NCBI GenBank assembly: GCA_045579895.1
Contig: JAZNMT010000012.1
Span: forward strand, 11,165 to 75,164
Length of the DNA: 64,000 bases
From: Paludibacteraceae bacterium
Lineage (GTDB): Bacteria; Bacteroidota; Bacteroidia; Bacteroidales; Paludibacteraceae
Direction: 5' to 3'
In this document: piece by piece, positions 1 to 64,000 of the stretch
How the letters are laid out: each line of letters begins with the position of its first letter
How positions within the stretch are numbered: position 1 is the stretch's first letter
Made by a program: the position numbers and the translations under genes
The notes under the pieces: model-generated
What the model was told of the DNA's origin: nothing
Seen by the model: the letters and a program-made list of their open reading frames with translations, nothing else
Database searches by the model: none

Positions 1-1259
1 GCCATTTGTGCCATCTGCTCCGTATCGGAGCAATGCACGCATGCCTCTTCCAGCACTTCCTTCTCATGACGACAAGGCAATTTGGACTGCAATAAATAGC
101 GCGAAACTAAACGGTGCACCATCATATCAGGATACCTCCGAATGGGTGAAGTGAAATGCGTATAATAGGGAAAAGCCAAACCATAATGACCGATATTTGA
201 GGTGGAATATACTGCTTTGGCCATCGAACGAATAGCCAACGTTTCTATCAGCATTTGACTATTGCTACCCTGGCAGCTATCCAACAAGGCATTGATATGC
301 TTATTCTGCACGCTACGCTTATTAGACGTACGTAAGTGGAAACCAAACTGACGGATAAAGTTACCCAATCGAACCAATTTCTCTGGATCGGGCACGTCGT
401 GTACACGATAGACGAAGGGCTTATTGACTATTTCCCTAGCCACTATACGATTAGCCAATAACATAAACTCCTCTATTAGGTAGTTGGCATCTGTTGAGTG
501 GTGAAATACAATATCAGTAGGATTCCCCTCGTTGTCCAAACGGAAGCGTACTTCGGGGGTCTCAAAGTTAATCGCTCCATGTTCAAAACGTTTCGAACGC
601 AATTGTTTTGCTAGGTTATTCAACAAGTGTAATGCCTCCGCTAATGTATCCATGCTATGCCCTTCTATCATCTCTTGGGCTTGCTGATAGGTCAATCGAT
701 AGTCCGAGTTTATCACTGTTCGGCATATCTTATGTCGCAACACTTTCGCAGACTCGTCCATCTCCACCACTACAGACATACATAGTTTATCTTCATTCGG
801 ACGAAGGCTACAGAGTTCATTACACAAACGCTCAGGTAGCATAGGAATCACTTTATCTACTAAATAGATACTCGTACCTCGTTGGTATGCTTCTTCATCC
901 ACTGCCGAATTTTCCAATACATAATGCGTCACATCGGCTATATGAATACCTATCTGGTAGTTCCCTGTTTCTAGCACTTGAAAGGACAACGCATCATCAA
1001 AGTCCTTAGCGTCATCTGGGTCAATGGTAAAGGTTAACACATCGCGCATATCGCGGCGGCGCAAAATCTCTTCAGATGATATATGAGTGGGCAGATGCTT
1101 TAATTCTGCCAACACATGCGCATCGAAATCCGATGGCAATGTATATGCTTCCTTGGCCGTTACTTCGGATGATGCGCGTTTTTCTATGTCGTTGCGCTGA
1201 GCACGTACACGCTTACGATCACGACGCTCACGCTTTGCTATCAAATCTTTTGTTCGCAT
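1..1259 (-). CDS. rnr: RNB-domain 3'-5' exoribonuclease (RNase R / RNase II family), N-terminal part; C-terminus lies beyond the left window edge
   Basis: My own minus-strand translation from the ATG at 1259 stays open to position 1: MRTKDLIAKRERRDRK...RRRDMRDVLTFTIDPDDAKDFDDALSF...GIHIADVTHYV...GTSIYLVDKVIPMLPERLCNELCSLRP...GHYGLAFPYYTHFTSPIRRYPDMMVHR, which are RNB catalytic motifs. It is absent from the ORF track, presumably because it is truncated. A TAtcTTTG box lies upstream on the minus strand near 1295. Confidence 0.85.
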   Translation of the reverse strand, partial: MRTKDLIAKRERRDRKRVRAQRNDIEKRASSEVTAKEAYTLPSDFDAHVLAELKHLPTHISSEEILRRRDMRDVLTFTIDPDDAKDFDDALSFQVLETGNYQIGIHIADVTHYVLENSAVDEEAYQRGTSIYLVDKVIPMLPERLCNELCSLRPNEDKLCMSVVVEMDESAKVLRHKICRTVINSDYRLTYQQAQEMIEGHSMDTLAEALHLLNNLAKQLRSKRFEHGAINFETPEVRFRLDNEGNPTDIVFHHSTDANYLIEEFMLLANRIVAREIVNKPFVYRVHDVPDPEKLVRLGNFIRQFGFHLRTSNKRSVQNKHINALLDSCQGSNSQMLIETLAIRSMAKAVYSTSNIGHYGLAFPYYTHFTSPIRRYPDMMVHRLVSRYLLQSKLPCRHEKEVLEEACVHCSDTEQMAQM

Positions 1260-1342
1260 ATCTTTCCTAATATTTTATAGCGCGTTGCACAAAAATCGTG
1301 CAAAGATACAAAAAAAAATTTGCATATTTGCAATATTTATAG

Positions 1343-1350
1343 TAATTTTG
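1343..1350 (+). promoter_or_regulatory. Bacteroidota-type -7 box (TAatTTTG) upstream of pgk
   Basis: It matches the TAnnTTTG consensus about 95 nt upstream of the pgk ATG. TTTG motifs lie further upstream. Confidence 0.4.
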
Positions 1351-1444
1351 CACCCAAATTGCAACTTTTGCGGAAAAGATTTTACAATAACCTCAGCAAG
1401 AGCAATCTATTGAAACTTTTTAACTAACAAAATACACTACGATT

Positions 1445-2692
1445 ATGACAATTAATGATTACAAATTCGCTGGAAAGAAAGCGATTGTTCGCGTGGACTT
1501 TAATGTGCCATTGAACGAGAATGGAGAGATTACCGACGATACCCGTATCCGCGGTGCGTTGCCAACCCTCAAACACATCCTCGAAGAGGGTGGTGCGCTC
1601 ATCATCATGAGCCACATGGGTAAACCAAAAGGCAAAGTGGTAGCTAAATATAGCTTGAAGCAAATCGTTAACGCTGTTAGTGCTGCACTCGGTGCTCCAG
1701 TACAATTCGCTGAGGATTGCGCTAAGGCTGCTGAACAAGCTGCTGCACTCAAAGCAGGTGAAGTGCTCCTTCTTGAGAACCTCCGCTACTATCCAGAAGA
1801 GGAAGGCAAACCAGTAGGTATTGACAAAGAGGATCCTGCATACGAAGAGGCAAAGAAAGCCATGAAGGCAAGCCAAAAAGAGTTCGCTAAGACCCTCGCA
1901 AGTTATGCTGACTGCTATGTAAACGACGCTTTCGGTACTGCTCACCGCAAACACGCTTCTACAGCTGTGATTGCTGACTACTTCGATGCAGATAACAAGA
2001 TGCTCGGTTACCTCATGGAGAAAGAGGTTCAAGCTGTGGATAACATCCTCTCTAACATCAAACGTCCTTTCACCGCTATCATGGGTGGTTCTAAGGTTTC
2101 TACCAAGATTGGTATCATCGAGAACCTCATGGACAAAGTGGACAACCTCATCCTCTGCGGTGGTATGACCTATACTTTCGCTAAGGCCAACGGTGGCGAG
2201 ATTGGTAACTCTATTTGTGAGAACGACAAACTCGAGCTAGCTCTCGATATCATTGCTCAAGCTAAGGCAAAAGGTGTGAACCTCGTATTGGCTACTGACT
2301 GCGTAGCTGCTGACGCATTCTCTAATGATGCGAACACACAAGTGTGCCCAAGCAACGCTATCCCAGAGGGTTGGGAAGGTGTGGACGCTGGTCCAGAGAG
2401 CCGCAAAGCATTTGCTGCTGCTATTGAAGGTGCAAAGACTATCCTTTGGAACGGTCCTGCAGGTGTGTTTGAGTTCGATAACTTCGCTGCTGGTTCTAAG
2501 GCAATCGCTGAAGCAATTGCTAAAGCAACCGATGAGGGTGCATATAGTTTGATTGGTGGTGGTGATAGCGTAGCTTGTGTCAACAAGTTCGGTATGGCTG
2601 ACCGCGTAAGTTATATTTCTACTGGTGGTGGCGCATTGCTCGAGGCAATCGAGGGTAAAGTCCTCCCAGGCGTAGCAGCAATTAAAGGTTAA
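1445..2692 (+). CDS. pgk: phosphoglycerate kinase
   Basis: The 415 aa ORF reads [13 protein letters not shown]...[16 protein letters not shown]...[11 protein letters not shown]...NDAFGTAHR...STGGGALLE, the canonical PGK motifs. Confidence 0.97.
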
Positions 2693-2696
2693 GAAT

Positions 2697-3089
2697 ATGG
2701 AAATTTCAGGTAAGATTATACAAGTATTGCCAGAGCAAGGTGGTATTAGCAAAACCTCTGGCAAAGAATGGAAGCTTCAAGCATACGTACTCGAGACACA
2801 GGAGCAATATCCTCGTAAGGTGCATTTTGAGGTGTTTGGCGAAGACCGAATCAAAGCCAACCCTTGCCAATTGGATGATATTGTAACCGTCAGCTTTGAC
2901 ATTGAGAGCCGCGAGTTCAACGGTCGCTGGTACACTTCTATCCGCGCATGGAAGATTCAACAAGGCGTAGTTGACGCTACTGCTCCACAAATTGTTCCTG
3001 CTGCACAACCCGTAGCTGCTCCACAAGCCAATGTGGAAACTTTCGACGCTACAGCAGGCGTAGATGAAACTACTGATCTCCCATTCTAA
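2697..3089 (+). CDS. DUF3127-like small protein
   Basis: The 130 aa ORF begins MEISGKIIQVLPEQGGISKTSGKEWKLQAYVLETQEQYPRKVHFEVFGEDRI, which resembles the Bacteroidota DUF3127 family as I recall it. It starts 5 nt after pgk. Confidence 0.6.
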   Translation: MEISGKIIQVLPEQGGISKTSGKEWKLQAYVLETQEQYPRKVHFEVFGEDRIKANPCQLDDIVTVSFDIESREFNGRWYTSIRAWKIQQGVVDATAPQIVPAAQPVAAPQANVETFDATAGVDETTDLPF

Positions 3090-4075
3090 TGCGTCGTTGG
3101 ATTGGATGGATTATCGTGCTTTGCCTTCTGGCAGGTGGCGCTACTACTTGCGCCATCCGCTGGGAGGCGTGGTTTGGTAATCCACCTGAGCCAGAATGGA
3201 CAGAACCTATCATCACGCATCAGTTTAAGACTTTTAACAATGATAGTGTATTGCGTGCTTTGCAACGTGACACATTGTCGTTTCTTTTGTTGGGCGATAT
3301 TCATAATTCGCTCACTAACGACCAAATGGCTGCTCTCTCTGAGCGCCATTCGGATATACAATTCTGGGCACAGACGGGCGATTGGATGGAGAGACCTTAT
3401 CTTTGCTATGAGCAGATGATGTACCAATCGTTGTTGGGTACACGTCTTGACTCGCTGCCTATTGTAGCCATTCCTGGTAATCACGAATATCTTAAAGGAA
3501 TAGTAAAAACCTTACCCGAACATTGGAAAACCATCTTCCCTAATCCGCAGAATGGTCCTGCCAGGTTCATAGGTACGACCTACTTTGTGGACTTCCCACA
3601 CCTGCGACTAATAGCTATTGACACGGATGGTCTGCATCGTATGTCAGACTATACACAAGTAGCATTTTGGCTAAAGAAAACCTTGCGTGAGGCAGGTAAT
3701 AAGTTCACCATAGTGATGATGCACCATCCTGTATATAGTACCGCTAAAGGCAGACAAAATCCGCTCATGTGGCTAACGTTTTACGATGCTATGCGCGAAG
3801 CGGATGTGGTGTTCTCTGGTCATGACCATAACTACGCTCGCCGTACAGAGTATTATAAGGAGCGTTTTTGGAAGAAAGAAGAACCTACAGTGTTTATTAC
3901 TACCAACGCCTCGACAAAGAACTACCCCACCAAAGAGAATACGAAATACGACTATTCTTTCTCAGGCGCACCAGTGTATGAATATCTGCAAATCACTTCA
4001 GATGTATTACGTATCGCTACGTATGAAATGCATTCAGGCGAATTGCTGGATAAGGTAGAAATCTTACACAATTAA
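3089..4075 (+). CDS. calcineurin-like metallophosphoesterase with N-terminal membrane anchor
   Basis: The metallophosphatase motifs are present: LLLGDIHNS, QTGDWMER, IPGNHEY, VMMHHPVYS, FSGHDHNYAR. The N-terminus is hydrophobic. Confidence 0.8.
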   Translation: MRRWIGWIIVLCLLAGGATTCAIRWEAWFGNPPEPEWTEPIITHQFKTFNNDSVLRALQRDTLSFLLLGDIHNSLTNDQMAALSERHSDIQFWAQTGDWMERPYLCYEQMMYQSLLGTRLDSLPIVAIPGNHEYLKGIVKTLPEHWKTIFPNPQNGPARFIGTTYFVDFPHLRLIAIDTDGLHRMSDYTQVAFWLKKTLREAGNKFTIVMMHHPVYSTAKGRQNPLMWLTFYDAMREADVVFSGHDHNYARRTEYYKERFWKKEEPTVFITTNASTKNYPTKENTKYDYSFSGAPVYEYLQITSDVLRIATYEMHSGELLDKVEILHN

Positions 4076-4076
4076 A

Positions 4077-5396
4077 CTACCGTATAACCAACCACCTCGG
4101 TTGGTTATATTTTTCTTTATTGAGATATACTTGCAAGGTAGGGTCTTCTGTAGTCTTCAGTTGTACTCCTATCAAGTCTGCCCATTTTTGAGCTTTTTGG
4201 GTGTTCTTGCGATGCCGTTGAATACTGCGTGTATTCTTCTCCCAGTGGCGTTGTTTCTTGGCTTTAATGCATGGTTGCATAATAATGTTTTGTGAAATAG
4301 CAGTATCTATTTCGTTTTGTGTAGCAAACATAACAGGTTCGTGCGATAGTTTTCTGCATTTCTCTAACCATTGATTCCATGCGTTATCTGTTTTATCTAC
4401 TACTGGTTGTGACCATTTTTCGGTTAATTCTTCGTTGGTGATTTTCTTCCATAAACGCCATGTGATAGGTTCTTCAGATATATAGTAGGGGTATTCTGCG
4501 GGTACATATAGCAATTTGATATGTAGATTCTTTATTTTCAATTTCCTCACTAGAGCAGGTTCCTCTTCTACTTGTAATGTTGGTTCACTAGGTAAGGTGA
4601 ATGCCAATCGTAATCCGCAATAACTGGTTGCGTCCTTAGGTGGCTGATAGTGTCTGTATGAGATATGACTATTTGCTTGGCAGTTATCAAAACTACCTCC
4701 TCGTACTATTTTATCGTTACCTGTGATAGGTCCTATGGGATTTGGTTCTGTTCCAATGTAATATGGGGCATACCAATCGCTGCACCATTCGCTTACATTG
4801 CCAGTCATATCATATAGTCCTAATTCATTGGGCTTTTTTAGTCCCACTGTATGTTTGCGAAAACCTGCATTACTCAATCCCCAACTCACGCTATCTGCTA
4901 TGTTGCTACCTGCAAAGCGAAAACTTTGGCTATCGTTTCCGCCACGCGCTGCAAACTCCCATTCCGCTTCAGTTGGTAGGCGAAACGGCATACCAGTAAT
5001 GCTATCTAATCTTTGGATAAATACTTGACAGTCATACCAACTAACATCCGTAATAGGGTGATTCGGGTTATGCCATTCATCCATGATTTCCCATTCGGGC
5101 ATAACGGCTTGCCACAGGGCTTGTGTTACTTCGGTATGGCCGATATAATAGGCATTAAGGGCGATGGTATGGGTAGGAAGATCAGTAGAGATAGGGTCAC
5201 GATGTTGTTCACGTGTACCGCCCATGACAAATACCCCACCTTCCACACGCTGCATACTAAATGGTACATTATTCACTTCAAAACAAAGCACTTCTAGCGA
5301 ATCAGGAATATTGGTTTTAGGTTTAGCAAAAAGCGAGTTGGTTGCCATAAACAACCAACTCACTAATATGTATAAGGTATATTTTTGCATAGCCAA
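4077..5396 (-). CDS. secreted formylglycine-generating-enzyme (SUMF1/FGE-sulfatase) domain protein with an uncharacterised C-terminal half
   Basis: It has a signal peptide. FGE-type motifs include HTEVTQALW, DVSWYDCQVFIQRL, RLPTEAEWEFAARGG, GNVSEWCSDWY and RGGSF. Confidence 0.75.
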   Translation of the reverse strand: MAMQKYTLYILVSWLFMATNSLFAKPKTNIPDSLEVLCFEVNNVPFSMQRVEGGVFVMGGTREQHRDPISTDLPTHTIALNAYYIGHTEVTQALWQAVMPEWEIMDEWHNPNHPITDVSWYDCQVFIQRLDSITGMPFRLPTEAEWEFAARGGNDSQSFRFAGSNIADSVSWGLSNAGFRKHTVGLKKPNELGLYDMTGNVSEWCSDWYAPYYIGTEPNPIGPITGNDKIVRGGSFDNCQANSHISYRHYQPPKDATSYCGLRLAFTLPSEPTLQVEEEPALVRKLKIKNLHIKLLYVPAEYPYYISEEPITWRLWKKITNEELTEKWSQPVVDKTDNAWNQWLEKCRKLSHEPVMFATQNEIDTAISQNIIMQPCIKAKKQRHWEKNTRSIQRHRKNTQKAQKWADLIGVQLKTTEDPTLQVYLNKEKYNQPRWLVIR

Positions 5397-5439
5397 AACA
5401 TACTATGCAAAATCTATGCCAATCGCAGGGACAGCGCGC

Positions 5440-8391
5440 TCAGTTTACTTTAACGCCAAGCACGTTGTATGTTTTTCCGTCATGGATGATGAATAGTTGA
5501 CCATCGCGGAGGAGTTTTTGGTACGAAGGTTGGGAGGAGTGAATATCCTTTACCGATGTTGGTTCTTGGTTATAGACACAACCGAAGGTATCGTAGTCGG
5601 GATGGTCGGTGGTGTAGAGGCAACTATCTTCGCGCCAAGCACAGAGCATGACTGAACTTTCTATTTCGCTGCTGCGGGCACTTCTGCTTGGTGCGGCATG
5701 AGCGTTGCTTGTTCGTTTGGCAGCGTTATGCACAATGCCATCCACAGAGCCGAGACCTGCTAACCATACTTTTTCTGCGTTTTCGGCAGTGGTCTCATCG
5801 GGGAAGACTACCTCCAACAACATACGACATGCGCCATTCTCGAGGGTGTCTTTGCCTGTAACTACGTGTTTATAAGTGGTTTCTTGTGGGTAGTTGTTGA
5901 TACCTGCAAAGATTTCCACAGTGTCGCCTGGTTCGGCGGTGAAGTCGTAGAGCACATATTCTACTCCATCGCGGAGGAAGTACACACGGTTGTCTTCATC
6001 TTTGCCGAAATGTAGTGCACCTACTACAGACTTGGTGGTGGCAGTATCTTTGGTAGATTGGCGTGCGAGTTGGAAATAGGTTTTGTTGTTCATCTGTTGC
6101 GAGATATCTTCCAACGTGTAGCTGAAAGTCTCTGCTTGCAGGATAGTGTGGTTATTATCCATTTGGCGAAGCACAACTTCTAACTGATTCCATTGTGTAG
6201 GGGTTGGTCTGCCACCAATCTGTCCATCTTTGGCATGGTCTTTTTTAGGTCCACTATTGTAGTCGCACAAGCACTCTGCGCCTAATTCATCCATTTTAAC
6301 TGGATCCATCTGGTAGAGGAGTTTATTGTTCTTGCTTACGCAAACTAACAGATCTCCATAGTAGCAAGTTGGGAGTTCTTCTATTTGTATTAATCCAAAG
6401 TAGTCTCCTCCCCAATATTCATCACCAAGTACACCTATTCCTTCTACATAAGTTATTCCACCTGCCCATCCTGTAGCCAAATACCATGTTTTATACTCTT
6501 TACCATCTAACAAAGTAATAGTAGATATTTTATCTACAACCACCTTATCCGTAGGTATAGTATCCGTGATTAGATCTCCACTCTCATCAATATCTACAAC
6601 CACTCTATAATCTACCACGGAAACTGCATATTCGGGATAAACGCCATAATCCATTGCAAGTAGGGATATGGAGTCGCCTACTTCTAAATTCCAGTCATAA
6701 AGAACGAGATCTTTATCATAAGCAGCACTGTATATTAATACTTGATTATTTTCCTCACGAAGAAACATTTTACCAAAACGCAAGTATGGTTTGTCGTTTA
6801 TAGTAACGATTTCATTTGAAGCGGTCAATGAAGAATAGCTATCTGAACACTCGGTATAGTGATAAAAAGTTGTTCGCTGCAAACCCCAGAGTGTTGGGAA
6901 GAGGTCTTCGGGGGTTTGTTCTGCATCATCACCGCAACCGTATTCCTCGTATAAAGGACCTGTGTATTTTAGTTCATCGCCTTTGTGCGCACAAAGCAAA
7001 TACTCTGAACCACCACCATCCATTTCTACGTAATGATTGATGCCATTAAGAAATCCATTTATATCACCGACTCCTTCTATCCATTGGGTTTGACGATAGA
7101 ATTCTCTAAAATCATTAGGATGATTATGTACTTGCAAAGTAATAGTCGCAGGACACCCTACACATGCGTATTGTTCAACACCTGTTACGGTGCATTTATA
7201 TGTTTTGATTTCAGATGTATAGTTGTTGATACCAGCAAATACTTCTAACTCATCACCTTCTTGGACATTGAAATCATACAATAAGTATTCGGCGTTATCG
7301 TAATAGACATACACCTTTCTATCATCAGTAAAACGAACAGCTGCCACATAATGAGGTGCATCAAGAGCATCATTGATTTCTTTTTGCACAACAGCGGTAT
7401 AGGTATAATCACCAATAACAGTGTCTTGCGCCAACTGATAGCGATAAATTTCTTCAACTGGTGGATGTACACTGCCAGTTTTTACTAATATATTCCATGT
7501 ATCGCACCATTGGGATTTGTAGGAGGTAGGTTCAATAGGCAAGACTTTAGTAAACCATTTCCAATGCTCTGCATTTTTATATGCCTCAACAGACTCGGCA
7601 GGGACATAAATTGTAGGATTGTTGTATATGGGATTCGAACCGAAAAATGTATTGCTGCTAATCGTTGGTGGTTCTATGGCATAACAAATGATTGTATTAA
7701 GACTAAAACAATCTGCAAAAGCCCAATCGCTAATTTCTATTAGGGTTGCGGACAATGTGATTGAAGATAGCAAAATAGAGTTGTTGAATGCAGATCGTCC
7801 TATCTTTGTTGTACCAGTTGGAATCGTGATACTTTCTAATGCAGAATTATAAAAAGCATTATCCCCTATTTCAGCAACGGAATTAGGAATAATAGTCGTT
7901 TTGCAACCTGCAATCAAGGTGTTAGGCGTAAAGTATGGATTTTGAGATGTTGTGATAATAGCATTGCAGTTCTCGCGACTATCATAGTAAGGATTTTCGC
8001 TATCAACCACCACGGTTTTTAGATTTGGGCACCCTGCTAATGCATTTTTATTGATAACACTAGTCGTTTTAGGAATAGTAATGGACTCTACGACAGAACT
8101 GGCATCATTAGTAAAAACTACTGAACCCATTCCAAATGTAATTATACGATATTCTGTATTTCCATAGGAAACAAATTCTGGAATAACAACATCCTTGTTG
8201 CAATCTGCTATTTCAATTAACGCAGCAGAACCATATGGAAACAGCGTATTGGAAGGCAATACCTTATAAGCAAAGCCGTTTATATGGAAATCATTCACAT
8301 ATTCAAATTCATATGCGAAGGTTGACACACTTGCCATGAGGGCGAGGGTGAGAGCAAAGAGTTTGCTGCGGAAAGAGTTGATTGTTTTCAT
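5440..8391 (-). CDS. large surface protein: BspA-type leucine-rich repeats, three copies of an internal domain, C-terminal T9SS-type sorting tail
   Basis: The 983 aa ORF has a signal peptide. N-terminal LRR_5-like repeats include IPNSVAEIGDNAFYNS and TIPTGTTKIGRSAFNNS. The motif LYDF..EGD.LE.FAGINNY recurs. The C-terminal tail is LLRDGQLFIIHDGKTYNVLGVKVN. Confidence 0.7.
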   Translation of the reverse strand: MKTINSFRSKLFALTLALMASVSTFAYEFEYVNDFHINGFAYKVLPSNTLFPYGSAALIEIADCNKDVVIPEFVSYGNTEYRIITFGMGSVVFTNDASSVVESITIPKTTSVINKNALAGCPNLKTVVVDSENPYYDSRENCNAIITTSQNPYFTPNTLIAGCKTTIIPNSVAEIGDNAFYNSALESITIPTGTTKIGRSAFNNSILLSSITLSATLIEISDWAFADCFSLNTIICYAIEPPTISSNTFFGSNPIYNNPTIYVPAESVEAYKNAEHWKWFTKVLPIEPTSYKSQWCDTWNILVKTGSVHPPVEEIYRYQLAQDTVIGDYTYTAVVQKEINDALDAPHYVAAVRFTDDRKVYVYYDNAEYLLYDFNVQEGDELEVFAGINNYTSEIKTYKCTVTGVEQYACVGCPATITLQVHNHPNDFREFYRQTQWIEGVGDINGFLNGINHYVEMDGGGSEYLLCAHKGDELKYTGPLYEEYGCGDDAEQTPEDLFPTLWGLQRTTFYHYTECSDSYSSLTASNEIVTINDKPYLRFGKMFLREENNQVLIYSAAYDKDLVLYDWNLEVGDSISLLAMDYGVYPEYAVSVVDYRVVVDIDESGDLITDTIPTDKVVVDKISTITLLDGKEYKTWYLATGWAGGITYVEGIGVLGDEYWGGDYFGLIQIEELPTCYYGDLLVCVSKNNKLLYQMDPVKMDELGAECLCDYNSGPKKDHAKDGQIGGRPTPTQWNQLEVVLRQMDNNHTILQAETFSYTLEDISQQMNNKTYFQLARQSTKDTATTKSVVGALHFGKDEDNRVYFLRDGVEYVLYDFTAEPGDTVEIFAGINNYPQETTYKHVVTGKDTLENGACRMLLEVVFPDETTAENAEKVWLAGLGSVDGIVHNAAKRTSNAHAAPSRSARSSEIESSVMLCAWREDSCLYTTDHPDYDTFGCVYNQEPTSVKDIHSSQPSYQKLLRDGQLFIIHDGKTYNVLGVKVN

Positions 8392-8441
8392 ATCGCTATT
8401 ATTTATAGGTTATACATTGTTGTTGCAACTGAATTTTGTTG

Positions 8442-8449
8442 CAAAGGTA
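8442..8449 (-). promoter_or_regulatory. -7 box (TAccTTTG on minus strand) for the LRR protein gene
   Basis: The plus-strand caaaggta lies about 50 nt upstream of the 8391 start. Confidence 0.45.
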
Positions 8450-8549
8450 GTACAATTTGGTAACATCTGCAATAGGCAAAAGCATTTGTACAGACTATAA
8501 AAATGTATTGTGTTGATAATCTATTATTTGTGGTAAAAATGTACAGTTT

Positions 8550-9962
8550 TTATTTTTCGCTTTGTAGCATTGCGTGTAGGAAATGATACAGTTCTCGGGT
8601 GGGGATGCCTATCTTCTGGGCGATGCGGCGTTTGAAGGTGCTGACGCCTGTGGCGGAGTAGTGCATCCAATCTGCCAGTTCTTCCAATGAGGCATTGGGA
8701 TAAAGAAGCATATATGTACAAAAGACATTTTCACGGTTGGATAGTTGGTGCGTTTCCAACTCAGATAGCCAGTCGTGGAGCAGGGGAGCTAAGTCCTTCT
8801 TTAGTTCGTTATAGTCGTTCCACTGTTTGCGAGGGCGTGGATAGGTGGCGCGGATGTCGGACAGTTGGGCACTGATGGATAGGTCTTCTATCTGATGATG
8901 TGCCACTTGCAAGCGACGGGCAGCGTGTCGGCGGTGCAGTAGGATAGCGATGACTAATAACAAGCAGGCTGCGAGTAAACATAGGAGCGTAATCCATGCC
9001 CAGCGATAAGGATAAGGGTTAGCCAGATGCTCTTTCAGCAGGGTGAGTGCGCCGTGGTACTTGCCGACTTGTGCGTTAAGCAGACGGTTGGCATCTTGGC
9101 GAGCATGGGCATAACGGCTCAGTCGCTCAATATCATTGTTGGCTTTGGCATCCTGCATGAGGCAGTAGTAGGCATTGACTAACTCGTTTGGCGTAGCGGA
9201 CTGCTCCACGATGATTTGTGCGTAAGGCAACGCCGAGGCTTGGTCTCCCATGTCGAGATAAACTTGCATGAGCTTCTTATAGGTATAGAGGCGGTCTTCC
9301 TCGTACTGCCAGAGGTTTAAGGCGTGGTGGAAGTGGTGGAGGGCAGAATCATATTGGAGTTGCTCGTAAAAATAAAGGCCTTTGGTTTCGTAGAAGCGCG
9401 CGAGGTAGTAGTCGTCTATGTTGTAGGAGGCAGCTATGCGGAGTATGCTGTCTGCCTCGGCGAATTGGTGAAGGTAGGTGTGGAACTCGCTGATATCCAA
9501 TAGAGTGTGTGCGTAGTACCAATCTTTGCCACTTTCGTGGAAGGCGCAGTTGGCACGGATGAAGAAGGTAAGGGCGAGGGTGTCGCTCTCGTTTTGTTTG
9601 GCTATATGCGCCATGCAGGAGTTGATACGCCCGCGGTAAATAGGATCATCTATCTGCGCGCGGTCGGCTGCGATATAATGCGCTGCGGCTTGGGTGATCT
9701 GGTTGTTGAGACTGAGATGACGCCCGATGTAGTAATGAGCTTTGCCGAGTTGGTTGTGTGCAAAGAGTTTGCCAAAAGGGGTGTCGAGTGTGCGAATGGC
9801 TTGCTGAAGCGCAGTGGTGTCGGGATAGAGCAGGTGTTCGTGCTGGTCCAGACTGTCTGCAATGGCAATGGTGTGCTTGGCTTCTTGGTAGCGGGTGGTG
9901 TAGCCACAGGAAGCCAGAAGCAGGCAGAGGAGCAGAAAGGTGAGATGACGGATTGGCGACAT
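8550..9962 (-). CDS. lipoprotein-type TPR-repeat protein with a central transmembrane helix and C-terminal HTH-like domain (putative regulator)
   Basis: I chose the start at MSPIRHLTFLLLCLLLASCG (lipobox) because a TAccTTTG box at 9991-9998 lies inside the longer track ORF (to 10034). The body is TPR-like and helical. The TM helix is WAWITLLCLLAACLLLVIAILL. The C-terminus LSNRENVFCTYMLLYPNASLEELADWMHYSATGVSTFKRRIAQKIG looks like an HTH. Confidence 0.6.
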   Translation of the reverse strand: MSPIRHLTFLLLCLLLASCGYTTRYQEAKHTIAIADSLDQHEHLLYPDTTALQQAIRTLDTPFGKLFAHNQLGKAHYYIGRHLSLNNQITQAAAHYIAADRAQIDDPIYRGRINSCMAHIAKQNESDTLALTFFIRANCAFHESGKDWYYAHTLLDISEFHTYLHQFAEADSILRIAASYNIDDYYLARFYETKGLYFYEQLQYDSALHHFHHALNLWQYEEDRLYTYKKLMQVYLDMGDQASALPYAQIIVEQSATPNELVNAYYCLMQDAKANNDIERLSRYAHARQDANRLLNAQVGKYHGALTLLKEHLANPYPYRWAWITLLCLLAACLLLVIAILLHRRHAARRLQVAHHQIEDLSISAQLSDIRATYPRPRKQWNDYNELKKDLAPLLHDWLSELETHQLSNRENVFCTYMLLYPNASLEELADWMHYSATGVSTFKRRIAQKIGIPTRELYHFLHAMLQSEK

Positions 9963-9990
9963 AAGGCAGTGTATTTGGTGATTTCGTTTG

Positions 9991-9998
9991 CAAAGGTA
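9991..9998 (-). promoter_or_regulatory. -7 box (TAccTTTG) for the TPR/HTH gene
   Basis: The plus-strand caaaggta lies 29 nt upstream of the ATG at 9962. Confidence 0.45.
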
Positions 9999-10177
9999 GT
10001 AAAAATATCGGACGTGGGCAAGTGTATAGAACATATGTACATGATTTTGCGAGAAGAATGATTGATTATTTGGCAGTTGTGGGGATTTTGTACAGGGGAG
10101 TTTAGTATTTCATTTATGTTCTTCTGTCCTAAAATTTCATAACCTCAGTTTTAGCACTATGCCTACAAAAGGATACG

Positions 10178-10222
10178 AATCACTAATTAATCACTAACTT
10201 ATCACTAATTAATCACTAATAT
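10178..10222. repeat. tandem array of about 4 x 11 bp (AATCACTAATT)
   Basis: The sequence reads aatcactaatt aatcactaact tatcactaatt aatcactaata. The reverse complement of the same unit is arrayed at 26617-26664. Confidence 0.85.
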
Positions 10223-10311
10223 ACATCTAATATCCGAAAAGGAATTGAACCTATTCCTAAGTGGAACAAATACGGAGCAGCAAGGCATCCAATATGTATG
10301 ATGCAAGGCAC

Positions 10312-10343
10312 AAAAAAACTGCCTGTCCCTACGGGCAGGCAGT
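10312..10343 (-). terminator. rho-independent terminator after the exbBD operon
   Basis: On the minus strand, ACTGCCTGCCCGTAGGGACAGGCAGT is followed by TTTTTTT, about 25 nt past the exbD stop. Confidence 0.75.
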
Positions 10344-10367
10344 TGATAGAATATATCAATCTACGAA

Positions 10368-10838
10368 TTAGTAGGATGTACGTTGGGTAGCAGCGTAGCT
10401 GATCTTCAGTGCATATGCACGGCGAAGCTCTTGCTTGATGTCTGCAATGATACCCATCTTAGTCTCCTTATCAGCCTTGATAGACACAGTCATAAGACCT
10501 TGGTCAGACTCTTTCATAGAAGAACGCTCGTTGATGATATAGTCACCAATCTCCTTAGCGTCAGCGAAAGCGTCGTCCAATTGGATACGTGTCTCCGCAC
10601 CATATTGTTTGCGGAACTCAGCGGTAGGAGTACCTACATAGATGTAACGAACTAATGATTTCTTTTCGAGTTTCGTCAACTCAGTTGCTTGTGGGTTCTG
10701 AATCTGTACCTTGTAGGTAACCTCCTTCATAGAAGTTACAGACATGAAGAAGAACAGCAACATGAAGATGATATCAGGCAATGAACTAGTGTTCAAAGCA
10801 GGCATCTCTCGTTTATCGTTTCTACGAATTTTTGCCAT
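10368..10838 (-). CDS. exbD: biopolymer transport protein ExbD/TolR
   Basis: The 156 aa ORF has an N-terminal TM (LNTSSLPDIIFMLLFFFM), which is the ExbD signature, and lies in an exbB-exbD cluster. Confidence 0.85.
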   Translation of the reverse strand: MAKIRRNDKREMPALNTSSLPDIIFMLLFFFMSVTSMKEVTYKVQIQNPQATELTKLEKKSLVRYIYVGTPTAEFRKQYGAETRIQLDDAFADAKEIGDYIINERSSMKESDQGLMTVSIKADKETKMGIIADIKQELRRAYALKISYAATQRTSY

Positions 10839-10840
10839 AA

Positions 10841-11422
10841 TTACTTTCCTCCATAATTTTTAGGTTCAGCCTCAGAAATCTTTTGAGGATAAATCTTTTG
10901 GATTTTCTTTTGCCACTCTTCATCCAACTCAGTATAAGCAGTGTGGAAGTATTTTTGAGCGCATTCCTCACGCAACTCGTTGTATGCTGCCACCAATTCG
11001 TTCTGCACCTCCAAATATGCTTGGTATTGTGTTTCGGCATCGTTTTGCACGGAAATCACGTGTTCCTTAGTATATTTGAGCGTACCAAATGGCTGACCAA
11101 AATCCTCCTCAAAGAGTTTAGGCATATTTGGGTCGTCATTGGCATTCACAATGAACTCCTTGGCTTTAGCGCGCAGTTGACGCACATCCATCTCTTGTCC
11201 TTGCACGAGGAGTTTGTTCTCCCAGTTAATCTTCACAACAAACAAGTTACGTTTGTTGATATCGGTGTCCTCGACTTTTTGGTCAGGTGGAATAGGTGCA
11301 GGCAAACGACGTGCGAGACCTTGATTCACATCCATAGAGGTGGTCACCAAGAAGAAGATGAGCAGCAAGAATGAGATGTCTGCCATGGAACTGGCGTTAA
11401 TCTGCGGAATTTTCTTTGCCAT
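10841..11422 (-). CDS. exbD: biopolymer transport protein ExbD/TolR (second copy)
   Basis: The 193 aa ORF reads INASSMADISFLLLIFFLVTTSM, the ExbD signature. It lies 2 nt from the downstream exbD. Confidence 0.85.
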   Translation of the reverse strand: MAKKIPQINASSMADISFLLLIFFLVTTSMDVNQGLARRLPAPIPPDQKVEDTDINKRNLFVVKINWENKLLVQGQEMDVRQLRAKAKEFIVNANDDPNMPKLFEEDFGQPFGTLKYTKEHVISVQNDAETQYQAYLEVQNELVAAYNELREECAQKYFHTAYTELDEEWQKKIQKIYPQKISEAEPKNYGGK

Positions 11423-11470
11423 AATCTTAATTTACGATTGGACAATTTACAATTGATGTAAATGTCGTAA

Positions 11471-11947
11471 TTACTTTTTAACTCGTGTATAAATAACACC
11501 CCATATCAGCGCTACTACAGTAGAAGCGGTAAGGATGTAAACAAGGTACATGATAGCATCACTCATGCGAGCCATGTTACCTACGTTATCGGTACCTTCG
11601 TAACCAAGGATTTTCACTTCTTCAGGGCTACCCAAGAACCAGCAGAGTACGCAAAGTGCTACTGCACCAAGCACTACGCCTACAGATGTAAGACCACGTT
11701 TTGGATCTACCTTGAAAGTCTCAACCAATTTTGCAATAACGAAACCGAAAGTAACAAGGATAACAAGACCTACGAGCACATAAATCCAATAGAGGAGCGC
11801 GTCGGTGAACTTAGGAATATCCAAGAAGTCACCTGCTACTTCCAATGAACCTTCAGAACCTCCTGCAAAGAACATCACTGAAGCAACGATGCCCACCAAC
11901 ATGAGGACCCAGAGGGTTACTTTTGGGAATAATTTATAATTTTTCAT
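11471..11947 (-). CDS. 4-TM membrane protein of the exbB-exbD cluster (unknown function)
   Basis: The 158 aa ORF has four hydrophobic segments and sits between exbB and exbD on the same strand. Confidence 0.6.
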   Translation of the reverse strand: MKNYKLFPKVTLWVLMLVGIVASVMFFAGGSEGSLEVAGDFLDIPKFTDALLYWIYVLVGLVILVTFGFVIAKLVETFKVDPKRGLTSVGVVLGAVALCVLCWFLGSPEEVKILGYEGTDNVGNMARMSDAIMYLVYILTASTVVALIWGVIYTRVKK

Positions 11948-12003
11948 AATAATCTAAAATTTTGCAAGTTTAACAATTCACGTTCTGCACAATGCAAAAT
12001 AGA

Positions 12004-12828
12004 TTATTTCTTTTGTGCTGCGTCGTATTCAACCACGAGGTCAAGAAGGCTGATAGAGCTATCTTCCATCTCATTAACGAGACCCTCGATCAAGCTGAGG
12101 ATGTAGTTGTAGAATACTTGAAGAATAATAGCGATGATCAAACCGAGGAGGGTTGTCAACAGAGCGACCTTGATACCACCAGCCACAACGGTAGCAGAGA
12201 TGTCACCTACTTGTTGGATTTTATCGAACGCTTGGATCATACCGATAATGGTACCCAAGAATCCCAAAGATGGAGCGATAGAGATGAAGAGAGAAATCCA
12301 AGAGAGGTTCTTCTCGAGAAGACCAAGTTGCACACCACCATAAGAAGCTACAGTTTTCTCAACTACGTCAACGCCCTCATTGTAGCGGCTCAAACCTTGA
12401 TAGAAGATACTAGCTACAGGACCGCGAGTGTTGCGGCAAACTTCCAAAGCAGCCTCAATACCACCGTTCTTCAAAGCTGCCTCAACGTTAGCTAAGAGAG
12501 CTTTGGTGTTAGTTTTGCTCAAGCTCAAATAGATAATACGCTCAATACAGAGTGCCAAACCAAATACCAAGCAGAGCAATGTAGCAGCCATAAAGCCAGC
12601 ACCACCTTCGATGAACTTAGTTTTGAGAGTTTTGTGTAGGGCTACGATACCGCCCTCAGCCTCTTCTACTACTTCTTCTGCCTCTACTGCAGGAGCCTCA
12701 ACAGCTGCAGAATCTACAGTTACTTCCTCAGCTACAGGAGCAGCCTCAGCTGCGTCTTGAGCCATTACTGCAACGCTTCCGAAAGAAAACATTGCCAACA
12801 CCGTTAGGGTTGCAAAAATTTTTTTCAT
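12004..12828 (-). CDS. exbB: MotA/TolQ/ExbB proton-channel protein
   Basis: The 274 aa ORF has a signal peptide, an Ala/Glu/Val-rich linker and the C-terminal ExbB core (SLGFLGTIIGMIQAF...ALLTTLLGLIIAI). Confidence 0.88.
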   Translation of the reverse strand: MKKIFATLTVLAMFSFGSVAVMAQDAAEAAPVAEEVTVDSAAVEAPAVEAEEVVEEAEGGIVALHKTLKTKFIEGGAGFMAATLLCLVFGLALCIERIIYLSLSKTNTKALLANVEAALKNGGIEAALEVCRNTRGPVASIFYQGLSRYNEGVDVVEKTVASYGGVQLGLLEKNLSWISLFISIAPSLGFLGTIIGMIQAFDKIQQVGDISATVVAGGIKVALLTTLLGLIIAIILQVFYNYILSLIEGLVNEMEDSSISLLDLVVEYDAAQKK

Positions 12829-12950
12829 ACGATTTGTTTTTTTGTGTATTAAATTGTTAATATTTATTTGTTCGTTTTACTCACGTTAGTGGCTCGCTCG
12901 CGAGCGTGTTAGGAGGGGGATTTCTCATCTCGGCTATGCCTCGAACGATT

Positions 12951-13037
12951 ATTTCTTCGTAATCCCCACAATCTGCCGACGGCATCCTTGAGAGAGGGGA
13001 TTTCTTCGTAATCCCCACAGTCTGCCCCGGGCATCCT
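12951..13037. repeat. two 38-bp direct repeats (period 49 bp), each holding small hairpins, in the 3' trailer of tRNA-Ser
   Basis: 12951-12988 (atttcttcgtaatccccacaatctgccgacggcatcct) and 13000-13037 (atttcttcgtaatccccacagtctgccccgggcatcct) match at about 34/38. Each can form GGGGAT..ATCCCC and GATGCC..GGCATC stems. Confidence 0.7.
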
Positions 13038-13100
13038 GTGCAAAGATTTTTCTTCCGCCATGCTTAAGCAAGCTTAGACATGTCGTCTTAAAAATCTTTG

Positions 13101-13188
13101 CGGAGAGAGGGGGATTCGAACCCCCGAAACCCTTTTGGAGTTTACACGCTTTCCAGGCGTGCCTCTTCAACCACTCGAGCATCTCTCC
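13101..13188 (-). tRNA. tRNA-Ser (anticodon GGA)
   Basis: The minus strand reads GGAGAGATGCTCGAGTGGTTGAAGAGGCACGCCTGGAAAGCGTGTAAACTCCAAAAGGGTTTCGGGGGTTCGAATCCCCCTCTCTCCG. I see a 7-bp acceptor stem, anticodon stem CACGC/GCGTG with loop CTGGAAA, a long variable arm and a GGGGG-TTCGAAT-CCCCC T-arm. Confidence 0.93.
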
Positions 13189-13204
13189 TTCGTCGCAACT
13201 AGCT

Positions 13205-13387
13205 TGCATGAAAAAACTCGCCCTGCGAGTTTGGCTTGCCGCCGTTGCACCTCCTTAAGTCGGGGCTTCCAAAGCCCTCGTTAGTCTTTCGCGTTTGTCG
13301 GTCTTCGACCTACTATAATGTATATCTAAGAACACATTTACAGAAAAGTAACCGCACACAAAACGACGCAATACACCTTTCGACCCG
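13205..13387 (-). ncRNA. candidate ~170-nt small RNA or unusually long tRNA leader (promoter to terminator-like hairpin)
   Basis: It is bounded by a TAccTTTG box (13388-13395) and AACTCGCAGGGCGAGTTTTTTT (13211-13229 region). There is no credible ORF. Internal hairpins include GGTCGAAGACC and GGGCTTTGGAAGCCC, and there is an AAGGAGGTG tract. I did not recognise a family. Confidence 0.3.
13211..13229 (-). terminator. terminator-like hairpin plus U-run, 23 nt upstream of the tRNA-Ser 5' end
   Basis: The minus strand reads AACTCGC-AGG-GCGAGTT followed by TTTTT. Confidence 0.45.
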
Positions 13388-13395
13388 CAAAGGTA
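13388..13395 (-). promoter_or_regulatory. -7 box (TAccTTTG) driving the sRNA-candidate/tRNA-Ser unit
   Basis: The plus-strand caaaggta sits in the context gTAccTTTGcgggtcg on the minus strand. Confidence 0.45.
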
Positions 13396-13445
13396 CAAAA
13401 AATATTTGATATATGCACAATAGTTTGTGTTTTTTTTTTATTTTT

Positions 13446-14234
13446 TCACAAATTTATAACAAAAAGTGCCTTTGCATTAGCGGTTGTTAGCTCATTTATA
13501 TATTCAGGAGTACAATCATACAACTGCGCCAAACGTTCAACCACATACCACATCCAACGACTTTCATTGCGTTTTCCACGGTGTGGAACAGGAGCCATAT
13601 ATGGAGCATCTGTTTCCAATATCAATCTGTCCAACGGAATCCCCTGCAGATGCTCAGCCAACTTACAGTTTTTGAAGGTTAAGACCCCACCTATCCCTAA
13701 ATAATAGCCCATCTCCACCACCTGCTTTGCTACTTCATGACTCCCACTAAAGCAGTGCATTACTCCTTTTACTGTGGGAAATTCGCGAAGTATTTTCAGT
13801 GTATCTTCTGTAGCATCTCTACTATGAATCATCACGGGTAGATTATACTGCTGCGCCCAGCGCATCTGCTCGCGCAACGCTTCATGTTGTTGCTCCTTGA
13901 AAGTTATATCCCAATGGTAGTCCAAGCCTATTTCGCCGATAGCGATCAGTTGACAGTTGGTAGTTGACAGTTGACACATACGCTTATCAACCGCAGTTTT
14001 GAGTATTTTCAGTTGTTCTTGCCAATCTTCCTTCACATTCTCAGGATGCAGTCCCAAAGCAGGAAACAAATAGTGAGGATATTGGTCGCAAACCGTTAGT
14101 ACATCTTTTACAGACGTGGCATCTACCCCAGGCACAAGCATGGCTTCTACGCCATGCGCCTGCTGGTCAGCCAAAAAAGAGGCTAATTCCTCCGCATACT
14201 GCGGGTCATCTATATGGCAGTGAGTGTCAATCAT
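13446..14234 (-). CDS. tatD: TatD-family metal-dependent hydrolase (DNase)
   Basis: The 262 aa ORF reads MIDTHCHIDD...IGEIGLDYHW...PVMIHSRDA...MHCFSG...ETDAPYM. Confidence 0.9.
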   Translation of the reverse strand: MIDTHCHIDDPQYAEELASFLADQQAHGVEAMLVPGVDATSVKDVLTVCDQYPHYLFPALGLHPENVKEDWQEQLKILKTAVDKRMCQLSTTNCQLIAIGEIGLDYHWDITFKEQQHEALREQMRWAQQYNLPVMIHSRDATEDTLKILREFPTVKGVMHCFSGSHEVAKQVVEMGYYLGIGGVLTFKNCKLAEHLQGIPLDRLILETDAPYMAPVPHRGKRNESRWMWYVVERLAQLYDCTPEYINELTTANAKALFVINL

Positions 14235-15513
14235 TGTGTTTAGTGTTTAGAGTTAATATGCTACTGTCGCCATAACTGAGAAAGCGGAAGTCATGCAATA
14301 GAGCATAATCGTAAATGGTATGCCAATCGCCTCCTACAAAAGCACTCACCAAAAGCAACAACGTGGATTTTGGTTGGTGAAAGTTGGTAATTAATTGATC
14401 CACAACACGGAACTGATATCCTGGCTTAATCATTATTTGCGTCTCTGCGTGCAAGACATTCTGCTCCGTACTATCCAGATAATCTATTATTGCCTGCAGT
14501 GCTTCGCTTGCAGAGATAGCATGCTCTTTGTCATATGGTGCAAACTGCGCCACAGAGAGTGTAGAACGTAAGGCGTGTGGTTCATCGTGTAATTGTTCAC
14601 CAAGAAAATAGAGACTTTCTAGCGTACGCATGCTAGTTGTACCTACAGCTACAATATGTCCGAGATGACTAATGATTGTTTCAATTGTCCCACGCGGTAT
14701 GGCAATAATCTCTGTGTGCATGGTGTGTTGATTGGCGTCCGCCACTTTTACGGGTTGGAACGTTCCTGCGCCCACATGCAATGTCACCTCTGCGATTTGT
14801 ATGCCCTTTTGTCGTAAACCATTCAATACTTTGTCTGTAAAATGCAAACCCGCAGTAGGAGCAGCGACCGACCCTTTTATACGTGAATACACCGTCTGAT
14901 AAGTAGTCTTATCGCTCTCCTCAGTCTTGCGATTCAGGTAAGGAGGAATCGGCAATTCGCCTACAGCATCTAATATCTCAGCAAAGCTGATGTTTGGGTT
15001 ATAGATGAGAGGTGAGAGGTGAGAGGTGAGATGATCGGTGGTATTCCACCAAAAGCGCACAGCAAAAGTGTTACCCACTTGTTCGCCTTTCTCCGCAAAA
15101 AGGGTGATGGTTTCGCCAGAAGGTAATACGATAGGTAGCGATAATGTACCAGATTTCCACTTCTTCGCATTACCAATCATGCACTTCCACGTACAACCTT
15201 CCGTAGATCCTAAGTTCAACTGGTAGTCATGCGGCAAGATAGGTTCCAAACAAAATATTTCCACCCGAGCCCCTAGTGTACCATCTTCTTGGTGCTTATG
15301 AAACACCAATCGCGCTTGTATTACGCGCGTATTATTATATATAAGGAGTGAATCATTGGAGATATAATCACCCACGTGATAAAAATAATCTTCACTCACT
15401 TTTCCATCACGATACACAAGCAATTTACTTTGATCACGTTCTGCCAATGGATATTTAGCTATACGCGCATCAGGTAAAGGATAATTGTATTCTTCTATAA
15501 GGATTTTTTCCAT
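14227..15513 (-). CDS. queA: S-adenosylmethionine:tRNA ribosyltransferase-isomerase
   Basis: The 428 aa ORF reads YNYPLPDARIAKYPLAERDQSKLLV, PIPPYL, YQTVYS...GSVAAPTAGLHFT, VGTTSMRTLES, NFHQPKSTLLLLVSAF and SYGDS. It is longer than the ~350 aa I expect for QueA. Confidence 0.92.
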   Translation of the reverse strand: MEKILIEEYNYPLPDARIAKYPLAERDQSKLLVYRDGKVSEDYFYHVGDYISNDSLLIYNNTRVIQARLVFHKHQEDGTLGARVEIFCLEPILPHDYQLNLGSTEGCTWKCMIGNAKKWKSGTLSLPIVLPSGETITLFAEKGEQVGNTFAVRFWWNTTDHLTSHLSPLIYNPNISFAEILDAVGELPIPPYLNRKTEESDKTTYQTVYSRIKGSVAAPTAGLHFTDKVLNGLRQKGIQIAEVTLHVGAGTFQPVKVADANQHTMHTEIIAIPRGTIETIISHLGHIVAVGTTSMRTLESLYFLGEQLHDEPHALRSTLSVAQFAPYDKEHAISASEALQAIIDYLDSTEQNVLHAETQIMIKPGYQFRVVDQLITNFHQPKSTLLLLVSAFVGGDWHTIYDYALLHDFRFLSYGDSSILTLNTKHND

Positions 15514-16685
15514 GTCTTATGATCTCCCTTAAATAATACATACTGATTAAACAAACAGTCTAAATCTCCATTTACCAAATGAATACGTTTAGCCGGACGT
15601 AATCCAACACATTTCAAAGCAGCTTCATTGCTTGAAATAATCCATGCCGTAGCCCCACTGAAATGATGCTTAAGCGTTGTTCCTATATCTTGATACAAAC
15701 GCAAAACATCCTTTTCCTGCGATAGGCGTTCGCCATATGGCGGATTCATCATCACTAAAGCTCCTTCCGTTTGCCTTGCCTTAGCTCCTTTCGCCTCTTC
15801 GCCTAGGCGCAACTCCTGCACACGTATCTGCTTCATCTCTATATCTCTTTGCAGATTAGCCGATTGTACATTTTTCATGGCTGTTTGAACGGCATAAAAA
15901 CTTGCGTCTGAACCATAAATCTTATGATTAAATTCACGTTCTCTACTATCATCGCTAGATACATCTTCAAAAAGATCCGCATCAAAATCAGCCCACTTTT
16001 CAAAAGCAAACCCCTTACGATAAATACCAGGAGCAATATTACGTGCAATAAGCGCTGCCTCAATCAGCAATGTGCCCGATCCACACATGGGATCATAAAA
16101 ATCGCTTTGCCCTTTCCATCCTGCGAGCAAAAGCATGCCTGCAGCAAGAGCCTCATTGATAGGTGCTTGCGTGTTCGCTACACGATAACCACGTTTATGA
16201 AGACTCTCGCCCGAACTATCTAGCGACAGCGTGACGATATCGCCCGCAATATGTATATTCAAATTTAAGTCAGGATTGGTCAACTGCACATTCGGACGCA
16301 TACCTCCGTGCTCCATCCACCAATCCACAATCGCATCTTTTACGCGATATGTTACGAATTGCGAATGGCGGAATAGCTCAGAATATACGGTGGCATCAAT
16401 CTGGAAAGTAGTTGTAGCAGTCATGTATAGTCCCCAATCCAACTGCTTTACATGCGAGTAAATATCATCTGTAGTTTTAGCTCTAAAACTGATAATTGGC
16501 ACAAGAACTCTTGAAGCAGTACGCAAACAAAAGTTTGCAGCATAAAGCATACGTTTATCCCCCGTAAAGGATACGGCTCTACGCTGTATTTGCACATTAT
16601 TGGCACCCAATTCAATTAATTCTCCTGCAAGCACTTGCTCTAACCCCTTAAAGGTTTTCGCCAACATTTGAAAATCATTGTCCAT
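15495..16685 (-). CDS. THUMP-domain class I SAM-dependent RNA methyltransferase (RlmL/UPF0020-like)
   Basis: I moved the start to MDNDFQ because a TAccTTTG box (16704-16711) overlaps the longer track ORF. Methyltransferase motifs include FYDPMCGSGTLLIEA and MMNPPYGERL. Confidence 0.82.
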   Translation of the reverse strand: MDNDFQMLAKTFKGLEQVLAGELIELGANNVQIQRRAVSFTGDKRMLYAANFCLRTASRVLVPIISFRAKTTDDIYSHVKQLDWGLYMTATTTFQIDATVYSELFRHSQFVTYRVKDAIVDWWMEHGGMRPNVQLTNPDLNLNIHIAGDIVTLSLDSSGESLHKRGYRVANTQAPINEALAAGMLLLAGWKGQSDFYDPMCGSGTLLIEAALIARNIAPGIYRKGFAFEKWADFDADLFEDVSSDDSREREFNHKIYGSDASFYAVQTAMKNVQSANLQRDIEMKQIRVQELRLGEEAKGAKARQTEGALVMMNPPYGERLSQEKDVLRLYQDIGTTLKHHFSGATAWIISSNEAALKCVGLRPAKRIHLVNGDLDCLFNQYVLFKGDHKTWKKSL

Positions 16686-16703
16686 ATTTATAGAATTACG
16701 CTG

Positions 16704-16711
16704 CAAAGGTA
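16704..16711 (-). promoter_or_regulatory. -7 box (TAccTTTG) for the THUMP methyltransferase/queA/tatD gene string
   Basis: The plus-strand caaaggta lies 19 nt upstream of the ATG at 16685. Confidence 0.45.
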
Positions 16712-16786
16712 CGATAATTTTCGCAGTTGTGCAAGTTAAAAAATCAACTTCCTATTATTTTTCTTGCGTATGTGCATTTTTTATTG

Positions 16787-16794
16787 TACCTTTG
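16787..16794 (+). promoter_or_regulatory. -7 box (TAccTTTG) for smpB
   Basis: tacctttg lies 11 nt upstream of the ATG at 16805. Confidence 0.45.
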
Positions 16795-16804
16795 TCGCGT
16801 TTTT

Positions 16805-17266
16805 ATGCGTTTGAAAAGCAATGTAAATATTAAAAATCGCCGTGCAACCTTTGATTATGAGGTACTAGAGCGTTATACAGCGGGCATCCAACTCTTCGGC
16901 ACAGAGATCAAATCCATTCGAGAGAGCAAGGCCTCGCTAGTAGATACGTATTGCCAATTCATCAGTAACGAGTTATGGGTAAAACAGATGCATATTGCCG
17001 AATATCGCTTTGGTAGTTATGCCAATCACGAAGCCAAACGCGATCGCAAGTTGCTCATGACCCGCAAAGAATTGCGCAAATTACAGCGTCAAGTACAAGA
17101 TACAGGAAAAACCATCATTCCACTACGACTATTCATCAACGAGAAAGGCTTCGCCAAGATGGAAATTGCCCTCTGCCAAGGTAAGCATACTTATGACAAA
17201 CGTCAAGCACTACGCGCAGCAGACGACAAGCGAGAACTACAACGAGCCTTGCGATATAATCAATAA
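16805..17266 (+). CDS. smpB: SsrA-binding protein
   Basis: Starting at [39 protein letters not shown] gives the typical SmpB N-terminus. The C-terminal tail is basic. The track's upstream extension overlaps the promoter. Confidence 0.93.
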
Positions 17267-17296
17267 AACAAAATCAATCATTAGATTTAGGATAAA

Positions 17297-17326
17297 CAAA
17301 AAGCCATACGCTTGTATGGCTTTTTG
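17297..17326. terminator. bidirectional hairpin terminator between the convergent smpB and HMA genes
   Basis: aaaaAGCCATACgcttGTATGGCTtttt has an A-run on one side and a T-run on the other. Confidence 0.7.
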
Positions 17327-17701
17327 TTAATGTTGATGACCATGATGATGATCATGGTCGTGATGATGATGCTCGTATTCACCATGCTCCTTAGAATCAG
17401 GCTTGGTGGTAGTAGCTGGCTTGCCTATCTTAGCAAATGCTTTTTGCAATGTTGGAACATCTGTTTTGTTGGCGTCATAAGTCACAGTTACAGTTTGTGC
17501 CTCAATGTCAAACACAAGATCTTTTACTCCATTTTTGAGTTCCTTATCAAAAGGAATATTCTTCAAAATCTTGTCACAGCAATCCTGACAATGCAGATAG
17601 ACATAGAATACTACTTTTTGTTTGTTTGGTTTCGCCTCTGCTGTAGAGAGAACAAAAGCCATTGGCAACACGGCCAACAGGAAGATAATTAGTCGTTTCA
17701 T
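17327..17701 (-). CDS. secreted heavy-metal-associated (HMA) domain protein with His-rich C-terminal tail
   Basis: The signal peptide is MKRLIIFLLAVLPMAFVLSTAEA. The Cys motif LHCQDCCDKI sits in the HMA position. The tail is EHGEYEHHHHDHDHHHGHQH. Confidence 0.75.
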   Translation of the reverse strand: MKRLIIFLLAVLPMAFVLSTAEAKPNKQKVVFYVYLHCQDCCDKILKNIPFDKELKNGVKDLVFDIEAQTVTVTYDANKTDVPTLQKAFAKIGKPATTTKPDSKEHGEYEHHHHDHDHHHGHQH

Positions 17702-17723
17702 ATTATTGCTAGCGTTTTAAGAA

Positions 17724-20039
17724 TTACTCTTCGCGTTCTAGTGACCATCGAAAGCCCAAATACATTTTCCAACCATGAATAGGTGCCCATATCATTGAAG
17801 CATCAAAGTTGGCTGACTCAGGATTCACATACTGATGTTCCCCATGACGTTCACCCACAATAGGATTGTCCTGCGTGAAGTTGGTCATGTTCTCTGCTCC
17901 CAAATAGATTGACCACGTGCGGAAAAACTTGGTTACTTGTCCCAACAACTGTGGGTACCATTTATGGTATATACATCCATTGCGCATCGTATATTGCTTG
18001 CTTGCTTCAGGTACCACGAATCCGTCAGGCATACGCCCCTCACCATTAAACTGTGCCGTCAAATCAAACTGCCAAGTCTTCAGCGGTGTCTGATAACTAG
18101 TGGTGATGATACCTTTAAATTTATTTTGCAATGGTTTGTCGCGCAGTTCATAGGTATTGGCAATGGTATTGTAGGTTGTTTGCTGTACATCAGTATAGCG
18201 GAACGCTACCGTCATATTCCACCCACGCAGAATCTCCATATTCGCCTCCACTTGCCAGTTATGGGAGAAATATTGCGAACCCTCCACATCATGCATATTA
18301 TATAGCGTTATGCCATGCAAGTCGCGATCCATATCGGCTATCACACCATCCAAGAATTTCGTATAATAATATTCGCCTGATAGTTGCAATTCGCGATTTG
18401 CTATCGGGATATAAAACACAGTAGTCAATCCCGTATTCATTGAGCGCTCTTGTTCTAAATCATCTAAGAAATGATATACTCTCTGGCTTGGGAGATAGGC
18501 TGCATTGTCAGCTATAGCATTCGGTGAGCGATAACCCAATCCCACTGAGCCACGTACCGTCCACCACTCAAATGGAGCGTATCGGAGATTCATACGGGGT
18601 GTGGTGAAGAAACCATAGTGGCTAGAATAATCCTCGCGCACACCTAGCAGTAACGTCACCTTATCCTTGTAAGTATAGGTATATTCTGCGAATACACCAG
18701 GAATCATCTCCCATGTATCACGTACGTAGGAGGAGTGATTAACACCTATAGGCAGCAATAACTCCTCGTTGTAGCTGTCGTAGTTCACACTCAGTCCTAC
18801 TGATAAATTATGCCCGTGATCATCCCACAAATCGTTAGCAGAATCGTCAAACGTGGTTTGGAAGATTGCATTCAAATAGACATTAGTTTGTGTCGCATTC
18901 CATTGACGTGCGCCGTAAAGATTTTGTTGGTTGTGATACGAAGCAGAAGCTATAATACCTATTGAGGTACCCAAATCTTTGTTGAATACATAGCCATTCT
19001 TCACGAAACCATCTATGCGCCACGTGTTGAGGTCTATAGCATAGGGAGAAACCGATGCTTGAGTAGCTTCTTGGGTCAAACCACCTTGACGATGATCGTA
19101 TAATCCGCGCAAAAGGAATTGACCTGTGTAGTCACCAGTCTTCACATACCAACGATTCAGCAGGTTTACATTTGTATTCTTTGGCATATCCAAGAAACCA
19201 TCATGGTTGTGGTCTAGTTCCAGCGACATATTCTGCGCGTGGAACAATACACCAGTGGATACTTTGTCATTGATATTCCATCCACCTGAGGCATTCACCT
19301 CGGCATGCGTTTCCGTACTAACCATCGCATTCAGCGAAACTGGATCTTGTGTTTGAGGTTTCAAGTACTCCACATTGATTTGTCCAGCAATAGCCTCATA
19401 GCCATTCAATACCGATGATGTGCCTTTACTAATTTGGATAGCTTCCATCCATGGGCCAGGGATGTACTCCATACCGAAGGCTTGCGCCAATCCGCGAATA
19501 TTGGGAGTATTCTCTGTCAACATCTGTACATAAGTGCCACTGAGCCCCAATAGGCGAATTTGCTTAGCACCAGTAGCAGCATCAGAGTATGCTACATCCA
19601 CCGAGGCACTAGTTTCAAAACTCTCACTGAGATTACAACATGCAGCCATACATAACGCTTCTCCAGTCAGTGTTTCTACTGATAAGGGCGATACACGTGA
19701 ACGAAGAACGGCCATTTTGCGTTCGACAATATCCACCTCCTCTAACAATAAATCACTTACGAGAACGATAGTCAATTCAGTATGAGCAGTAACTTCAGTT
19801 GTGTCGTTATGGAAACCCATAAAACTAGTTACTAGTAGGTTGGTACCTTTCACTGGGTCTAATTTGAAACGTCCATCTAGATCAGTGGCCACGCCTACGC
19901 TAGTCCCAGCCCAATACACATTCGCACCTACTAGAGGCTCACCTTTATCATCCAATACAGTACCCCAAACATGTGCCTTCGCCCATACCAGTGGCATAAT
20001 AATTAATAATACTGATAATATAATCTTTTTCATACTCAT
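17724..20039 (-). CDS. TonB-dependent receptor with N-terminal carboxypeptidase-regulatory-like domain
   Basis: I chose the start at MSMKKIILSVLLIIMPLVWAKA. VWGTVLDDKGEPLVGANVYWAGTSVGVATDLDGRFKL is CarboxypepD_reg-like. A plug and a long beta-barrel with alternating hydrophobic pattern follow. Confidence 0.85.
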   Translation of the reverse strand: MSMKKIILSVLLIIMPLVWAKAHVWGTVLDDKGEPLVGANVYWAGTSVGVATDLDGRFKLDPVKGTNLLVTSFMGFHNDTTEVTAHTELTIVLVSDLLLEEVDIVERKMAVLRSRVSPLSVETLTGEALCMAACCNLSESFETSASVDVAYSDAATGAKQIRLLGLSGTYVQMLTENTPNIRGLAQAFGMEYIPGPWMEAIQISKGTSSVLNGYEAIAGQINVEYLKPQTQDPVSLNAMVSTETHAEVNASGGWNINDKVSTGVLFHAQNMSLELDHNHDGFLDMPKNTNVNLLNRWYVKTGDYTGQFLLRGLYDHRQGGLTQEATQASVSPYAIDLNTWRIDGFVKNGYVFNKDLGTSIGIIASASYHNQQNLYGARQWNATQTNVYLNAIFQTTFDDSANDLWDDHGHNLSVGLSVNYDSYNEELLLPIGVNHSSYVRDTWEMIPGVFAEYTYTYKDKVTLLLGVREDYSSHYGFFTTPRMNLRYAPFEWWTVRGSVGLGYRSPNAIADNAAYLPSQRVYHFLDDLEQERSMNTGLTTVFYIPIANRELQLSGEYYYTKFLDGVIADMDRDLHGITLYNMHDVEGSQYFSHNWQVEANMEILRGWNMTVAFRYTDVQQTTYNTIANTYELRDKPLQNKFKGIITTSYQTPLKTWQFDLTAQFNGEGRMPDGFVVPEASKQYTMRNGCIYHKWYPQLLGQVTKFFRTWSIYLGAENMTNFTQDNPIVGERHGEHQYVNPESANFDASMIWAPIHGWKMYLGFRWSLEREE

Positions 20040-20079
20040 AATCTTTAAGTCATACTTAGAATAGCGTATAGGACGTACA

Positions 20080-21813
20080 TTAAACACCCACTATCCAATT
20101 TCCCAATTGATATATCGCAAAACTAATTACCCAAGCCAATACCAATGAATGTAATACGCTAAACCATGCCCATTTAGCACCTATCTCTTTCTGCAGTGTG
20201 GTGATAGTAGCCACGCATGGGAAATACAACAGTACAAACACCATAAAGGCATACGCCATTACAGGTGTGAACGCAGATAAAGCCATTTCCGATGGATACA
20301 AGATACCCATGGTGGACACAATTGCCTCTTTAGCTGGTAGGCCCGTCAACAAGCATACCGACATCTTCCAATCAAAGCCCAGTGGACGCATTACGGGTTC
20401 TATCCAATGACCTATCAATGCCAAATAACTATTTTCCATATCCGTCATGTTACCAGACGGGAAATAGGTCAACGCCCAGATAATGACGCTAGCCCAGATG
20501 ATGACAGCGGGTATCTTTTGCAAGTAGTCCGCTACGCGTTCCCATATATGCAAACCGGTATTTCGCAACGTAGGTCTACGAAAGGCTGGTAACTCGCTCA
20601 CATAGTCATGTTTCGTTTGACGAAAAGCAGGCATGTGCTGCATTAGCCAAGCAAAAGCGATACTCAGCAGTACACCTAATATATATAGCGACAGCATCAC
20701 TATTGCTTTATTTTCAGCAAAAAACGCACCAATAAACAACATATATACAGGTAATCGTGCAGAGCAGCTCATAAACGGCACCATCATCATCGTTATTGCT
20801 CTATCTTTCTTGTTAGTGATATCGCGCGCTGCCATAATGGCTGGTACATTGCAGCCGAAGCCCATCAGCATGGGAATGAACGAACTGCCGTGTAGTCCTA
20901 TATGGTGCATAATTTTATCCATCGCATACGCAGCACGAGCCATATAACCCGAATCTTCCATCAAACTCAAGAAAAAGAACATAATGATCAAATTCGGAAG
21001 AAAAGCCAATACGGCACCTATTCCCATCAGCACACCATCTATCAACAAACTACTCCACCATACTGCAGGTAATAATCCACGCACCCATTCGGCTAGTGCT
21101 TCCACACCTATACTGATCCACTCTTGTGGATAGGCACCTAATGTGAATGTACATTCAAACACACCATATAACAACAACATTAGCAAGGGCAAACCTATCC
21201 ATCGGTTAGTCAATATTCGGTCTATCTTATCTGCCAATGAGTGTCCAGTATCATGTTGTGCGTGCGTCAGTGTCTCTTCTAGTGCACCATGTACGAAACC
21301 ATATCGAGCTTGCGTAATTACCTCTTTGGCAGTTTTTCCGTATTCATATAATAGTCGTGCTCGTTGTTCTGCTGCCACGCGTATCAGTTCCTCGCTATGC
21401 GGTAGCAGAGCTAGCATCTCATCTGGACGTTCGAGCAAACGGATAGCCATATAGCGTTTGGAATATTTCTCACGCACATTGGGTAGTGTGACAATCACCT
21501 CAATAACACGATTTATTGCCTCCTCTATGTCCTTACCATATGCCACATGCACGTGGCGAAACTTACCCACTTCGCTTATCACTTTCTCTCGATCTTCGGC
21601 CAGTCCTATACGCACACCTAGCAGTTGGCCCAAGGTCTCGTAGTCCAATCGGTGTTCAGTAGCTAACAAGGCATCATAGTGCGTGAGAAGCACCACAAAG
21701 GGTTGATGACGGTCTATCAGTTCGGCAGTACGAACCAATGCTGTATCTAAGTTTCGTGCATCCACTTCCTGGATTTGCACACCATGTTCTATGTATTCGT
21801 TTCGATTGAGCAT
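20080..21813 (-). CDS. feoB: FeoB-like ferrous/metal permease lacking the N-terminal P-loop half of the G domain
   Basis: The membrane core is typical FeoB (nucleoside-recognition/gate motifs, more than 8 TM segments). The N-terminus begins at the equivalent of ..VDARNLDTAL..PFVVLLTHYD.., with no GxxxxGK(S/T) or DxxG motif. The start is either 21813 (MLNRNEY, just after a TAccTTTG box at 21825-21832) or 21855 (track). Confidence 0.75.
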   Translation of the reverse strand: MLNRNEYIEHGVQIQEVDARNLDTALVRTAELIDRHQPFVVLLTHYDALLATEHRLDYETLGQLLGVRIGLAEDREKVISEVGKFRHVHVAYGKDIEEAINRVIEVIVTLPNVREKYSKRYMAIRLLERPDEMLALLPHSEELIRVAAEQRARLLYEYGKTAKEVITQARYGFVHGALEETLTHAQHDTGHSLADKIDRILTNRWIGLPLLMLLLYGVFECTFTLGAYPQEWISIGVEALAEWVRGLLPAVWWSSLLIDGVLMGIGAVLAFLPNLIIMFFFLSLMEDSGYMARAAYAMDKIMHHIGLHGSSFIPMLMGFGCNVPAIMAARDITNKKDRAITMMMVPFMSCSARLPVYMLFIGAFFAENKAIVMLSLYILGVLLSIAFAWLMQHMPAFRQTKHDYVSELPAFRRPTLRNTGLHIWERVADYLQKIPAVIIWASVIIWALTYFPSGNMTDMENSYLALIGHWIEPVMRPLGFDWKMSVCLLTGLPAKEAIVSTMGILYPSEMALSAFTPVMAYAFMVFVLLYFPCVATITTLQKEIGAKWAWFSVLHSLVLAWVISFAIYQLGNWIVGV

Positions 21814-21881
21814 GAAAAACGCTGCAAAGGTACTGCCTTTTCGGCATATACACAATACCCAAATATGGTGATTTTTATTGT

Positions 21882-23258
21882 CTAGTTTCTCGCAGCTAAC
21901 TTCTTATACTTTCTGTTGAACCGTATATGGAAGCATGTCGCAGCTGTCGATAATCCCATGATAAATCCTACCCATATACCAGCTGCACCCATCTCTAATG
22001 GGAACGCGCACACCAAGCCGACAGCCAAGCCGATTACAATATATGACATAAAAGCTATCAACATAGGCACCTTAACATCGGTGATTCCACGTAGCATAGC
22101 TGCTCCAACAGCCTGTAGTCCATCCGCATATTGGAAGAGTCCTGCAATAACAATCAATTGTGATGCAATGGCTATAACCTCTGTATCTTGTGTGAAAAGC
22201 AAAGGGATATAATTACGCAGGCTAATCATTACAACAGCTCCTATCGTATTCAGCAATAGCACCAAATGAATACTAGCATTGCTAGCCATACGTACAGCTC
22301 GGATATCTCCTGCACCTAACTGATGCGATACGCGTATCGTAGTCGCTGCACCCACGCCCATGGCTATCATAAAAGTTAAATCTGCTATTTGGTTCGCCAC
22401 TTGATGGGCTGCTAGTGCCTCTTTGCTTATCCAACCGATAATCACGAATGAAATAGTGAAAGTAAAGGTTTCTAGGAAGGTCTGTGCACCTATGGGGAAA
22501 CCAAGGCGTAACTGTTTCTTTATTTCCTCCCAACGGATATTACGCCAGGTGAAAGAGGCTAGATAATAACGCCAATCACGTTTATACCACATCGCTAGCG
22601 CAAAGCAGATGGGCATACCCAATCTAGATATCAACGAACCGATACCTGCGCCTGTGGCACCCATGGCATCTGCACCCCAATGACCATAGATAAATACCCA
22701 GTTGAGCAGAATATTCAGCGCATTCATCACTAGTGTGATTACCATGGCTACTACAGTATTTCCTAGTCCTTCCAGAAACTGTTTGAAGAAGGTAAAAAAC
22801 AAAAACGGTACTAACGATATAACAATCAGGATGTAGTAAGGTCTAGCTACAGCTATCACGTCTGGATCTTGTCCAAAACAATCCAAATATGGGATACATC
22901 CGCCTAGCAATAACAACATTAGTGCCGACTGCAAAACAGTCAGCAGAATACCATTCTGAAATAACACAGCTATCTTCTCACGTATGGATGTGGTTTCTTC
23001 GGGCTGTGCATTCATCTCGCCCACGCGAATACCAACTAGCGGTGTAATAGCCATCAACACCCCCATTGCGAATACCATAGCCATAAAGAAGATGGCATTG
23101 GCAAAACTCACAGCTGCCAAATCCACCGTGGCATAGTGGCCCACCATCATAGAATCAAACAGCCCGACCAACGATGCTCCCAATTGGGTCAGCATAATCG
23201 GCAGAGCCACACGCAAGTTACGCTTGTAATATGGCAGATATTCTTTCAAAGACTGCAT
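21882..23258 (-). CDS. MATE-family multidrug/sodium efflux transporter
   Basis: The 458 aa ORF has 12 predicted TM segments. The N-terminus YYKRNLRVALPIMLTQLGASLVGLFDSMMVGH is typical NorM/MATE. Confidence 0.88.
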   Translation of the reverse strand: MQSLKEYLPYYKRNLRVALPIMLTQLGASLVGLFDSMMVGHYATVDLAAVSFANAIFFMAMVFAMGVLMAITPLVGIRVGEMNAQPEETTSIREKIAVLFQNGILLTVLQSALMLLLLGGCIPYLDCFGQDPDVIAVARPYYILIVISLVPFLFFTFFKQFLEGLGNTVVAMVITLVMNALNILLNWVFIYGHWGADAMGATGAGIGSLISRLGMPICFALAMWYKRDWRYYLASFTWRNIRWEEIKKQLRLGFPIGAQTFLETFTFTISFVIIGWISKEALAAHQVANQIADLTFMIAMGVGAATTIRVSHQLGAGDIRAVRMASNASIHLVLLLNTIGAVVMISLRNYIPLLFTQDTEVIAIASQLIVIAGLFQYADGLQAVGAAMLRGITDVKVPMLIAFMSYIVIGLAVGLVCAFPLEMGAAGIWVGFIMGLSTAATCFHIRFNRKYKKLAARN

Positions 23259-23274
23259 ATTCGATCTCTATCCT

Positions 23275-24174
23275 TTATTGCAGGATCTTGTTTCTCAATC
23301 GCTTAGCGCACTGGGTATTGAACGTGTGACCGGGGCGTAGTGCGACTATCTTGCCTTGTATGCGGCATCCTAGAAGCGACATATCACCAATCAAGTCAAG
23401 CAGTTTATGACGAGCGGGTTCATTAGGATAATGCAGAGGGCTCAGGTAACCCAACTTTGTTGCATCCAAACGAGGTTGCCCTAGTTTATCCGTCATATAA
23501 TCTAGACCTTCTTGAGACATAGGAGTTTCATAGATTACCAGAGCATTTTGCAAATCACCGCCTTTGATGAGTCCCATCCGAAGCAGGGGTTCGATTTCGC
23601 GAACGAAACAAAAGGTGCGGGCTGAAGATATCTCACGACTATACTCGTTTAAATCGTATAACTCTGCTTTTTGTTCACGTAACAACCCTGTGGCATAGGT
23701 AATGGTCACTTCGGCTTCATATCGATCGGAAGGAAGCAAGAGCATTTTACTACCGCGTTCGGACACATATTCGATTGGTTCTGTCACCACAAAAATACGC
23801 TGTTCCGCATCTTGTTCTTGCAAGCCTACTTCTTGAATAGCCTTCACATAACATTTCGCACTTCCGTCCAAAATAGGCATTTCTGGACCATCTACTTCTA
23901 TAAGGCAGTTGTCAACGCCCAACGCATAGAGGGCTGAGAGAGCATGTTCCACGGTCGACACTTTCCATGCGCCACGCTCCAGTACGGTTCCACGCTCGGT
24001 GGCTGTCACATAATCGGCTATAGCCTCGTAGGTCGGACGACCGGCCAAGTCGGTACGACAGATACGCACACCAGTATTCGCTTCAGCAGGAAGGAATGTC
24101 GCATGCAAGAATAAGCCTGTATGTAAACCCTTGCTCTCAAACGAGAAGGATGATTTTAATGTATGCTGTTTCAT
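23275..24174 (-). CDS. lpxC: UDP-3-O-acyl-N-acetylglucosamine deacetylase, stand-alone (no FabZ fusion)
   Basis: Starting at MKQHTLKSSFSFESKGLHTGL gives the typical LpxC N-terminus. Other motifs are VSTVEHALSALYALGVDN, ARTFCF and HKLLDLIGD. It stops after about 300 aa, and the next gene is the MATE transporter. Confidence 0.88.
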   Translation of the reverse strand: MKQHTLKSSFSFESKGLHTGLFLHATFLPAEANTGVRICRTDLAGRPTYEAIADYVTATERGTVLERGAWKVSTVEHALSALYALGVDNCLIEVDGPEMPILDGSAKCYVKAIQEVGLQEQDAEQRIFVVTEPIEYVSERGSKMLLLPSDRYEAEVTITYATGLLREQKAELYDLNEYSREISSARTFCFVREIEPLLRMGLIKGGDLQNALVIYETPMSQEGLDYMTDKLGQPRLDATKLGYLSPLHYPNEPARHKLLDLIGDMSLLGCRIQGKIVALRPGHTFNTQCAKRLRNKILQ

Positions 24175-24194
24175 ATAATTTGAATGTTGTTTGG

Positions 24195-25214
24195 TCACAT
24201 TTTCTTTTCTAGTTCTTGGAGACGTTTCATAATGTCGGGAAGTTGTTTGAAACCGACAATGCTGCGGCGCCAATTCATAGCATCAATAATAGGTGAACCT
24301 TGGTACATCCCCGCTTTGCGCACGTTGCTTGGAATGCCTGATTGGGCACCAAAAACGCAGTTGTCTGCAATCTCCAAGTGACCTGCCACGCCTACTTGAC
24401 CGGCTAGAACACAATGACCACCTATCTTCGATGAGCCGGCTATACCCACTTGAGAGCACAGGAAGGTACTGGCGCCTACTTCCACATTATGTGCCACTTG
24501 CACGAGGTTGTCAATTTTTGCATTGCGGCGGATAATGGTAGAACCCATCATTGCACGATCCACGGTCGTATTGGCGCCGATCTCCACATCATCTTCTATG
24601 ATGACATTCCCAATTTGTGGCAGTTTTTGATTCACGCCGTTCGCATCCGGCTCAAAGCCAAAGCCGTCACTACCCACTACGGCACCCGCGTGAAGGATGC
24701 AGTCTTTGCCCACAACGCAGTTGTAATATACCTTAACGCCCGAATAGAGGATGGTATTATCGCCAATCTTCACATTATCACCGATATACACATGCGGATA
24801 GATTTGCACTCCTTTGCCCAGTTGCACATTCTTTCCCACATACGCAAAGGCACCGATATACGCATCATCGGGTATGGTAACTCCCTCGCTAACATACGAG
24901 GGTTGCTCTATGCCTTGTTTAGATGGATTCATCGCTTTCGCCACAAGGGCAAGCAACTGCCCCATCGCTGCGCGAGCATTCTCAACGCGAATCAAGGTCG
25001 CATGCGTCTCACCATCATACGGAATGGAATCGGTCATCAGAACCACACTCGCACGCGTATGAGGAAGGTGGGAAAGGTATTTTGCATCGCATAAGAAGGT
25101 CAACTGACCCTCTTTGGCAGTTTCTATTGAGCCGACATCACTAACTGTGCGGGTGGCATCACCGCTGATTTTACCACCTAGAAGCATCGCTATTTGTTGG
25201 GCAGAAAATTCCAT
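24195..25214 (-). CDS. lpxD: UDP-3-O-(3-hydroxyacyl)glucosamine N-acyltransferase
   Basis: The 339 aa ORF has hexapeptide (left-handed beta-helix) repeats and an LpxD-type N-terminal domain. It lies directly upstream of lpxC. Confidence 0.9.
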
Positions 25215-25221
25215 AATGTAT

Positions 25222-26442
25222 TTATTTTAAGTGAAATAGGTAAATCTTTTGGGGTTTATAGGTTAGGGTTTCCATATTGAGCATCTCCGAGGCGTCAGCT
25301 ATATCACGAACGGTGCCATCTTTGTATAGAATATCAATGGCCTCACCCTTTTCGCTGTAAGTATTAGAGGTCGAGACATGCTCCACAAAGAAGTAAGAAG
25401 CTTCTTCTTTACTCACACCAAAACGTGCGGCATATTGTTCCAGCAGAGCATCGTTTTCGTCCGCGTGCAATGGTTCATCCAGCAACTTACCTTTGAACAG
25501 TTGACGATTCGTGAAACATTCACATAAAATACGCAGCACTTTATCTTCGCTATTCATCCACACTTTAATTGCGGAAAGCAGGTCTGAGTCATCCAACTGA
25601 GCGTACCATGGGAGCAAAGCGGCGGAAGAGGATGTTCCCGACAAAAAGTAGTGCAATGCAGGAGAACAGAATAATGATACTCCATTACGAACCAGATACT
25701 TAGCACGTTTTAGAATCTTTATCAACACTTGTTCCGCGGCCACGCTGGTATGGTGTAGATACACTTGCCAATACATCAATCTGCGAGCTACCAGGAACTT
25801 CTCAACGGAGTATATGCCTTTGATTTCCACCACGAGGCGGTCATCTTTCACATTCATCATCTTCAGGATACGTGCACTGGCTACACTACCTTCAGTCACA
25901 CCGCAGAAGAAGGAATCGCGGCAGAGGTAGTCTAACCGATCGACGTCCAACTGAGAGGATATCAATTGATGAAGGAAATGCTTCTCATATTCATCTTTGA
26001 AGATGCGAATAGCCAGACCCATAATCTCCCGGGCTTCCTGGTCAAACGATGACCGGATCTCTTCCATCATCATCAGGCTTATATCTTCGTGACTCATCTG
26101 CTCTGGCAGCATCCCTGCTTCCTCGAACACGTGAGAGAAGGGCCCATGCCCAACATCGTGCAATAGGATGGCGGCCATGGCTGCGGTCTCCTCATTATCG
26201 GTGATAGACGCACCTTTCTCACGTAGCGAAAGGATAGCTTCGTGCATCAGATGCATCGCACCCAAGGAATGTAAAAAGCGGCTGTGCATCGCACCAGGAT
26301 AAACAAAGAAACTCAATCCCAATTGCCGAATACGGTTCAGACGTTGCATATACGGATGTTGTAAGATTTGAAACAGCACACCATCAGGAATGCTGAGAAA
26401 ACCAAACACAGGGTCATTGATTATCTTGCGTGTCTTTGTCAT
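25222..26442 (-). CDS. HD-domain phosphohydrolase (dNTP triphosphohydrolase/SAMHD1-like)
   Basis: I chose the start at [19 protein letters not shown]. Supporting motifs are [37 protein letters not shown] and [11 protein letters not shown]. Confidence 0.82.
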
Positions 26443-26616
26443 ACTGCTACTGCATTTGTTTATAATACGATTTGCTTTTTTTGGAGGCACGAAGAACGGC
26501 ATATCCACAAAAAGCACGCAAAGTTACTAAAAAAATACGGAATGACAAAGCAATACATATATTTTCTTTTTTTTGTACGATTTTTATGCGGTTTTCTACT
26601 TATTGATAGTTAGACA

Positions 26617-26664
26617 TTAGTTAGTGATTAATTAGTGATTAATTAGTGATTAATTAGTGATTAG
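26617..26664. repeat. tandem array of about 4.5 x 11 bp (AATTAGTGATT), the inverse of the 10178-10222 array
   Basis: The sequence cattagttagtgattaattagtgattaattagtgattaattagtgattag lies in the divergent promoter region between the HD-domain gene and the U32 peptidase gene. Confidence 0.85.
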
Positions 26665-26751
26665 ACTATCTTTACCGAACTTTTGATGTTTCTTAAACCA
26701 AATTTCGACTTTTTTCTTGCACATGTACAAAAAAAGCAGTACTTTTGTAGC

Positions 26752-28020
26752 ATGAATACAATCAACGACATCGAGATTATGGCGCCGGTTGGTTGCTGGG
26801 AGAGCCTAGCAGCTGCGATTGAGGCGGGGGCAACGAGTGTATATTTTGGTATTGAGTATTTGAATATGCGTTCACGATCATCTGCCAACTTTACAACGCA
26901 GGATCTACATACCATTGTACAGCGGTGCCAAGCGGTGGGAGTCAAGACCTACCTCACGCTCAATACAGTCATGTACCCCGAGGATCTCCCACTCATGAGG
27001 GAGATTGTAGATCACGCCAAAATAGCGGGGGTATCAGCTATCATCGCATCGGACATAGCTGCTTTACAATATGCTTATAACCAAGGGGTTGAAGTACATC
27101 TTTCTACACAACTCAACATCGCTAATACAGAGGCGCTCAAGTTCTACGCTCAGTATGCAGATGTCGTTGTACTGGCACGAGAACTCAACATGGAACAGGT
27201 CGCTACAATATACCGCGACATACAGGAGCAAAACATACGAGGACCAAAAGGCGAATTGATACGGATTGAAATGTTCTGCCACGGAGCCCTGTGCATGGCG
27301 GTAAGTGGGAAATGCTACTTGAGCCTCAACAACTTAGGTGCTAGTGCTAACAGAGGAGCATGTATGCAAATTTGCCGACGTGGATACCTCGTCAAGGATA
27401 AAGAGAGCGACCTTGAGCTAGAGGTAGATAACCAATATATCATGTCACCTAAGGACCTTAAAACCATACATTTCCTAAATAAAATGCTAGACGCAGGCGT
27501 GCGCGTTCTCAAGATTGAAGGAAGAGCAAGAGGGGCGGAATACGTAAAAACAGTGGTGGAATGTTACAAAGAAGCGGTGGATCTATGGAGCAATAAGCCA
27601 CAAATATGGGCAACGGAAGAAATAGACCAATTCCTCGAAGATTGGAACACACGCCTACAACGAGTATTCAACAGAGGATTTTGGGACGGATACTACCAAG
27701 GACAAAAACTCGGCGAGTGGACGCACAAATACGGTTCTAGAGCCACACGAAAGAAGGTTTTTGCAGGCAAATGTACCAATTTCTTTAAGAATATTTCGGT
27801 GGCAGAGTTTTATTTAGAGGCAACGAAAGAGATTCATGAAGGAGATGAATTGCTCATCACGGGAGAGACTACGGGGGCATATGAAATGGTAGCAAAAGAC
27901 ATCCACGACGCTAAGGGATTACCACAAACATGTATTCAACAGGGAAATTTCTTTGCAGTAAAGACCGAAAAAATCATACGACGTGGAGATAGATTGTTTA
28001 TATTGAAAGAAAACGAATAA
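26752..28020 (+). CDS. peptidase U32 family protein
   Basis: I chose the start at MNTINDIEIMAPVG, preceded by a TActTTTG box. Motifs AGATSVYFG, CHGALCMAVSGKCYLS and RGACMQICRR match U32 (collagenase-like/RlhA-type) as I recall them. Confidence 0.85.
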   Translation: MNTINDIEIMAPVGCWESLAAAIEAGATSVYFGIEYLNMRSRSSANFTTQDLHTIVQRCQAVGVKTYLTLNTVMYPEDLPLMREIVDHAKIAGVSAIIASDIAALQYAYNQGVEVHLSTQLNIANTEALKFYAQYADVVVLARELNMEQVATIYRDIQEQNIRGPKGELIRIEMFCHGALCMAVSGKCYLSLNNLGASANRGACMQICRRGYLVKDKESDLELEVDNQYIMSPKDLKTIHFLNKMLDAGVRVLKIEGRARGAEYVKTVVECYKEAVDLWSNKPQIWATEEIDQFLEDWNTRLQRVFNRGFWDGYYQGQKLGEWTHKYGSRATRKKVFAGKCTNFFKNISVAEFYLEATKEIHEGDELLITGETTGAYEMVAKDIHDAKGLPQTCIQQGNFFAVKTEKIIRRGDRLFILKENE

Positions 28021-28022
28021 AT

Positions 28023-28754
28023 ATGAGAAAGCTAACAATCATTTTGGCTTTAGCTGGTATAGTAACGGCTTGCCATCGTCCTTTGCACATAGTAGAATCC
28101 AAGAGCGAAATTTTGATGATTGACAGCACATTGGATAACATGCAAGACACCAATTATTTGGCACATATAGCACCTATCAAGGAGGAACTGGAGAAGGAGT
28201 TAAACATCCCTATCGGCTATGCACCTACCACGATGACCGTACATCAGCCCGAGTGTACAATGTTAAATTGGGCGTGTGATGCACTATTTGCTATGGCAAA
28301 ACAACGCTATCCAAACCGTGTGGATATGGCTGTGGTAAATATTGGGGGTATGCGTTCGGATTGGGCGGCAGGAGATATCACGCGAAGACATATATTCGAA
28401 CTCATGCCTTTCGACAACGAACTAGTTGTTTTAACGATGAAAGGGGAACAGATACTTCACCTATGCAACAGTTTTATTCAGCAGGGAGGACAAGGAGTGG
28501 CTGGATTGCGGCTAAAAGCACGTGGGGGAAAACTGATCGCAGCATTAATTGATGGCAAACCAATTGAACCAACAGCCTATTATACAGTGGCAACTAGCGA
28601 TTACCTCAGTCAGGGAAACGATAACATGACCGCACTCCAGAATCACGAAGACTATTGGCGTTCCGAAGAGAAGATTCGCGACTTATATATTGAGTATGTA
28701 CAACAGGTTAAACTAGTCCAAGCCAAAGTGGATGGCAGAATGGATATACAATAG
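28023..28754 (+). CDS. 5'-nucleotidase C-terminal-domain lipoprotein
   Basis: The lipobox is LALAGIVTAC. NIGGMRSDWAAGDITRRHIFELMPFDNELVVLTMKG and YTVATSDYLSQGNDN are typical of the UshA-type C-terminal domain. Confidence 0.8.
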   Translation: MRKLTIILALAGIVTACHRPLHIVESKSEILMIDSTLDNMQDTNYLAHIAPIKEELEKELNIPIGYAPTTMTVHQPECTMLNWACDALFAMAKQRYPNRVDMAVVNIGGMRSDWAAGDITRRHIFELMPFDNELVVLTMKGEQILHLCNSFIQQGGQGVAGLRLKARGGKLIAALIDGKPIEPTAYYTVATSDYLSQGNDNMTALQNHEDYWRSEEKIRDLYIEYVQQVKLVQAKVDGRMDIQ

Positions 28755-28771
28755 CCTAACAGTACGGATAG

Positions 28772-28796
28772 TTGGCACTCACATAGCTAGTGCCAA
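28772..28796. terminator. hairpin between convergent genes (possible bidirectional terminator, no clear U-run)
   Basis: The stem is TTGGCACT-cacatagct-AGTGCCAA. Confidence 0.35.
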
Positions 28797-28803
28797 ATAC
28801 CCA

Positions 28804-31047
28804 TTACTCAATTCGCTCCAACTTAGCGTAGGTAATAAGTAGTGTCTTCTTACCTACTTGCTCGAACAAGATATCAATCTTATCATTGTCATTCTCGCGA
28901 TAGACATCCAATACCGTTCCTGCGCCAAACACGCGGTGCATCACACGATCATCTTTGGACCATGCTGAACGAATAACTTTCTTTTTGCCCTTTTCCTTGG
29001 CTCCTGTAGTCGCTGTCAAATGAGGTCTCGAAGCCATAATCGGACTCGAAGGTGCTAGAGTAGATGGACGAGCTGAGATATGAGATGGGGACGTAGTATC
29101 TATGGATAGAACAAACTGACGGTCTATGTCCTTCAAAAAGCGAGAAGGGGTAGTAAAGGTCACTTGTCCATTGCGGAAACGCTGTTTAGCATTCGTCAGA
29201 TGACAACGTTCCATACTACGGGTGATGGCCACATATAGCAGGCGACGCTCTTCTTCTATCTCGCGAACAGTCTGACAGAATGCAGAGGGGAATAAGTTCT
29301 CTTCCAAACCTACGATAAAGGTATTTCGAAACTCCAATCCTTTAGCGGCGTGTATGGTTAAGAGGGTGACACGTGGTTGATCATCATCCAGATTCTGGTC
29401 TTGGTCTGTTAGCAAACTAACTTCCGCAAGGAAGTCCGCTATGGGAGTAAAATCGATTCCTTCTTGGCGGCGACGTTCACAGAACTCATGAATACCCGAT
29501 AACATTTCTTCCAGATTCTCATATCTGGCAATACCTTCAGGAGTCGTGTCACTCTTTGCTTCGCGCAAAATACCCGTCTCCATAAGTAAATCTTGGGCAA
29601 AAACAAACGCATCCTTCTTTGCCATATCTTGGGCAAAACGCTCAATCATCTCTGCAAATTCCATAACGCGTTTTTGTGCTGCGGCAGATATATCGGTATT
29701 CATCTTATCTATGGCTATAGCCACTTGCATCAGGCTACATTTGTTTTGCCGAGCAGACTCGTACAACCTACCTACCGTGGTATCGCCAATACCGCGTGTA
29801 GGATAATTAATGACGCGTAAGAAAGCCTCATTATCATCTCTATTGCTCACAAGACGAAGATAGGCTAGAGCATCTTTTATCTCCTTGCGTTGATAAAAGC
29901 TCATACCACCATAGATTCGATATGGTACTCCTAACTGACGCAATTCATCTTCTATCACACGAGACTGAGCATTCGTCCTATACATCACAGCTATATCTTC
30001 GTAGGAGTAGTTCTTTGACAATGCGGAAATGCCCTTTGCGACTCCTTTGGCCTCATCACGATCTGACATATAGGTGGAAATAGAGATACGCTCACCTATA
30101 TTAAGTTCAGAAAACACCTCTTTTCGGATTTGTCCCTTGTTATGGCGAATAAGGGAGTTAGCGGCATTGACAATAGTTTGAGTGGAACGATAGTTTTGCT
30201 CCAGTTTATGGAGTTGAGCCGTAGGATAATCCTTCTGAAAATTCAGGATATTGCTTATATCTGCACCACGGAACGAGTATATAGACTGAGCATCATCACC
30301 TACCACGCATATCCGCTGGTGCTGCTCGGCCAATGTACGAATAATCATATATTGTGCACGATTCGTATCTTGATACTCATCTACCAATATGTATTGAAAT
30401 AGTTGTTGGTAACGTTCCGCAACCTCAGGATACTTTTGCAATAATGTATATGTGTTTACCAATATATCATCAAAATCCATGGCATTAGCTGCCTTCAAAC
30501 GACGGTTGTACTCAGCATAAATGCGCGCCATGTCATTCATTTTATCAAAGCGATCACGCAGCAGGTACTCCCTATCCGCCGCATACTGATTAGGCGACTG
30601 CAAGTTGTTTTTGGCCATTGAGATACGACCATGAACCACATGGGGCTTATACAACTTATCATCCAGATTAAAGTCCTTGATGATATGTTTGATTACGGAA
30701 TTGGAGTCCGTGGTATCATAGATCGTATAATCATGCGTGAAGCCTAGTAATGCTGCCTCTTGACGAAGGAGTCGTGCAAAAATAGAGTGAAACGTACCCA
30801 TCCATAGATATCGAGCTAGATCCGCGCCCACCAATAGATTGATACGACTCTTCATCTCACGAGCGGCCTTGTTCGTAAAGGTTAAGGCCAATATATGACC
30901 AGCGGGAATACCTTGTTCTAGCAAATAGGCTACCTTATAGGTAAGTACACGTGTTTTGCCTGAACCTGCACCAGCTATGACAATCTGAGGACCATCATTA
31001 TAGGTTACTGCGGATAATTGAGAAGGGTTGAGAGACGATGTATTCAT
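28804..31047 (-). CDS. ATP-dependent DNA helicase, UvrD/PcrA/Rep family
   Basis: The 747 aa ORF reads GPQIVIAGAGSGKTRVLTYKVAYL, ILVDEYQDTN, NYRST, IHAAKGLEF and YVAITRS. Confidence 0.92.
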   Translation of the reverse strand: MNTSSLNPSQLSAVTYNDGPQIVIAGAGSGKTRVLTYKVAYLLEQGIPAGHILALTFTNKAAREMKSRINLLVGADLARYLWMGTFHSIFARLLRQEAALLGFTHDYTIYDTTDSNSVIKHIIKDFNLDDKLYKPHVVHGRISMAKNNLQSPNQYAADREYLLRDRFDKMNDMARIYAEYNRRLKAANAMDFDDILVNTYTLLQKYPEVAERYQQLFQYILVDEYQDTNRAQYMIIRTLAEQHQRICVVGDDAQSIYSFRGADISNILNFQKDYPTAQLHKLEQNYRSTQTIVNAANSLIRHNKGQIRKEVFSELNIGERISISTYMSDRDEAKGVAKGISALSKNYSYEDIAVMYRTNAQSRVIEDELRQLGVPYRIYGGMSFYQRKEIKDALAYLRLVSNRDDNEAFLRVINYPTRGIGDTTVGRLYESARQNKCSLMQVAIAIDKMNTDISAAAQKRVMEFAEMIERFAQDMAKKDAFVFAQDLLMETGILREAKSDTTPEGIARYENLEEMLSGIHEFCERRRQEGIDFTPIADFLAEVSLLTDQDQNLDDDQPRVTLLTIHAAKGLEFRNTFIVGLEENLFPSAFCQTVREIEEERRLLYVAITRSMERCHLTNAKQRFRNGQVTFTTPSRFLKDIDRQFVLSIDTTSPSHISARPSTLAPSSPIMASRPHLTATTGAKEKGKKKVIRSAWSKDDRVMHRVFGAGTVLDVYRENDNDKIDILFEQVGKKTLLITYAKLERIE

Positions 31048-31187
31048 GGTGGGTGACTATTTATAAATGACAGTTTAGTATGAATGGTTTAATACAATTT
31101 GGGTGCAAAGGTACAAAAAATATTTGGTAGTATCAAAAAAAAATCGTAATTTTGCAGCGAAATTCAAGACTATATAACGAATTGCGT

Positions 31188-32873
31188 ATGGCAACGAACC
31201 TTATCAATATCTATTGCAAGAACAATAAACAATTTGTTCAAATACCTTGCGGCACATCACTACATGATCTGTATGAACAGTTGCGCCCAACAATTGACGC
31301 ACCATACCCTATCATTGCAGCACGAGTTAACTACAAAGTACAGAGTCTTAACTTCTTGATATATAAGCCAAAAGACATCGAGTTTATTGATGCTACCAGC
31401 GAGAGCGGACGACGTTGCTATATCCGAAGCCTCAGCATGGTCATGGCGTGCGCCATACGGGAGCTATGGCCTGAATGCGACCTACGTATTGAACACCCCA
31501 TCAGCAGAGGATACTATTGTACCATTCGAGAGTCTAGAGATGTGGCGAAAGTGATCACCCCTGAGATCGTAAAACAACTCAAGGAGCGCATGAAAACCAT
31601 CATCAACGAAGATAGACCATTTATCACGGAAGAGAAACAAACAAAAGAGGTAATACAACTATTTGGAGAAAGAAATGAAGGGGAAGTAACACTGTTCGAA
31701 ACGTTGGGAAACCCATATTGCAGATATTATCGCATCGGAGACTATATTGACTATTACACCGGAGCACTGATGCCATCCACAAAATATATCAATCTCTTTG
31801 ATATTGAAATGTACCATGACAATATTCTGCTACGTATTCCATGCAAAAATAATCCTACCCAACTAGAAGAACGTTGCGTACAAGATAAGCGTTTCGGAAT
31901 ATTTCACGAGTATATTGGATGGAATAAATTATTGCATATCAGCAACGTCGGAGAATTTAATAGAGCATGCAAAAATCAGAAAAGTTTCGAAATGATCAAA
32001 CTATCCGAAGCATTGCATGAAAAGAAAGTAGCACAAATAGCCGACTTAATAGCGCACCGCGAAGGCGGAATACCTAAATTCATACTTATTTCGGGACCTA
32101 GCTCATCCGGTAAGACTACATTCTCCAAACGTCTAACCATCCAACTCATGGTCAATGGCATTAGACCAGTTGTAATATCCATGGACAACTACTTTGTCAA
32201 TAGAGAGGACACACCACGGGATGAGAACGGTGAATGGGACTTTGAGCATTTGCATACACTTGACCTGCCCTTATTCCGACAACAATTGGCCGAATTGGCA
32301 GAAGGCAAAATGGTGTCATTACCTTTCTATAATTTTGAAACAGGTAAACGAGAATACCGAGGTGACACACTGCAACTGCAAAAGGATACAGTTGTCATAT
32401 TAGAAGGACTACATGCGCTTAACCCCGAATTAATTCCGAATATCCCACGGACAAAGACCTTCAAAATATACGTAAGCTCGCTTACTACAGTCAATCTGGA
32501 CAACCACAATTGGATACCAACTAGCGACGTGCGACTAATTCGACGCATCGTACGCGACTACCGATATCGCGGATACTCCGCTCGAGAAACAATAGCACGA
32601 CTCAGCAGTGTACAACGGGGAGAAGAACGTTGGATCGCTCCTTTCCAGGAAGAAGCGGACGTCATGTTCAACTCTGCATTGCTGTTCGAATTGGCAGTGC
32701 TTAAACGACATGCAGAACCCATCCTAGATGAAGTACCTAAATACTGCGACGAATACACTACAGCACATAGATTGAAAAAGTATTTAAGTTATTTTGAGTC
32801 TATACCTGAACGAGAAATACCGCCAACTTCATTCTTGCGTGAATTTGTAGGAGGTAGCTCATTCAGATACTAA
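31188..32873 (+). CDS. TGS-domain / uridine-kinase-like nucleoside kinase fusion protein
   Basis: I chose the start at MATNLINIY, preceded by a TAatTTTG box. The P-loop ILISGPSSSGKTTFSKRL and a PRK/Udk-like C-terminal half follow an N-terminal TGS-like beta-grasp. Confidence 0.7.
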   Translation: MATNLINIYCKNNKQFVQIPCGTSLHDLYEQLRPTIDAPYPIIAARVNYKVQSLNFLIYKPKDIEFIDATSESGRRCYIRSLSMVMACAIRELWPECDLRIEHPISRGYYCTIRESRDVAKVITPEIVKQLKERMKTIINEDRPFITEEKQTKEVIQLFGERNEGEVTLFETLGNPYCRYYRIGDYIDYYTGALMPSTKYINLFDIEMYHDNILLRIPCKNNPTQLEERCVQDKRFGIFHEYIGWNKLLHISNVGEFNRACKNQKSFEMIKLSEALHEKKVAQIADLIAHREGGIPKFILISGPSSSGKTTFSKRLTIQLMVNGIRPVVISMDNYFVNREDTPRDENGEWDFEHLHTLDLPLFRQQLAELAEGKMVSLPFYNFETGKREYRGDTLQLQKDTVVILEGLHALNPELIPNIPRTKTFKIYVSSLTTVNLDNHNWIPTSDVRLIRRIVRDYRYRGYSARETIARLSSVQRGEERWIAPFQEEADVMFNSALLFELAVLKRHAEPILDEVPKYCDEYTTAHRLKKYLSYFESIPEREIPPTSFLREFVGGSSFRY

Positions 32874-32899
32874 CATAGAGTGAATAACCAAACAAAGAT

Positions 32900-33400
32900 A
32901 TGAAAAGAATTATATACATATTGAGCATACTAGCAATGATATGCATGACTACAAATGCACAGCAGCTACTAGATACGACGAATGTGCTTGATACGACAAA
33001 TGTGCTTGATACTATCAACGCTATAAAACCAACACTCATCACCGATGAAATGCCGTATGCTATCGTACACCAAGACTCACTCATTAAACAACTAATGAGC
33101 GATAAACGATCTGGATACACGCGTGGAGAACAACTCACTGATGGATTTAGAGTACAAATATATGCATCCAATCAACAACAACTAGCCAAACAAGAGGCTA
33201 CAGAACTGCAACAACGCATAGAACCACTCATCGACATACCTATTTATACTATCTCTGAACCACCATTCTGGAAAGTGAGAATAGGTAATTTTACAACACG
33301 TGAAGATGCCAATGAATATAAAAACACGTTCCTGCAACTCTTCCCAGATTTGACAGGTAGCACATATATTGTACCAGATAAGATTATTATAATAAGATGA
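32900..33400 (+). CDS. SPOR-domain (peptidoglycan-binding) protein
   Basis: It has a signal peptide. The C-terminus [19 protein letters not shown]...[17 protein letters not shown] is SPOR-like. An 18-bp tandem repeat (32972-33012) encodes [15 protein letters not shown]. Confidence 0.78.
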
Positions 33401-33978
33401 CTAATACATTCGTTCCTAATACTGACACGACTGAAGCAATTGCTCAACATGTCGTAGAACTACTGATTCAAATGGGTGAAGATCCTCAACGCGAAGGATT
33501 AATACGCACACCCGAACGCGTAGGAAAAGCTATGCAATTTCTCACACAAGGATACAACCAAGACCCCGAAGCTATACTACAATCTGCTCTCTTTGAAGAA
33601 GAATACCGACAAATGGTAGTCGTAAAGGATATACCATTCTATTCATTATGCGAACACCATTTGCTACCTTTCTTCGGTAAAGCACACGTGGCATATATTC
33701 CCAATGGAAAAATCACAGGCCTTAGCAAAATAGCACGAGTTGTTGATGTGTTTGCTAGAAGACTACAAGTACAAGAGCGAATGACTACTCAAATTAAAGA
33801 GTGTATCCAAAAGACATTGAACCCTTTAGGCGTAATGGTCGTAATAGAAGCAGAACATTTATGCATGCAGATGCGTGGAGTGCAAAAACCTAGTGCGGTC
33901 ACCACTACGAGCGACTTCACAGGGGCATTCAATCGACCTGAAACGCGAGAAGAATTTATGAATCTTATTCGAGGATAA
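33397..33978 (+). CDS. folE: GTP cyclohydrolase I
   Basis: [42 protein letters not shown] and HLCMQMRGV are the FolE signature motifs. Confidence 0.95.
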
Positions 33979-33984
33979 GAGGCA

Positions 33985-36321
33985 TTAATGCAACACCATA
34001 ATCTTTACTGCACCATGAGCATTACCATCTATAGTATTGCAAATGGCAGTATAGATACCCGAGGCAACACGGCTACCTGTCGTATTGGTTAAATCCCATA
34101 TTCCTTCACCACCGTTACTCGCAATGGTTTGTACCAAATTACCACTCGCATCTACAATACGTATGGAAGTATTGGACATCACACCCTTAATAACTACCAC
34201 ACCTCTATAGGTAGAATAAACAGGATTAGGGTATGCGTATAATTCACTAAAGTCATCTTTACCTGCTACGGCATCGCTCATATAAGAAACAAGACCTTCA
34301 CTAGTACCAAAATAAACTTCACCAGTGGACGAATGAATGGCTATGGAGAGTACATTATCACTTGGAAGGGGTGAATTTTCTGACGTAAAATGAGCTATAG
34401 TCTCTTGCCCATCAGAGGAAAGAAGAAATACACCTGAGGTCGCTGTACCCACCCACTTACGATTAGCACCATCTACTACTATACTATTCACTTGCTCATT
34501 CTCAAGCAAATAATCACCCAATTGCGTACCATCATTTCGTCCAATAACCACGCGTTCACAACGATTGGATAACGTAAAATCGACAGAAGAGGGGATAAGG
34601 AACATGCCACTATTTGTACCAACCCATAGGGTGTTATCATGGTCTTGTGCCATTGTATAAATGGATAGTGGAGATATCGTATGGTTATTCTGATCAATCC
34701 ATTCCCTTCTATAAGTGACATGATCATCATTAGGATTCGTTGGCGTACCATTATCTTGCAACAAGATAATACCAGTACCTAAACGACATTCAGTAAGCCA
34801 TTTCCATTGAGAATTGCGACGATCTACCATAATCTCACCTGGAGTGTCCAATACGATGCGTACACCATTGGCTATCAAATTAAAAGAGTGCCACTTGCCT
34901 GCTGGAGTGATAATATGGATATTATTTTGCACATCTTTATGCGCATTCAATACCCACAAATTGCCTTGGTCATCAAACATTGCGCCATCGGTGCGAGTAT
35001 ATAAACCAGGATCTGCTGGCACCGCTGACTGCAAATTACTATTCTCTGGAGTATATAGATTCACTACATCTATATCATACATCTCCAACAAACCAGAACA
35101 GTAGCTTGTGACAAAATAGTGGTTCTTATCATTCGGATCTTGTGCTACATTCATTAGGTCCAGAATAGTGGCATTAGTCGCACTATTAATATGGAAATTA
35201 GAAATATTTACCCACTGACCATTTTCATAATACATAATCTCAGCTGGAGTAAAGTTTTGCACGGCCCATCTACCACCAGGTACGATGTATAACCTATCAC
35301 CAAAGAAGCGCATACGATAGGCTATATTATTGATTGGACCATCAGGACGAAAGGATTGTTGATCGCTCCCTCGAACCAGACCACGCATTTGCGATGCGAA
35401 CCATAATGTATTACCATCTTCCTCTAGATCACTAATAATACCTATCTCCTGCATTTGCAACGAAAAATCGGTACCTACTATAGCTACTCCATCTGTATCC
35501 TTTGGCAATACAAAAAGGTGAGCACCTACTTGGCGTATGCCGCGAACAGCATAGTCTGTAAGATGCTGATGCCACTGAATAGTGTCCTTAGACCATAGGA
35601 CGCTATCACGGACTACATATAATTGCCCATCATACGCACACAAGCCTGCTACGGATTCACCTTTAGGCAGAGCTTGAACATGCCAGTATGCATAATCGGA
35701 CAAGGGATCTGACATAGAAGCAGAATACATATGGGTGTGAGATACTGCATAAATACTATCACCCTGTATGGTAATATATTCCACCGATACCTCCGAAGAG
35801 GACTCACCAATGAAATAAGTATCCTTAATCTCACCACGCTTCATATCTAGCAATATGATTCCAAAATCCATTGCTAGATAAGCTGTTGTACCATACATAT
35901 AGACATTTTTGACAATCTTCGAAAAATTAGCTTGCTTCAAATACAAATCAGGTATATTATGTATCTCAGCCTGTGCATCCATAATATCCAACTGACCATT
36001 CTGATAACACAACAGCAATAAATCCAGTGTGGGATTATATGCAATAGTAGAAATCACGGCACCATTCAAACCACTCAAACGACTATAATTAGTCATTTCC
36101 TCCGATTGCTTATCTACGGAAAATAATGAATGATTGGACAAAGCAAAGACATTATCCCGCATTACCACTACTTCATCAATATTGGCATAGGCAGGATGAG
36201 CACGCCACTGATGCATACTGCCATAACTCCACTCTTGATCCGAATCATTGGCCATAAGCTTTCCTACCAGCAAAAATGACACTACCATGCTAAGCGCTAA
36301 TATAAGTCGTTTTTTCATCAT
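33985..36321 (-). CDS. porZ: two-beta-propeller T9SS protein with C-terminal sorting domain (PorZ-like)
   Basis: The 778 aa ORF has a signal peptide and repeated Reg_prop-like motifs (LWVGTNSGMFLI, KWVGTATSGVFLL, EVYFGTSEGLVSY). The C-terminal domain ends GIYTAICNTIDGNAHGAVKIMVLH. Size and architecture match PorZ as I recall it. Confidence 0.55.
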   Translation of the reverse strand: MMKKRLILALSMVVSFLLVGKLMANDSDQEWSYGSMHQWRAHPAYANIDEVVVMRDNVFALSNHSLFSVDKQSEEMTNYSRLSGLNGAVISTIAYNPTLDLLLLCYQNGQLDIMDAQAEIHNIPDLYLKQANFSKIVKNVYMYGTTAYLAMDFGIILLDMKRGEIKDTYFIGESSSEVSVEYITIQGDSIYAVSHTHMYSASMSDPLSDYAYWHVQALPKGESVAGLCAYDGQLYVVRDSVLWSKDTIQWHQHLTDYAVRGIRQVGAHLFVLPKDTDGVAIVGTDFSLQMQEIGIISDLEEDGNTLWFASQMRGLVRGSDQQSFRPDGPINNIAYRMRFFGDRLYIVPGGRWAVQNFTPAEIMYYENGQWVNISNFHINSATNATILDLMNVAQDPNDKNHYFVTSYCSGLLEMYDIDVVNLYTPENSNLQSAVPADPGLYTRTDGAMFDDQGNLWVLNAHKDVQNNIHIITPAGKWHSFNLIANGVRIVLDTPGEIMVDRRNSQWKWLTECRLGTGIILLQDNGTPTNPNDDHVTYRREWIDQNNHTISPLSIYTMAQDHDNTLWVGTNSGMFLIPSSVDFTLSNRCERVVIGRNDGTQLGDYLLENEQVNSIVVDGANRKWVGTATSGVFLLSSDGQETIAHFTSENSPLPSDNVLSIAIHSSTGEVYFGTSEGLVSYMSDAVAGKDDFSELYAYPNPVYSTYRGVVVIKGVMSNTSIRIVDASGNLVQTIASNGGEGIWDLTNTTGSRVASGIYTAICNTIDGNAHGAVKIMVLH

Positions 36322-36372
36322 ATAAATATCTGCTGCGTTGTTGATACTACTATATCGCTACCTACTACATAC

Positions 36373-36960
36373 CTATAATACATCGCGCAGCGCACGGAGC
36401 GCGCGCGCGCGATGACTTATCGTGTTCTTTTCTGAAGATGATAACATGGCAAAAGTACACGAATAACCTTCTGGAATGAATATAGAATCGTATCCAAATC
36501 CTTGTTCACCACTCTCCTGCTCTGCTATACGACCCTGGATGATACCATCCACTTGAACATCATACGTTCTACCTATAAGCGTAATGACAGTACGGAATCG
36601 TGCTTCACGATTCAATATACCAGATAACTCACTAAGTGCTTTCGCACGATTTTTGGCATCATTAGATGGTTCACCTGCCCAGCGAGCGGAATATACACCC
36701 GGCTGCTGATTCAGAGCAAAGATCTCCAAACCTGTATCATCTGCAAATACGCCATCATAACCTGACGCCTTACCATTGGACAAAAGCCATTCCCATACGG
36801 CAAGCGACTTCAAACGAGAGTTATCTTCCAACGTTTGACCGGTCTCCTCTATCTCACCATAGAAACCTATCTCACGCAAACTAACAATTTCTATGTGAGA
36901 AAGAATCTGACGGACTTCCGACAATTTGTGGGCATTATTGGATGCAAATACTAGTTTCAT
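36373..36960 (-). CDS. rdgB: non-canonical purine NTP pyrophosphatase (dITP/XTP), RdgB/HAM1 family
   Basis: Motifs: MKLVFASNNAHKLSEV, EETGQTLEDNS, ADDTGLEI, PGVYSARWAG, GFGYDSIF and ISHRARA. Confidence 0.92.
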   Translation of the reverse strand: MKLVFASNNAHKLSEVRQILSHIEIVSLREIGFYGEIEETGQTLEDNSRLKSLAVWEWLLSNGKASGYDGVFADDTGLEIFALNQQPGVYSARWAGEPSNDAKNRAKALSELSGILNREARFRTVITLIGRTYDVQVDGIIQGRIAEQESGEQGFGYDSIFIPEGYSCTFAMLSSSEKNTISHRARALRALRDVL

Positions 36961-37113
36961 TAGTTATTGAATTTTCAAATCTTGACTGCAAAATTACTAT
37001 TTTTTATGCAAATATCAAAATTATTTGCCTTGGATTTGGTATATTCCATCTTTTTTTTGTACTTTTGCATACGATATTGAATGGAATGTTTCATTTTTAA
37101 TAGCAAATAAGAT

Positions 37114-37548
37114 ATGAAAAAGACAAAATTATTAGTAGCTGCTATGCTATTTTTTGCAATGCAAGTGGCAGCTCAAACGCCTATCCTTGGAGATTGGATT
37201 ACGGTAGACGATGCCAGTGGTGAACAAAAATCAGTAGTGCGCATTTATCAAGCTGAAAATGGTAAATATTATGGTACTATTATCGAGCTCTTTGGAGAAG
37301 ATGCCGCTTCTGCAGTATGCCAGGCGTGCGAAGGAGAAGAGCACAATCAACCTATTGTGGGATTGACTATTATCCGAGACATGCAACTCAAAGATGGGGA
37401 ACTACGGGGCGGAAAGGTGTTAGACCCTGATAATGGCAAGTTCTACTACGCTAAAGTGTACCTAAAAGATGGAAAACTTGTTTTACGCGGTTCGTTAGAC
37501 AAAGCAGGATTACTCGGACGTAGCCAAACATGGCTGCCTAAAAAGTAA
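37114..37548 (+). CDS. DUF2147-domain secreted protein
   Basis: It has a signal peptide. GDWITVDD...VVRIYQAENGKYYGTI...GGKVLDPDNGKFYYAKVYLKDGKLVLRG matches DUF2147 as I recall it. Confidence 0.65.
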   Translation: MKKTKLLVAAMLFFAMQVAAQTPILGDWITVDDASGEQKSVVRIYQAENGKYYGTIIELFGEDAASAVCQACEGEEHNQPIVGLTIIRDMQLKDGELRGGKVLDPDNGKFYYAKVYLKDGKLVLRGSLDKAGLLGRSQTWLPKK

Positions 37549-37565
37549 TTCTTGATATGGTACAT

Positions 37566-37599
37566 AAAAAAATGACTGCCGCAGCAGTCATTTTTTTTA
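37566..37599. terminator. bidirectional rho-independent terminator
   Basis: aaaaaaATGACTGCcgcaGCAGTCATtttttttt lies between the convergent DUF2147 and HIT genes. Confidence 0.8.
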
Positions 37600-37611
37600 T
37601 GAGTATAATAG

Positions 37612-38016
37612 TTAGCAACCCATTGCTTCTGCGATTGAATTGGCTATCGCTGCCATTTCCTCCGATGGTAAAGTCATCTTTGGATTCGCAAACGACATAT
37701 CACCCTCCTTACTAATTGGAATCAAATGCATATGAACATGAGGAACTTCCAATCCTATAACTGCTACGCCTACTCGCTTGCATTCTACAGCACCTTTAAT
37801 TCCAATAGCTACTTGCTTAGCAAAAACCAACATCTCACTCAGGATATCATCATCCAAATCAAAGATGTAATTTGCTTCTGGCTCTGATAGTTTAGGAACA
37901 ACCAAAGTATGTCCTTTTTGCAAAGGATTAATGTCCAAAAAAGCATAAAAACGATCATTCTCAGCCACTTTGTAACTAGGAATCTCGCCATTGATAATCT
38001 TAGTAAAGATAGTCAT
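37612..38016 (-). CDS. HIT-family (histidine triad) nucleotide hydrolase
   Basis: IFTKIINGEIPSY and the HVHMHLIP triad are present. Confidence 0.9.
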   Translation of the reverse strand: MTIFTKIINGEIPSYKVAENDRFYAFLDINPLQKGHTLVVPKLSEPEANYIFDLDDDILSEMLVFAKQVAIGIKGAVECKRVGVAVIGLEVPHVHMHLIPISKEGDMSFANPKMTLPSEEMAAIANSIAEAMGC

Positions 38017-38041
38017 AATAGGTATAATGGATAATAATATA

Positions 38042-38512
38042 TTAGATACTTATTTCTAGCACCTTAAATTGCAATTGCCCTGCTGGTACGATAACCTCAG
38101 CAACATCACCCACTTTCTTACCAAGCAAACCCTTAGCAATCGGAGTGGTTGTTGCTATTTTACCCTCTAGGATATTAGCTTCGCCTTCGGTTACCAATTG
38201 ATATACTTTTTCTTGACCTGTTTTTAGGTTCTGAACACGTACCTTTGTCAAAATCTGCACCTCATCTGTATTGATATCGGTTTCATCAATGATGCGCGCA
38301 TCCATAATTTTAGCTTTCAGCAGAGCTATTCGACTTTCCAATACCCCTTGCTCCTCTTTAGCTGCATCATACTCAGCATTCTCGCTGAGATCACCTTTCT
38401 CACGAGCTTCTGCTATCGCAGCTATAACACGTGGACGCTCCACGCTTTCTAGGTATTGAAGTTCATCTTTTAATTTTTGAAGACCACCTGCGGTCACATA
38501 ATTTGTTGCCAT
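38042..38512 (-). CDS. greA: transcription elongation factor GreA
   Basis: The 156 aa ORF has a coiled-coil N-terminal domain with AREKGDLSENAEYDAAKEEQ and a C-terminal FKBP-like domain. Confidence 0.94.
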   Translation of the reverse strand: MATNYVTAGGLQKLKDELQYLESVERPRVIAAIAEAREKGDLSENAEYDAAKEEQGVLESRIALLKAKIMDARIIDETDINTDEVQILTKVRVQNLKTGQEKVYQLVTEGEANILEGKIATTTPIAKGLLGKKVGDVAEVIVPAGQLQFKVLEISI

Positions 38513-38520
38513 ATCAATTG

Positions 38521-38628
38521 TTAGTATTTACGATTAAAAATCTCGCCCGCAATAAATGCTTTGCGAGCCTCATCTGGATCTGTCAAATCCACCTGAAGCG
38601 GATTAGGATTTTCGTGATGTTCGTTCAT
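38521..38628 (-). CDS. possible 35-aa leader/small ORF upstream of greA
   Basis: My translation is MNEHHENPNPLQVDLTDPDEARKAFIAGEIFNRKY*. It lies between a TActTTTG box (~38755) and greA. The only support is position and an open frame. Confidence 0.25.
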   Translation of the reverse strand: MNEHHENPNPLQVDLTDPDEARKAFIAGEIFNRKY

Positions 38629-38830
38629 ATGCTTACAAAAAAATAGTGAAAACAATATGTCTTCTTTTGCGTAGTTTTAAGAAACAACGAGAAACTTCCC
38701 AGCCTCTCGTTGCCATTAAACCTAAACCTTAACTATGAAAATTTATTGTTTTCGACTGCAAAAGTACTGCTTTTTTTTTACTTATGCAAATTTTTTCTTA
38801 AAAAAAAGCATTTTTTTATGCAGAAATGCA

Positions 38831-40165
38831 TTATTTTACTATTTTTCCTTTCAAAGTCGCTGCGGAAGCTGCTAAAATCTCTATTTTTACCACTTCTCCA
38901 ATATGCCTACCCTCACGCGGAAAAACGACCGTCTTGTATTGACTCGTACGACCATACATATCATCATGACTACGTTTGGAATAACCTTCTACCAGCACAT
39001 CAACCACCTTGCCCACCTCACGCTCATTAGACTCCAATGAGAGTTGCGTTTGAAGCGAAATAATTTCATTCAAACGGCGAACCTTTTCTTCTTCGCTTAT
39101 ATTATCGGGTAAGTGCTTTTGAGCATGGGTACCTGGTCGTTCGCTGTACTTGAACATAAAGGCAGAATCGAACCCAACTTCACGCATGAGCGACAAAGTC
39201 TCTTGATGATCCTCAATCGTTTCACTATGAAAACCACAAAAAACATCTGTACTAATCGCTGCTTCTGGCAAAATTCGACGGATAGCGGCTATGCGATCTA
39301 AATACCACTCGCGAGTATATTTACGATTCATAAGCTTCAAAATGCGATTTGAACCACTTTGCACAGGCAAATGAATAAACTTACACAAATTATCATGCGA
39401 GGCTATCACTTCCAATGTAGCATCAGACATATCTTTCGGATGAGAAGTGGTAAAGCGAATACGCATAGTTGGAACTAATTCAGCTACAATACGAAGCAAA
39501 GAAGAGAAATCAATAATTTCTGTTTCACCATTAGCATGAACATGCTCATAGCGATACGAATTGACATTCTGACCCAACAGGGTCACCTCCTTGTAGCCCT
39601 TGGCTTGTAAATCAAGTACTTCGTTTTTGATGCTTTCCACATCACGGCTACGCTCGCGCCCGCGAGTATAAGGCACTACGCAATAGGAACAGAAATTATT
39701 GCAACCGCGCATAATGCTCACAAAACCAGATATTTGTTTACCTATGCGTGCTGGCATCACTTCTCGATAAGTCTCAGTGGTACTCAGTTGAATATTGACG
39801 GCTTTAACACCTTGCTCACATTGCGCTAAGAGATTAGGGATATCCATATACGCATCCGGTCCCGCCACAAAGTCCACTGCATAGTCGCGTACCAACGCCT
39901 CGCCCATACGCTCTGCCATACAACCGATTACACCGATTAGTTTCTGGTCTTTTTTTCTATTTCTACCTCCGCGCAACTCCTGCAATCGGTGTTGAACCTT
40001 TTGCTCTGCATTATCACGAATAGAACACGTATTCAAGATGATAATATCCGCTTCAGCAATATGGTCCGTCAATTCGGCACCCGTCATCTGCATGATAGCG
40101 GCAACCACCTCGCTGTCTGCCACATTCATCTGGCAACCAAATGTTTCTATATAAAAACGTTTCAT
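38831..40165 (-). CDS. miaB: tRNA (N6-isopentenyl-A37) methylthiotransferase
   Basis: FYIETFGCQMNVADSE, the radical-SAM cluster IMRGCNNFCSYCVVP and a C-terminal TRAM domain are present. Confidence 0.93.
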   Translation of the reverse strand: MKRFYIETFGCQMNVADSEVVAAIMQMTGAELTDHIAEADIIILNTCSIRDNAEQKVQHRLQELRGGRNRKKDQKLIGVIGCMAERMGEALVRDYAVDFVAGPDAYMDIPNLLAQCEQGVKAVNIQLSTTETYREVMPARIGKQISGFVSIMRGCNNFCSYCVVPYTRGRERSRDVESIKNEVLDLQAKGYKEVTLLGQNVNSYRYEHVHANGETEIIDFSSLLRIVAELVPTMRIRFTTSHPKDMSDATLEVIASHDNLCKFIHLPVQSGSNRILKLMNRKYTREWYLDRIAAIRRILPEAAISTDVFCGFHSETIEDHQETLSLMREVGFDSAFMFKYSERPGTHAQKHLPDNISEEEKVRRLNEIISLQTQLSLESNEREVGKVVDVLVEGYSKRSHDDMYGRTSQYKTVVFPREGRHIGEVVKIEILAASAATLKGKIVK

Positions 40166-40172
40166 GCTTGCT

Positions 40173-42086
40173 TTATAAGACCAAACGTACTGACAATCGA
40201 GAGCATTGTCCTACCTTCCCGCCGGTGCGAGCACCATTACCATCAAAGAACAGATATCTTGCATTTACCTTGTCTTCGCGAGTAAAGGCCCAATAATAAC
40301 CTCCAATACCCACAAAGTTGATTTGACTATTACAATCGCAGTAGCCATCTGCGGGAAGCGTGATGGACTTGCCGTTAGGACCTGTCACCAGATATTGATT
40401 ACCGCTCAGAGTCCAATAGCAATAGTCTTTCAACTCTTGTTGCTGAGCTTCGGTAGGTAACTGATTACCATATTTGATAGCTGCTTCTGCATAGGCAAAG
40501 CGCGCTTGGTCACCACCCTCGTTGGTCTTTTTCCATAGAGTACCACTGGGCAAACCCAAATCTACATAATCCCTACGTTCAATCTCTCCACGCTGAAGGG
40601 CTTCCTCACGTGCTTTCCGGCGCAACTCCATAGCTATACGTTCCGCTTCTTCACGCGTACGCTGTTCCAACGCACGCTGAGCCATCTCCGCTTGTTTAAG
40701 CAACTCGTTCTTGCGCTGCTCATAAGCTAACCGCTCCATATCCTCTTCTGCTTGCTCAACTGGAGTGTTAGACGTCAACGTATATTGAACGGTCTGTTCA
40801 TTGTTCTCATCCACACGCAGAGACTGCATATATGGAGCATAACCATTCTTATCAATACGTAAACTGTAGTTTCCTACCATCAAACGATCAAGAATCAAGG
40901 GGGTAGTACCCATCAACTTATCATCTACATATACGTTGGCACCATAAGGAGCACCATTCACTATCACCGAACCGCAGATAGGCAATGGCTCATTCAAACG
41001 AAAGTGTTGAACGGTATCTACTCTAAGCACATCAATCAATGTGAACGTAGATTGGTATTTATCTGCACGAACTTCCACTAGGTGAGATCCAAACTCCACT
41101 TCGCCCGTCCACACTTCTTTGCCTAGTTCGACACCATCCATGTAGATAGTACCAAAATCAGTAGTTTGCAAAGCAATAAGAATGGAATTTCGCTCTAGCG
41201 TAGGAGACACGGTCAAGGTTTCTTCATCACGAATCTCAACAACAAAGGTAGTATCTTTGTATTTCTCCTTGTGCAGTTTAATGGAATACGAACCAGAAGG
41301 CAGTTTTTGTGGATAGAGCGGAACTGTTCCTAGGCGGAGTGGCGTATTATTTGCCATGCTGGTTGCATAGATCTGTGCGCCCACCGTATTGGCGGTCTCT
41401 GTGATGGCCAAGAAACCATAATGAGGACGCAGGGTGACGGTGGTCTCCGCATGCTCAGCATCTAAGGTAAAGGTTCCCTCTTCCGTATGATAGTCTGGTG
41501 CCGAAACCCGGTAACGATAGGTGCCATAGTTAATGACATCACTAGCCATACCATCTTCTGCCGTCCATAACTGCCAGGTACCATCTATTTCTACTTCCAC
41601 CACAGCATTTTCGGGAGTCACACGCATCTTGTAGAATTGACGGCGAGGTGCCTGTTGAACAACAGCACCACCTTCTAATGGCACATTAATCACCAACTCA
41701 TAGGTGCACTTAGACGCCAAAGCTGGAATCGAACCATGGGAGACATCGTTAAAAACGACTTTAATCTTCTCATACCTAGGCAGAGAAATCTCAATGTATT
41801 TCGCACCATCGGCCATATAAACCCAATATTCGTTACCTCTCTTTTGAGCGCTACCTATCATATAATTCGCATGAAAAGATGCTTCCGACTCGCTCAAAAC
41901 CTGTATCAATAGCAAAGCAGGATAATTACCTGAATTATCCTTGGGAGCATCAGACGCACGAGCATACAACTTCTCACTCGATACATCCACGAACTTTTTA
42001 ACACTCAACCCATCCGTCTGCGAAAATGCACTAGCATGCACCACAGATAAAAGAAAAATTAAAGATATGTATTTCAGTTTTTCCAT
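40173..42086 (-). CDS. secreted PEGA-domain protein with coiled-coil linker and C-terminal DUF1566/FISUMP-like domain
   Basis: I chose the start at MEKLKYISLIFLLSVVHASAFSQ. A PEGA-like segment reads VYVDDKLMGTTPLILDRLMVGNYSLRIDKNGYAP. A charged coiled coil reads EQRKNELLKQAEMAQRALEQRTREEAERIAMELRRKAREE. The C-terminus reads DLGLPSGTLW...GGYYW...SVRLV. Confidence 0.55.
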   Translation of the reverse strand: MEKLKYISLIFLLSVVHASAFSQTDGLSVKKFVDVSSEKLYARASDAPKDNSGNYPALLLIQVLSESEASFHANYMIGSAQKRGNEYWVYMADGAKYIEISLPRYEKIKVVFNDVSHGSIPALASKCTYELVINVPLEGGAVVQQAPRRQFYKMRVTPENAVVEVEIDGTWQLWTAEDGMASDVINYGTYRYRVSAPDYHTEEGTFTLDAEHAETTVTLRPHYGFLAITETANTVGAQIYATSMANNTPLRLGTVPLYPQKLPSGSYSIKLHKEKYKDTTFVVEIRDEETLTVSPTLERNSILIALQTTDFGTIYMDGVELGKEVWTGEVEFGSHLVEVRADKYQSTFTLIDVLRVDTVQHFRLNEPLPICGSVIVNGAPYGANVYVDDKLMGTTPLILDRLMVGNYSLRIDKNGYAPYMQSLRVDENNEQTVQYTLTSNTPVEQAEEDMERLAYEQRKNELLKQAEMAQRALEQRTREEAERIAMELRRKAREEALQRGEIERRDYVDLGLPSGTLWKKTNEGGDQARFAYAEAAIKYGNQLPTEAQQQELKDYCYWTLSGNQYLVTGPNGKSITLPADGYCDCNSQINFVGIGGYYWAFTREDKVNARYLFFDGNGARTGGKVGQCSRLSVRLVL

Positions 42087-42282
42087 AATCATGTTACCAT
42101 TTTCATGCATATGTGAGACCACATCCATACACCATAGTCACTACTATACGCATTGAGCGTGCAAAGGTAATATATTTTTTTGAATTATGCAAATAATACC
42201 ATGGTTTTAACATTTTTTTCACCAATGCCATACCTATCCTATTGCATAATTCAAAAATTAATAGTACTTTTGCAGCGGAAAA

Positions 42283-42882
42283 ATGAAACGATTATCATAC
42301 ATACTCACCACCCTATTACTTTCTACCATCGCGTATGGACAAGAGTATGCCATCACGGAAGTGGAGGGGCTGGATTCACTCGTACTGCAAATTACCGAGA
42401 ACGATACCTTCTATCTGGCAAGAATGCAGGACATTTGGGTGTACCCAAAGATGGTCTTCAAAAACAAGAAGCAAGAACGTTTCTATTGGAAGACTGTTCG
42501 CGATGTGAAGAAGACCCTCCCCTTTGCCAAAGAATTAACAAAAGAAATGCAAGTGGCTGACTATCAACTGGCCCTATTACCTGATGATAAAGCACGTCGC
42601 AAATGGTGGAGGCAACACGAGAAATACCTATTTAGGAAATACGAGAATGATTTTCGTCACATGACGGCCTCACAGGGGCAGATGCTGATGAAACTTATGG
42701 ATAGAGAAAGTGATAGAACGAGTTACGAAATAATTAAGCATTATAGAGGTAAGGCAAGTGCCAACTTCTGGCAATTCGTGGCTAAACTATTCAAGAATGA
42801 CCTTAAGGAAGAATATGATGCAGATGATAAGGATCGCATCGTAGAACGTGTGATAAACTTGGTAGAGGCAGGTATGTTATGA
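42283..42882 (+). CDS. DUF4294-like secreted protein
   Basis: It has a signal peptide. KKTLPFAKE...FRHMTASQGQMLMKLMDRESDRTSYEIIKHYRGKASANFWQ resembles DUF4294 as I recall it. Confidence 0.5.
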   Translation: MKRLSYILTTLLLSTIAYGQEYAITEVEGLDSLVLQITENDTFYLARMQDIWVYPKMVFKNKKQERFYWKTVRDVKKTLPFAKELTKEMQVADYQLALLPDDKARRKWWRQHEKYLFRKYENDFRHMTASQGQMLMKLMDRESDRTSYEIIKHYRGKASANFWQFVAKLFKNDLKEEYDADDKDRIVERVINLVEAGML

Positions 42883-43874
42883 AAAAGTTACCAAGAACTT
42901 TCCTTTTGTTGGTTGGTTTATTACTGTGCTGCTCTGCAGTAGCAGAAGATTGGCAGGATGATTTCTCGAATCCGGAACATTCACAAATAGTATGGTGGGG
43001 GAACTGGGAGTCGTTTGCCATCAATAAACAAGGACAACTGCAAAGTCAAACGGCCGAAGCAGCCGAAAGCGTGCTTTTTCACGAAAGCACCGCAGCCATT
43101 GATGCGGAATGGAAGTTTTGGGTACGTATTTCAGGTACATGCAGCGCATATAATCTAATTCGGTTTTACATTGCCTTGGAGGAAGACGACATTAGCAGCA
43201 ATGGCCTCTTTGTACAGATAGGGGGAGCAAACAAGAATATAACTCTTTATCAACAAACAGAGGGCGAGGCACGGAAAATCATTGAGGATACTACTCGGAA
43301 GAAGCTATTGGATGCAGATGCCTCGTATGTACATGTTCGCGTAACGCGTTCAGAAGATGGTGTAATGCATTTATACTCGTTAGTAGAGGGGAAAGATAGT
43401 GTATGGACCAAAGAAGGCGAATGCTTTGTTCCTATGCTCAGCAGTAAATATAGTGCTATCGTGATAAAGAATAGCAAAAAGCGTGGTTATGACTTTTATA
43501 TAGATGATATCTACGTAAAAGGAGAAGTGCAAAACACACCACTCACCGATGAAGAAACCTACAACAAGGCCTCTATACAACTACAAACAGAAAGTATTTC
43601 CCCTAATGGTGATGGCTGGGAAGACGAAGCATGTATTACCTACTATGTGCCCGCCCAAAAGACCACAGCAAAGCTGTCTATCTATACAGCCAATGGAGTA
43701 CTGGTAAAACATGTGCCACAAGTGTCCTCTTCATCAGAAGGTATGGTCTGTTGGGACGGGACCAATATGAATGGTCAAACAGTGGATATAGGAGTATATG
43801 TATTGCACATAGAAATCCACTCACCCAATGCTCCTACCCTTCGCCAGCGCTATGCATTGTCGGTGGGAAGATGA
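42879..43874 (+). CDS. secreted protein with C-terminal CHU_C / T9SS type-B-like sorting domain
   Basis: It has a signal peptide. The C-terminus reads ISPNGDGWEDEACITYYV...LSIYTANGVLV...WDGTNMNGQTVDIGVYVLHIEI. Its start overlaps the upstream stop (ATGA). Confidence 0.45.
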   Translation: MKKLPRTFLLLVGLLLCCSAVAEDWQDDFSNPEHSQIVWWGNWESFAINKQGQLQSQTAEAAESVLFHESTAAIDAEWKFWVRISGTCSAYNLIRFYIALEEDDISSNGLFVQIGGANKNITLYQQTEGEARKIIEDTTRKKLLDADASYVHVRVTRSEDGVMHLYSLVEGKDSVWTKEGECFVPMLSSKYSAIVIKNSKKRGYDFYIDDIYVKGEVQNTPLTDEETYNKASIQLQTESISPNGDGWEDEACITYYVPAQKTTAKLSIYTANGVLVKHVPQVSSSSEGMVCWDGTNMNGQTVDIGVYVLHIEIHSPNAPTLRQRYALSVGR

Positions 43875-45247
43875 GGCGCAACTTTGAACTTGCGCATATC
43901 GCGATTGATAAGTATGGCCGCAGTAATCGCAGAAAGAGCATCGCTGATAGGCAAACTCCACCACACCCCCCAGATAGGAGAAAAGTGCGTAGTAACTTCC
44001 CATACACCTAATAGTTTAGGCAACAACAACATTAGTGGAATCAAGAATAATACTTGACGCGAAAGACTAAGGAATATTGCTTTCCCCGACATGCCAATAG
44101 ATGTATAGAAATTACCTGTAATCATTGGGAATCCCACCATAAACATCACGCATAACATAATGCGCGCAGGCGCAATAGATTGCGCTATCAACAGTTCGTC
44201 GTGAGTAAACAAACGAATGAACCCTTCTGGCCATATCACTCCAAACAACCATAATCCTCCCATTACACAAGTGGCGCAATAGACGGACAACTTGAAAGCA
44301 CGCATCATACGAGGATATAGGTTGGCACCGTAGTTATACCCTACTATAGGTTGCATACCCTGCTGGATACCCATGACAATCATCGAAAAGAAGAACATAA
44401 AGCGATTGGTCATACCGAAGGTAGCGATAGCCATATCGCCTCCGTAGCGCTTGAGTTGGTTGTTGAGAACAATGACCACAAAGCAAGCAGCCATGTGCAT
44501 AAGGAAAGGTGCCATACCAATACCCAATGCGCGCATGGTGATGTCACGCTTCAGACGCCATATACCGCGGTGGAAATAGATTACTTCTTTAGGATTAAGG
44601 AATATCACCATTTGCCCAATTACTGCTATCGATTGTGAAAGTACAGTCGCTAATGCCGCACCTCGTACCCCCATATCCAATACGAAGATAAAGATAGGGT
44701 CTAGAATAATATTCGCCACCACCGCCACGATGGTAGATACCATAGCTACTTTTGGGTGACCTATTGAACGCAACATGCTATTGAGTCCGTAGTAAATATG
44801 TGTCAATATATTTGCCCACAAAATTACCTCCATATATTCATGGGCATATGTAATGGTCACTTCGCTCGCTCCAAATGCATACAAGATCGGATCCAACCAA
44901 AATAATCCAACTACCATGACCAAAGCACCCAACAGCACATTCAGAAGTATCACATTGGCTAGTACATCGTTGGCTGAACGATAATCTTTCTCTCCCAACT
45001 TAATGGCCACCAATGAACTAGCACCCACTCCCACTAAACTACCAAAAGCAGCGCAAATATCCATAAACGGTTTGGCGATAGTCAACCCAGACAACGCCAT
45101 AGCACCTACACCATGACCTATGAAGATAGAATCCACCATATTATATAGTGAACTGGCAGTCATAGCAATAATGCCAGGCATGGCATATTTAACAAGCAGG
45201 CTCCGAATAGATTGAGTGCCTAATTCAGTTATCTTAGGTGCTGACAT
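43850..45247 (-). CDS. MATE-family efflux transporter (second copy)
   Basis: The 465 aa ORF has 12 TM segments and the N-terminus LLVKYAMPGIIAMTASSLYNMVDSIFIGHGVG. Confidence 0.85.
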   Translation of the reverse strand: MSAPKITELGTQSIRSLLVKYAMPGIIAMTASSLYNMVDSIFIGHGVGAMALSGLTIAKPFMDICAAFGSLVGVGASSLVAIKLGEKDYRSANDVLANVILLNVLLGALVMVVGLFWLDPILYAFGASEVTITYAHEYMEVILWANILTHIYYGLNSMLRSIGHPKVAMVSTIVAVVANIILDPIFIFVLDMGVRGAALATVLSQSIAVIGQMVIFLNPKEVIYFHRGIWRLKRDITMRALGIGMAPFLMHMAACFVVIVLNNQLKRYGGDMAIATFGMTNRFMFFFSMIVMGIQQGMQPIVGYNYGANLYPRMMRAFKLSVYCATCVMGGLWLFGVIWPEGFIRLFTHDELLIAQSIAPARIMLCVMFMVGFPMITGNFYTSIGMSGKAIFLSLSRQVLFLIPLMLLLPKLLGVWEVTTHFSPIWGVWWSLPISDALSAITAAILINRDMRKFKVAPHLPTDNA

Positions 45248-46269
45248 ATACTTTCAAACATTTGTGATGCAGGATGACCATCTTGCAGCGCGATAGGTGC
45301 GCCATCATCGCCGCCTTCGCGAATGGATTGTACCAACGGTACTTGTCCAAGCAAAGGAATATTGAGCTCCTCGGCCAATCGCTTACCACCGTCTTTACCA
45401 AAGATGTAATAGCGATTATTCGGCAATTCCGCAGGCGTAAACCATGCCATATTCTCTATCAATCCCAATACAGGAACATTGATTTTCTCATTCATAAACA
45501 TGTCCACACCTTTTCGCGCATCTACCAATGCCACAGGCTGTGGAGTGGTCACCACAATAGCACCTGTCAAATGAAGATGTTGGACCAATGTGAGGTGAAT
45601 ATCACTCGTTCCGGGTGGCAAATCAATCAGGAAATAATCCAAATCACCCCAATGTGCATCTTGAATCAGTTGTTTGATCGCATTGCTGGCCATACCACCA
45701 CGCCAAACTACTGCTTGCTGTGGATCAACAAAGAATCCTATCGACAACATCTTAACACCATATTGCTCAATGGGCTCTATTAGATTACGACCATTGACTG
45801 GCGTCGAAACGGGACGACAACCCTCAGTGTGAAACATCTTCGGAATAGATGGACCATGAATATCGGCATCCAATAGTCCAACCTTATAGCCCATCTTTGC
45901 TAATGTAATAGCAATATTAGCGGAAATGGTGGACTTGCCTACACCACCCTTACCAGAGTGAATAGCTATCACATGCACAGCACGCAGATTCTCTACCGAA
46001 TCGGATTTAGGAGCGATATTTTGCTTGATAAATTTTGTGTGAATATGCACCGCCACATTATCATCCACATACGTATGGATAGCGGTTTCGGCTGCCTTTA
46101 ACACCGATTTACGAAACGGATCGTTGTCTTTTTCAAAGATCAACGAGAAGGAGACCTCCATACCTGAAATACGAATATCGTCTTCAAGCATGCCGCTTTC
46201 AATAAGGTTTTTACCCGTGCCTGGGTAACGTACATGTTGTAATGCGTCAATGATTTGTTGTGGATACAT
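45229..46269 (-). CDS. apbC: Mrp/NBP35-family Fe-S cluster carrier ATPase
   Basis: It has an N-terminal DUF59-like domain, the deviant Walker [15 protein letters not shown] and the motif DLPPGTSD. Confidence 0.9.
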
Positions 46270-47038
46270 AGTTTCTTCCGTATGAACGATACGTGTCTTT
46301 TTCTATTTCTATATCTGGCTCTATCAGCGATGGTTCTTCTGGTAACTCCCATGCTAAATATTTAATAGTCAGCCCTCTGTCCAACCACTGGTGCTCATAG
46401 TGCGTCTGCAACGATCTTGCCTCATCTAACCCGCCTTTAGCCTCTAGCCTCATCGCCTCACCGCCTACTTCTCCATAGAGGTGGCTGGTGTCCACCAACA
46501 ACGGATAACCATTCTCTTTCACCATCGCTTGAGTATAGGTGTAAAGAAAGGGACTATCGGTCTTTAAATGAATGATACCATTGGGGCGAAGCAATTGGCG
46601 ATAACGCAACATAAAATAGGTAGAAGTCAAACGCTTGGTCGCTTTCTTCATCTGGGGATCAGGAAAAGTAATCCATATCTCAGATACCTCACACGGAGCA
46701 AAAAAATAACCAATCATCTCTATATTAGTACGCAAAAAGGCTACGTTCTTAATTCCTGCCTGTTCCGCTTGCTTGGCACCTGCCCACATGCGAGCACCCT
46801 TGATATCAATGCCTATATAGTTTTTATTGGGATTGCGCTGGGCTAAACCTACGGTGTATTCTCCGCGACCGCAGCCTAACTCTAGCACTATCGGATTATC
46901 ATTACCAAAATACTCCTCGTGCCATTTGCCACGCATCGCAACCACAGGATTTCCCTCCAATGTCTCACGTGCTCCACATTGAAACACATTATGGAAGGTC
47001 TCCATCTCTGCAAATTTCTTCAGTTTATTCTTGCCCAT
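46247..47038 (-). CDS. trmB: tRNA (guanine46-N7)-methyltransferase
   Basis: Motifs: [33 protein letters not shown] and IHLKTD. Confidence 0.88.
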
Positions 47039-47492
47039 CTTTATATTGAATAATCATTCCTACCTCGGTTATACCTTGCAAACAATCTGTGCGCATGCCC
47101 TGACGAATACGAAAGGTATGCGTATTAGACGAGGAAAAATAATACGAATCATCGTATAGCAAGGGCAACTCATAGCGATGGCGACCCCTACCTAGCCAAC
47201 GACCATACTCATCGGCCAGCATAGCCTCTATCGTATCTTGATGAATTAACACACTATCGACATATTCATCCACAAAGAGCCACAAGTTTTGATATCCGTA
47301 TGTATCTGTATGACGTAATAATAGCAGCACTTCATATACTGAACTACTATCAGCCTCCGATATCGAATAACTCAATACAGAATCTTGATGCCAACCACCA
47401 GCTGGCAGGCTATGAAAATCTGTATATACCGTCCTATTATTGCAGCTGCATAGCAGCATTAGCATACATACTATGTAAACTATTTTTTTCAT
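47025..47492 (-). CDS. gldH: gliding-motility/T9SS lipoprotein GldH
   Basis: The lipobox is LMLLCSCN. The motif [22 protein letters not shown] is present. The holB-PSP1-gldH gene order is typical of Bacteroidota. Confidence 0.7.
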
Positions 47493-48652
47493 TCGGACTG
47501 ATGAGAGGAATGGGAGTGATTACCTCGCGAACGATTGTCACGACGGCGATTATTACCATTCTTTACATGATTATTTTTCTTCTTATCAAAGCGTGTCAAA
47601 TCATCTTGACCTACCACATTTTGATAATCTACCTCTACCGCCTCAATGCTGGATTGTTTTCCCCCCAACAAAGCGGGCTTCTCACCGCGTTTATTCATCT
47701 CTATGATATCCCTTGCCTGCTTTATAGAAAGCACTTGCAAGTTCACTGGACGATGCGCATCTGTTGAATATGTCACCTCTTCTTTCAGCGGATCGGCTGA
47801 GAAATAGTAGTATGTAGCATCCTGAGTCTCAAGAGGTTGATGACGAGATGGTAACTTCTTCACAGCTTCCTCATAGACCGGAGTCTCGTAATTCAAACAA
47901 CATTTCAACTTGGCGCACTGACCTGCCAATTTCTGAGGATTCAGCGAGAGGTTTTGCAAGCGAGCTGCATTCGTACCAACCGACGTGAACTGCGTCATCC
48001 AGGTAGAGCAACACAACTCACGACCGCAAGGACCCGTACCACCAATACGACCCGCTTCTTGACGGGCACCAATCTGCTTCATCTCTATGCGAACGCGGAA
48101 AGTCTCAGCATAGACTTTAATCAGTTGGCGAAAATCTACACGACCCTCTGCGATATAGTAGAAAATAGCTTTTGTACCATCACCCTGATATTCTACATCA
48201 CCAATCTTCATCTCTAGACCTAATGACTTAGCTAGTTCACGAGCCTTAATCATAGTCGCTTGCTCTTTGGCGTGAGCTTCCGATGCGCGCTGAAGATCTG
48301 ATTCAGTAGCCTCACGCAGGATATGGCGAATCTCATAACGATCCAGATTGATGTGGTTCTTATTCATCTGAATAGATACTAGGCGACCTGTCAACGTCAC
48401 TTCACCCATGTCATAACCTGGATTTGCCTCCACAATAACCACTACACCTTTCTCCAGAGGAAGATGATTACTGTTATGATAATAACCCTTGCGGGTATTC
48501 TTAAACTGAACCTCTACTAAGTCCGTCTCATCGCCAGTAGCAGGAACATCACTCAACCAATCTACCACAGGCAACATATGCCGAGGGTTATGATGAACCG
48601 ACTTCTTCGTGATATGACACGAACCATTTTCTATAATAAAATCTTCTTTCAT
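47489..48652 (-). CDS. PSP1-domain protein (RicT/YaaT-like)
   Basis: The PSP1 core spans KNTRKGYY through CGRELCCSTWM and KLKCCLNYE. The C-terminal tail is basic. Confidence 0.8.
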   Translation of the reverse strand: MKEDFIIENGSCHITKKSVHHNPRHMLPVVDWLSDVPATGDETDLVEVQFKNTRKGYYHNSNHLPLEKGVVVIVEANPGYDMGEVTLTGRLVSIQMNKNHINLDRYEIRHILREATESDLQRASEAHAKEQATMIKARELAKSLGLEMKIGDVEYQGDGTKAIFYYIAEGRVDFRQLIKVYAETFRVRIEMKQIGARQEAGRIGGTGPCGRELCCSTWMTQFTSVGTNAARLQNLSLNPQKLAGQCAKLKCCLNYETPVYEEAVKKLPSRHQPLETQDATYYYFSADPLKEEVTYSTDAHRPVNLQVLSIKQARDIIEMNKRGEKPALLGGKQSSIEAVEVDYQNVVGQDDLTRFDKKKNNHVKNGNNRRRDNRSRGNHSHSSHQSE

Positions 48653-48678
48653 AATATCTAGCCTCTAACCTTTAACCT

Positions 48679-49839
48679 CTAACCTCTCGCCCCTAACTTC
48701 ATCATCACAATCATCTGCAAACATAAATCAAAAAAGATAATCTTAGCGTTGCCATTTTGTGCTATTTGCTGCTCCGCCTTACCTAGTTCATTCATCATGC
48801 GTTCTACATTCCCATCATGGATAAAAGGCGCAAACTTACGAGAAAACTCGCGCTCAGATGAGGTTTGATAGTTCATCTCTGCCTGATGGAAATTGTAAAT
48901 ATAATTCTCCCGTATCTGACGCTGAGCATAGACCAAGAAGGCTTTTTGCTTCTCTCTACCCTCCTTAGCATCCCCTATCTCCATACTCCATTTCCGCAAA
49001 GCTAGTAGTGCACTATAATCTTTTCTCTGACCTACCAACCACGCGTTACGCATCAGGGATACAAAATCTTCGAAAAAAGTCGCATTCGTATCGCTACTAT
49101 CCAATGTCCGCAAGGCAGTTAAGTAGCTACCATTGGCTATATGCGCTATATCCCTCGCAGATGATGTGTCCAGACCATCAACACGCGATACTAATGCACC
49201 CGCTATCACTTCCTCCGACAAACGAGGTATGCGTATCTCCTGAGTCCGCGATAAAATCGTGGGCAACAACTGCTCTGGATGCTCGGTCACCAATAAGAAT
49301 AGTGTCTCATGAGGTGGCTCCTCTAGCAGCTTAAGCAACTTGTTCGAACAGGTAGCATTCATCTTCTCAGGCTGCCAGATAATCATCACCTTGTAACCAT
49401 CAGCAAAACTCTTCAACGACAACTTACGGCTAATCTCAGCACTCTCCTTCTCGTATATCATGGCTTGCTTGGTCTCAACACCCAATGCATTATACCAATC
49501 ATCCATATCAAAATACGGATTGGATAGGAATAAAGCACGAAACTTATCCAAATAATCATCGCACACATCCCCTGCCTCACTCTTCACAATAGGAAATGCA
49601 AAATGTAAATCGGGATGCTGCAACTTCTGGTATTGCAAACAACTGGCGCACACACCACAGGAATCAGAATCGCTCCGATGTGCACAAGATAAATACTGAG
49701 CATACGCCACTGCTAAAGCCAACTTGCCAACACCATGAATGCCACTCAGCAACTGAGCATGAGCTATACGACCTGAACGAGCTGATTCACACAGGACTGT
49801 TTTTACTTCTTCATGACCTATTATTTCGCTAAAACGCAT
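48679..49839 (-). CDS. holB: DNA polymerase III subunit delta'
   Basis: Motifs: FSEIIGHEEVK, HAQLLSGIHGVGK, the Zn module CGVCASC, ATCSNKLLKLLEEPP and SRTQ. Confidence 0.85.
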   Translation of the reverse strand: MRFSEIIGHEEVKTVLCESARSGRIAHAQLLSGIHGVGKLALAVAYAQYLSCAHRSDSDSCGVCASCLQYQKLQHPDLHFAFPIVKSEAGDVCDDYLDKFRALFLSNPYFDMDDWYNALGVETKQAMIYEKESAEISRKLSLKSFADGYKVMIIWQPEKMNATCSNKLLKLLEEPPHETLFLLVTEHPEQLLPTILSRTQEIRIPRLSEEVIAGALVSRVDGLDTSSARDIAHIANGSYLTALRTLDSSDTNATFFEDFVSLMRNAWLVGQRKDYSALLALRKWSMEIGDAKEGREKQKAFLVYAQRQIRENYIYNFHQAEMNYQTSSEREFSRKFAPFIHDGNVERMMNELGKAEQQIAQNGNAKIIFFDLCLQMIVMMKLGARG

Positions 49840-50034
49840 ACGCCCACAATTTACGCCGCAAAGGTAGTATTTTTTTTGGATATATGCAACCTTTCAATAG
49901 ATATTTTATCGGAGAAAGTGCCAGAAAGTGATAGCGCAGGCGTCGTTTTTTGAAAAAAAACTACTTATGCTTGCATATTTGTATTTTTTTTTGTACCTTT
50001 GCCCCGTTTTTTCACGTAAAAACCATCTAATAAT

Positions 50035-50667
50035 ATGAAAGTACTACAAGAAATGACCGCTGTGAGGCTATTGCAACTCAAAGCCATCAAGTTCCAACCT
50101 AAGAACCCTTTTGTTTGGGCAAACGGATGGACATCGCCTATGTACTGCGATGATAGAAAAGTCTTGTCCTATCCCAAAATGAGAGATTTCATACGTTTAG
50201 AATTGGCGCGAGTAATCGCAGAAATGTACCCCGACGCTGATATCATTGCAGGAGTCGCACCAAACGCTATTGCACACGGTGTCTTGGTCGCTGAACAATT
50301 GAGCCTGCCTTTTGTATATGTTCACCCACAACCAAAAGACCACGGACTGGAAAACCAAATCGAAGGAGATCTCAGACCTAGACAAAGCGTCGTTATTCTC
50401 GAGAATCAGGTCAATATAGGTGTCAACTGCACAAAAGTTATCGAAGCTATTAGAAACAATGGATGTAAGGTACTAGGGGTAGTCACTATCTTTGACTACG
50501 ATTTTGCTGCTACCAAACGGAAATTCGAAAAACTAGACGTCACGCTCACCGCACTGACTAACTTTGAAACCGTCCTGAGGCACGCTGCCGCTATGGACAT
50601 TATCAATGAGGAACAACAATCTATCATTACAAATTGGCAACACAATCCTGCCAAATGGGAGAAATAA
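50035..50667 (+). CDS. pyrE: orotate phosphoribosyltransferase
   Basis: The 210 aa ORF has the PRPP-binding loop VVILENQVNIGVN and the typical PyrE N-terminus (FVWANGWTSPMYCD). Confidence 0.88.
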   Translation: MKVLQEMTAVRLLQLKAIKFQPKNPFVWANGWTSPMYCDDRKVLSYPKMRDFIRLELARVIAEMYPDADIIAGVAPNAIAHGVLVAEQLSLPFVYVHPQPKDHGLENQIEGDLRPRQSVVILENQVNIGVNCTKVIEAIRNNGCKVLGVVTIFDYDFAATKRKFEKLDVTLTALTNFETVLRHAAAMDIINEEQQSIITNWQHNPAKWEK

Positions 50668-50668
50668 T

Positions 50669-51100
50669 ATGGCTGCTACAAAATACGAAAGCAAAATAGG
50701 ACAAATACCATACAACCAAGAACTTGTCTATCAGGTATTAAGCAACCTCGAAAATCTAAAACGATTCAGCGAGGCAATACCCAAGGATAAAGTCAAAGAA
50801 CTCCACATCACTGCAGAGTCCGTCCGCATACAGGTGGACGGAATAGCACAAAAATTCGCCATCAAAATCGTAGAAAAAGAAGAATATAAAACAATCAAGT
50901 TTGGCATAGAAAACATACCTATGGATGTCAATATGTGGATACAACTCAAACAAGTCGATGAGCAGGATACACGTATCAAACTAACCATCAAAGCGGATAT
51001 ACCTGTTATGTTCCAAATGATGTTCGAAAAGAAACTGCAACAAGGGCTTGACCAGGCTATCGATATGCTATGCCAAGTACCATACAACCAATGGGTTTAA
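50669..51100 (+). CDS. SRPBCC-superfamily (START/polyketide-cyclase-like) protein
   Basis: I chose the start at MAATKYES, immediately after the pyrE stop. The call rests on the size (~143 aa) and the alternating beta/helix pattern, so the family assignment is tentative. Confidence 0.5.
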   Translation: MAATKYESKIGQIPYNQELVYQVLSNLENLKRFSEAIPKDKVKELHITAESVRIQVDGIAQKFAIKIVEKEEYKTIKFGIENIPMDVNMWIQLKQVDEQDTRIKLTIKADIPVMFQMMFEKKLQQGLDQAIDMLCQVPYNQWV

Positions 51101-51119
51101 CTAAATCAGTTTTTTTACT

Positions 51120-51803
51120 ATGGGACACAAGAAAAAAAGAAAAATTCGTATCCACCGCGAAGGACGAGGATTAATAGCAACACTCACCCTCCTCATCTTC
51201 ATAATCAACGTACCGCTATTTGTATATATGCCTAACTGGGTGGGAGCCATCACATTGCTGCTTAGTGCATCCTTACTCGTATTCGTCACCTACTTCTTCC
51301 GCAATCCAACACGTATCGTAGAGGTAAACGACGAAAACATCATCGTATCTCCTGCGGACGGAAGAGTCGTCGTGGTGGAACCTACAGTCGAAAACGAGTA
51401 TTTTCACGAAAAACGATTGCAGGTCAGTATCTTCATGTCCCCTTTCAATGTACATGCCAACTGGTATCCTGTGGAGGGAAAAGTGCTGGTGTCTGAACAT
51501 CAAGATGGCAGACATCAAGGAGCATGGCTACCTAAGTCTAGTATAGAAAACGAAAGATCATTGGTGGTCATCGAAACAGCATCAAAAGTGCAAATCATCA
51601 TGCGACAAATAGCTGGAGCTATGGCTAGACGAATAGTTACTTATGCCAAAGCTGGACATATAGCACAGCGAAACGAACACATGGGATTCATCAAGTTTGG
51701 ATCACGAGTAGATCTATATCTACCACTTAATACAGAAATTTTTGTCAAGGTAGGAGAGGCTGTTACGGGCAATGAAACCATCATTGGACGACTAGCTGAA
51801 TAA
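51120..51803 (+). CDS. psd: phosphatidylserine decarboxylase family proenzyme
   Basis: It has N-terminal TM segments. FMSPFNVHANW and the self-cleavage region FIKFGSRVDLYLP are present. Confidence 0.88.
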   Translation: MGHKKKRKIRIHREGRGLIATLTLLIFIINVPLFVYMPNWVGAITLLLSASLLVFVTYFFRNPTRIVEVNDENIIVSPADGRVVVVEPTVENEYFHEKRLQVSIFMSPFNVHANWYPVEGKVLVSEHQDGRHQGAWLPKSSIENERSLVVIETASKVQIIMRQIAGAMARRIVTYAKAGHIAQRNEHMGFIKFGSRVDLYLPLNTEIFVKVGEAVTGNETIIGRLAE

Positions 51804-51845
51804 AATACTACCACTATTTTACACATTAAAACTTTCAACAACTAT

Positions 51846-52724
51846 ATGGATAAATTTGACAAACTCTTTGCAGAATATCCTTGCACACTATCCGACGAAC
51901 TAGTGAAGAAGCAGGCAGCTGCCATCCTAAAACAACATACCGAAGAAAACAACAACCGACAGGTGTGGATGCAATGCCTCAACCAGATAGATTTAACTAC
52001 CTTGAATGGGGAGGATACCACCGCTAAAGTAGCACAAATGGCAGAACGCGTCAACGACTTTGACGGCCACTTCCCTGGCATACCCAATGTAGCAGCCATG
52101 TGTGTCTATCCCGCTTTGGTCGAAACGGCGCGCGATGTACTTACCGAGCCTATCGGGATTGCAGCTGTAGCTGGCGGATTCCCCGCTTCGCAAACGTTTA
52201 TTGAGGTGAAGGTTGCAGAGGCTGCTATGGCGGTCGCTGCAGGAGCAACAGAAATTGACATCGTCATCTCCATTGGTAAGTTCCTGGAGGGTAACTACCA
52301 AGAGGTTTTCGATGAGATTTCCGAAATCAAAGACGCTATTCGAGGAGCACATCTTAAAGTCATTCTCGAAACAGGTGCTCTGAAGACAGCAGAGAATATC
52401 TACCGAGCATCTATCCTCGCCATGGCAGCTGGAGCTGACTTCATCAAGACTTCTACGGGCAAGATTGCCGTCAACGCCACACCAGAAGCTACATTCGTCA
52501 TGTGCCACGCCATCAAAGACTGGTACCAAAAAACGGGACAAAAAGTATGCTACAAACCTGCAGGAGGAGTTAGCACCACGCTCGAGGCTGTACAGCACTA
52601 TACACTAGTCAAAGAGATATTGGGCAATGATTGGCTGAATAATCAGTCATTCCGATTCGGTGCTAGTAGATTAGCGAATAACCTACTCTCTAGCATCATG
52701 GGACAAGAGGTCAAATACTTCTAA
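51846..52724 (+). CDS. deoC: deoxyribose-phosphate aldolase (long form)
   Basis: IDLTTL, MCVYPALV, the Schiff-base lysine context DFIKTSTGK and KPAGGV are present. Confidence 0.85.
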   Translation: MDKFDKLFAEYPCTLSDELVKKQAAAILKQHTEENNNRQVWMQCLNQIDLTTLNGEDTTAKVAQMAERVNDFDGHFPGIPNVAAMCVYPALVETARDVLTEPIGIAAVAGGFPASQTFIEVKVAEAAMAVAAGATEIDIVISIGKFLEGNYQEVFDEISEIKDAIRGAHLKVILETGALKTAENIYRASILAMAAGADFIKTSTGKIAVNATPEATFVMCHAIKDWYQKTGQKVCYKPAGGVSTTLEAVQHYTLVKEILGNDWLNNQSFRFGASRLANNLLSSIMGQEVKYF

Positions 52725-52805
52725 CCTGATTCGCCAGAAGAGTAACCCACAGGGCGTCCAACCTAGCAGTAGGCACGTCTGTGCTGTCATCTAAAAACCA
52801 GAAAC

Positions 52806-55115
52806 ATGTACAAAATTATATCAAAACGATTTTTCTCGGAGAATGTCGCAGAATTAGTGGTTGAGGCTCCATTGATTGCTCGTAGCCGCCGTGCAGGTCA
52901 CTTCGTGATTGTACGCGTGGACGAGCATAGCGAGCGCATGCCACTCACCATCTCTGATGCTAACGTACTACAGGGTACAATTACACTCGTCGTGCAACGC
53001 ATTGGTGTGAGTAGTGCAAAACTCATAGCTCTAAACGTGGGCGATCACTTGCATAACGTGGTAGGACCACTCGGAAAGGCTACTAATATACAGCACTTCG
53101 GTACAGTCGTGTGTGCATGTGGAGGCGTAGGGGCTGCACCTATGTTACCTATCGCACAAGCCATGAAACAGCAGGGAAACAGAGTCATCACCGTCTTAGC
53201 GGCACGAACTGCAGAACTGATTATTCTGCAGAAGCAACTGGCGGATGTCTCCGATGAACTCATCATCATGACTGACGATGGATCGCTGGGACAACAGGGA
53301 CTAGTAACGCAAGGTGTAGAGCAAGTGATCCAACGAGAAAAAGTGGATAGGTGTATCACTATCGGACCCGCTATCATGATGAAATTCGTGGCGTTGACCA
53401 CTAAGAAATACAACATACCTACCGAGGCTAGCCTTAACACCATCATGGTGGATGGAACCGGTATGTGTGGCGCATGCCGAGTGACCGTGGCTGGGAAAAC
53501 CAAGTTTGTATGTGTCGATGGACCTGAATTTGATGCGCATGCGGTAGATTTCGATGAAATGCTTTCAAGATTACGACAATACAAAACCGAAGAGCATGCC
53601 GCATACGAGGCTTTTTTGAGGGGAAATAACACACCACAAGCAAACCAACTTGCAGCTGATAGCCACCCTGCGATGGACATCCACCCAGTAGAACCTTTCC
53701 ATGGAAAAGCCAAAGATAGAGTAGCCATCCCACGCGTAGAGATGCCTGAACTATCTCCGCAAGAACGAGTACAATCTATATACAGAGAGGTCAACTTAGG
53801 ATTGACATACCAACAAGCAATCACCGAGGCACATCGCTGTTTAGATTGTAAAAATCCTACGTGCGTACAAGGTTGTCCCGTGAATATCAACATACCAGGT
53901 TTCATCAAGCAGCTTGAAATAGGCAATGTGATGGCTGCGGCACAGGTCATTCAGCAGAGCAGTACGCTACCTGCAGTATGCGGACGCGTATGCCCACAAG
54001 AAAAACAGTGTGAAGCACAATGCATCCACCTTAAAATGGGTAAACAGCCAGTAGCTATCGGATATCTCGAGCGGTTTGTGGCAGATTACGCAGCAGAACA
54101 TACCCAAGAATATCATTCACACGAAACCACACCAACCTCCAATGCACCCAAGATTGCAGTAGTCGGATCTGGACCTGCTGGACTAGCGTTTGCTGGAGAT
54201 ATGGCTAAGTATGGCTACCAAGTCACAGTATTCGAAGCACTACATGAGATTGGAGGAGTATTGAAGTATGGAATCCCTGAGTTCCGACTACCAAATAAGA
54301 TTGTCGATCGCGAGATAGAAGGATTGCGACAATTGGGAGTGACTTTCCAATGCGATACTATCATTGGTAAGACACTAACCATTGATGACCTGAAGGAGCA
54401 AGGATTTGCAGGCATCTTCGTGGGTAGTGGAGCAGGATTACCACGGTTCATGGGTATCCCTGGCGAGAACCTCAATGGAGTGTTATCCTGCAACGAATAC
54501 CTCACACGGGTCAATCTGATGGGAGCAGCAGTGGACACCAACGACACACCATTATTGCAGGCCAAAAATGTCATGGTCGTCGGAGGTGGAAATACAGCTA
54601 TGGACGCCGTGCGAACAGCCAAACGATTAGGCGCAGAGCGGGCCATTATTGTATATCGACGAGGCAAGGAAGAGATGCCTGCACGTATCGAAGAGATACG
54701 ACATGCCCAAGAGGAGGGCATCGAATTTATGACGCTGCATAATCCGCTAGAGTATCATGCAGATGAGCAAGGCAGAGTTGCAGAGGCAGTTCTGCAAGTC
54801 ATGCAGCTGGGCGAACCAGACGAGTCGGGCAGAAGAAGTCCTGTTGCTATAGAGGGACAAACAACCACTCTTCCGGTTGAATTGGTGATTGTTAGTGTCG
54901 GTGTTAGCCCTAATCCATTGATACCATCCACGGTCAAAGAACTGGAGATTTCTAAAAAAGGAACGATTGTAGTAAATCAGCAAATGCAGTCGTCGTTGCC
55001 TATTTTATTTGCAGGAGGCGACATCGTTCGTGGAGGAGCTACGGTTATTTTGGCTATGTCAGATGGAAGAAAAGCTGCACACGCAATGCACCAGCAACTA
55101 TCCACTAACTGTTAA
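52806..55115 (+). CDS. fused PyrK/SudB-like FAD-NAD(P)-[2Fe-2S] subunit plus GltD/SudA-like NADPH oxidoreductase (NfnAB-type fusion)
   Basis: The N-terminal ~280 aa carry RAGHFVIVRV...RMPLTISD, GGVGAAPM and a C-terminal Cys cluster (CGACRV..CVDGP). The C-terminal ~480 aa carry CLDCKNPTCVQGCPV, CGRVCPQEKQCE and dinucleotide folds VVGSGPAGLAFA and VVGGGNTAMD. Confidence 0.85.
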   Translation: MYKIISKRFFSENVAELVVEAPLIARSRRAGHFVIVRVDEHSERMPLTISDANVLQGTITLVVQRIGVSSAKLIALNVGDHLHNVVGPLGKATNIQHFGTVVCACGGVGAAPMLPIAQAMKQQGNRVITVLAARTAELIILQKQLADVSDELIIMTDDGSLGQQGLVTQGVEQVIQREKVDRCITIGPAIMMKFVALTTKKYNIPTEASLNTIMVDGTGMCGACRVTVAGKTKFVCVDGPEFDAHAVDFDEMLSRLRQYKTEEHAAYEAFLRGNNTPQANQLAADSHPAMDIHPVEPFHGKAKDRVAIPRVEMPELSPQERVQSIYREVNLGLTYQQAITEAHRCLDCKNPTCVQGCPVNINIPGFIKQLEIGNVMAAAQVIQQSSTLPAVCGRVCPQEKQCEAQCIHLKMGKQPVAIGYLERFVADYAAEHTQEYHSHETTPTSNAPKIAVVGSGPAGLAFAGDMAKYGYQVTVFEALHEIGGVLKYGIPEFRLPNKIVDREIEGLRQLGVTFQCDTIIGKTLTIDDLKEQGFAGIFVGSGAGLPRFMGIPGENLNGVLSCNEYLTRVNLMGAAVDTNDTPLLQAKNVMVVGGGNTAMDAVRTAKRLGAERAIIVYRRGKEEMPARIEEIRHAQEEGIEFMTLHNPLEYHADEQGRVAEAVLQVMQLGEPDESGRRSPVAIEGQTTTLPVELVIVSVGVSPNPLIPSTVKELEISKKGTIVVNQQMQSSLPILFAGGDIVRGGATVILAMSDGRKAAHAMHQQLSTNC

Positions 55116-55129
55116 ATTTTAGACGAAAA

Positions 55130-55408
55130 ATGCGATTGCCATCTTTGTGGGTTTGCCTATTATTAGATGCCATAGGCATGGTGTCTTATTTCATCCCTGC
55201 ATGGGGTGAGTGGATAGATGCGGTATGGGGACCATTATCAGCATTCCTGTTCTACTATCTCTTTGGTGGTAAGACGGGTGCTGTAGGTGCAGCCATCAGT
55301 TTCGCGGAGGAGTCATTGCCTTTCACCGATATCATCCCTATGTTCACCATTGGCTATTTCGTCCGCAAACGAGAACTCCAACATCCTTCTCTAAACTCGA
55401 AACAATAG
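55130..55408 (+). CDS. small 3-TM membrane protein (unknown function)
   Basis: The 92 aa ORF is hydrophobic and tightly follows the upstream gene on the same strand. Confidence 0.5.
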   Translation: MRLPSLWVCLLLDAIGMVSYFIPAWGEWIDAVWGPLSAFLFYYLFGGKTGAVGAAISFAEESLPFTDIIPMFTIGYFVRKRELQHPSLNSKQ

Positions 55409-55419
55409 GCGTTATTAAT

Positions 55420-55945
55420 CGGGGCCCGTCCACGAGTGCTTTCCGTTCCCTTCCACTCACTCGCACTCCGCGCCTTCTTTCTTAATGACTCCTGAATACC
55501 ATTCAGGTATTCTTGCGTTCCCGTCCTTTGTTATGCTTTGGCCAGTGGCCTGACAAATAACTTCGTCACTATCCTCTCATCTTGTCCCCCAACCATCTGT
55601 CTAGTGCTCGGCGATTTCCCGCCGAGTATCCTCGTGTTTCTATGTTTATTCTCCCGAATGGTATTCGGGTATTCCTAGAGCGGCTAGTATGGCTAGTGCT
55701 ACTACTCCCCGCCACCAGTCTTGTGCTCGCGGGGTCCCGATAACGTTTGGCGTCATGGGGCGCATTTCGCGGCTAACTCCGCGAGTTTCTCCCCGTTCTC
55801 TACCGGTCACTCCAGCATACCCGGAATTTCCGTCTCCTCCCCCTCTCCACCCGCCGAAGGCGCACACCCTCACTACGTGACACTACCTGCGCTCCGCGCA
55901 CACAACCTCGGCGAAGCCGACCTCCAGGGCACAGCCATTTTTTAG
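55420..55945 (-). ncRNA. unassigned ~0.5-kb GC-rich, hairpin-dense non-coding segment (candidate large structured RNA; strand assignment tentative)
   Basis: No ORF exceeds 75 aa in any frame. The plus strand is C/T-rich and the minus strand is G/A-rich. At least eight short GC-rich stem-loops are listed in the findings. The composition differs sharply from both flanks. Confidence 0.3.
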
Positions 55946-55957
55946 AAAATAGCGGTA

Positions 55958-55997
55958 TTATTTGCATTTATGCAAAAATTGTTGTAACTTTGCGGGC
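55958..55997 (+). promoter_or_regulatory. conserved 40-mer promoter-like module (palindromic TTTGCATttATGCAAA plus TAacTTTG), copy 1
   Basis: ttatttgcatttatgcaaaaattgttgtaactttgcgggc matches 57824-57863 at 39/40. Confidence 0.5.
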
Positions 55998-56076
55998 AAA
56001 AGAGGAAGAAATAAGAAAAATCAAAAAAACACAAATAAAATAAACTTTTTTTAAGCCCCTGACAAGTTTTAGCGTC

Positions 56077-56101
56077 AACCGGTGACAATTTGTCACCAGT
56101 T
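56077..56101. promoter_or_regulatory. 12-1-12 near-perfect palindrome (operator-like)
   Basis: The sequence is aaccGGTGACAAtTTGTCACCagtt. The core GGTGACAA/TTGTCACC is perfect. Confidence 0.45.
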
Positions 56102-56144
56102 CAAATTGCGTGCTGCGGACCTTAGGAAACTTGACGATAATCAC

Positions 56145-56232
56145 AAAAATTGCAAAATAAGACGGTTTTGGCGAAAGAAAATTGCAAAATAAGACGGTTT
56201 AATGTGCGAAAATTTGCAAAATAAGACATTTT
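56145..56232 (+). repeat. three ~24-bp direct repeats at 32-bp spacing (iteron/operator-like) upstream of the AAA ATPase gene
   Basis: The units are aaaaattgcaaaataagacggttt, gaaaattgcaaaataagacggttt and gaaaatttgcaaaataagacatttt. The array ends about 25 nt before the TAacTTTG box at 56258. Confidence 0.8.
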
Positions 56233-56257
56233 ATTTGTATGTTTCATTTATTTTTTG

Positions 56258-56265
56258 TAACTTTG
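56258..56265 (+). promoter_or_regulatory. -7 box (TAacTTTG) for the AAA ATPase gene
   Basis: It lies 26 nt upstream of the ATG at 56291. Confidence 0.45.
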
Positions 56266-56290
56266 TCGCGATTTTTAACACCATTCTATT

Positions 56291-57574
56291 ATGAGAAATT
56301 TAAAGACTATTCTAGAGGATCAGCGACAGGAAATCCTTAATACCGATTGCAATGCTTTGCTAAATCGACAAGAGGAAAAGAAAATAGACTTAGATAGCAA
56401 ATTAGCGCAAGTCGTAATAGGTGTGCGTCGTAGTGGTAAATCCATGCTCTGTCAAAAAGTATTAATGGAGAGCGGTGTTCGATTTGCTTATGTTAATTTT
56501 GACGATGAAAACTTAGCTAATATACAAGTAGCCGAATTGAATGATATAGTAGAGATGTTGTATCACATTTATGGCGACTACACTCATTTATTTATTGACG
56601 AAGTTCAGAATGCGCCTCGTTGGCCATTGTTTGTCAATCGCCTTTTGCGCCAGGGAATACACCTGATTTTAACTGGAAGTAATGCCAACCTCTTGAGCGA
56701 TGAACTGATTACGCACCTTACTGGAAGATACAACGAGATACGCCTATTTCCTTTCTCGTTTGAAGAATATTGTCGTATCAACAATATTGATATAGTAGGG
56801 CAACACACTAAGGCTGTTGGTTTGCGTGGTCATGCACTCAATAAGTATCTCATGGAGGGTGGTTTCCCAGAAACTATGGATGGTGCAATTGATAAAACTG
56901 CATATACAAAAGCGTTGCTTGATACGCTTATTAAGAAGGATATATGCAAACGCTATAAAGTACGTTATCCTGCATCATTACGACAAGTGGCAGATACTGT
57001 AATCGACAATTTTTGCCAAGAAATCAACTTTGAGAATATCCGCGAAACATATGCTATTCGTTCGGTACAAACGGTCAAGAATTATGTGTCATACCTCAAT
57101 ACTGCCTACCTTGCACGTATTCTGCATAAGTATTCTTTTAAGAGCGTAGAGCGACAAAGCAATCTTAAATCCTACATTATTGATAATGCTTTTCTAAGCA
57201 ATAGAGACAATTCTTTGCAGACCGATAATCTAGGCTGGCGTCTTGAGAATATCATTGCAATTGAGTTGCTGCGCCGTCAGAAATATGCGGATGAACAACT
57301 ATATTTTCTACGAGAAAGTAATCGCTTTGCTGTTGACTTTGTGCGTACACAAGCTTCCAAGGTACAGGAATTGATACAAGTGACGTACGACTTTAGTAAC
57401 CCTTCTACCAAACTCTTCAATCGAGAAGTGGGCGGACTGATAAAAGCGTCAAACAAGACACATTGCGACAACTTAACACTAATTGTAATGTATGGAGAAA
57501 CTGGCATAATTGAGCACGAAGGCAAGAAGGTTCATATTGTGAGTGCAGCAGAATGGTTGGTTAGTGCACTTTAA
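56291..57574 (+). CDS. AAA+ ATPase of the AAA_14 + DUF4143 type
   Basis: Walker A is GVRRSGKS and Walker B is LFIDEVQN. The C-terminal half resembles DUF4143 (restriction-endonuclease-like fold) as I recall it. Confidence 0.75.
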   Translation: MRNLKTILEDQRQEILNTDCNALLNRQEEKKIDLDSKLAQVVIGVRRSGKSMLCQKVLMESGVRFAYVNFDDENLANIQVAELNDIVEMLYHIYGDYTHLFIDEVQNAPRWPLFVNRLLRQGIHLILTGSNANLLSDELITHLTGRYNEIRLFPFSFEEYCRINNIDIVGQHTKAVGLRGHALNKYLMEGGFPETMDGAIDKTAYTKALLDTLIKKDICKRYKVRYPASLRQVADTVIDNFCQEINFENIRETYAIRSVQTVKNYVSYLNTAYLARILHKYSFKSVERQSNLKSYIIDNAFLSNRDNSLQTDNLGWRLENIIAIELLRRQKYADEQLYFLRESNRFAVDFVRTQASKVQELIQVTYDFSNPSTKLFNREVGGLIKASNKTHCDNLTLIVMYGETGIIEHEGKKVHIVSAAEWLVSAL

Positions 57575-57653
57575 ACCTTAAACATTAGACACCCTACACT
57601 TTAAACATTAAACAACTGCGGCTCCGCCGCCACACTCTACACCCTACACTCTA

Positions 57654-57818
57654 ATGTTCAGTTCTTCAAATTATTTCCAAACATTTTCCAATCGCTGATC
57701 GGATAATCTAAATTACTATCAAAGAGATTGAGCAACAAAAAGCCATATATATGCTTCAGCAGGGCGAATGACTTTCTGACTTCGATAAAGAGATAAAAAA
57801 AACTACAAGATAAATAAC
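57654..57818 (+). pseudogene. decayed, internally deleted remnant of a DUF1016/YhcG nuclease gene
   Basis: 57654-57719 aligns to 58288-58352 (the first 36 nt are identical, then it diverges). 57721-57818 aligns to 59023-59121 at more than 90%. About 670 bp of the gene body is missing. Confidence 0.75.
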
Positions 57819-57823
57819 CAATT

Positions 57824-57863
57824 TTATTTGCATTTATGCAAAAATTGTTGTATCTTTGCGGGC
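57824..57863 (+). promoter_or_regulatory. conserved 40-mer promoter-like module, copy 2 (TAtcTTTG)
   Basis: ttatttgcatttatgcaaaaattgttgtatctttgcgggc matches 55958-55997 at 39/40. Confidence 0.5.
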
Positions 57864-58025
57864 TAAATATAGAATTATGGATAGAATACAAAATCTTCAT
57901 ACTCTAGAGGAGCGAATAAAAGTCATTAGATAAATGCCGTAAGTTCTATCGTGTATATGGAATCTCGTCTACAGCGTGGACGAAATCTGACTAAAATTTA
58001 TGCAGTAAAACTCATAAAAAGAAAT

Positions 58026-59072
58026 ATGGACTTAGTGCTATCATTTAATAATTCCGCTAATCTGCTCACAGATGCAAGGCAGATCATTGATAAAACGAAG
58101 GAAATAGCGTTCCGCTCGGTAAATGTGGCCATGCTGCAACGCAATTGGTATTTGGGTAAGCGTATAAGTGAGGAAATTCTTCAGGGCGAAGATCGTGCTG
58201 AATATGGTAGTCAAGTTATTCTTCAACTCTCCAAAGAACTGACTGACATATATGGTAAGGGATTTGGTAAGAATAACTTATATCGCAATGTTCAGTTCTT
58301 CAAATTATTTCCAAACATTTTCCCAACACTGTCGGGACAATCCAAATTACTCACTTGGTCGCACTATACTTTGCTATTGTCTATCTCTAACGATGAGGCA
58401 CGAGCATGGTATGCAGACGAGGCATATCGTGAGGGGTGGAGTGTTCGCACGATGCAACGCAATATATCTTCGCAGTATTACCATCGCATGCTCCTATCGC
58501 AACATAAGGAGGGCGTGCGCGAGGAAATGAAGCAACTCACGGCTCCTATGCAAGCGGATAAGCTAGAGTTTATAAAGAATCCTGTCGTGGCAGAGTTTTT
58601 AGGGTTGGCTCCTAATAGCGATTTGTACGAGTCGAAGTTAGAGAGTGCTATTATCGCACATATCCAGAAGTTTGTAATGGAGCTTGGCAAGGGATATGCT
58701 TTCGTGGCTCGCCAGCAGCATGTTCGCACGGACATGGGGGATTTCTATATTGACTTGGTGTTCTATAATTATATCCTCAAATGCTTCTTGCTAATAGACT
58801 TGAAGACTTCTCAAATCACGCATCAGGATGTAGGACAAATGGACATGTATGTACGCATGTATGACCAACTGAAGCGTACAGAAGGCGATAATCCTACTAT
58901 TGGTCTTGTTCTATGTGCAGACACAAGTGAGGATATGGCTCGTTATTCGGTTTTGCATGAGAATCCTCAACTCTTCCAAGCCAAATATGTGCTGTATCTT
59001 CCTACGAAGGAGGAGTTAGCAAAAGAGATTGAGCAACAAAAAGCCATATATATGCTTCAGCAGGGCGAATGA
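58026..59072 (+). CDS. DUF1016 (YhcG-like) PD-(D/E)xK nuclease-family protein
   Basis: NVAMLQRNWYLGKRISEE, GFGKNNLYRNVQFF and the C-terminal core DLVFYNYILKCFLLIDLKT (D...D/E-x-K) are present. The start is uncertain: GTG 57951, ATG 57957 or ATG 58026. Confidence 0.75.
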   Translation: MDLVLSFNNSANLLTDARQIIDKTKEIAFRSVNVAMLQRNWYLGKRISEEILQGEDRAEYGSQVILQLSKELTDIYGKGFGKNNLYRNVQFFKLFPNIFPTLSGQSKLLTWSHYTLLLSISNDEARAWYADEAYREGWSVRTMQRNISSQYYHRMLLSQHKEGVREEMKQLTAPMQADKLEFIKNPVVAEFLGLAPNSDLYESKLESAIIAHIQKFVMELGKGYAFVARQQHVRTDMGDFYIDLVFYNYILKCFLLIDLKTSQITHQDVGQMDMYVRMYDQLKRTEGDNPTIGLVLCADTSEDMARYSVLHENPQLFQAKYVLYLPTKEELAKEIEQQKAIYMLQQGE

Positions 59073-59142
59073 GTTTCTGACTTCGATAAAGAGATTAATA
59101 AACTACAATCGAAATAACCAAACAAGATTGCAAAAAAATCCA

Positions 59143-59150
59143 TATTCTTG
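59143..59150 (+). promoter_or_regulatory. degenerate -7 box (TAttCTTG, context cTTGCGGGCaaaa) ahead of the candidate system operon
   Basis: It shares the ..TTGCGGGC context with the two 40-mer modules and lies about 90 nt upstream of the ATG at 59241. Confidence 0.3.
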
Positions 59151-59240
59151 CGGGCAAAAAAAATATAAATTAGATTGACTAAAAAACAAGATATATTACG
59201 CACTCTTAACTTTGCTGAAGCAAATGTTGAAGATAAAAAC

Positions 59241-61049
59241 ATGAAGCGCCTCTTTCGCGATTATACTGAGAGACGATTCTTGGTTGGGTATATTCGTCCA
59301 AAAAACCGAAAGTGGTTTAGCAAAACACATTTGTACAATGTAAGACTTGAAGATGCCAAACGCAAAGGCGGTGTAAATGATAAGAATCCATTGTCTTATG
59401 CTGTAGATTATGTTATTCTTTACAAAAATAGCAAGGAAAATAAATACAAAATATACAAGGTTGAGAAATCAGAAGTGCTTTCAATAGAAGCAATGCTACA
59501 ACTTGATTACCCTAATCCTCGTAGTGAGTATTTGGTGTTTACTTTAGGGGAGGAAGTTAAATTCGAGGATATTGACCTTAAAGTTCTGCTTGATAGTGAA
59601 TGTAAAGCAAAGCATGAACCAATTTATCTTACTGGCTATAATTTGTTTAGTTGCTATAGAAAAAAAGCATCTAAAAAAATCGGTCTTGTTGATGCTGATT
59701 TGTTATGCAATGGCACTCGCCATCCTAACTTAGCTTTACTTAAGATAGCAGGTTATTTATTTGATAATAACATTTCCTTTGAACTCATTACAGATACTAA
59801 GACAGATATAAGCCAATATACATATATCTACATGTCCCGCGTCTTTACTTTCACAGAAGAACCTACTTTCTATCTCAATGCTTCTGCTTCTGAAAAGAAA
59901 AAGTTTCGTTTAGGTGGAACTGGATATTATGCAAACGAAAAGTCTGTTTCTAAGTTTCGTCAATTGCGAGAAGAAGATATGGACAGACTAAGTCACGACG
60001 CATTTTTGAATACCCTTACTTGCAAGCATACTGGCAAACAGGGAATCAATATGGCAGTTCAAATGCCATACTATGACCTGTACAAAGAATATATTGACAG
60101 ACAAGTTGAAGCGGGATTTAAACGTGATAAATACAAAGATTACGAAAAATATTCCATTGGATTTCTTACGAGAAAATGTTTCCGTCATTGCCCATTTTGC
60201 GTAAATAAATTGGAGGATGGTGTTGTGTCGTATTCAAAACTCGAATGGTTCCACGACAAGAAACGCCCTTATGTATATTTCTGGGATGATAATTTTTTAG
60301 GAGCTCCATACCGTATATGGAGAGCGCACCTTCAGTATTTGATTGACAATAAAATATCATTCCAATTTCGTCAAGGTTTAGACGAACGGTTGCTTGCAGA
60401 AGATGAACATGGAGAAGAGATGGCACAAATGCTTAGTCGATCTCGTTACCATGGAGATTTTATATTTGCTTTTGACAATTGGAAAGACCGCGAAGTTATT
60501 GAGCGTGCATTAAAGATTTGGAAGCGCCATAATCCAAAGAAGGGAACTAAGTTCTATCTATTCTGTGGATTCATGCAGACGCAAGACAATTTTGACAAGT
60601 TCTATCGTGATATTTGGGAGTTGTTCCAACGAATTAAAATCCTCATGCAATATGGTTGTGTAGGATATGTAATGCGCCATGAGGACTACCACAAATCTCC
60701 ATTAGAGAATATCTATGTGCAAGTTGCTCGATGGTGTAATCAACAGGCGTTCTACAAGAAAATGTCTTTTTGGGAATATACTTATCGCAATCAAACATTT
60801 TGGGAAGAACAGGCTGGATTTGAAGTTCCTCAAAAATTAAAATCATTCATTGACTTTGAGCGTGACTTACAAGCAGGCTATTACGAAAAAGTGGATGTTC
60901 GAGGCAAGGTTCGAAAAATATCACGTCCTATACGAACATTATTGAATCTCTTAGAAATGTATCCACAACATAGGGAGGAGTTACTTGAAATGTTTGACTA
61001 TAAGATGTCCAATTTGGTAGATTCTACTTTATGGGAAAACAATGAATAA
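59241..61049 (+). CDS. radical-SAM superfamily enzyme (~600 aa) with an uncharacterised N-terminal domain and a Rossmann-like (B12-binding-domain-like) module
   Basis: The CxxxCxxC cluster sits in GFLTRKCFRHCPFCV, followed by VYFWDDNFLG and FRQGLDERL, as in class-B-type rSAM proteins. Upstream, IGLVDADLL...PNLALLKIAGYLFDNNISFELITD resembles their N-terminal domain. The ATG at 59241 is preferred over the TTG at 59175. Confidence 0.65.
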   Translation: MKRLFRDYTERRFLVGYIRPKNRKWFSKTHLYNVRLEDAKRKGGVNDKNPLSYAVDYVILYKNSKENKYKIYKVEKSEVLSIEAMLQLDYPNPRSEYLVFTLGEEVKFEDIDLKVLLDSECKAKHEPIYLTGYNLFSCYRKKASKKIGLVDADLLCNGTRHPNLALLKIAGYLFDNNISFELITDTKTDISQYTYIYMSRVFTFTEEPTFYLNASASEKKKFRLGGTGYYANEKSVSKFRQLREEDMDRLSHDAFLNTLTCKHTGKQGINMAVQMPYYDLYKEYIDRQVEAGFKRDKYKDYEKYSIGFLTRKCFRHCPFCVNKLEDGVVSYSKLEWFHDKKRPYVYFWDDNFLGAPYRIWRAHLQYLIDNKISFQFRQGLDERLLAEDEHGEEMAQMLSRSRYHGDFIFAFDNWKDREVIERALKIWKRHNPKKGTKFYLFCGFMQTQDNFDKFYRDIWELFQRIKILMQYGCVGYVMRHEDYHKSPLENIYVQVARWCNQQAFYKKMSFWEYTYRNQTFWEEQAGFEVPQKLKSFIDFERDLQAGYYEKVDVRGKVRKISRPIRTLLNLLEMYPQHREELLEMFDYKMSNLVDSTLWENNE

Positions 61050-61066
61050 TTATAAATCTATATACT

Positions 61067-62080
61067 ATGGCAAAATGGCAACTAACTACGCTTAATATTA
61101 GCGACATTTGTTTGGATGAAGAGAATCCTCGTATCATGCAAATTCTTGAAAATTACGTAGAGGTAAATAGCGCAATAATAGCAAATGCGCTATCTGATGA
61201 CTCAGATAATAGTTCACATACTTCATATCATTCTCTATTGGACTCAATAAAGACTAGTGGATGTATCATAAATCCGATTCATGTTAATCACGATGAACAA
61301 GGACGTTATGTCGTTATAGAAGGAAATACTCGCGTTCAAATCTACAAGGAGTTTTTAGCCAAGAATGTCCCTGGCAATTGGGAACAGATACCAGCATTAG
61401 TATATGAACAATTAGATGAATTGCAAAAACACGAAATTCGGCTGCAATCACACTTAGTGGGACCTCGTGATTGGAATCCATATTCTAAGGCTAAATATTT
61501 ACATAAATTGAGCCATTCAGGATTACCAATGAACCAAATTATCTCTATGTGCGGTGGACGTGCTTCTGAAATAAACAAATATATTCAAGCATATGAATAT
61601 ATGGAAGATTATTATCGCACATACATCAATTCTATCCCAAATATGGAATTTGACCCACAAGAATTTTCAAAGTTCTTAGAATATCAAAATTCCCGTATTC
61701 AAGGAGCGATACGTCGCAAGGGCTATGAAGATAATCAGTTTGCTAAGTGGGTCGCAGATGGCAATGTTGATAAAGCAATGGCTGTTCGTCGTATTCCTGA
61801 TGTGTTAAAAAACGAAGAAGCTCATAAAGTTTTTGTTAAACAAAATTTGACAGAAGCCGAGAAAGTTTTGCATGCTGCTGAATTGATGACTACTGATCTA
61901 AGTGAATATCCATATGAAAAACTAGCTCAAGAACTTCGTATAAAGTTAGATAATTTAGCCGCCACTGAAATAAAACTATTGGCTACAAAAGAATCACATA
62001 TTGAGAAAAGAGAAATTTTGGAGTTGCTTAAATCAAAGTTAGATTTCATTATTGAAACAATGATGGAAATGGAGGACTAA
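61067..62080 (+). CDS. ParB/Srx-fold N-terminal domain protein with helical C-terminal region
   Basis: ISDICLDEENPRI and NPIHV...GRYVVIEGNTRVQIY match the ParB-like nuclease/NTPase domain motifs. It starts 18 nt after the upstream stop. Confidence 0.6.
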   Translation: MAKWQLTTLNISDICLDEENPRIMQILENYVEVNSAIIANALSDDSDNSSHTSYHSLLDSIKTSGCIINPIHVNHDEQGRYVVIEGNTRVQIYKEFLAKNVPGNWEQIPALVYEQLDELQKHEIRLQSHLVGPRDWNPYSKAKYLHKLSHSGLPMNQIISMCGGRASEINKYIQAYEYMEDYYRTYINSIPNMEFDPQEFSKFLEYQNSRIQGAIRRKGYEDNQFAKWVADGNVDKAMAVRRIPDVLKNEEAHKVFVKQNLTEAEKVLHAAELMTTDLSEYPYEKLAQELRIKLDNLAATEIKLLATKESHIEKREILELLKSKLDFIIETMMEMED

Positions 62081-62496
62081 TGGCAGAATCCCTTAATCAT
62101 ATAACCTATGTAAAAAGGATTGTTGAGTATGCGAAGGACATACCCTCTGCTTTTATTCCTAGTTGCTTACTAGCCGATCTTCCAGATTTTCCAGAACGTC
62201 CTATAGCAACGCTCGATGGATATATTCCAGATGTATTATATAACGATTCACATACAATAATCATTGGTGAAGCCAAAACTATTCGAGATGTTGAAAATGA
62301 CCATACGGAACGTCAGATTAATAGTTACATAGATGAGGTCAGATGTCACAAAGGAACTCGTCATATTGTGATTTGCTCAAATGCATTATCATTTTCGCAC
62401 ATTAAAAATATGATTGTTCGTAAAAAGATGCGTGAGAATATTTCGGATATAAGTTTTCATATTTTAGACAACATATATAAAGTGGCTGTTATATGA
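62080..62496 (+). CDS. small PD-(D/E)xK (restriction-endonuclease-like) protein
   Basis: The 138 aa ORF reads GYIPDVLYNDSHTIIIGEAKT, which gives a PD...ExK arrangement. Its start overlaps the upstream stop (TAATG). Confidence 0.5.
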   Translation: MAESLNHITYVKRIVEYAKDIPSAFIPSCLLADLPDFPERPIATLDGYIPDVLYNDSHTIIIGEAKTIRDVENDHTERQINSYIDEVRCHKGTRHIVICSNALSFSHIKNMIVRKKMRENISDISFHILDNIYKVAVI

Positions 62497-63962
62497 GCAA
62501 TATAAGATACAATACTGTTTATAATTTATCAGCTAAACTTAATGCGTTTAAGTATCAGCACGAGGCTTTCCTTGAAATTAAGGATAAACCATATGCTGCT
62601 ATTTTCCATGAACAGGGATTAGGAAAGACTAAAATAGCCATTGATTTACTTCTATATTGGCTGTCTTCTTGTGATGTGGATACTGTTATGGTTGTAACTA
62701 AAAAGACACTTGTCCCCAATTGGGTGGATGAGTTTGCAACACATACGAATCTTCGTCCTAAAGTAATGAATAATAGCAAGGGTAATAATTATTATATTCT
62801 TAATAGTCCAGTTCGCACCATTATTACAAATTTCGAAACTATTTCTGGAGAAAAAGAGAGGATTGAGAGATTTTTGAAAACAAGAAATGTTGCTATTATT
62901 ATTGATGAATCTGCAAAAATCAAAAACCCTGATTCAAAACTTACCCAAGACTTCTTATATCTTGCACCTCTGTTCTACAGAAAAGTTATAATGTCAGGAA
63001 CTCCTGTAGCAAATCGTCCTTATGATATATGGTCTCAAATATATTTTCTTGATTTAGGTGAAAGCCTTGGTACTGACTTTGCCTCTTTTAAGCATACATG
63101 CGATTTGTCAAATGATTTAGTTCATAATACAGAAAGAAAGGAACTTTTTGAAGACAATGTATCTAAAATCTTTGATAAAATTCGCTCGTTTACCGTTCGA
63201 GAAACAAAGAATAGTGGTATAATAACTTTACCATCAAAAATTTATCATGACGTTTATATCGCTTTTGAAAATCAACAACAAATGATGTATAAACAGATAC
63301 AAAACGAAATGACCATTCTGCTCAAACAAGGTGATGAGACAATTTTGGATGAGTCTTCAGATACCATTAAAAGACTTTTGCGATTAGTACAAGTTACTTC
63401 CAATCCTAAATTGTTAGACGAAGCATATGAAGGTCCATCTGCAAAGGAGATGCTTCTTGATAGACTTATAACGCAAATCATCGAACGCAATGAAAAAGCT
63501 ATTGTTTGGAGTAGTTTTACGGGAAATATTGATGAGTTCTGCAAAAAATACAAACATTTAAATGCTGTAAAAATTACGGGAAAGATGAGTACAGAAGACC
63601 GTATTCGCTCTGTTAAAGCATTCAAAGAAGGTAATGCATGTTTGCTTTTTGCTACTCCACAGTCGGCAAAAGAGGGCTTAACATTAACTGTTGCCAATAA
63701 CGCTATTTTCTATGATAGAGGATTTAATCTCGACGATTACTTACAAGCTCAAGATAGAATACATCGTATCTCGCAAAAAAAAGATTGCAATATTTACAAC
63801 CTTTTGATTGAAGATAGTATTGATATATGGGTTGATTACTTGCTCAAAGCAAAACAACAAGCAGCTTTTCTGGCTCAAGGTGATATTAGCAAAGAAGAAT
63901 ATCAGAAAAATGCGGATTATTCTTTTGCTCAAATTGTTCAGGAAATTTTAAAAACTAATTAA
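62493..63962 (+). CDS. compact SNF2-family helicase/translocase
   Basis: Motif I is HEQGLGKT, motif II is IIIDESAKIKN, motif III is MSGTPVANRPYDIW and motifs V/VI are TPQSAKEGLTLT...QAQDRIHRISQ. An ATGA overlap joins it to the upstream gene. Confidence 0.85.
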   Translation: MSNIRYNTVYNLSAKLNAFKYQHEAFLEIKDKPYAAIFHEQGLGKTKIAIDLLLYWLSSCDVDTVMVVTKKTLVPNWVDEFATHTNLRPKVMNNSKGNNYYILNSPVRTIITNFETISGEKERIERFLKTRNVAIIIDESAKIKNPDSKLTQDFLYLAPLFYRKVIMSGTPVANRPYDIWSQIYFLDLGESLGTDFASFKHTCDLSNDLVHNTERKELFEDNVSKIFDKIRSFTVRETKNSGIITLPSKIYHDVYIAFENQQQMMYKQIQNEMTILLKQGDETILDESSDTIKRLLRLVQVTSNPKLLDEAYEGPSAKEMLLDRLITQIIERNEKAIVWSSFTGNIDEFCKKYKHLNAVKITGKMSTEDRIRSVKAFKEGNACLLFATPQSAKEGLTLTVANNAIFYDRGFNLDDYLQAQDRIHRISQKKDCNIYNLLIEDSIDIWVDYLLKAKQQAAFLAQGDISKEEYQKNADYSFAQIVQEILKTN

Positions 63963-63963
63963 T

Positions 63964-64000
63964 ATGGAAAGCAGAAAGACTACAATGACTATCGGTAAAC
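63964..64000 (+). CDS. 5' end of a further operon gene (truncated by the window edge)
   Basis: An ATG lies 1 nt after the SNF2 stop. MESRKTTMTIGK... remains open to the end of the window. Confidence 0.4.
   Translation, partial: MESRKTTMTIGK

Follow-up and report, generated by a model that had tools for sequence, protein, structure and literature searches.

The right-hand end of the window (the entire 64,000-nucleotide stretch analysed, from a Paludibacteraceae bacterium) holds a packed run of genes led by a putative radical-SAM enzyme, which raises the question of what such a gene set does. A preliminary description regarded it as a five-gene operon from no named system, and proposed either modification plus restriction or immunity by nucleotide chemistry.

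A mobile six-gene cassette

What the window captures is the opening two-thirds of a defence-island cassette of six genes, which is horizontally mobile and belongs to a gut Bacteroidales genome. Same-strand packing was confirmed; the count of five genes was revised to six, two of which extend into or lie in the DNA beyond the window. On the forward strand, the lead gene O1 (ORF1; 59175–61049, 624 aa) has a TTG start that is backed by N-terminal conservation with the homologous locus L001, where ATG occupies the equivalent codon, and with the protein P0182. It is followed by O2 (ORF2; 61067–62080, 337 aa), the first of two ParB/Srx-superfamily paralogues; O3 (ORF3; 62080–62496, 138 aa), a stand-alone RecB/Cas4-type PD-(D/E)xK nuclease candidate; and O4 (ORF4; 62493–63962, 489 aa), a minimal SNF2-family ATPase/translocase. 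The window edge cuts O5 (ORF5; 63964–64000), the second ParB-like paralogue (328 aa), after 12 codons, and this part, MESRKTTMTIGK, is the start of L001:11472–12458. O6 (545 aa, L001:12458–14095) lies 3′ of O5. All ORFs and their coupling were recovered as first described, including the TAATG overlap at 62080, the ATGA overlap at 62493–62496, the 1-nt gap at 63963 and every quoted peptide motif, except that the ORF1–ORF2 gap is 17 nt rather than 18.

Upstream of ORF1, on the same strand, is a Bacteroidetes −7-type promoter-like box, TATTCTTG (59143–59150), whose reported position and likeness hold, with one mismatch from TAnnTTTG; in L001, the orthologous box (TAACTTTG) matches perfectly, and GCGGG comes next. 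The box is a degenerate copy of a promoter module repeated at 55958–56001 and 57824–57867, and promoter and operator repeats are present in the cassette flanks. Computation agreed with the AT-richness judged earlier by eye (GC 0.33–0.38 at 56–64 kb versus 0.485–0.489 at 52–56 kb), and the neighbouring genes do encode a DUF4143 ATPase and a DUF1016/YhcG nuclease.

Some 20 independent loci, drawn from several Bacteroidales lineages, keep the six-gene order at 24–60% protein identity (L001–L007, L009, L040, L043, L045, L046, L052, L055, L057, L058, L065, L070 and L086–L089), so the homologues are co-localised and the arrangement is not due to chance. Between genomes the cassette is 97.8% identical and the flanking genes there about 76% identical, and the cassette was therefore transferred recently. 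Its setting is a defence island, with flanks that vary by genome (PDC-S01, PDC-S02, PDC-M21A, PDC-S10, AbiH, Fic and RhuM). Gut and rumen anaerobes supplied most of the fetched genome loci, as would suit an oxygen-labile Fe–S enzyme such as that predicted for O1. The gene set is described nowhere in the PADLOC, Pfam and NCBIfam models or the literature searched; PADLOC matches were at domain level only (ZorD/DpdE helicase cores and PD-Lambda-5_A/PDC-M38A ParB-like N termini), in keeping with the earlier view that the system has no name.

The lead enzyme O1

Direct Pfam, NCBIfam, PADLOC and PDB-sequence searches with ORF1 itself returned no radical-SAM match, and the radical-SAM assignment made earlier is borne out indirectly. 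The CxxxCxxC motif (CFRHCPFC; 60177–60200, forward strand), whose C335, C339 and C342 are predicted [4Fe-4S]/SAM cluster ligands, is invariant in alignment A1, conserved to 90% or more in A2, a diverse alignment, and present in all 65 full-length O1 proteins from fetched loci; an invariant DDN motif (aa 371–373) lies C-terminal to the cluster loop. PF04055 matched 6 of 28 O1 relatives, and phrog_9298 (‘radical SAM domain protein’) matched O1 at 3.4e-35. Using an AF2 model (pLDDT 76, with a Cys loop of low confidence), Foldseek retrieved MiaB (5e-4), AprD4 and LIAS, at low TM-scores to radical-SAM structures (0.27–0.35). This evidence indirectly supports O1 as a divergent member of the radical-SAM superfamily, in a family of 989 clusters at 50% identity.

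Three regions are predicted in O1: a PUA-like (ASCH/YTH-like) N-domain (aa 1–160; 59175–59654, forward strand), a flavodoxin/B12-binding-like domain (~aa 166–295) and the radical-SAM-like core (~aa 296–565). MiaB, AprD4 and lipoyl synthase, the best structural matches, likewise have an N-terminal flavodoxin-like domain and a CxxxCxxC core. Unlike these B12-binding-domain-type and MiaB-type enzymes, ORF1 has sequence similarity under the Pfam threshold, no TRAM domain and, in A2, no conserved auxiliary-cluster cysteines in its N-domain, and its context is DNA-directed and defence-associated, whereas theirs is tRNA or antibiotic biosynthesis.

The N-domain, which is predicted to read modified nucleic acid, resembles ZmASCH (5y6b; E 1.4e-3, TM 0.49–0.50) and the YTH domain of YTHDF2 by Foldseek, and is missing from the ~470-aa homologues. 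It shares 52% identity (E 3e-49) with the N terminus of P0182, a protein that joins it to a D12 N6-adenine (Dam-class) DNA methyltransferase. P0182-type methyltransferases are the first gene of an operon with DndB and a SWI2/SNF2 (SF2) helicase (L090/L091). As in the window operon, this N-domain stands in first position, a ParB-superfamily protein and then the helicase follow, and a DUF1016 nuclease gene is directly upstream. The two operons differ in having a D12 methyltransferase there and radical SAM here, and the DndB and helicase, on short contigs, did not match O2 and O4 by BLASTP.

The downstream proteins O2–O6

O2 matches PHROG ParB-like families, Pfam ParB_N under the cut-off (5.6e-4) and, in its N-terminal region only, PADLOC PDC-M38A (1e-8) and PD-Lambda-5_A (3e-6); 11 orthologues share D17, N20-P21-R22 and E85-G-N-T-R89 without exception, in line with the ParB-like call made before. 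O5 shares 28% identity with O2 (E 4e-15), and its NPR and EGNSR motifs are invariant. As judged from sequence, both are ParB/Srx-type proteins with intact predicted nucleotide-binding motifs. Alignment of 10 O3 orthologues, 24–49% identical (A3), revealed invariant E3, P50-D51, G63-E-A-K-T67, D70, H75 and Q79...Y83. O3 had no profile match in Pfam, PADLOC, PHROGs or PDB sequences, and its full PD-(D/E)xK/QxxxY motif set upholds the proposal of a candidate nuclease. The SNF2 assignment of O4 is firm (Pfam SNF2-rel_dom 1.9e-26, Helicase_C 5.5e-17 and ResIII 3.3e-9); alignment to PADLOC models covers helicase cores only (ZorD 4.8e-38, DpdE 1.7e-35), and O4 is a bare SNF2 motor.

Profile and model comparisons indicate that O6 carries putative DNA-binding B3-like and SBD-type domains behind a novel N-domain, O6N (SBD_Hga profile 3.3e-6; Foldseek SBD 6e-5, TM 0.72, and B3 domains). 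The SBD is limited to one O6 subfamily. In many relatives from other lineages O6N is fused to the radical-SAM core, and in some operons to sigma-70 (r2–r4) or LexA-type S24 peptidase modules.

Such O6 variants, the two ParB-like genes, the recent transfer and the promoter and operator repeats in the flanks would suit a module outside immunity, for mobile-element maintenance, partition or epigenetic regulation, in which ParB-like proteins load, SNF2 remodels and O6 regulates transcription. We consider this improbable, given that the cassette comes without an integrase, relaxase or replication gene, that the flanks differ and hold other defence candidates, that O3 is conserved as a catalytic candidate nuclease and that O1 also pairs with the restriction modules DndFGH and PbeA/PbeC, as well as with DrmA/DrmB homologues.

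O1 as a candidate writer of a DNA self-mark

O1 is the first gene in at least four conserved operon types, in each of which the other genes form a DNA-scanning restriction module: this ParB/SNF2 cassette; O1 with DndF/G/H (DndH 1060 bits); O1 with a NERD-helicase, c2, DrmA and DrmB (type B; DrmA 9e-173); and O1 with O6N, PbeA and PbeC (PbeA 7e-203). Type B stops at DrmB, past which the genes differ. O1 is the sole gene common to all four, and its sequences interleave across types (B–C up to 92% identity, A–B 84%, A–C 83%), which makes a DNA mark more plausible as the link than specific protein contacts. DndFGH, DrmAB and Pbe-type modules normally depend on a partner modification. No methyltransferase or Dnd/Ssp modification family recurred among 141 neighbour ORFs, in a survey of ~10 kb around each locus that allows modification genes elsewhere in the genomes, with a Pfam table reaching down to families with 2 members, so that occasional methyltransferases may occur. 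This ‘empty modification slot’ argument is weakened by the proposal that DndFGH acts stand-alone, without a modification partner (PMC10853773). Orphan O1 homologues (phrog_9298) also occur in phages, within replication/modification regions, with DNA methyltransferase genes nearby in four of six inspected (one overlapping), the pattern of protective modification enzymes.

We hold with roughly even confidence that the cassette is restriction-modification-like, the most likely reading, with O1 as an unusual ‘writer’ and ParB/SNF2/nuclease restriction. By 5′-deoxyadenosyl-radical chemistry, O1 would place a covalent mark on the host’s own DNA, targeted or assisted by the PUA-like domain and by O6, whose N-domain other lineages carry as an O1 fusion. 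The two ParB-like NTPases, SNF2 translocase and small nuclease would scan DNA and cut it where unmarked, and the SBD and B3 domains of O6 may read the mark or site, sparing self DNA. Comparative support for modification plus restriction comes from the DndFGH, DrmAB and Pbe-like partners of O1, the N-domain swap with a Dam methyltransferase and the orphan phage copies. The sigma-70 and S24 variants of O6 hint at a regulatory role for which the writer model does not account.

Reader-type domains (PUA-like, SBD and B3) would fit a modification-dependent system as well. In such a type IV-like or ‘eraser’ system, they would recognise modified invader DNA, and the radical-SAM enzyme would be the effector, damaging DNA by radical chemistry or stripping protective phage modifications for SNF2/nuclease (elsewhere DndFGH/DrmAB) attack. 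Domains of the SBD and PUA families are characteristic of modification-dependent nucleases, ScoMcrA and the EVE-HNH enzymes among them (PMC10853773), and O2 and O5 resemble the ParB-like N termini of PD-Lambda-5_A models. We nevertheless rate this account as unlikely: most O1 proteins lack the PUA-like domain, only one O6 subfamily has the SBD, O1 has its N-domain in common with a Dam methyltransferase, itself a writer, and phage O1 beside the phages’ own methyltransferases suits a protective writer, not a host effector. Nor do we know of any need for such a helper in DndFGH or DrmAB.

Prokaryotic viperins are radical-SAM enzymes with a shown defence role, as is Ophion OpnA (10.1101/2025.09.30.679545); we know of no others. 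These work without a known DNA self-mark, and O1 might similarly make a small molecule, either a viperin-like antiviral nucleotide analogue or a signal, with downstream proteins independent or responsive; O6N fusions to sigma-70 or S24 peptidase could suit a ligand-responsive regulator. This nucleotide-chemistry option of the preliminary description now has little probability. O1 matched no viperin or OpnA model in PADLOC (2023 release, which OpnA may postdate), nucleotide-kinase or PRTase partners are absent from the operons, and O1 is fused to nucleic-acid-associated PUA-like and O6N domains. The DndFGH, DrmAB and ParB/SNF2 partner sets share no gene but O1, and therefore no candidate sensor.

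Among known systems, Dpd comprises DpdA/B/C modification and DpdD–K restriction and places 7-deazaguanine in DNA. Dpd and the cassette pair the same kinds of protein, a DNA-modifying enzyme with ParB-like DpdB and SNF2-type DpdE (to whose helicase core O4 aligns), and the proposed model would share its logic of a non-methyl DNA mark and motor-driven restriction. The cassette, however, lacks TGT-like DpdA, DpdC and preQ0 synthesis genes; its proposed writer is a ~470–620-aa radical-SAM-type protein unrelated to QueE; O4 has 489 aa against ~1000+ for DpdE; and Dpd has no counterpart of the stand-alone nuclease, second ParB-like gene or O6. DISARM consists of DrmA, DrmB, DrmC, DrmD/DrmE and the DrmM methyltransferase. 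It shares the defence-island setting and a weak similarity of DrmD SNF2 to O4 (1.8e-11), and type B operons carry DrmA and DrmB behind O1, whereas the window operon lacks DrmA, DrmB and DrmC, and type B has no recognisable DrmM.

Phosphorothioate systems include DndABCDE–DndFGH, SspABCD–SspE and DndCDEA–PbeABCD, and phosphorothioates are read by the SBD nucleases ScoMcrA and Hga. O1 homologues lie directly 5′ of full DndFGH and PbeA/PbeC-like modules, ParB-superfamily proteins like O2 and O5 occur in Dnd/Ssp/Pbe systems, and the O6 C-terminal domain appears homologous to the sulfur-binding domain (SBD) by which phosphorothioate DNA is read. DndA–E, SspA–D and BrxP (PAPS-reductase) are, in contrast, not in or near O1 operons, and O1 is unrelated to DndC/SspD. 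The ParB-superfamily protein of Dnd systems is DndB, and the SBD adopts a generic wHTH fold (PMC10853773). Leads for the chemistry of the proposed mark are a backbone (phosphorothioate-like) or an adenine modification. Precedent for a radical-SAM enzyme that writes a DNA self-mark is, to our knowledge, lacking. O1 probably represents a DNA-marking enzyme of a new kind.

Anatomy and mobility of the cassette

The preliminary description placed five tightly packed same-strand ORFs at the right-hand end of the window, and all five, with their junctions and quoted motifs, were found in the sequence. ORF1 (O1; 59175-61049, + strand, 624 aa) is separated from ORF2 (O2; 61067-62080, +) by a gap of 17 nt, not the 18 nt originally counted. 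ORF3 (O3; 62080-62496, +) shares a TAATG overlap with ORF2, ORF4 (O4; 62493-63962, +) shares an ATGA overlap with ORF3, and ORF5 (O5; from 63964, +) follows after 1 nt and is cut by the window edge after 12 codons. The sequence past 64000 that the description had sought was found in contigs encoding an identical SNF2 protein, the product of O4. They supply two further genes: the full-length O5 (328 aa, beginning MESRKTTMTIGK and identifiable as ORF5 of the window) and the translationally coupled O6 (545 aa). The five ORFs stand, and the operon is enlarged to six genes.

The box upstream of ORF1 (59143-59150) reads TATTCTTG in the window and is a perfect TAACTTTG at the orthologous position of L001, a related contig; Bacteroidota promoters differ from the sigma-70 consensus. 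ORF1 starts with TTG, the equivalent codon in L001 being ATG, and in favour of this start, the N-terminus it gives is conserved both in L001 and in P0182, a protein that joins an O1-type N-domain to a methyltransferase. The AT-richness previously judged by eye was borne out by calculation, with GC falling from 0.485-0.489 at 52-56 kb to 0.33-0.38 at 56-64 kb. The DUF4143 ATPase and DUF1016/YhcG nuclease genes reported upstream were confirmed and match PADLOC candidates PDC-S01 and PDC-S02. On other contigs, genes for a wHTH protein and a metallophosphatase (PDC-M21A and PDC-S10) take their place, and the genes 3' of O6 also vary by contig (AbiH, Fic, RhuM and others). The cassette (59184-64000) is 97.8% identical to its counterparts in L001 and a second contig, L009; the nearest housekeeping genes common to both are only ~76% identical and lie at a different distance from it. 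The six genes therefore represent a unit that moved recently between related Paludibacteraceae, and the closest named records are Paludibacteraceae MAGs.

Several features of the island accompany the cassette. A 44-nt promoter/operator-like module, TTATTTGCATTTATGCAAAAATTGTTGTA(A/T)CTTTGCGGGC, lies upstream of the DUF4143 gene (55958-56001) and of the DUF1016 gene (57824-57867) in copies 95% identical, and matches L001 6627-6665, directly upstream of ORF1 in that contig. It holds the palindrome TTTGCATTTATGCAAA (two exact copies in the window, 0.14 expected) and a TAnnTTTG box, and a degenerate copy, TTGCGGGCAAAA, precedes ORF1 at 59148-59159. This arrangement points to a common regulatory module as the site where cassettes are inserted or swapped. 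Just 5' of the intact DUF1016 gene, an internally deleted DUF1016 remnant (57653-57801), compared with 58287-58351 and 59022-59102, retains two pieces, one of 65 nt (88% identical) and one of 81 nt (96% identical) that takes in the stop codon and downstream tail; it records a past duplication or recombination event in the island. Three copies of a 23-nt unit, AAAATTGCAAAATAAGACGGTTT, at 32-nt spacing occupy the leader of the DUF4143 ATPase gene (56146-56232) and may represent an operator or an iteron-like array. The island is separated from the last housekeeping gene by a GC-rich non-coding stretch (55420-55945) in which a 22-nt segment (55592-55613) recurs exactly at L001 6348-6369, upstream of the L001 cassette. 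No tRNA and no Rfam family was matched at this edge, and ORFs called there look spurious.

Predicted functions of the six proteins

O1 was identified through transitive matches, PHROGs and a structure model. ORF1 itself had no match in Pfam, NCBIfam, PADLOC or PDB sequences (phmmer), nor did a family profile from an alignment of diverse relatives (A2) match PDB sequences. The CxxxCxxC cluster (CFRHCPFC, aa 335-342) is invariant in the narrower alignment A1, at least 90% conserved in A2 and present in 65 of the 65 full-length homologues at fetched loci. Pfam Radical_SAM (PF04055) is matched by 6 of 28 diverse relatives (best 2.3e-5), and phrog_9298, a 'radical SAM domain protein' family, matches ORF1 at 3.4e-35 over 294 of 305 positions. 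Using the AlphaFold model (pLDDT 76), Foldseek ranked MiaB 7mjz first (E 5.3e-4, 409 columns), ahead of AprD4 and lipoyl synthases, at low TM scores (0.27-0.35). Because of the Cys motif, the PF04055 relatives, the phrog_9298 match and these structure matches, the indirect evidence points to a divergent radical-SAM-type enzyme, with a predicted N-terminal flavodoxin/B12-binding-like domain. The family comprises 989 clusters at 50% identity (E ≤ 1e-3), and more than 4,300 word-filtered matches carry no Pfam domain and no name other than 'hypothetical protein'.

The conserved core of O1 spans residues ~167-565, and the first ~160 residues form a separate domain that matches ASCH and YTH domains in Foldseek searches with the O1 model. 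ASCH and YTH domains are PUA-like readers of modified bases. This PUA-like N-domain occurs only in ~624-aa forms of O1, most relatives being ~470 aa, and shares 52% identity (E 3e-49) with the N-terminal part of P0182, in which it is joined to a D12-class N6-adenine DNA methyltransferase (7e-56). The P0182 gene is the first of an operon with genes for a 765-aa DndB protein and an SWI2/SNF2 helicase, with a DUF1016 gene directly 5', and the operon is a methyltransferase-based counterpart of the window arrangement. A homologue search with the N-domain alone returned mainly short fragments, whose contexts led to L121, a locus with a DISARM-like operon, and to L122 and L123, with DUF1016 upstream.

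Genes for DUF1016/YhcG proteins were observed directly 5' of genes with a PUA-like N-domain in several independent settings: the window (57951-59072), L090 (89-1231), L122 (4831-5946) and L123 (1961-3076). The following gene encodes the radical-SAM-type O1 in the window, the Dam-methyltransferase fusion at L090 and a 148-aa stand-alone protein at L122 and L123; between the window and L090, the DUF1016 proteins share only 26% identity. A 344-aa gene at locus L091 was dropped as a system component, its PDHLHVIL motif looking by eye like that of an HUH (IS200/RAYT-type) transposase.

O4 matches the Pfam families SNF2-rel_dom (PF00176, 1.9e-26) and Helicase_C (PF00271, 5.5e-17), retains GLGKT, DESAKIKN and QAQDRIHRISQ, and is a minimal SNF2 ATPase; its alignments to PADLOC's ZorD and DpdE models are confined to the helicase cores. 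O2 and O5 form a pair of ParB/Srx-superfamily paralogues (28% identity, E 4e-15): the Pfam ParB_N score of 20.3 bits stays under the 26.3 cut-off, and matches come from PHROG families of ParB-like proteins and from the ParB-like N-terminal regions of the PADLOC models PD-Lambda-5_A and PDC-M38A, with NPR and EGN(T/S)R invariant in 11-12 orthologues of each paralogue. Among ten O3 orthologues (alignment A3; 24-49% identical), E3, P50-D51, G63-E-A-K-T67, D70, H75 and Q79...Y83 are invariant. These residues make up a full PD-(D/E)xK set with the QxxxY motif of RecB/Cas4-type enzymes and mark O3 as a candidate nuclease; O3 matched nothing in Pfam or other profile collections, and the A3 profile matched no PDB sequence.

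O6 (model pLDDT 81) opens with a helical domain of ~225 aa, termed O6N. Foldseek aligns its beta-rich middle with B3 DNA-binding domains, both from plant factors and from restriction enzymes (NgoAVII, LlaJI and UbaLAI). The C-terminal domain matches a sulfur-binding-domain (SBD) structure (Foldseek E 6e-5, TM 0.72), and the O6 profile A4 matches SBD_Hga 8h0l (E 3.3e-6) between profile positions 384-518 and chain residues 8-141, so that this domain is homologous to the SBD of the ScoMcrA/Hga type. Placement of the match in the helical O6N was ruled out by the sequence-profile alignment. The SBD of Hga and ScoMcrA reads phosphorothioate DNA.

The claim that no named system holds this gene set survived comparison with Dpd, Dnd/Ssp, DISARM, Zorya, PD-Lambda-5 and PDC-M38, whose defining features were not found, and the literature searched contains no description of it. 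From Dpd, the TGT-like DpdA, DpdB and DpdC are unmatched by any operon protein, and only O4 matches models of the DpdE helicase. The DndA-E/SspA-D genes of Dnd/Ssp (cysteine desulfurase, PAPS-reductase-like enzyme and DndD/SspC ATPase) were not detected among the six genes. DISARM differs in its core DrmA, DrmB and DrmC, absent from the window-type operon, DrmA and DrmB occurring only in relatives with a different back-end; O4 matches DrmD weakly (1.8e-11). No ZorA, ZorB or ZorC match was found, and ZorD aligns with O4 by its helicase core alone (residues 460-879 of a 908-position model). O2 covers only the first ~90-200 positions of the 450-715-position PD-Lambda-5 and PDC-M38 models, of which no other component matches. 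The closest in logic are Dpd and Dnd, in which a ParB-like protein accompanies a non-methyl mark and restriction is driven by a motor. Ophion, a radical-SAM defence system, is unrelated in composition (radical SAM, PHP and PRTase; 10.1101/2025.09.30.679545). Judged by sequence comparison, we rate the operon as a putative defence resembling restriction-modification, whose predicted writer is unprecedented and whose gene set is unmatched.

O1 in other operons and in phages

A scan of one genome per species with alignment A1, biased toward closer O1 relatives, returned 79 loci, mainly from gut and rumen Bacteroidales. Other carriers are Akkermansia, Lachnospiraceae, Selenomonadaceae, Kiritimatiellia and Saccharibacteria, and one carrier, Prevotella sp. 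tc2-28 (L015, where O1 is paired with DndFGH), is cultured. Neighbour clustering together with Pfam and PADLOC scans, covering ~10 kb on each side of every locus, defined at least four conserved operon types with O1 as the first gene. Type A, to which the window operon belongs (O1-ParB-nuclease-SNF2-ParB-O6, usually with a short O1), keeps its order in ~20 loci from several Bacteroidales lineages, answering the earlier question of whether gene order is conserved across Bacteroidales. Type B (L013 9842-21405) comprises O1, an NERD/SF1 helicase, a ~790-aa protein without matches, DrmA (9e-173) and, as last gene before a variable downstream region, DrmB. In type C (L028 9938-19734), O1 precedes DndF (2e-90), DndG (6e-45) and DndH (1060 bits), and type D (L010 10001-16777) consists of O1, an O6N-only protein, PbeA (7e-203) and a PbeC/DndD-like ATPase.

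No recognisable methyltransferase or Dnd/Ssp modification gene was found near these type B, C and D operons. Scanned together against Pfam, 141 ORFs neighbouring type B and C operons gave Schlafen/AlbA_2, AbiEii, Abi_2, Fic, HipA, DUF4143, DUF1016 and integrases, families typical of defence islands and mobile elements; methyltransferase, PAPS-reductase, DndB/E and desulfurase families were not among the recurrent families listed (at least two members). In the O1 similarity tree the four types interleave, with identities of up to 92% (B-C), 84% (A-B) and 83% (A-C). O1 thus behaves as an exchangeable front-end for very different DNA-scanning back-ends.

O6N is found in every type A and type D operon and, in many relatives of ~650-700 aa, follows the radical-SAM core as a C-terminal fusion (BLASTP ~1e-12; HMM 1e-35 to 1e-63). 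Gene 6 is modular: O6N occurs alone, with B3 and SBD as in the window operon, with sigma-70 regions 2-4 or with a LexA-type S24 peptidase, always keeping its position as sixth gene of the type A operon. The sigma-70 fusions (790 aa, some with a KOW motif; L086 8001-10373) and the S24 fusion (396 aa; L089 8001-9191) replace B3 and SBD, a hint that some versions of the system act through transcription or the SOS response. Such variants, and the recent transfer of the cassette, would also fit a rival reading of the operon as a mobile-element maintenance or regulation module, to which we give little credence, O1 being paired with DndFGH and DrmAB in other operons.

Smaller observations concern the 5' ends of these operons. 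At L121 (366-8987), the type B, DISARM-like operon has an O1 with the PUA-like N-domain, called as two ORFs (96 and 515 aa), which could reflect a frameshift or a split gene; a 648-aa HARE-HTH and DpnI_C protein, an architecture of methyl-adenine-reader type, precedes it. Small genes often lie directly 5' of short O1 (L048 256-498; L016 9148-10000), encoding an 80-aa XRE-type HTH protein (c16), a 169-aa wHTH protein (c17) or 91-115-aa proteins without matches (c13, c28), and may be operon regulators.

Orphan phage homologues of O1 (phrog_9298) lie in replication, recombination and modification regions without restriction partners (L115 6004-7128; L116 5983-7293; L117 5004-5921; L118 3995-4909). 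The homologue overlaps a DNA methyltransferase gene in Oscillospiraceae phage NatCom_21982, has methyltransferase genes nearby in Bacteroides phages LoVEphage and BKO1-TP3, and adjoins a ParB-like gene in a Methanomassiliicoccales virus. Across phages, genes near O1 homologues include DNA methyltransferases, PAPS reductase or ParB-like genes.

A candidate writer of a DNA mark

The analysis establishes the anatomy of the operon, its domain identities at the levels stated, and its conservation, modularity and mobility. Building on these, we propose, with about even confidence, that O1 would write a covalent mark on host DNA through radical-SAM chemistry, that its PUA-like domain and O6 would help to target or read the mark, and that the ParB-like NTPases, the SNF2 motor and the PD-(D/E)xK nuclease would restrict mark-free DNA. 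The strongest argument for a DNA mark is economy: near-identical O1 proteins appear to serve DndFGH, DrmAB, Pbe-like and ParB/SNF2 modules, which have no component in common but O1 and whose common feature is that they interrogate DNA. We regard synthesis by O1 of a viperin-like or signalling small molecule as improbable. The reader-type domains fit a type IV-like, modification-dependent system too, and this alternative, or an eraser, is unlikely, though somewhat less so than a small-molecule product.

A bolder and more tentative reading, which we hold well short of even confidence, is that the O1 family is an unrecognised radical-SAM DNA-modifying enzyme, providing the self-mark for DndFGH, DrmAB, Pbe-like and ParB/SNF2/nuclease modules and captured by phages as a counter-measure. 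The mark would then be a new prokaryotic epigenetic chemistry. One possibility is a phosphorothioate-like mark made without DndABCDE, SspABCD or BrxP and read by the O6 SBD; such a backbone mark is hinted at, speculatively, by the SBD homology of O6, by the pairing of O1 with DndFGH and Pbe modules, and by structure matches to MiaB and LIAS, which insert sulfur. Another possibility is radical C-H functionalisation of adenine, to which the N-domain common to a Dam methyltransferase and the YTH-like fold are equally speculative leads. The chance that this writer family embodies a new kind of DNA-modification chemistry is substantial. Counting against the proposed model, a case has been made that DndFGH can work with no modification partner (PMC10853773), and the sigma-70 and S24 variants of O6 are not accounted for by it.

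A DNA-marking O1 would be without precedent among radical-SAM enzymes, none other being known to write a genomic self/non-self mark; its family, of ~1,000 clusters at 50% identity, has neither a Pfam domain nor a name indicating function in any protein database searched. DndFGH modules very frequently lack an accompanying DndABCDE (PMC10853773), and in the gut and rumen anaerobes surveyed here O1 sits directly upstream of both DndFGH and DrmA/DrmB modules. An O1 writer would help to explain such DndFGH modules, as well as DrmA/DrmB modules without a recognisable methyltransferase, as a modular writer plugging into at least four restriction back-ends. Since a cultured carrier exists in Prevotella sp. 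tc2-28, the question is directly testable. A new DNA modification would be predicted in abundant gut and rumen Bacteroidales and their phages, and would bear on phage host range, on transformation barriers in Bacteroides and Prevotella, and on modification-aware metagenomics.

Follow-up and report, generated by a model that had tools for sequence, protein, structure and literature searches.

What does the first gene of a low-GC operon in a Paludibacteraceae bacterium act on, placed as it is ahead of genes for ParB-fold, nuclease-motif and SNF2 proteins? We present here an analysis of this locus in a 64,000-nucleotide stretch, hereafter the window, of contig JAZNMT010000012.1 (assembly GCA_045579895.1, positions 11,165 to 75,164). 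A sequence-only reading had taken the gene product for an unusual radical-SAM protein with extra terminal domains and had proposed DNA or a nucleotide as its substrate.

The gene and its operon

The features of the locus are collected in Table 1. The reading frame is uninterrupted over 59241-61049, as had been read, but the likely start is TTG 59175 (624 aa), 66 nt 5′ of the ATG at 59241 (602 aa) from which the gene had been taken to begin. The TTG is favored because the extra 22 residues, MTKKQDILRTLNFAEANVEDKN, are kept in homologues whose ATG occupies the same position. A promoter-like box, TATTCTTGCGGG, lies about 20 nt 5′ of the start codon and occurs once in the window. It aligns with TATCTTTGCGGG / TAACTTTGCGGG 5′ of the orthologous gene in loci L001, L003, and L005, and a longer element that includes the box recurs 5′ of every cassette of the island. 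tRNA and Rfam scans of 55-64 kb gave no matches. The GC content of the gene region is 33-38%, compared with 43-49% in the flanks, and PADLOC identifies PDC-S01 and PDC-S02 genes beside it in a defense island.

Table 1. Positions of the radical-SAM-like gene, its predicted modules, and neighboring features in the window
Feature	Position	Strand	Description and basis
Promoter-like box TATTCTTGCGGG	59143..59154	+	Bacteroidetes -7 type, TAnnTTTG with one mismatch
Radical-SAM-like gene, complete ORF	59175..61049	+	624 aa, TTG start, stop included
PUA-like (ASCH/YTH/EVE-type) beta-barrel N-domain	59244..59669	+	residues ~24-165; domain model
Rossmann-like (B12-binding-like/flavodoxin-like) domain	59676..59939	+	residues ~168-255; model, fold matches
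Radical-SAM core	60150..60809	+	residues ~326-545; PHROG 9298 match, model, conserved columns
Cluster motif C335-F-R-H-C339-P-F-C342 (CxxxCx-aromatic-C)	60177..60200	+	predicted [4Fe-4S]/SAM site; translation
C-terminal helical tail	60810..61046	+	residues ~546-624; model
Gene 2, ParB/Srx-fold	61067..62080	+	337 aa; Pfam ParB_N E 5.6e-4; invariant NPR, EGNxR
Gene 3, small PD-(D/E)xK (restriction-endonuclease-fold)	62080..62496	+	138 aa; motif alone
Gene 4, SNF2-family helicase/translocase	62493..63962	+	489 aa; SNF2-rel_dom 1.9e-26, Helicase_C 5.5e-17 (Pfam)
Gene 5 start, second ParB-fold protein	63964..64000	+	leaves window; 328 aa in L001

The gene leads an operon of DNA-acting proteins, as the sequence-only reading had it: ParB, nuclease-motif, and SNF2 genes follow, with successive gaps or overlaps of 17, -1, -4, and 1 nt. 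Gene 2 also matches PDC-M38A and PD-Lambda-5_A in PADLOC and ParB-like families in PHROG, and its family always stands directly after the radical-SAM gene in the contexts inspected (14 loci plus L091 and L094). Gene 3 has no match in Pfam, NCBIfam, PADLOC, or PHROG; its residues P50-D51 ... E64-A65-K66 are invariant in 13 homologues. Gene 4 matches the PADLOC models ZorD (4.8e-38), DpdE (1.7e-35), and DrmD. Positions 63964-63999 translate to MESRKTTMTIGK, identical to the gene start in L001; the sixth gene (545 aa in L001) falls beyond the window. The operon is complete in L001, L002, L003, and L005, with DNA 97-98% identical. The possibility that this module occurs with another first gene was discarded, since the radical-SAM gene is upstream in all inspected contexts of the ParB1 family, even at 38% identity.

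Modules of the radical-SAM-like protein

The product appears to be a highly diverged radical-SAM enzyme without a family name, an assignment drawn from fold matches, PHROG 9298, and sub-threshold PF04055 matches in relatives. Its structure model shows four modules, namely a PUA-like N-domain, a Rossmann-like domain, a radical-SAM core, and a helical tail.

The CxxxCxxC motif noticed near residue 335 is CFRHCPFC, residues 335-342 of the 624-aa protein. All three of its cysteines are invariant in 30 of 30 close homologues (alignment A1) and in 54 of 54 diverse homologues at 30-56% identity (alignment A2), where C335, C339, and C342 are the sole family-wide invariant cysteines. The family-wide form is C[FIV]RxCxFC, and CxxxCxxC is present in 109 of the 149 listed representatives. 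Three representatives that span the site lack it (P0149, a frameshifted fragment, P0207, and P0221); the other motif-less ones appear from match coordinates, some of them checked singly, to be fragments short of the motif. VYFWDDNF, which had been remarked on after the cluster, is present at residues 367-374 and highly conserved. Its D371-D372 are invariant at 30-56% identity, as are Q400-G401-x-D403-x-R405, D434 (AFDN), and R486, and W520 and N522 are nearly invariant in the 54-sequence alignment. Judged by sequence, DDN, QGLDxR, and AFDN are candidate SAM-binding motifs. Beta and alpha elements alternate over residues 326-522 of the full-protein model (pLDDT 79); the cluster loop, residues 330-357, has low pLDDT, as expected of a cofactor-free model.

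A Foldseek search of the PDB placed OxsB first (E 3e-5, probability 1.0, TM-score 0.33, 13% identity), followed by MiaB (1.2e-3, probability 1.0), LipA (0.05), and LAM (0.24), with TM-scores that are low (0.19-0.39) because the query is multi-domain. BFVD returned two phage proteins (5e-8 and 2e-7), then COG1032, MtaB, and B12-binding-like proteins, and residues 167-538 match PHROG 9298, "radical SAM domain protein," at E 3.4e-35. These matches support the earlier reading, in which a class-B-like Rossmann module precedes a radical-SAM core. The Pfam model PF04055 has no match at E<0.1 in the window protein. Among phage and plasmid relatives it matches five of seven at 5e-5 to 3e-3, starting at the Cys motif and scoring 18-24 bits against a cut-off of 29.5; it matches 11 of the 54 diverse members at E<0.01, and no other Pfam family recurs. 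Pfam, NCBIfam, and PADLOC hold no meaningful match to the protein (DUF6487, Lipid_desat, and TIGR04100 fall far under cut-off), and the PADLOC models, viperins included, give 0 families at E<0.1. phmmer found no match among PDB sequences, and a profile of the 54 sequences found a chance parvalbumin match alone, so homology to solved radical-SAM enzymes is visible at the fold level only. No characterized metabolic radical-SAM subfamily contains the protein.

The segment IGLVDADLL...PNLALLKIAGYL, likened earlier to a cobalamin-binding domain, begins at residue 169, is highly conserved, and is modeled as a beta-alpha Rossmann-like unit at residues 168-250 (E168-173, H186-197, E201-204, E215-221, E244-246). 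Its domain has the invariant motifs GLxDxDLL, GTRHPNL, and GGTG. Fold matches to the domain include OxsB, MiaB, and a BFVD "B12-binding_like" protein, and non-B12 MiaB-type domains match as well. By eye, S221-x-V and G247-G248 look like the SxL...GG portion of the classical B12 signature; Pfam PF02310 (B12-binding) has no match in the window protein. The tail is the most variable stretch of the core protein in both alignments. The earlier remark that the C-terminal end resembles nothing recognizable holds for its last ~80 aa, which are helices (558-566, 584-595, 597-607, and 611-614 in the model) without a fold or family match.

The same remark about the first ~150 aa stands for sequence searches (Pfam models, ASCH among them, have no match in residues 1-165) and falls by fold. 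With the isolated N-domain (model pLDDT 83) as the Foldseek query, the top ~27 PDB matches are all ASCH, YTH, McrB-N, or EVE domains, including ZmASCH, MJECL36, the YTH domains of Mmi1 and YTHDF, S. marinus McrB-N, and PH1033. The matches are weak but consistent (best E 2.6e-3, probability 0.99; TM-scores 0.43-0.51 across matches). The domain is optional, and the majority form of the family, ~470 aa long, is without it. In the protein P0216 the same N-domain (52% identity, E 2e-48) is fused to a D12 Dam-type N6-adenine DNA methylase. The suggestion that the domain reads nucleic acid or a modified base is thus strengthened twice, by a model that matches only PUA-like readers and by the fusion to a Dam-type methyltransferase. 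Small ORFs upstream of relatives (clusters c13 and c20) were considered as a split-off N-domain and rejected, because the N-domain HMM matches long forms only.

P0216 leads an operon (L084/L085) in which a nuclease+DndB(DGQHR) protein and then an SF2 helicase follow and a YhcG gene precedes. It resembles the window in the common N-domain, in standing first in its operon, in the YhcG/DUF1016 gene 5′, and in a ParB-superfamily protein with a nuclease motif and an SF2 helicase downstream. It differs in that its catalytic domain is an ordinary SAM-dependent N6-adenine methylase; its downstream proteins are analogous, not orthologous, to those of the window (no BLAST match).

OxsB and other class-B (cobalamin-dependent) enzymes have the same order of extra N-domain, Rossmann-like domain, radical-SAM core with CxxxCxxC, and helical C-terminal bundle, together with a "DDN"-type strand after the cluster, and the substrate of OxsB is a deoxynucleotide. 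The window protein differs from OxsB in sequence and fold detail (13% identity, TM ~0.3, no Pfam B12-binding or Radical_SAM match), in its PUA-like N-domain, and in a context of defense rather than antibiotic biosynthesis. MiaB, MtaB, RimO, and LipA likewise place a flavodoxin-like N-domain before the radical-SAM core, and MiaB acts on nucleic acid; unlike MiaB-type enzymes, the window family has no conserved second Cys triad, no TRAM match (Pfam), and a helical C terminus. Sulfur-type chemistry had been weighed because partners such as DndFGH and Pbe hint at a mark like phosphorothioate. Sulfur insertion by a MiaB-type mechanism is unlikely without an auxiliary-cluster triad, and MiaB/LipA-type sulfur insertion or phosphorothioation was set aside because no auxiliary-cluster Cys is conserved. 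RlmN/Cfr-type (class A) methylation was rejected as well, C495 and C521 being conserved in close relatives only, not family-wide.

Family, hosts, and operon partners

The family is large and has no name in Pfam, NCBIfam, or PADLOC. It includes at least 1,399 clusters at 50% identity, the majority found in anaerobes or viruses of anaerobes, and more than 3,200 homologues; the 120 listed lack Pfam domains and are named no further than "hypothetical protein." The enzyme is conserved over its whole length, with at least 55% identity across phyla. Nearly all of its hosts are strict anaerobes, as would suit an enzyme sensitive to oxygen, and gut and rumen Bacteroidales and their phages commonly carry it. 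Cultured carriers are Paraprevotella clara YIT 11840, Parabacteroides segnis BX2, Prevotella sp. tc2-28, and Dysgonomonas sp. 520. A small XRE-type gene resembling a controller protein often lies 5′ in relatives, some of which contain inteins.

Of 81 loci, 73 have the radical-SAM gene at the head of an operon that belongs to one of four types: NERD-helicase-c2-DrmA-DrmB (DISARM-like, 34 loci), DndF-G-H (22 loci), ParB-p138-SNF2-ParB-p545 (the type of the window, 14 loci), and PbeA-PbeC (3 loci). In the typed loci the gap to the next gene ranges from -23 to +28 nt, with one of 57 nt. The operon types are interleaved on the tree of the enzyme, so the gene behaves as a portable cassette. This anchoring of four operon types by one gene, which the sequence-only reading had not seen, is the main new point of the analysis.

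No conserved methyltransferase, PAPS-reductase, DndA-E, DrmMI/MII, or DpdA-C gene was found within ±10 kb of the 81 loci. The search used BLAST with five methylase and three PAPS-reductase queries on 1,087 ORFs of these first 81 loci, together with NPPY and PCxxFS motif scans of limited sensitivity; it covered ±10 kb, and a modification module could lie elsewhere. Methylase or PAPS-reductase matches were sporadic only (downstream in L060; prophage-like in L078 and L081). The window contains no DndA-E, DrmMI/MII, or DpdA-C by Pfam, NCBIfam, and PADLOC, and the DISARM-like operons of L050 and L066 end at DrmB without a methylase. Solo homologues are found in replication/recombination regions of phages or, on a plasmid, in a gene cluster. 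Of five phages examined, three have a DNA methyltransferase gene next to the solo copy or no more than ~4 kb away, as does the Trichlorobacter plasmid, and ParB and PAPS-reductase genes are near some of these solo copies. Between DNA and a nucleotide, the two substrates proposed earlier, the gene context in the 81 loci and the phages points to DNA.

Dnd (DndABCDE-DndFGH), DndCDEA-PbeABCD, and DISARM (DrmMI/MII with DrmABC) share one logic, a modifying set plus a translocase/nuclease set. The sister loci carry bona fide DndF/G/H, PbeA/PbeC, or DrmA/DrmB directly after the radical-SAM gene; they differ in that their operons lack DndA-E, a DndC-type PAPS reductase, and Drm methylases, in whose place stands one radical-SAM gene. 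The module of the window (ParB, PD-(D/E)xK, SNF2, ParB, p545) corresponds to no named system. Dpd resembles it in having a ParB-like protein (DpdB) and an SNF2-type helicase (DpdE, matched by gene 4), and the 7-deazaguanine precursor pathway of Dpd includes the radical-SAM enzyme QueE. The window differs from Dpd in having no DpdA/TGT, DpdC, or preQ0 genes, in an SNF2 helicase about half the length of DpdE, and in a radical-SAM protein that is not QueE-like. Ophion and HXS are radical-SAM defense systems unrelated to the window family.

A candidate DNA-modifying subunit and its alternatives

We infer that the first gene of the operon modifies DNA, and we put at about even odds (roughly 0.5) that its product is the radical-SAM DNA-modifying "M" subunit of a restriction-modification-like defense operon, the mark being hypothetical. 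In the window, nuclease-motif, SNF2, and ParB genes stand behind a putative modifying gene, an operonic linkage that looks like that of an R-M-like system. DndFGH, Pbe, and DISARM are known to work with modules that modify DNA (PMC10853773). The M-subunit reading draws on the position of the gene before such modules with no conserved methyltransferase or PAPS-reductase nearby, on the finding of its N-domain in a Dam-type methylase fusion at the head of an analogous operon (a displacement), and on solo phage and plasmid copies in replication/recombination regions near methyltransferases. Against it, Rakesh et al. argue that DndFGH is stand-alone and often decoupled from modification genes (PMC10853773). 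Closely similar enzymes also pair with mechanistically different restriction modules, so that these modules either share one mark that they all read or read no mark, and the enzyme is without the fast-evolving target-recognition region typical of R-M methylases. The literature we searched describes neither this family nor a radical-SAM protein that partners DndFGH, DISARM, or Pbe.

Spore photoproduct lyase and gp53 of phage M6 were stated in 2021 to be the only radical-SAM enzymes known to act on DNA (PMC8989533). As precedents, they show that radical-SAM chemistry can take place on DNA polymers and can serve to install a phage DNA modification. Both are SPL-like, without a Rossmann or PUA domain; gp53 does no more than remodel a hypermodification already in place, and neither enzyme is a writer of primary self-marks. 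The window family is cellular as well as viral and coupled to restriction modules, and SPL is not among the top 50 PDB fold matches of the window protein (Foldseek).

In the proposed mechanism, the three cysteines would hold a [4Fe-4S] cluster at which SAM is cleaved to give a 5′-deoxyadenosyl radical, and the radical would attack a nucleotide in duplex DNA to leave a covalent mark. Should cobalamin bind to the Rossmann domain, the product may be a methyl on a non-nucleophilic carbon, class-B style; otherwise it would be another radical product. The PUA-like domain, where present, would bind DNA, perhaps its own product on hemimodified sites after replication. The SNF2, ParB, and nuclease partners would patrol DNA and attack what is unmarked, and solo copies on phages and plasmids of the same anaerobes, beside ordinary methylases, would protect their own DNA. 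A broader version, which we offer tentatively as less likely than not, is that a new DNA mark made by a stand-alone radical-SAM enzyme is the self-label for at least four unrelated restriction machines of anaerobes (DndFGH, Pbe, DISARM-like, and the new ParB/SNF2 module), with PUA-like reader-writer coupling, and that phages copy the enzyme to escape. The mark could then be a methyl group placed with cobalamin on a non-nucleophilic carbon, or some other change that a radical makes to the base, sugar, or backbone. This would amount to a third chemical route to DNA self-marking, beside SN2 methylation and phosphorothioation or deazaguanine insertion.

Two other explanations are unlikely, though they deserve the most weight among the alternatives. 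The enzyme might convert a free (deoxy)nucleotide to an antiviral analogue, or deplete the pool, the helicase and nuclease genes being a separate defense arm. OxsB, its best solved-structure match, acts on 2′-deoxyadenosine phosphates (dAMP/dADP/dATP) and has the same four-part layout, the gene lies in a defense island beside PDC-S01 and PDC-S02, and radical-SAM nucleotide modifiers such as viperins and Ophion (10.1101/2025.09.30.679545) are known in defense. Yet the OxsB match is distant by TM-score and identity and PADLOC finds no viperin; solo copies near DNA methylases would be odd for an antiviral toxin maker, the N-domain has a polymer-binding reader fold in common with a DNA methylase, and the gene is strictly the leading one before modules that normally need a self-mark. 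About as improbable is an accessory role that leaves self DNA unmarked, as a sensor or activator, or as an effector that damages or tags invader DNA to recruit the translocase or nuclease. One enzyme clade does serve four unrelated effector modules, as sensor cassettes do elsewhere in defense, a stand-alone DndFGH (PMC10853773) would suit such a role, and the reader domain could recognize phage-specific modified bases; but solo phage and plasmid copies are hard to explain for a host sensor, most family members are without the reader domain, and a true Dam-type methylase that has this N-domain and heads an analogous operon favors a writer of a protective mark.

A role as a maturase, with a partner protein or a small peptide from upstream as its substrate in the manner of HXS, seems quite improbable. 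A small acidic ORF (85-115 aa, c13/c20) lies directly 5′ in many relatives, and a radical-SAM maturase is known in HXS (PMC13128918). The window and its close relatives have no such ORF, however, the four operon types share no protein partner, the phage copies lie among genes of DNA replication and modification, and with only three invariant cysteines there is no SPASM/twitch-type extra cluster. Very unlikely, too, is a degenerate radical-SAM fold that serves as a non-catalytic Fe-S scaffold for DNA binding or redox sensing only: no curated radical-SAM model reaches threshold, canonical SAM-binding motifs (GGE-like, ribose, GxIxGxxE) were not identified, and two full-length relatives have lost the Cys motif, but the polar residues of DDN, QGLDxR, and AFDN and R486 are invariant at 30-56% identity, as for an active site, and relatives carry inteins, which typically occupy catalytically essential sites. 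A housekeeping RNA-modifying (MiaB/RimO-like) or metabolic enzyme merely beside a defense island, to which the MiaB and MtaB fold matches and the first linking of ASCH domains to RNA metabolism might point, has the slightest chance of all and is largely refuted by context, given the absence of the three auxiliary-cluster Cys of the MiaB N-domain and of TRAM, the patchy distribution across phyla, the low GC, the strict operon linkage in 73 of 81 loci, and adjoining housekeeping genes that vary between strains.

If the M-subunit reading is right and DNA is marked by the enzyme, there would be an explanation for the lack of self-attack by "orphan" DndFGH and methylase-less DISARM-like operons, and bacterial epigenetics would gain a new chemistry that is invisible to methylase-based (REBASE-style) prediction. 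The reading would also define a new six-gene defense system and reveal a new phage counter-defense gene.

The radical-SAM gene and its protein

The span holds one long plus-strand open reading frame, as the sequence-only reading had proposed, but the ATG chosen there, at 59241, is internal and the frame opens with TTG at 59175. Homologues whose ATG start codon aligns with this TTG keep the 22 intervening residues, and about 20 nt before the TTG there is a conserved Bacteroidetes-type -7 box (TATTCTTG); because of both, the gene was taken to start at the TTG. In the resulting 624-aa numbering the cluster motif is C335-FRH-C339-PF-C342, in agreement with the earlier placement of the cysteines near residue 335. 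The two segments quoted in that reading, IGLVDADLL... and VYFWDDNF, both belong to the best-conserved stretches of the sequence.

Pfam, NCBIfam and PADLOC scans gave no meaningful match, and PDB sequences were matched neither by the single sequence nor by a 54-sequence profile. The AlphaFold2 model of the full protein (pLDDT 79) has four modules, and the cluster loop of its core is the sole low-confidence stretch. Foldseek against the PDB ranked the cobalamin-dependent radical-SAM enzyme OxsB first (E 3e-5), followed by MiaB (1.2e-3) and lipoyl synthases; among viral models the best named fold matches were a COG1032 Fe-S oxidoreductase, MtaB and a B12-binding-like protein. PHROG 9298 ("radical SAM domain protein") aligns to residues 167-538 (E 3.4e-35). 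PF04055 is the only recurring Pfam family among 54 diverse members (11 of them at E<0.01); in phage and plasmid relatives farther removed, its matches stay below threshold (5e-5 to 3e-3) and begin exactly at the cysteine motif. From these results we assign the protein to a strongly diverged branch of the radical-SAM superfamily whose domain order resembles that of class-B enzymes or of MiaB. Its layout is like that of class-B/OxsB-type enzymes, but it does not pass the curated sequence tests of their family. Cobalamin binding is possible; an auxiliary cluster is unlikely because a second conserved cysteine triad is absent.

More than 3,200 homologues were found in a 90%-clustered database, and an exhaustive search (E 1e-3 or better) returned at least 1,399 clusters at 50% identity; the 120 homologues listed carry no Pfam domain and no name beyond "hypothetical protein." Across 54 members with 30-56% identity, the invariant residues are F224, G247, G248, G250, P298, and Y303 on the N-terminal side of the cluster motif, C335, C339, and C342 within it, and D371, D372, Q400, G401, D403, R405, D434, and R486 beyond it. 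The pattern C[FIV]RxCxFC is present in 109 of the representatives listed and absent in three that span the site; the other listed representatives lacking it are apparently fragments that do not cover the site, judged by match coordinates and, for some, individual checks. Two full-length representatives without the motif (P0207 and P0221) retain DDN, QGLDxR and the remaining core and may be inactivated or repurposed copies. Some relatives carry LAGLIDADG/intein-type insertions just before or inside the radical-SAM core (e.g., P0170, 734 aa, Pfam LAGLIDADG_3 at 9e-9), which hints that the enzyme matters to its carrier mobile elements.

Modeled alone (pLDDT 83), the N-domain gave Foldseek matches exclusively to PUA-like readers, namely, ZmASCH, MJECL36, the YTH domains of Mmi1 and YTHDF, S. 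marinus McrB, and EVE proteins. The list is uniform, although the matches score weakly (E 2.6e-3, TM 0.43-0.51). The part of McrB that is matched is its DNA-binding N-domain. The PUA-like domain is optional, being missing from most family members (~470 aa) and present in 7 of 81 loci. It is shared with the representative P0216 (52% identity, E 2e-48), where it is fused to a D12-class N6-adenine DNA methyltransferase.

Operon and island in the window

Four genes follow the radical-SAM gene at successive gaps of 17, -1, -4, and 1 nt. In near-identical Paludibacteraceae MAG contigs (97-98% DNA identity), the remainder of the operon consists of the second ParB-like protein (328 aa) and a 545-aa protein, after which come housekeeping pur genes. 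The island has a GC content of 33-38%, versus 43-49% in the flanks, and also carries AAA_14/DUF4143 and YhcG genes, which are candidate defense genes according to PADLOC.

A promoter-like element of ~44-70 nt (TTATTTGCATTTATGCAAAAATTGTTGTAaCTTTGCGGGC) with a Bacteroidetes -7 box repeats 5' of every island cassette, i.e., AAA_14/DUF4143, YhcG, and the radical-SAM operon. The cassettes between its copies differ in related strains, which suggests cassette exchange via recombination between these repeats. Direct repeats reveal that pieces of another YhcG/DUF1016 gene directly precede the intact copy, and these look like the remnant of a duplication or of a replaced cassette. On the 5' side of the AAA_14/DUF4143 gene, AAAATTGCAAAATAAGACGGTTT occurs three times at 32-nt spacing, a possible operator or iteron-like array. 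Between the housekeeping gene and the low-GC island lies a GC-rich noncoding stretch with only spurious Pro/Arg-rich open reading frames; it holds no tRNA and has no Rfam match even at an E of 1 or better.

Features of the window, the protein, and related loci (L numbers denote homologue loci)
Feature	Location	Strand	Remark
GC-rich noncoding stretch	window 55420-55940		
TTATTTGCATTTATGCAAAAATTGTTGTAaCTTTGCGGGC element	window 55958-56001, 57824-57867, 56231-56274, 59143-59154		third copy weak, fourth partial
TTATTTGCATTTATGCAAAAATTGTTGTAaCTTTGCGGGC element, relatives	L003 9926-9995 and 7306-7361; L005 9944-9994 and 8093-8148		
AAAATTGCAAAATAAGACGGTTT array	window 56146-56232		
Direct repeats	window 57653-57801 vs 58287-58351 and 59022-59102		81 nt (96%) and 65 nt (88%)
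Intact YhcG/DUF1016 gene	window 57951-59072		
-7 box TATTCTTG	window 59143-59150	+	
Radical-SAM gene	window 59175-61049	+	624 aa
Cluster motif	window 60177-60200	+	
ParB-fold protein	window 61067-62080	+	
138-aa protein	window 62080-62496	+	invariant PD...EAK nuclease motif
SNF2 helicase	window 62493-63962	+	
Second ParB-fold gene	window from 63964	+	start only; runs past the window end
N-domain	residues ~24-165		beta-rich
Rossmann-like unit	residues 168-250		
Core	residues 326-522		alternating beta/alpha
Helical tail	C-terminal module		
~225-aa N-domain of last operon gene	L001 7746-9383; L091 11884-13146; L094 11889-14288 and 14293-15030; L006 11860-12540		
Small acidic ORF	L010 9709-9981; L011 9719-9976; L024 9610-9957; L030 3092-3442		and others
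~800-aa protein (cluster c2)	L009 13181-15583		example
Plasmid relative	LC711081.1 24554-25105		annotated "radical SAM ... with an N-terminal intein homing..."
Putative "5S ribosomal RNA"	L086 3179-3284		LoVEphage, OY731433.1

Operon types and mobile copies

The radical-SAM gene heads an operon of one of four types in 73 of 81 loci, separated from the next gene by -23 to +28 nt in typed loci and by 57 nt in one. It is followed by ParB, nuclease, SNF2, ParB, and p545-like genes (the last resembling the 545-aa protein) in type A (14 loci, including the close relatives of the window); by NERD/UvrD helicase, an 800-aa unknown, DrmA (PADLOC 9e-173), and DrmB in type B (34 loci); by DndF (5e-93), DndG (7e-43), and DndH (E = 0) in type C (22 loci); and by a protein like the p545 N-domain, PbeA (7e-203), and PbeC (2e-84) in type D (3 loci). 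DrmB is the last gene of the DISARM-like operon in L050 and L066. A neighbor-joining tree of the enzyme core intermixes the four types, placing for example L011 (type C) beside L010 and L012 (type B) and the window clade (type A) beside type D loci; the gene thus travels from one restriction module to another as a cassette. No conserved methyltransferase or DndC-like gene was found within 10 kb on either side of the loci. Hosts include Bacteroidales, Akkermansia, Kiritimatiellia, Clostridia, and Selenomonadaceae, which are known anaerobes, and their spread over several phyla points to horizontal transfer. Among cultured carriers, Paraprevotella clara YIT 11840 and Prevotella sp. tc2-28 have the DndFGH type, and Parabacteroides segnis BX2 and Dysgonomonas sp. 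520 the DISARM-like type.

Relatives often have an XRE-type HTH gene 5' of the radical-SAM gene; controller genes of restriction-modification systems sit upstream in like manner. In many short-form loci, often after this HTH gene, a small acidic ORF (85-115 aa) lies immediately 5' of the radical-SAM gene; its copies share the motif ...ELVxWSxPxxDxLVLVxxxxLVCL..., have no family match and are unrelated to the PUA-like domain. The conserved ~800-aa protein between NERD-helicase and DrmA in DISARM-like operons has no Pfam, PADLOC, or PHROG match. The last gene of window-type operons combines a conserved ~225-aa N-domain, without a library match, with variable C termini (S24 [LexA/UmuD-type] peptidase, sigma-70 r2/r4 regions, or unknown sequence). 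In Pbe-type operons this N-domain stands alone directly 3' of the radical-SAM gene, which makes it a candidate for a dedicated enzyme partner.

Phages of Oscillospiraceae, Bacteroides/Phocaeicola, Clostridium tetani, Marinitoga, and Methanomassiliicoccales carry solo relatives. In all five phages inspected the gene is located in a replication/recombination region; a DNA methyltransferase gene adjoins it in the Oscillospiraceae phage and lies within ~4 kb in LoVEphage and BKO1-TP3. Other phage neighbors are ParB, helicase, exonuclease, Erf, and RusA genes and, in LoVEphage, PAPS reductase. The homologue on a Trichlorobacter plasmid is flanked by PAPS-reductase genes, with a cytosine methylase gene ~2 kb away. 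Orphan protective methylases typically occupy such positions. In LoVEphage, a Bacteroides phage, a depositor-annotated putative 5S rRNA (barrnap) lies ~700 nt 5' of the homologue. P0216, with its Dam-type methylase, heads an operon with a nuclease-DndB(DGQHR) fusion and an SF2 helicase, and a YhcG gene precedes that operon, as it does the window gene.

Possible role of the enzyme

The simplest reading of the operon contexts, the mobile-element copies, and displacement of the P0216 type is that the radical-SAM protein modifies DNA and fills the "M" slot of restriction-modification-like systems, a reading to which we assign a probability of about one-half. The enzyme would then cleave SAM and act on DNA, and its product would be protective. 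Class-B-type C-methylation is the most economical guess for the chemistry, given the domain order, and any cobalamin role would be part of the same conjecture; MiaB/LipA-type sulfur insertion is disfavored, as the auxiliary cluster is lacking.

Three points weigh against a DNA-modifying role: the enzyme is conserved from end to end and shows no obvious hypervariable region for specificity, different restriction modules are accompanied by near-identical enzymes, and the neighborhoods inspected cover 10 kb on each side of the loci rather than whole genomes. An enzyme of the nucleotide pool is an unlikely alternative explanation of the family, and a sensor or effector that leaves no mark is equally so. 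It is very improbable that the protein is a peptide maturase, still less that it is noncatalytic, and least of all that it serves housekeeping RNA modification.

DndFGH, Pbe, and DISARM are partners of DNA-modification modules. DndFGH often occurs without DndABCDE and has been argued to be able to act alone (Rakesh et al., PMC10853773). The radical-SAM operons follow the logic of Dnd, DISARM, and Dpd but lack the modification genes that define these systems, and the restriction module of the window is no named system. To the knowledge of Lee et al. (2021), the radical-SAM enzymes acting on DNA are SPL and phage M6 gp53 (PMC8989533); neither is similar to this protein in the fold ranking. No published description of the family or of its pairing with restriction modules was found in open-access papers and bioRxiv. 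We rate the DNA-modifying reading as restriction-modification-like defense with an unprecedented class of modifying enzyme; the chance that a categorically new DNA mark is hidden behind it is substantial, though less than even. Under the DNA-modifying reading, phages and plasmids would borrow the enzyme for self-protection.
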